Shown: in pieces, positions 1 through 36,598 of the stretch
Numbering within the stretch: position 1 is the stretch's first letter
Layout of the letters: each line of letters starts with the position of its first letter
Sequence record: PP384396.1
From: Teseptimavirus T7
Reading direction: 5' to 3' (one strand)
Length of the DNA stretch: 36,598 bases
Notes under the pieces: generated by a model
Told to the model about the DNA's origin: nothing
What the model saw: only the letters and a program-made list of their open reading frames with translations
Databases searched by the model: none
Program-made: the position numbers and the translations under genes

Positions 1-21502: not shown

Positions 21503-23887
21503 ATGGCACTCATTAGCCAATCAATCAAGAACTTGAAGGGTGGTATCAGCCAACAGCCTGACATCCTTCGTTATCCAGACCAAGGGTCACGCCAAGTTAA
21601 CGGTTGGTCTTCGGAGACCGAGGGCCTCCAAAAGCGTCCACCTCTTGTTTTCTTAAATACACTTGGAGACAACGGTGCGTTAGGTCAAGCTCCGTACATC
21701 CACCTGATTAACCGAGATGAGCACGAACAGTATTACGCTGTGTTCACTGGTAGCGGAATCCGAGTGTTCGACCTTTCTGGTAACGAGAAGCAAGTTAGGT
21801 ATCCTAACGGTTCCAACTACATCAAGACCGCTAATCCACGTAACGACCTGCGAATGGTTACTGTAGCAGACTATACGTTCATCGTTAACCGTAACGTTGT
21901 TGCACAGAAGAACACAAAGTCTGTCAACTTACCGAATTACAACCCTAATCAAGACGGATTGATTAACGTTCGTGGTGGTCAGTATGGTAGGGAACTAATT
22001 GTACACATTAACGGTAAAGACGTTGCGAAGTATAAGATACCAGATGGTAGTCAACCTGAACACGTAAACAATACGGATGCCCAATGGTTAGCTGAAGAGT
22101 TAGCCAAGCAGATGCGCACTAACTTGTCTGATTGGACTGTAAATGTAGGGCAAGGGTTCATCCATGTGACCGCACCTAGTGGTCAACAGATTGACTCCTT
22201 CACGACTAAAGATGGCTACGCAGACCAGTTGATTAACCCTGTGACCCACTACGCTCAGTCGTTCTCTAAGCTGCCACCTAATGCTCCTAACGGCTACATG
22301 GTGAAAATCGTAGGGGACGCCTCTAAGTCTGCCGACCAGTATTACGTTCGGTATGACGCTGAGCGGAAAGTTTGGACTGAGACTTTAGGTTGGAACACTG
22401 AGGACCAAGTTCTATGGGAAACCATGCCACACGCTCTTGTGCGAGCCGCTGACGGTAATTTCGACTTCAAGTGGCTTGAGTGGTCTCCTAAGTCTTGTGG
22501 TGACGTTGACACCAACCCTTGGCCTTCTTTTGTTGGTTCAAGTATTAACGATGTGTTCTTCTTCCGTAACCGCTTAGGATTCCTTAGTGGGGAGAACATC
22601 ATATTGAGTCGTACAGCCAAATACTTCAACTTCTACCCTGCGTCCATTGCGAACCTTAGTGATGACGACCCTATAGACGTAGCTGTGAGTACCAACCGAA
22701 TAGCAATCCTTAAGTACGCCGTTCCGTTCTCAGAAGAGTTACTCATCTGGTCCGATGAAGCACAATTCGTCCTGACTGCCTCGGGTACTCTCACATCTAA
22801 GTCGGTTGAGTTGAACCTAACGACCCAGTTTGACGTACAGGACCGAGCGAGACCTTTTGGGATTGGGCGTAATGTCTACTTTGCTAGTCCGAGGTCCAGC
22901 TTCACGTCCATCCACAGGTACTACGCTGTGCAGGATGTCAGTTCCGTTAAGAATGCTGAGGACATTACATCACACGTTCCTAACTACATCCCTAATGGTG
23001 TGTTCAGTATTTGCGGAAGTGGTACGGAAAACTTCTGTTCGGTACTATCTCACGGGGACCCTAGTAAAATCTTCATGTACAAATTCCTGTACCTGAACGA
23101 AGAGTTAAGGCAACAGTCGTGGTCTCATTGGGACTTTGGGGAAAACGTACAGGTTCTAGCTTGTCAGAGTATCAGCTCAGATATGTATGTGATTCTTCGC
23201 AATGAGTTCAATACGTTCCTAGCTAGAATCTCTTTCACTAAGAACGCCATTGACTTACAGGGAGAACCCTATCGTGCCTTTATGGACATGAAGATTCGAT
23301 ACACGATTCCTAGTGGAACATACAACGATGACACATTCACTACCTCTATTCATATTCCAACAATTTATGGTGCAAACTTCGGGAGGGGCAAAATCACTGT
23401 ATTGGAGCCTGATGGTAAGATAACCGTGTTTGAGCAACCTACGGCTGGGTGGAATAGCGACCCTTGGCTGAGACTCAGCGGTAACTTGGAGGGACGCATG
23501 GTGTACATTGGGTTCAACATTAACTTCGTATATGAGTTCTCTAAGTTCCTCATCAAGCAGACTGCCGACGACGGGTCTACCTCCACGGAAGACATTGGGC
23601 GCTTACAGTTACGCCGAGCGTGGGTTAACTACGAGAACTCTGGTACGTTTGACATTTATGTTGAGAACCAATCGTCTAACTGGAAGTACACAATGGCTGG
23701 TGCCCGATTAGGCTCTAACACTCTGAGGGCTGGGAGACTGAACTTAGGGACCGGACAATATCGATTCCCTGTGGTTGGTAACGCCAAGTTCAACACTGTA
23801 TACATCTTGTCAGATGAGACTACCCCTCTGAACATCATTAGGTGTGGCTGGGAAGGTAACTACTTACGGAGAAGTTCCGGTATTTAA
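21503..23887 (+). CDS. 12: Tail tubular protein B (gp12)
   Basis: 794-aa ORF MALISQSIKNLKGGISQQPDILRYPDQG. Confidence 0.95.
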   Translation: MALISQSIKNLKGGISQQPDILRYPDQGSRQVNGWSSETEGLQKRPPLVFLNTLGDNGALGQAPYIHLINRDEHEQYYAVFTGSGIRVFDLSGNEKQVRYPNGSNYIKTANPRNDLRMVTVADYTFIVNRNVVAQKNTKSVNLPNYNPNQDGLINVRGGQYGRELIVHINGKDVAKYKIPDGSQPEHVNNTDAQWLAEELAKQMRTNLSDWTVNVGQGFIHVTAPSGQQIDSFTTKDGYADQLINPVTHYAQSFSKLPPNAPNGYMVKIVGDASKSADQYYVRYDAERKVWTETLGWNTEDQVLWETMPHALVRAADGNFDFKWLEWSPKSCGDVDTNPWPSFVGSSINDVFFFRNRLGFLSGENIILSRTAKYFNFYPASIANLSDDDPIDVAVSTNRIAILKYAVPFSEELLIWSDEAQFVLTASGTLTSKSVELNLTTQFDVQDRARPFGIGRNVYFASPRSSFTSIHRYYAVQDVSSVKNAEDITSHVPNYIPNGVFSICGSGTENFCSVLSHGDPSKIFMYKFLYLNEELRQQSWSHWDFGENVQVLACQSISSDMYVILRNEFNTFLARISFTKNAIDLQGEPYRAFMDMKIRYTIPSGTYNDDTFTTSIHIPTIYGANFGRGKITVLEPDGKITVFEQPTAGWNSDPWLRLSGNLEGRMVYIGFNINFVYEFSKFLIKQTADDGSTSTEDIGRLQLRRAWVNYENSGTFDIYVENQSSNWKYTMAGARLGSNTLRAGRLNLGTGQYRFPVVGNAKFNTVYILSDETTPLNIIRCGWEGNYLRRSSGI

Positions 23888-23917
23888 TTAAATATTCTCC
23901 CTGTGGTGGCTCGAAAT

Positions 23918-23940
23918 TAATACGACTCACTATAGGGAGA
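23918..23940 (+). promoter_or_regulatory. T7 class III promoter phi13
   Basis: Perfect TAATACGACTCACTATAGGGAGA; +1 at 23935. Confidence 0.9.
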
Positions 23941-23967
23941 ACAATACGACTACGGGAGGGTTTTCTT

Positions 23968-24384
23968 ATGATGACTATAAGACCTACTAAAAGTACAGAC
24001 TTTGAGGTATTCACTCCGGCTCACCATGACATTCTTGAAGCTAAGGCTGCTGGTATTGAGCCGAGTTTCCCTGATGCTTCCGAGTGTGTCACGTTGAGCC
24101 TCTATGGGTTCCCTCTAGCTATCGGTGGTAACTGCGGGGACCAGTGCTGGTTCGTTACGAGCGACCAAGTGTGGCGACTTAGTGGAAAGGCTAAGCGAAA
24201 GTTCCGTAAGTTAATCATGGAGTATCGCGATAAGATGCTTGAGAAGTATGATACTCTTTGGAATTACGTATGGGTAGGCAATACGTCCCACATTCGTTTC
24301 CTCAAGACTATCGGTGCGGTATTCCATGAAGAGTACACACGAGATGGTCAATTTCAGTTATTTACAATCACGAAAGGAGGATAA
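23968..24384 (+). CDS. 13: Internal virion protein gp13
   Basis: 138-aa ORF MMTIRPTKSTDFEVFTPAHHDILEAKAAG. Confidence 0.9.
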   Translation: MMTIRPTKSTDFEVFTPAHHDILEAKAAGIEPSFPDASECVTLSLYGFPLAIGGNCGDQCWFVTSDQVWRLSGKAKRKFRKLIMEYRDKMLEKYDTLWNYVWVGNTSHIRFLKTIGAVFHEEYTRDGQFQLFTITKGG

Positions 24385-24388
24385 CCAT

Positions 24389-24979
24389 ATGTGTTGGGCA
24401 GCCGCAATACCTATCGCTATATCTGGCGCTCAGGCTATCAGTGGTCAGAACGCTCAGGCCAAAATGATTGCCGCTCAGACCGCTGCTGGTCGTCGTCAAG
24501 CTATGGAAATCATGAGGCAGACGAACATCCAGAATGCTGACCTATCGTTGCAAGCTCGAAGTAAACTTGAGGAAGCGTCCGCCGAGTTGACCTCACAGAA
24601 CATGCAGAAGGTCCAAGCTATTGGGTCTATCCGAGCGGCTATCGGAGAGAGTATGCTTGAAGGTTCCTCAATGGACCGCATTAAGCGAGTCACAGAAGGA
24701 CAGTTCATTCGGGAAGCCAATATGGTAACTGAGAACTATCGCCGTGACTACCAAGCAATCTTCGCACAGCAACTTGGTGGTACTCAAAGTGCTGCAAGTC
24801 AGATTGACGAAATCTATAAGAGCGAACAGAAACAGAAGAGTAAGCTACAGATGGTTCTGGACCCACTGGCTATCATGGGGTCTTCCGCTGCGAGTGCTTA
24901 CGCATCCGGTGCGTTCGACTCTAAGTCCACAACTAAGGCACCTATTGTTGCCGCTAAAGGAACCAAGACGGGGAGGTAA
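24389..24979 (+). CDS. 14: Internal core protein gp14
   Basis: 196-aa product from ATG 24389 (MCWAAAIPIAISGAQAISGQ); SD AAGGAGG. Confidence 0.9.
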   Translation: MCWAAAIPIAISGAQAISGQNAQAKMIAAQTAAGRRQAMEIMRQTNIQNADLSLQARSKLEEASAELTSQNMQKVQAIGSIRAAIGESMLEGSSMDRIKRVTEGQFIREANMVTENYRRDYQAIFAQQLGGTQSAASQIDEIYKSEQKQKSKLQMVLDPLAIMGSSAASAYASGAFDSKSTTKAPIVAAKGTKTGR

Positions 24980-24985
24980 TGAGCT

Positions 24986-27229
24986 ATGAGTAAAATTGAA
25001 TCTGCCCTTCAAGCGGCACAACCGGGACTCTCTCGGTTACGTGGTGGTGCTGGAGGTATGGGCTATCGTGCAGCAACCACTCAGGCCGAACAGCCAAGGT
25101 CAAGCCTATTGGACACCATTGGTCGGTTCGCTAAGGCTGGTGCCGATATGTATACCGCTAAGGAACAACGAGCACGAGACCTAGCTGATGAACGCTCTAA
25201 CGAGATTATCCGTAAGCTGACCCCTGAGCAACGTCGAGAAGCTCTCAACAACGGGACCCTTCTGTATCAGGATGACCCATACGCTATGGAAGCACTCCGA
25301 GTCAAGACTGGTCGTAACGCTGCGTATCTTGTGGACGATGACGTTATGCAGAAGATAAAAGAGGGTGTCTTCCGTACTCGCGAAGAGATGGAAGAGTATC
25401 GCCATAGTCGCCTTCAAGAGGGCGCTAAGGTATACGCTGAGCAGTTCGGCATCGACCCTGAGGACGTTGATTATCAGCGTGGTTTCAACGGGGACATTAC
25501 CGAGCGTAACATCTCGCTGTATGGTGCGCATGATAACTTCTTGAGCCAGCAAGCTCAGAAGGGCGCTATCATGAACAGCCGAGTGGAACTCAACGGTGTC
25601 CTTCAAGACCCTGATATGCTGCGTCGTCCAGACTCTGCTGACTTCTTTGAGAAGTATATCGACAACGGTCTGGTTACTGGCGCAATCCCATCTGATGCTC
25701 AAGCCACACAGCTTATAAGCCAAGCGTTCAGTGACGCTTCTAGCCGTGCTGGTGGTGCTGACTTCCTGATGCGAGTCGGTGACAAGAAGGTAACACTTAA
25801 CGGAGCCACTACGACTTACCGAGAGTTGATTGGTGAGGAACAGTGGAACGCTCTCATGGTCACAGCACAACGTTCTCAGTTTGAGACTGACGCGAAGCTG
25901 AACGAGCAGTATCGCTTGAAGATTAACTCTGCGCTGAACCAAGAGGACCCAAGGACAGCTTGGGAGATGCTTCAAGGTATCAAGGCTGAACTAGATAAGG
26001 TCCAACCTGATGAGCAGATGACACCACAACGTGAGTGGCTAATCTCCGCACAGGAACAAGTTCAGAATCAGATGAACGCATGGACGAAAGCTCAGGCCAA
26101 GGCTCTGGACGATTCCATGAAGTCAATGAACAAACTTGACGTAATCGACAAGCAATTCCAGAAGCGAATCAACGGTGAGTGGGTCTCAACGGATTTTAAG
26201 GATATGCCAGTCAACGAGAACACTGGTGAGTTCAAGCATAGCGATATGGTTAACTACGCCAATAAGAAGCTCGCTGAGATTGACAGTATGGACATTCCAG
26301 ACGGTGCCAAGGATGCTATGAAGTTGAAGTACCTTCAAGCGGACTCTAAGGACGGAGCATTCCGTACAGCCATCGGAACCATGGTCACTGACGCTGGTCA
26401 AGAGTGGTCTGCCGCTGTGATTAACGGTAAGTTACCAGAACGAACCCCAGCTATGGATGCTCTGCGCAGAATCCGCAATGCTGACCCTCAGTTGATTGCT
26501 GCGCTATACCCAGACCAAGCTGAGCTATTCCTGACGATGGACATGATGGACAAGCAGGGTATTGACCCTCAGGTTATTCTTGATGCCGACCGACTGACTG
26601 TTAAGCGGTCCAAAGAGCAACGCTTTGAGGATGATAAAGCATTCGAGTCTGCACTGAATGCATCTAAGGCTCCTGAGATTGCCCGTATGCCAGCGTCACT
26701 GCGCGAATCTGCACGTAAGATTTATGACTCCGTTAAGTATCGCTCGGGGAACGAAAGCATGGCTATGGAGCAGATGACCAAGTTCCTTAAGGAATCTACC
26801 TACACGTTCACTGGTGATGATGTTGACGGTGATACCGTTGGTGTGATTCCTAAGAATATGATGCAGGTTAACTCTGACCCGAAATCATGGGAGCAAGGTC
26901 GGGATATTCTGGAGGAAGCACGTAAGGGAATCATTGCGAGCAACCCTTGGATAACCAATAAGCAACTGACCATGTATTCTCAAGGTGACTCCATTTACCT
27001 TATGGACACCACAGGTCAAGTCAGAGTCCGATACGACAAAGAGTTACTCTCGAAGGTCTGGAGTGAGAACCAGAAGAAACTCGAAGAGAAAGCTCGTGAG
27101 AAGGCTCTGGCTGATGTGAACAAGCGAGCACCTATAGTTGCCGCTACGAAGGCCCGTGAAGCTGCTGCTAAACGAGTCCGAGAGAAACGTAAACAGACTC
27201 CTAAGTTCATCTACGGACGTAAGGAGTAA
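24986..27229 (+). CDS. 15: Internal core protein gp15
   Basis: 747-aa ORF MSKIESALQAAQPGLSRLRGGAGGMGYRAATTQAEQ. Confidence 0.95.
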   Translation: MSKIESALQAAQPGLSRLRGGAGGMGYRAATTQAEQPRSSLLDTIGRFAKAGADMYTAKEQRARDLADERSNEIIRKLTPEQRREALNNGTLLYQDDPYAMEALRVKTGRNAAYLVDDDVMQKIKEGVFRTREEMEEYRHSRLQEGAKVYAEQFGIDPEDVDYQRGFNGDITERNISLYGAHDNFLSQQAQKGAIMNSRVELNGVLQDPDMLRRPDSADFFEKYIDNGLVTGAIPSDAQATQLISQAFSDASSRAGGADFLMRVGDKKVTLNGATTTYRELIGEEQWNALMVTAQRSQFETDAKLNEQYRLKINSALNQEDPRTAWEMLQGIKAELDKVQPDEQMTPQREWLISAQEQVQNQMNAWTKAQAKALDDSMKSMNKLDVIDKQFQKRINGEWVSTDFKDMPVNENTGEFKHSDMVNYANKKLAEIDSMDIPDGAKDAMKLKYLQADSKDGAFRTAIGTMVTDAGQEWSAAVINGKLPERTPAMDALRRIRNADPQLIAALYPDQAELFLTMDMMDKQGIDPQVILDADRLTVKRSKEQRFEDDKAFESALNASKAPEIARMPASLRESARKIYDSVKYRSGNESMAMEQMTKFLKESTYTFTGDDVDGDTVGVIPKNMMQVNSDPKSWEQGRDILEEARKGIIASNPWITNKQLTMYSQGDSIYLMDTTGQVRVRYDKELLSKVWSENQKKLEEKAREKALADVNKRAPIVAATKAREAAAKRVREKRKQTPKFIYGRKE

Positions 27230-27255
27230 CTAAAGGCTACATAAGGAGGCCCTAA

Positions 27256-30200
27256 ATGGATAAGTACGATAAGAACGTACCAAGTGATTATGATGGTCTG
27301 TTCCAAAAGGCTGCTGATGCCAACGGGGTCTCTTATGACCTTTTACGTAAAGTCGCTTGGACAGAATCACGATTTGTGCCTACAGCAAAATCTAAGACTG
27401 GACCATTAGGCATGATGCAATTTACCAAGGCAACCGCTAAGGCCCTCGGTCTGCGAGTTACCGATGGTCCAGACGACGACCGACTGAACCCTGAGTTAGC
27501 TATTAATGCTGCCGCTAAGCAACTTGCAGGTCTGGTAGGGAAGTTTGATGGCGATGAACTCAAAGCTGCCCTTGCGTACAACCAAGGCGAGGGACGCTTG
27601 GGTAATCCACAACTTGAGGCGTACTCTAAGGGAGACTTCGCATCAATCTCTGAGGAGGGACGTAACTACATGCGTAACCTTCTGGATGTTGCTAAGTCAC
27701 CTATGGCTGGACAGTTGGAAACTTTTGGTGGCATAACCCCAAAGGGTAAAGGCATTCCGGCTGAGGTAGGATTGGCTGGAATTGGTCACAAGCAGAAAGT
27801 AACACAGGAACTTCCTGAGTCCACAAGTTTTGACGTTAAGGGTATCGAACAGGAGGCTACGGCGAAACCATTCGCCAAGGACTTTTGGGAGACCCACGGA
27901 GAAACACTTGACGAGTACAACAGTCGTTCAACCTTCTTCGGATTCAAAAATGCTGCCGAAGCTGAACTCTCCAACTCAGTCGCTGGGATGGCTTTCCGTG
28001 CTGGTCGTCTCGATAATGGTTTTGATGTGTTTAAAGACACCATTACGCCGACTCGCTGGAACTCTCACATCTGGACTCCAGAGGAGTTAGAGAAGATTCG
28101 AACAGAGGTTAAGAACCCTGCGTACATCAACGTTGTAACTGGTGGTTCCCCTGAGAACCTCGATGACCTCATTAAATTGGCTAACGAGAACTTTGAGAAT
28201 GACTCCCGCGCTGCCGAGGCTGGCCTAGGTGCCAAACTGAGTGCTGGTATTATTGGTGCTGGTGTGGACCCGCTTAGCTATGTTCCTATGGTCGGTGTCA
28301 CTGGTAAGGGCTTTAAGTTAATCAATAAGGCTCTTGTAGTTGGTGCCGAAAGTGCTGCTCTGAACGTTGCATCCGAAGGTCTCCGTACCTCCGTAGCTGG
28401 TGGTGACGCAGACTATGCGGGTGCTGCCTTAGGTGGCTTTGTGTTTGGCGCAGGCATGTCTGCAATCAGTGACGCTGTAGCTGCTGGACTGAAACGCAGT
28501 AAACCAGAAGCTGAGTTCGACAATGAGTTCATCGGTCCTATGATGCGATTGGAAGCCCGTGAGACAGCACGAAACGCCAACTCTGCGGACCTCTCTCGGA
28601 TGAACACTGAGAACATGAAGTTTGAAGGTGAACATAATGGTGTCCCTTATGAGGACTTACCAACAGAGAGAGGTGCCGTGGTGTTACATGATGGCTCCGT
28701 TCTAAGTGCAAGCAACCCAATCAACCCTAAGACTCTAAAAGAGTTCTCCGAGGTTGACCCTGAGAAGGCTGCGCGAGGAATCAAACTGGCTGGGTTCACC
28801 GAGATTGGCTTGAAGACCTTGGGGTCTGACGATGCTGACATCCGTAGAGTGGCTATCGACCTCGTTCGCTCTCCTACTGGTATGCAGTCTGGTGCCTCAG
28901 GTAAGTTCGGTGCAACAGCTTCTGACATCCATGAGAGACTTCATGGTACTGACCAGCGTACTTATAATGACTTGTACAAAGCAATGTCTGACGCTATGAA
29001 AGACCCTGAGTTCTCTACTGGCGGCGCTAAGATGTCCCGTGAAGAAACTCGATACACTATCTACCGTAGAGCGGCACTAGCTATTGAGCGTCCAGAACTA
29101 CAGAAGGCACTCACTCCGTCTGAGAGAATCGTTATGGACATCATTAAGCGTCACTTTGACACCAAGCGTGAACTTATGGAAAACCCAGCAATATTCGGTA
29201 ACACAAAGGCTGTGAGTATCTTCCCTGAGAGTCGCCACAAAGGTACTTACGTTCCTCACGTATATGACCGTCATGCCAAGGCGCTGATGATTCAACGCTA
29301 CGGTGCCGAAGGTTTGCAGGAAGGGATTGCCCGCTCATGGATGAACAGCTACGTCTCCAGACCTGAGGTCAAGGCCAGAGTCGATGAGATGCTTAAGGAA
29401 TTACACGGGGTGAAGGAAGTAACACCAGAGATGGTAGAGAAGTACGCTATGGATAAGGCTTATGGTATCTCCCACTCAGACCAGTTCACCAACAGTTCCA
29501 TAATAGAAGAGAACATTGAGGGCTTAGTAGGTATCGAGAATAACTCATTCCTTGAGGCACGTAACTTGTTTGATTCGGACCTATCCATCACTATGCCAGA
29601 CGGACAGCAATTCTCAGTGAATGACCTAAGGGACTTCGATATGTTCCGCATCATGCCAGCGTATGACCGCCGTGTCAATGGTGACATCGCCATCATGGGG
29701 TCTACTGGTAAAACCACTAAGGAACTTAAGGATGAGATTTTGGCTCTCAAAGCGAAAGCTGAGGGAGACGGTAAGAAGACTGGCGAGGTACATGCTTTAA
29801 TGGATACCGTTAAGATTCTTACTGGTCGTGCTAGACGCAATCAGGACACTGTGTGGGAAACCTCACTGCGTGCCATCAATGACCTAGGGTTCTTCGCTAA
29901 GAACGCCTACATGGGTGCTCAGAACATTACGGAGATTGCTGGGATGATTGTCACTGGTAACGTTCGTGCTCTAGGGCATGGTATCCCAATTCTGCGTGAT
30001 ACACTCTACAAGTCTAAACCAGTTTCAGCTAAGGAACTCAAGGAACTCCATGCGTCTCTGTTCGGGAAGGAGGTGGACCAGTTGATTCGGCCTAAACGTG
30101 CTGACATTGTGCAGCGCCTAAGGGAAGCAACTGATACCGGACCTGCCGTGGCGAACATCGTAGGGACCTTGAAGTATTCAACACAGGAACTGGCTGCTCG

Positions 30201-31212
30201 CTCTCCGTGGACTAAGCTACTGAACGGAACCACTAACTACCTTCTGGATGCTGCGCGTCAAGGTATGCTTGGGGATGTTATTAGTGCCACCCTAACAGGT
30301 AAGACTACCCGCTGGGAGAAAGAAGGCTTCCTTCGTGGTGCCTCCGTAACTCCTGAGCAGATGGCTGGCATCAAGTCTCTCATCAAGGAACATATGGTAC
30401 GCGGTGAGGACGGGAAGTTTACCGTTAAGGACAAGCAAGCGTTCTCTATGGACCCACGGGCTATGGACTTATGGAGACTGGCTGACAAGGTAGCTGATGA
30501 GGCAATGCTGCGTCCACATAAGGTGTCCTTACAGGATTCCCATGCGTTCGGAGCACTAGGTAAGATGGTTATGCAGTTTAAGTCTTTCACTATCAAGTCC
30601 CTTAACTCTAAGTTCCTGCGAACCTTCTATGATGGATACAAGAACAACCGAGCGATTGACGCTGCGCTGAGCATCATCACCTCTATGGGTCTCGCTGGTG
30701 GTTTCTATGCTATGGCTGCACACGTCAAAGCATACGCTCTGCCTAAGGAGAAACGTAAGGAGTACTTGGAGCGTGCACTGGACCCAACCATGATTGCCCA
30801 CGCTGCGTTATCTCGTAGTTCTCAATTGGGTGCTCCTTTGGCTATGGTTGACCTAGTTGGTGGTGTTTTAGGGTTCGAGTCCTCCAAGATGGCTCGCTCT
30901 ACGATTCTACCTAAGGACACCGTGAAGGAACGTGACCCAAACAAACCGTACACCTCTAGAGAGGTAATGGGCGCTATGGGTTCAAACCTTCTGGAACAGA
31001 TGCCTTCGGCTGGCTTTGTGGCTAACGTAGGGGCTACCTTAATGAATGCTGCTGGCGTGGTCAACTCACCTAATAAAGCAACCGAGCAGGACTTCATGAC
31101 TGGTCTTATGAACTCCACAAAAGAGTTAGTACCGAACGACCCATTGACTCAACAGCTTGTGTTGAAGATTTATGAGGCGAACGGTGTTAACTTGAGGGAG
31201 CGTAGGAAATAA
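27256..31212 (+). CDS. 16: Internal core protein gp16 with N-terminal lytic transglycosylase domain
   Basis: 1318-aa ORF; N-terminus has SLT-like motifs (TESRFVPTAKSKTGPLGMMQFTKATAKALG ... ALAYNQGEG). Confidence 0.95.
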   Translation: MDKYDKNVPSDYDGLFQKAADANGVSYDLLRKVAWTESRFVPTAKSKTGPLGMMQFTKATAKALGLRVTDGPDDDRLNPELAINAAAKQLAGLVGKFDGDELKAALAYNQGEGRLGNPQLEAYSKGDFASISEEGRNYMRNLLDVAKSPMAGQLETFGGITPKGKGIPAEVGLAGIGHKQKVTQELPESTSFDVKGIEQEATAKPFAKDFWETHGETLDEYNSRSTFFGFKNAAEAELSNSVAGMAFRAGRLDNGFDVFKDTITPTRWNSHIWTPEELEKIRTEVKNPAYINVVTGGSPENLDDLIKLANENFENDSRAAEAGLGAKLSAGIIGAGVDPLSYVPMVGVTGKGFKLINKALVVGAESAALNVASEGLRTSVAGGDADYAGAALGGFVFGAGMSAISDAVAAGLKRSKPEAEFDNEFIGPMMRLEARETARNANSADLSRMNTENMKFEGEHNGVPYEDLPTERGAVVLHDGSVLSASNPINPKTLKEFSEVDPEKAARGIKLAGFTEIGLKTLGSDDADIRRVAIDLVRSPTGMQSGASGKFGATASDIHERLHGTDQRTYNDLYKAMSDAMKDPEFSTGGAKMSREETRYTIYRRAALAIERPELQKALTPSERIVMDIIKRHFDTKRELMENPAIFGNTKAVSIFPESRHKGTYVPHVYDRHAKALMIQRYGAEGLQEGIARSWMNSYVSRPEVKARVDEMLKELHGVKEVTPEMVEKYAMDKAYGISHSDQFTNSSIIEENIEGLVGIENNSFLEARNLFDSDLSITMPDGQQFSVNDLRDFDMFRIMPAYDRRVNGDIAIMGSTGKTTKELKDEILALKAKAEGDGKKTGEVHALMDTVKILTGRARRNQDTVWETSLRAINDLGFFAKNAYMGAQNITEIAGMIVTGNVRALGHGIPILRDTLYKSKPVSAKELKELHASLFGKEVDQLIRPKRADIVQRLREATDTGPAVANIVGTLKYSTQELAARSPWTKLLNGTTNYLLDAARQGMLGDVISATLTGKTTRWEKEGFLRGASVTPEQMAGIKSLIKEHMVRGEDGKFTVKDKQAFSMDPRAMDLWRLADKVADEAMLRPHKVSLQDSHAFGALGKMVMQFKSFTIKSLNSKFLRTFYDGYKNNRAIDAALSIITSMGLAGGFYAMAAHVKAYALPKEKRKEYLERALDPTMIAHAALSRSSQLGAPLAMVDLVGGVLGFESSKMARSTILPKDTVKERDPNKPYTSREVMGAMGSNLLEQMPSAGFVANVGATLMNAAGVVNSPNKATEQDFMTGLMNSTKELVPNDPLTQQLVLKIYEANGVNLRERRK

Positions 31213-31232
31213 TACGACTCACTATAGGGAGA
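31210..31232 (+). promoter_or_regulatory. T7 class III promoter phi17
   Basis: TAATACGACTCACTATAGGGAGA overlapping the gene 16 stop; +1 at 31227. Confidence 0.9.
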
Positions 31233-31284
31233 GGCGAAATAATCTTCTCCCTGTAGTCTCTTAGATTTACTTTAAGGAGGTCAA

Positions 31285-32946
31285 ATGGCTAACGTAATTA
31301 AAACCGTTTTGACTTACCAGTTAGATGGCTCCAATCGTGATTTTAATATCCCGTTTGAGTATCTAGCCCGTAAGTTCGTAGTGGTAACTCTTATTGGTGT
31401 AGACCGAAAGGTCCTTACGATTAATACAGACTATCGCTTTGCTACACGTACTACTATCTCTCTGACAAAGGCTTGGGGTCCAGCCGATGGCTACACGACC
31501 ATCGAGTTACGTCGAGTAACCTCCACTACCGACCGATTGGTTGACTTTACGGATGGTTCAATCCTCCGCGCGTATGACCTTAACGTCGCTCAGATTCAAA
31601 CGATGCACGTAGCGGAAGAGGCCCGTGACCTCACTACGGATACTATCGGTGTCAATAACGATGGTCACTTGGATGCTCGTGGTCGTCGAATTGTGAACCT
31701 AGCGAACGCCGTGGATGACCGCGATGCTGTTCCGTTTGGTCAACTAAAGACCATGAACCAGAACTCATGGCAAGCACGTAATGAAGCCTTACAGTTCCGT
31801 AATGAGGCTGAGACTTTCAGAAACCAAGCGGAGGGCTTTAAGAACGAGTCCAGTACCAACGCTACGAACACAAAGCAGTGGCGCGATGAGACCAAGGGTT
31901 TCCGAGACGAAGCCAAGCGGTTCAAGAATACGGCTGGTCAATACGCTACATCTGCTGGGAACTCTGCTTCCGCTGCGCATCAATCTGAGGTAAACGCTGA
32001 GAACTCTGCCACAGCATCCGCTAACTCTGCTCATTTGGCAGAACAGCAAGCAGACCGTGCGGAACGTGAGGCAGACAAGCTGGAAAATTACAATGGATTG
32101 GCTGGTGCAATTGATAAGGTAGATGGAACCAATGTGTACTGGAAAGGAAATATTCACGCTAACGGGCGCCTTTACATGACCACAAACGGTTTTGACTGTG
32201 GCCAGTATCAACAGTTCTTTGGTGGTGTCACTAATCGTTACTCTGTCATGGAGTGGGGAGATGAGAACGGATGGCTGATGTATGTTCAACGTAGAGAGTG
32301 GACAACAGCGATAGGCGGTAACATCCAGTTAGTAGTAAACGGACAGATCATCACCCAAGGTGGAGCCATGACCGGTCAGCTAAAATTGCAGAATGGGCAT
32401 GTTCTTCAATTAGAGTCCGCATCCGACAAGGCGCACTATATTCTATCTAAAGATGGTAACAGGAATAACTGGTACATTGGTAGAGGGTCAGATAACAACA
32501 ATGACTGTACCTTCCACTCCTATGTACATGGTACGACCTTAACACTCAAGCAGGACTATGCAGTAGTTAACAAACACTTCCACGTAGGTCAGGCCGTTGT
32601 GGCCACTGATGGTAATATTCAAGGTACTAAGTGGGGAGGTAAATGGCTGGATGCTTACCTACGTGACAGCTTCGTTGCGAAGTCCAAGGCGTGGACTCAG
32701 GTGTGGTCTGGTAGTGCTGGCGGTGGGGTAAGTGTGACTGTTTCACAGGATCTCCGCTTCCGCAATATCTGGATTAAGTGTGCCAACAACTCTTGGAACT
32801 TCTTCCGTACTGGCCCCGATGGAATCTACTTCATAGCCTCTGATGGTGGATGGTTACGATTCCAAATACACTCCAACGGTCTCGGATTCAAGAATATTGC
32901 AGACAGACGTTCTGTACCTAATGCAATCATGGTGGAGAACGAGTAA
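31285..32946 (+). CDS. 17: Tail fiber protein gp17
   Basis: 553-aa ORF MANVIKTVLTYQLDGSNRDFNIPFEYLARKFVVVTLIGVDRKVL. Confidence 0.97.
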   Translation: MANVIKTVLTYQLDGSNRDFNIPFEYLARKFVVVTLIGVDRKVLTINTDYRFATRTTISLTKAWGPADGYTTIELRRVTSTTDRLVDFTDGSILRAYDLNVAQIQTMHVAEEARDLTTDTIGVNNDGHLDARGRRIVNLANAVDDRDAVPFGQLKTMNQNSWQARNEALQFRNEAETFRNQAEGFKNESSTNATNTKQWRDETKGFRDEAKRFKNTAGQYATSAGNSASAAHQSEVNAENSATASANSAHLAEQQADRAEREADKLENYNGLAGAIDKVDGTNVYWKGNIHANGRLYMTTNGFDCGQYQQFFGGVTNRYSVMEWGDENGWLMYVQRREWTTAIGGNIQLVVNGQIITQGGAMTGQLKLQNGHVLQLESASDKAHYILSKDGNRNNWYIGRGSDNNNDCTFHSYVHGTTLTLKQDYAVVNKHFHVGQAVVATDGNIQGTKWGGKWLDAYLRDSFVAKSKAWTQVWSGSAGGGVSVTVSQDLRFRNIWIKCANNSWNFFRTGPDGIYFIASDGGWLRFQIHSNGLGFKNIADRRSVPNAIMVENE

Positions 32947-33004
32947 TTGGTAAATCACAAGGAAAGACGTGTAGTCCACGGATGGACTCTCAAGGAGGTA
33001 CAAG

Positions 33005-33208
33005 GTGCTATCATTAGACTTTAACAACGAATTGATTAAGGCTGCTCCAATTGTTGGGACGGGTGTAGCAGATGTTAGTGCTCGACTGTTCTTTGGGTTA
33101 AGCCTTAACGAATGGTTCTACGTTGCTGCTATCGCCTACACAGTGGTTCAGATTGGTGCCAAGGTAGTCGATAAGATGATTGACTGGAAGAAAGCCAATA
33201 AGGAGTGA
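33005..33208 (+). CDS. 17.5: Holin gp17.5
   Basis: 67-aa product with one hydrophobic segment (LNEWFYVAAIAYTVVQIGAKVV); GTG start after SD AAGGAGG. Confidence 0.85.
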   Translation: MLSLDFNNELIKAAPIVGTGVADVSARLFFGLSLNEWFYVAAIAYTVVQIGAKVVDKMIDWKKANKE

Positions 33209-33213
33209 TATGT

Positions 33214-33483
33214 ATGGAAAAGGATAAGAGCCTTATTACATTCTTAGAGATGTTGGACACTGCGATGGCTCAGCGTATGCTTGCGGACCTTTCGGACCAT
33301 GAGCGTCGCTCTCCGCAACTCTATAATGCTATTAACAAACTGTTAGACCGCCACAAGTTCCAGATTGGTAAGTTGCAGCCGGATGTTCACATCTTAGGTG
33401 GCCTTGCTGGTGCTCTTGAAGAGTACAAAGAGAAAGTCGGTGATAACGGTCTTACGGATGATGATATTTACACATTACAGTGA
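33214..33483 (+). CDS. 18: Terminase small subunit (DNA maturation protein A) gp18
   Basis: 89-aa product MEKDKSLITFLEMLDTAMAQRMLADLSDHERR; ATG 33214. Confidence 0.9.
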   Translation: MEKDKSLITFLEMLDTAMAQRMLADLSDHERRSPQLYNAINKLLDRHKFQIGKLQPDVHILGGLAGALEEYKEKVGDNGLTDDDIYTLQ

Positions 33484-33486
33484 TAT

Positions 33487-33520
33487 ACTCAAGGCCACTA
33501 CAGATAGTGGTCTTTATGGA
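33487..33520 (+). promoter_or_regulatory. RNase III processing hairpin R18.5
   Basis: actcaaggccactacagatagtggtctttatgga: conserved motif plus perfect inverted repeat ccactacagatagtgg. Confidence 0.6.
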
Positions 33521-33577
33521 TGTCATTGTCTATACGAGATGCTCCTACGTGAAATCTGAAAGTTAACGGGAGGCATT

Positions 33578-34009
33578 ATGCTAGAATTTTTACGTAAGCT
33601 AATCCCTTGGGTTCTCGCTGGGATGCTATTCGGGTTAGGATGGCATCTAGGGTCAGACTCAATGGACGCTAAATGGAAACAGGAGGTACACAATGAGTAC
33701 GTTAAGAGAGTTGAGGCTGCGAAGAGCACTCAAAGAGCAATCGATGCGGTATCTGCTAAGTATCAAGAAGACCTTGCCGCGCTGGAAGGGAGCACTGATA
33801 GGATTATTTCTGATTTGCGTAGCGACAATAAGCGGTTGCGCGTCAGAGTCAAAACTACCGGAACCTCCGATGGTCAGTGTGGATTCGAGCCTGATGGTCG
33901 AGCCGAACTTGACGACCGAGATGCTAAACGTATTCTCGCAGTGACCCAGAAGGGTGACGCATGGATTCGTGCGTTACAGGATACTATTCGTGAACTGCAA
34001 CGTAAGTAG
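33578..34009 (+). CDS. 18.5: i-spanin (Rz-like inner membrane lysis protein) gp18.5
   Basis: 143-aa ORF with N-terminal transmembrane segment (LIPWVLAGMLFGLGWHLG) and charged coiled-coil-like remainder. Confidence 0.85.
   Translation: MLEFLRKLIPWVLAGMLFGLGWHLGSDSMDAKWKQEVHNEYVKRVEAAKSTQRAIDAVSAKYQEDLAALEGSTDRIISDLRSDNKRLRVRVKTTGTSDGQCGFEPDGRAELDDRDAKRILAVTQKGDAWIRALQDTIRELQRK
33693..33944 (+). CDS. 18.7: o-spanin (Rz1-like outer membrane lipoprotein) gp18.7, nested inside 18.5
   Basis: 83-aa ORF wholly inside 18.5 in another frame; lipoprotein-type signal ending LICVATISGCASES (lipobox-like ISGC). Confidence 0.8.
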   Translation: MSTLRELRLRRALKEQSMRYLLSIKKTLPRWKGALIGLFLICVATISGCASESKLPEPPMVSVDSSLMVEPNLTTEMLNVFSQ

Positions 34010-34030
34010 GAAATCAAGTAAGGAGGCAAT

Positions 34031-35791
34031 GTGTCTACTCAATCCAATCGTAATGCGCTCGTAGTGGCGCAACTGAAAGGAGACTTCGTGGCGTTCCTAT
34101 TCGTCTTATGGAAGGCGCTAAACCTACCGGTGCCCACTAAGTGTCAGATTGACATGGCTAAGGTGCTGGCGAATGGAGACAACAAGAAGTTCATCTTACA
34201 GGCTTTCCGTGGTATCGGTAAGTCGTTCATCACATGTGCGTTCGTTGTGTGGTCCTTATGGAGAGACCCTCAGTTGAAGATACTTATCGTATCAGCCTCT
34301 AAGGAGCGTGCAGACGCTAACTCCATCTTTATTAAGAACATCATTGACCTGCTGCCATTCCTATCTGAGTTAAAGCCAAGACCCGGACAGCGTGACTCGG
34401 TAATCAGCTTTGATGTAGGCCCAGCCAATCCTGACCACTCTCCTAGTGTGAAATCAGTAGGTATCACTGGTCAGTTAACTGGTAGCCGTGCTGACATTAT
34501 CATTGCGGATGACGTTGAGATTCCGTCTAACAGCGCAACTATGGGTGCCCGTGAGAAGCTATGGACTCTGGTTCAGGAGTTCGCTGCGTTACTTAAACCG
34601 CTGCCTTCCTCTCGCGTTATCTACCTTGGTACACCTCAGACAGAGATGACTCTCTATAAGGAACTTGAGGATAACCGTGGGTACACAACCATTATCTGGC
34701 CTGCTCTGTACCCAAGGACACGTGAAGAGAACCTCTATTACTCACAGCGTCTTGCTCCTATGTTACGCGCTGAGTACGATGAGAACCCTGAGGCACTTGC
34801 TGGGACTCCAACAGACCCAGTGCGCTTTGACCGTGATGACCTGCGCGAGCGTGAGTTGGAATACGGTAAGGCTGGCTTTACGCTACAGTTCATGCTTAAC
34901 CCTAACCTTAGTGATGCCGAGAAGTACCCGCTGAGGCTTCGTGACGCTATCGTAGCGGCCTTAGACTTAGAGAAGGCCCCAATGCATTACCAGTGGCTTC
35001 CGAACCGTCAGAACATCATTGAGGACCTTCCTAACGTTGGCCTTAAGGGTGATGACCTGCATACGTACCACGATTGTTCCAACAACTCAGGTCAGTACCA
35101 ACAGAAGATTCTGGTCATTGACCCTAGTGGTCGCGGTAAGGACGAAACAGGTTACGCTGTGCTGTACACACTGAACGGTTACATCTACCTTATGGAAGCT
35201 GGAGGTTTCCGTGATGGCTACTCCGATAAGACCCTTGAGTTACTCGCTAAGAAGGCAAAGCAATGGGGAGTCCAGACGGTTGTCTACGAGAGTAACTTCG
35301 GTGACGGTATGTTCGGTAAGGTATTCAGTCCTATCCTTCTTAAACACCACAACTGTGCGATGGAAGAGATTCGTGCCCGTGGTATGAAAGAGATGCGTAT
35401 TTGCGATACCCTTGAGCCAGTCATGCAGACTCACCGCCTTGTAATTCGTGATGAGGTCATTAGGGCCGACTACCAGTCCGCTCGTGACGTAGACGGTAAG
35501 CATGACGTTAAGTACTCGTTGTTCTACCAGATGACCCGTATCACTCGTGAGAAAGGCGCTCTGGCTCATGATGACCGATTGGATGCCCTTGCGTTAGGCA
35601 TTGAGTATCTCCGTGAGTCCATGCAGTTGGATTCCGTTAAGGTCGAGGGTGAAGTACTTGCTGACTTCCTTGAGGAACACATGATGCGTCCTACGGTTGC
35701 TGCTACGCATATCATTGAGATGTCTGTGGGAGGAGTTGATGTGTACTCTGAGGACGATGAGGGTTACGGTACGTCTTTCATTGAGTGGTGA
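34031..35791 (+). CDS. 19: Terminase large subunit (DNA maturation protein B) gp19
   Basis: 586-aa ORF; GTG start after SD AAGGAGG; Walker A-like AFRGIGKSF; nuclease-type C-terminal half. Confidence 0.95.
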
Positions 35792-35872
35792 TTTATGCAT
35801 TAGGACTGCATAGGGATGCACTATAGACCACGGATGGTCAGTTCTTTAAGTTACTGAAAAGACACGATAAAT

Positions 35873-35895
35873 TAATACGACTCACTATAGGGAGA
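35873..35895 (+). promoter_or_regulatory. T7 promoter phiOR (right replication-associated promoter)
   Basis: TAATACGACTCACTATAGGGAGA; +1 at 35890. Confidence 0.9.
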
Positions 35896-36049
35896 GGAGG
35901 GACGAAAGGTTACTATATAGATACTGAATGAATACTTATAGAGTGCATAAAGTATGCATAATGGTGTACCTAGAGTGACCTCTAAGAATGGTGATTATAT
36001 TGTATTAGTATCACCTTAACTTAAGGACCAACATAAAGGGAGGAGACTC

Positions 36050-36199
36050 ATGTTCCGCTTATTGTTGAACCTACTGCGGCATAGAGTCACCTACCGATTT
36101 CTTGTGGTACTTTGTGCTGCCCTTGGGTACGCATCTCTTACTGGAGACCTCAGTTCACTGGAGTCTGTCGTTTGCTCTATACTCACTTGTAGCGATTAG
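36050..36199 (+). CDS. 19.5: gp19.5, small hydrophobic protein
   Basis: 49-codon frame MFRLLLNLLRHRVTYRFLVVLCAALGYASLTGDLSSLESVVCSILTCSD preceded by SD GGGAGGAG. Confidence 0.7.
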   Translation: MFRLLLNLLRHRVTYRFLVVLCAALGYASLTGDLSSLESVVCSILTCSD

Positions 36200-36239
36200 G
36201 GTCTTCCTGACCGACTGATGGCTCACCGAGGGATTCAGC

Positions 36240-36438
36240 GGTATGATTGCATCACACCACTTCATCCCTATAGAGTCAAGTCCTAAGGTATACCCATAAA
36301 GAGCCTCTAATGGTCTATCCTAAGGTCTATACCTAAAGATAGGCCATCCTATCAGTGTCACCTAAAGAGGGTCTTAGAGAGGGCCTATGGAGTTCCTATA
36401 GGGTCCTTTAAAATATACCATAAAAATCTGAGTGACTA
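36240..36438. repeat. Right-end array of short CCTAAAG-type repeats next to the terminal repeat
   Basis: tcctaagg, cctaaggtcta, acctaaagat, cacctaaagag etc. in the last 200 bp before the terminal repeat. Confidence 0.6.
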
Positions 36439-36598
36439 TCTCACAGTGTACGGACCTAAAGTTCCCCCATAGGGGGTACCTAAAGCCCAGCCAATCACCT
36501 AAAGTCAACCTTCGGTTGACCTTGAGGGTTCCCTAAGGGTTGGGGATGACCCTTGGGTTTGTCTTTGGGTGTTACCTTGAGTGTCTCTCTGTGTCCCT
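36439..36598. repeat. Right direct terminal repeat (160 bp)
   Basis: Identical to 1..160. Confidence 0.97.

Follow-up and report, generated by a model that had tools for sequence, protein, structure and literature searches.

Whether a single stretch of T7 DNA encodes both subunits of a spanin, and whether this pair has remained unchanged in an engineered phage, is the question raised by the locus spanning positions 33578 to 34009 of the window, i.e. the whole stretch of 36,598 nucleotides (Teseptimavirus T7, sequence record PP384396.1) that was analysed here. A preliminary description of this DNA had placed an Rz1-like lipoprotein gene (18.7) in another frame, entirely inside an Rz-like gene (18.5), and had regarded this as the classic embedded two-component spanin architecture. 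The list of open reading frames reproduced this arrangement to the base, with the inner ORF (33693..33944, plus strand, 83 aa, starting with ATG) fully nested in the outer ORF (33578..34009, plus strand, 143 aa, likewise starting with ATG), and the offset between both, (33693-33578) mod 3 = 1, assigning the inner ORF to the +1 frame. As read from the sequence, a Shine-Dalgarno motif GGGAGG (33568..33573, plus strand) stands 4 nt 5′ of the outer ATG at 33578, while AGGAGGT (33681..33687, plus strand) is located within codons 35-37 of gene 18.5 and 5 nt 5′ of the inner ATG at 33693. Among relatives, a GGAGG-type motif and an in-frame start are kept at the beginning of 18.7.

Comparison with reference T7 revealed that the 701 bp from 33400 to 34100 of the window are 100% identical to positions 36739-37439 of V01146.1, as they are to over 100 further T7 records. 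Gene 18.5 corresponds to 36917..37348 of V01146.1, where it is annotated as 'homologous to lambda Rz lysis protein', and gene 18.7 to 37032..37283, with both its DNA and its protein being identical in the window; in another T7 record the products are named 'Rz-like lysis protein' and 'Rz1-like protein'. The DNA, the proteins and the flanking genes 17.5, 18 and 19 are the same as in V01146.1, without any difference across the 18.5/18.7 region, so that the pair, which the preliminary description had called known for T7, matches the reference genes base for base. The gene pair is in other words already known, intact and ordinary, with its DNA unchanged from reference T7.

Family models assigned the two products to the two sides of a spanin. 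The outer product, gp18.5, matched Pfam PF03245 Phage_lysis, the lambda Rz family, at 30.1 bits (gathering cut-off 25.4) and PHROG 1327 'Rz-like spanin' with an E-value of 5e-64, while no NCBIfam model was matched by it. The inner product, gp18.7, matched Pfam PF17531 O_Spanin_T7 ('Spanin, outer lipoprotein subunit T7-like virus') with an E-value of 8.8e-41 (138.1 bits, cut-off 25) and PHROG 4306 'Rz-like spanin' with an E-value of 1.9e-39, and its NCBIfam match to P2 LysC was sub-threshold only. A search of solved structures found no relative of gp18.5 and gave, for gp18.7, a single spurious weak match to a 5898-aa protein. On the basis of ORF structure, identity, Pfam and PHROG for both genes, with the +1 frame and conservation (see below) added for the inner one, the region is almost certainly the embedded two-component spanin pair of phage T7, in which gene 18.5 encodes the i-spanin (Rz-like, 143 aa, predicted type II inner-membrane protein) and gene 18.7 the o-spanin (Rz1-like lipoprotein precursor, 83 aa). 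The proposed embedded architecture was thereby borne out, with family models for an i-spanin and an o-spanin and with a nested +1 ORF throughout the 80 relatives.

The membrane segment of gp18.5 and the lipoprotein signal of gp18.7 were called by pattern and hydropathy rules. The N-terminus of gp18.5 reads MLEFLRKLIPWVLAGMLFGLGWHLG, and its Kyte-Doolittle maximum was found at residues 8-22 (LIPWVLAGMLFGLGW), just after R6 and K7. The mean hydropathy of this segment is moderate, at 1.35 over 19 residues and 1.72 over 15. An AF2 model, obtained from a single sequence and having low to moderate confidence (mean pLDDT 65), contained helices at residues 2-23, 31-93 and 113-142, and left residues 94-112 unstructured. 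The hydropathy and the first of these helices agree with the N-terminal transmembrane helix that the preliminary description had assigned to the outer gene, and place it at approximately residues 8-24 (33599..33649, plus strand). We predict gp18.5 to be a type II inner-membrane protein with this single N-terminal membrane helix, and the model gives moderate support for a periplasmic domain of two helical segments and a linker. This would be the same plan as that of lambda Rz, which consists of a membrane anchor, a coiled coil, a linker and a further coiled coil (PMC6139136). The sole cysteine of gp18.5, C101, falls in the predicted linker 94-112 and would supply the at least one periplasmic cysteine expected for an intermolecular disulfide. 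Among 78 unique i-spanin relatives, at least one cysteine was present in all, and exactly one in 72.

The same observations bear on whether gp18.5 could be a peptidoglycan endopeptidase, i.e. an enzyme working on the wall, and not a membrane-fusion subunit. Such a function is implied by the product names 'endopeptidase' and 'endopeptidase Rz' in several phage records, and the older idea is also repeated in PMC3276506. However, in Pfam and NCBIfam gp18.5 matched no peptidase or hydrolase family and only the Rz lysis family, and its predicted fold comprises an anchor and two long helices with a linker, leaving no globular catalytic domain. Moreover, Rz-type proteins have been assigned to complexes that span the periplasm and disrupt the outer membrane (PMC6139136). 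Given the lack of an enzyme family match, the lack of a catalytic domain in the model and this spanin literature, an endopeptidase function for gp18.5 was rejected as highly improbable.

Turning to the inner product, read here as the o-spanin, gp18.7 contains GALIGLFLICVATISGC, with a lipobox ISGC at residues 46-49 and hence a candidate lipidation site at Cys49 (codon 33837..33839). Residues 39-49 fit a PROSITE-like lipoprotein core pattern and are followed by an alanine at +2, and the hydropathy maximum lies at residues 34-44. Hydropathy and pattern together delimit the signal hydrophobic region and lipobox to residues 33-49 (33789..33839, plus strand), and the signal peptide was indeed found to end in the lipobox-like ISGC that had been noticed beforehand. 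Across 67 unique o-spanins the lipobox can be written as I/T-S/A-G/A-C, being ISGC in 61 (60 recognised by regular expression, plus locus L021, for which the expression chose an earlier LLAC while the real lipobox is ISGC) and TSGC or TAAC in the remaining 6, and the +2 residue is never an aspartate. An alanine rather than an aspartate at +2 fits delivery to the outer membrane under the Lol sorting rule, and by these targeting signals (a lipobox, and no aspartate at +2) gp18.7 is predicted to be an outer-membrane lipoprotein. Its mature form, as predicted from the lipobox Cys49, would count 35 aa, i.e. the lipidated cysteine and a 34-residue periplasmic tail (33837..33941, plus strand). This sequence, CASESKLPEPPMVSVDSSLMVEPNLTTEMLNVFSQ, holds 4 prolines and the alanine at +2, and is without a second cysteine; such a mature protein would be short and proline-containing, as expected for an o-spanin. 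Among relatives, the motif VD.SLM..PN.T..L is conserved in the mature part.

Because an inner frame of this kind could in principle be a chance open frame within a real gene, from which no protein is made, its conservation was compared over 80 related loci from IMG/VR, in which the outer protein is 50-100% identical. The nested lipoprotein ORF in the +1 frame is kept in 80/80 of these loci, 79 of which have an ATG start, while in the 80th (L021) the lipoprotein ORF is likewise present but opens with GTG at that position. In the +2 frame, a lipoprotein ORF was present in 0/80 loci. A recoding null was also constructed from 20000 synonymous versions of gene 18.5, all of which encode unchanged gp18.5 and follow T7 codon usage. 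An ATG-initiated +1 ORF of at least 83 aa arose in 304 of the 20000 recodings (1.5%), so that length alone is not overwhelming, whereas an ORF with a lipobox signal (a hydrophobic stretch and a lipobox) arose in just 17 (0.085%), and these frequencies overestimate chance since the sequence of gp18.5 was itself shaped by co-evolution with the nested gene. Neither type of ORF ever occurred in the +2 frame among the 20000 recodings.

To examine the constraint on the outer gene, 78 unique outer genes were aligned codon by codon; third positions of 18.5 coincide here with second positions of 18.7. The entropy of the 18.5 third positions amounted to 1.01 bit before the overlap, 0.84 bit in the overlap with the 18.7 N-region, 0.27 bit in the overlap with the hydrophobic region and lipobox, 0.43 bit in the overlap with the mature o-spanin, and 1.11 bit after the overlap. 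The hydrophobic region and lipobox thus form the most conserved stretch of the 18.5/18.7 pair. The low wobble entropy of 18.5 inside the overlap is what selection for two proteins on one DNA would leave behind, and both frames are under selection. Besides the modest rarity of a long +1 ORF, a chance origin would be in keeping with the many GenBank records of T7-like phages that annotate the outer gene only. However, the scarcity of lipobox-signal ORFs among the recodings, the retention of ORF and lipobox in every locus, even at Rz identities as low as 50%, together with their absence from the +2 frame throughout, the wobble constraint exactly where 18.7 overlaps, and the strong match to a curated Pfam family all argue against it, as does the gp18.5-gp18.7 interaction reported in PMC3276506 (see below). 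The conservation data refute the reading of 18.7 as a chance ORF, leaving it a vanishingly small probability.

That 18.7 is a translated gene still leaves the matter of where its translation starts. From the annotated start, the signal peptide of gp18.7 counts 48 residues, of which the first 32 make up an N-region (33693..33788, plus strand) that stands out by its length, by its net charge of about +10 and by its open frame in relatives. The PROSITE lipoprotein rule expects the cysteine within the first 35 residues, and because of its 48-residue signal with a 32-residue basic N-region gp18.7 does not have a textbook lipoprotein signal. If 18.7 really started at the internal Met18 (33744), the upstream 17 codons would be excluded and the product would be a 66-aa precursor with an ordinary 31-residue signal. 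Such a start would account for the unusual distance of Cys49 from the annotated N-terminus, as this cysteine would be residue 32 counted from Met18; it would moreover sit well with the Pfam O_Spanin_T7 model, which begins only at gp18.7 residue 25, with the P2 LysC model, which aligns from residue 35, and with the lambda Rz1 signal of 19 residues.

Several features of the relatives nevertheless point to the annotated start. Residue 18 is a threonine in most Klebsiella-phage relatives and a valine in locus L011, and 33744 is preceded by a poor ribosome-binding site (aaagagcaatcgATG), as opposed to the AGGAGGT 5 nt before 33693, which together with its ATG is conserved in relatives. Although the sequence of the o-spanin N-region drifts across T7-like phages, its length and charge are conserved: in the 67 unique o-spanins it mostly counts 32 aa, being longer only where an upstream in-frame ATG is present, and its net charge of +7 to +12 shows that positive charge has been kept in all of them. 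Furthermore, the +1 frame of the N-region was open in 10/10 divergent representatives (less than 80% identical to each other), with a chance for each of 0.07-0.35 under synonymous recoding, probabilities that are not simply multipliable because the representatives share ancestry, while in an equally long control stretch just upstream of the N-region the +1 frame was closed in 8/10. We consequently rejected the internal Met18 start as unlikely, albeit less firmly than the readings of 18.7 as a chance ORF and of gp18.5 as an endopeptidase, and consider the long N-region to be probably translated.

Starting from this annotated N-terminus, one might speculate that the basic 32-residue N-extension of gp18.7 has a function of its own, either in delaying or gating Sec export and lipidation, letting spanin complexes mature at the right time, or in coupling 18.7 translation to that of 18.5. 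We give this proposal a low probability. The extension may also be read, under the null, as only a by-product of where a Shine-Dalgarno motif and ATG could fit in the 18.5 frame.

The pair was further compared with known spanin systems. As in T7, the lambda o-spanin gene (Rz1, 60 aa) is fully contained within the i-spanin gene (Rz, 153 aa) and read in its +1 frame, and the lipobox cysteine is located at comparable positions relative to the outer gene, at Rz codon ~87 in T7 and ~93 in lambda. Lambda Rz belongs to the same Pfam family as gp18.5, to which it is weakly homologous (22% identity over 90 aa, E 5e-5), and has an N-terminal membrane helix and two helical periplasmic segments with a linker, as gp18.5 would have according to its model. 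Lambda Rz1 is, like the predicted product of 18.7, a short outer-membrane lipoprotein. A direct BLASTP of gp18.7 against lambda Rz1 detected no similarity, so that the kinship of the T7 o-spanin to that of lambda rests on architecture and not on sequence. Differences between both systems concern the o-spanin signal (48 residues including the 32-residue basic N-region in T7, versus 19 in lambda Rz1), the prolines of the mature o-spanin (4 in 35 residues in gp18.7, versus 10 in 40 in lambda Rz1), and the periplasmic cysteines, as mature gp18.7 has none beyond the lipidated one where lambda Rz1 has Cys29, and gp18.5 has one where lambda Rz has two. Lastly, the lambda pair ends a contiguous S-R-Rz/Rz1 cassette, whereas in T7 the endolysin gene lies ~25 kb off and gene 18 stands between holin and spanins.

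PseT.3/PseT.2 of T4, a separated two-component spanin, and gp11 of T1, a unimolecular spanin, fulfil the same role in three-step lysis, linking and fusing the membranes, and the T4 spanin genes, like those of T7, are not located beside the holin and endolysin genes (PMC6139136). Neither system is nested, unlike that of T7: the T4 genes do not overlap, with the o-spanin having two essential cysteines, and in T1 one polypeptide, gp11, combines a lipobox with a membrane helix at its C-terminus (PMC6139136).

The preliminary description had also taken the pair as a check that the lysis cassette is intact. The holin of the first lysis step is encoded by gene 17.5 (33005..33208, plus strand), whose product matched PF10746 Phage_holin_2_2 (E 7.5e-38) and equals T7 gp17.5. 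The endolysin of the second step, T7 lysozyme/amidase, is encoded by gene 3.5 (7771..8226, plus strand; V01146.1 10706..11161), whose product equals T7 gp3.5 and gave a weak AmpD-amidase match in NCBIfam. All four lysis proteins (17.5, 3.5, 18.5 and 18.7) are identical to those of reference T7, and in this sense the lysis genes are intact. However, packaging gene 18 separates holin gene 17.5 from the spanin genes and endolysin gene 3.5 is located about 25 kb upstream, so that the T7 lysis genes are dispersed and the notion of one contiguous cassette did not hold.

Upstream of the pair, a 94-nt spacer (33484..33577) between genes 18 and 18.5 folds into consecutive hairpins with an energy of -25.3 kcal/mol (z = -2.1), and presumably holds the T7 RNase III processing site R18.5. 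It also contains the annotated minor 'E. coli promoter E[6]' (T7 36836, corresponding to 33497 in the window), which is adjoined by a sigma-70-like match at 33461..33489. An Rfam scan of 32900-34200, at E-values up to 1, returned no RNA family.

As for the genomic setting, the window is not wild type but an entire T7 genome that has been engineered, with a 160-bp terminal repeat at either end. It follows V01146.1 colinearly apart from three deletions, covering T7 5890-8845 (genes 1.1-1.8, including ligase), 11191-11471 (in gene 3.8) and 13305-14250 (genes 4.3-4.7), with junctions in the window near 5890-5911, 8255-8270 and 10101-10121, each bridged by a non-T7 linker of ~14-20 bp. After gene 10 a 790-bp insert is present (19992..20781), consisting of a second phi10 promoter with a strong RBS (19992..20069, copied from T7 22887..22964) and a GC-rich ORF of 236 codons (20071..20781) that corresponds to mCherry (PDB mCherry chains, E ~1e-161). 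The backbone matches 'recombinant T7_mini' PP384394.1 (35807 bp) and the PHEIGES paper (PMC10933291).

Smaller differences from V01146.1 were observed as well. Gene 17 (32907, 32913) carries gp17 S541R and, two codons further on, a silent change; gp12 G780R is found in gene 12 (23840), gp9 N227S in gene 9 (18499), and a silent change in gene 2 (5971). At window position 1896 there is one extra base compared with V01146.1 (39937 bp), which is consistent with the 39938-bp T7 records, e.g. AY264774.1, and a 1-base difference at the left edge of the block from 8270 is probably an effect of junction alignment. The S541R change in gp17 has been linked to infection of deep-rough (ReLPS) hosts in the PHEIGES paper, which gives the gene 12 change as G784E rather than G780R (PMC10933291). 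Given this discrepancy in gene 12, the correspondence of the window to the 'T7-compilation' phage of that paper (PMC10933291) is close but not proven exact. None of the engineered edits touches the lysis genes.

How the two proteins would act in lysis can be outlined by joining the present data, which cover gene anatomy, identity to T7, families, signals and selection, to the literature, from which the subunit interaction and the fusion model are taken. A single late (class III) T7 RNA polymerase transcript would carry both 18.5 and 18.7, and ribosomes would start independently at the two Shine-Dalgarno/ATG sites. The i-spanin gp18.5 would insert in the inner membrane via its N-terminal helix, in an N-in/C-out orientation, and project a mostly helical periplasmic domain composed of a long helix, a flexible linker with Cys101 and a second helix. 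The o-spanin gp18.7 would in turn be exported, receive its lipid on Cys49 of the ISGC lipobox and be cut by signal peptidase II. After holin gp17.5 has made the inner membrane permeable and amidase gp3.5 has broken down the wall, the spanin complexes, now free, would collapse and fuse the inner membrane with the outer one, which would take away the final obstacle to phage release.

The literature elements of this outline are the following. According to PMC3276506, which cites Bartel et al. 1996, gp18.7 binds through its 10 C-terminal residues to the 50 C-terminal residues of gp18.5. From the coordinates, the DNA for these two reported interacting C-terminal surfaces would partly overlap (33857..33941), which would tie the partners together physically at the level of the genome. 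In a model worked out mainly on lambda Rz/Rz1, spanin complexes reach across the periplasm through the meshwork of peptidoglycan and fuse the membranes after endolysin has removed the wall (PMC6139136). For T7 itself, 18.5 and 18.7 have been said to 'apparently' encode spanins, with reference to Summer et al. 2007 (PMC8365609), and gp18.5 and gp18.7 are named as the T7 spanins in bioRxiv 10.1101/2024.04.11.588870; T7 was absent, under the terms searched, from the body of Kongari et al. 2018. Laboratory cultures of T7 tolerate deletion or disruption of the two genes (PMC9825161), and since both are removable the spanin role is not inferable from essentiality. By analogy, this dispensability would fit the conditional phenotype of lambda spanin mutants.

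Taken as a quality-control point for an engineered phage, the locus indicates that the genes for the final lysis step are intact and unchanged, and brings no new biology. At the same time, 18.5/18.7 is a clean textbook case of two proteins encoded in overlapping frames, in which the comparative data show the expected dual-coding constraint very clearly.
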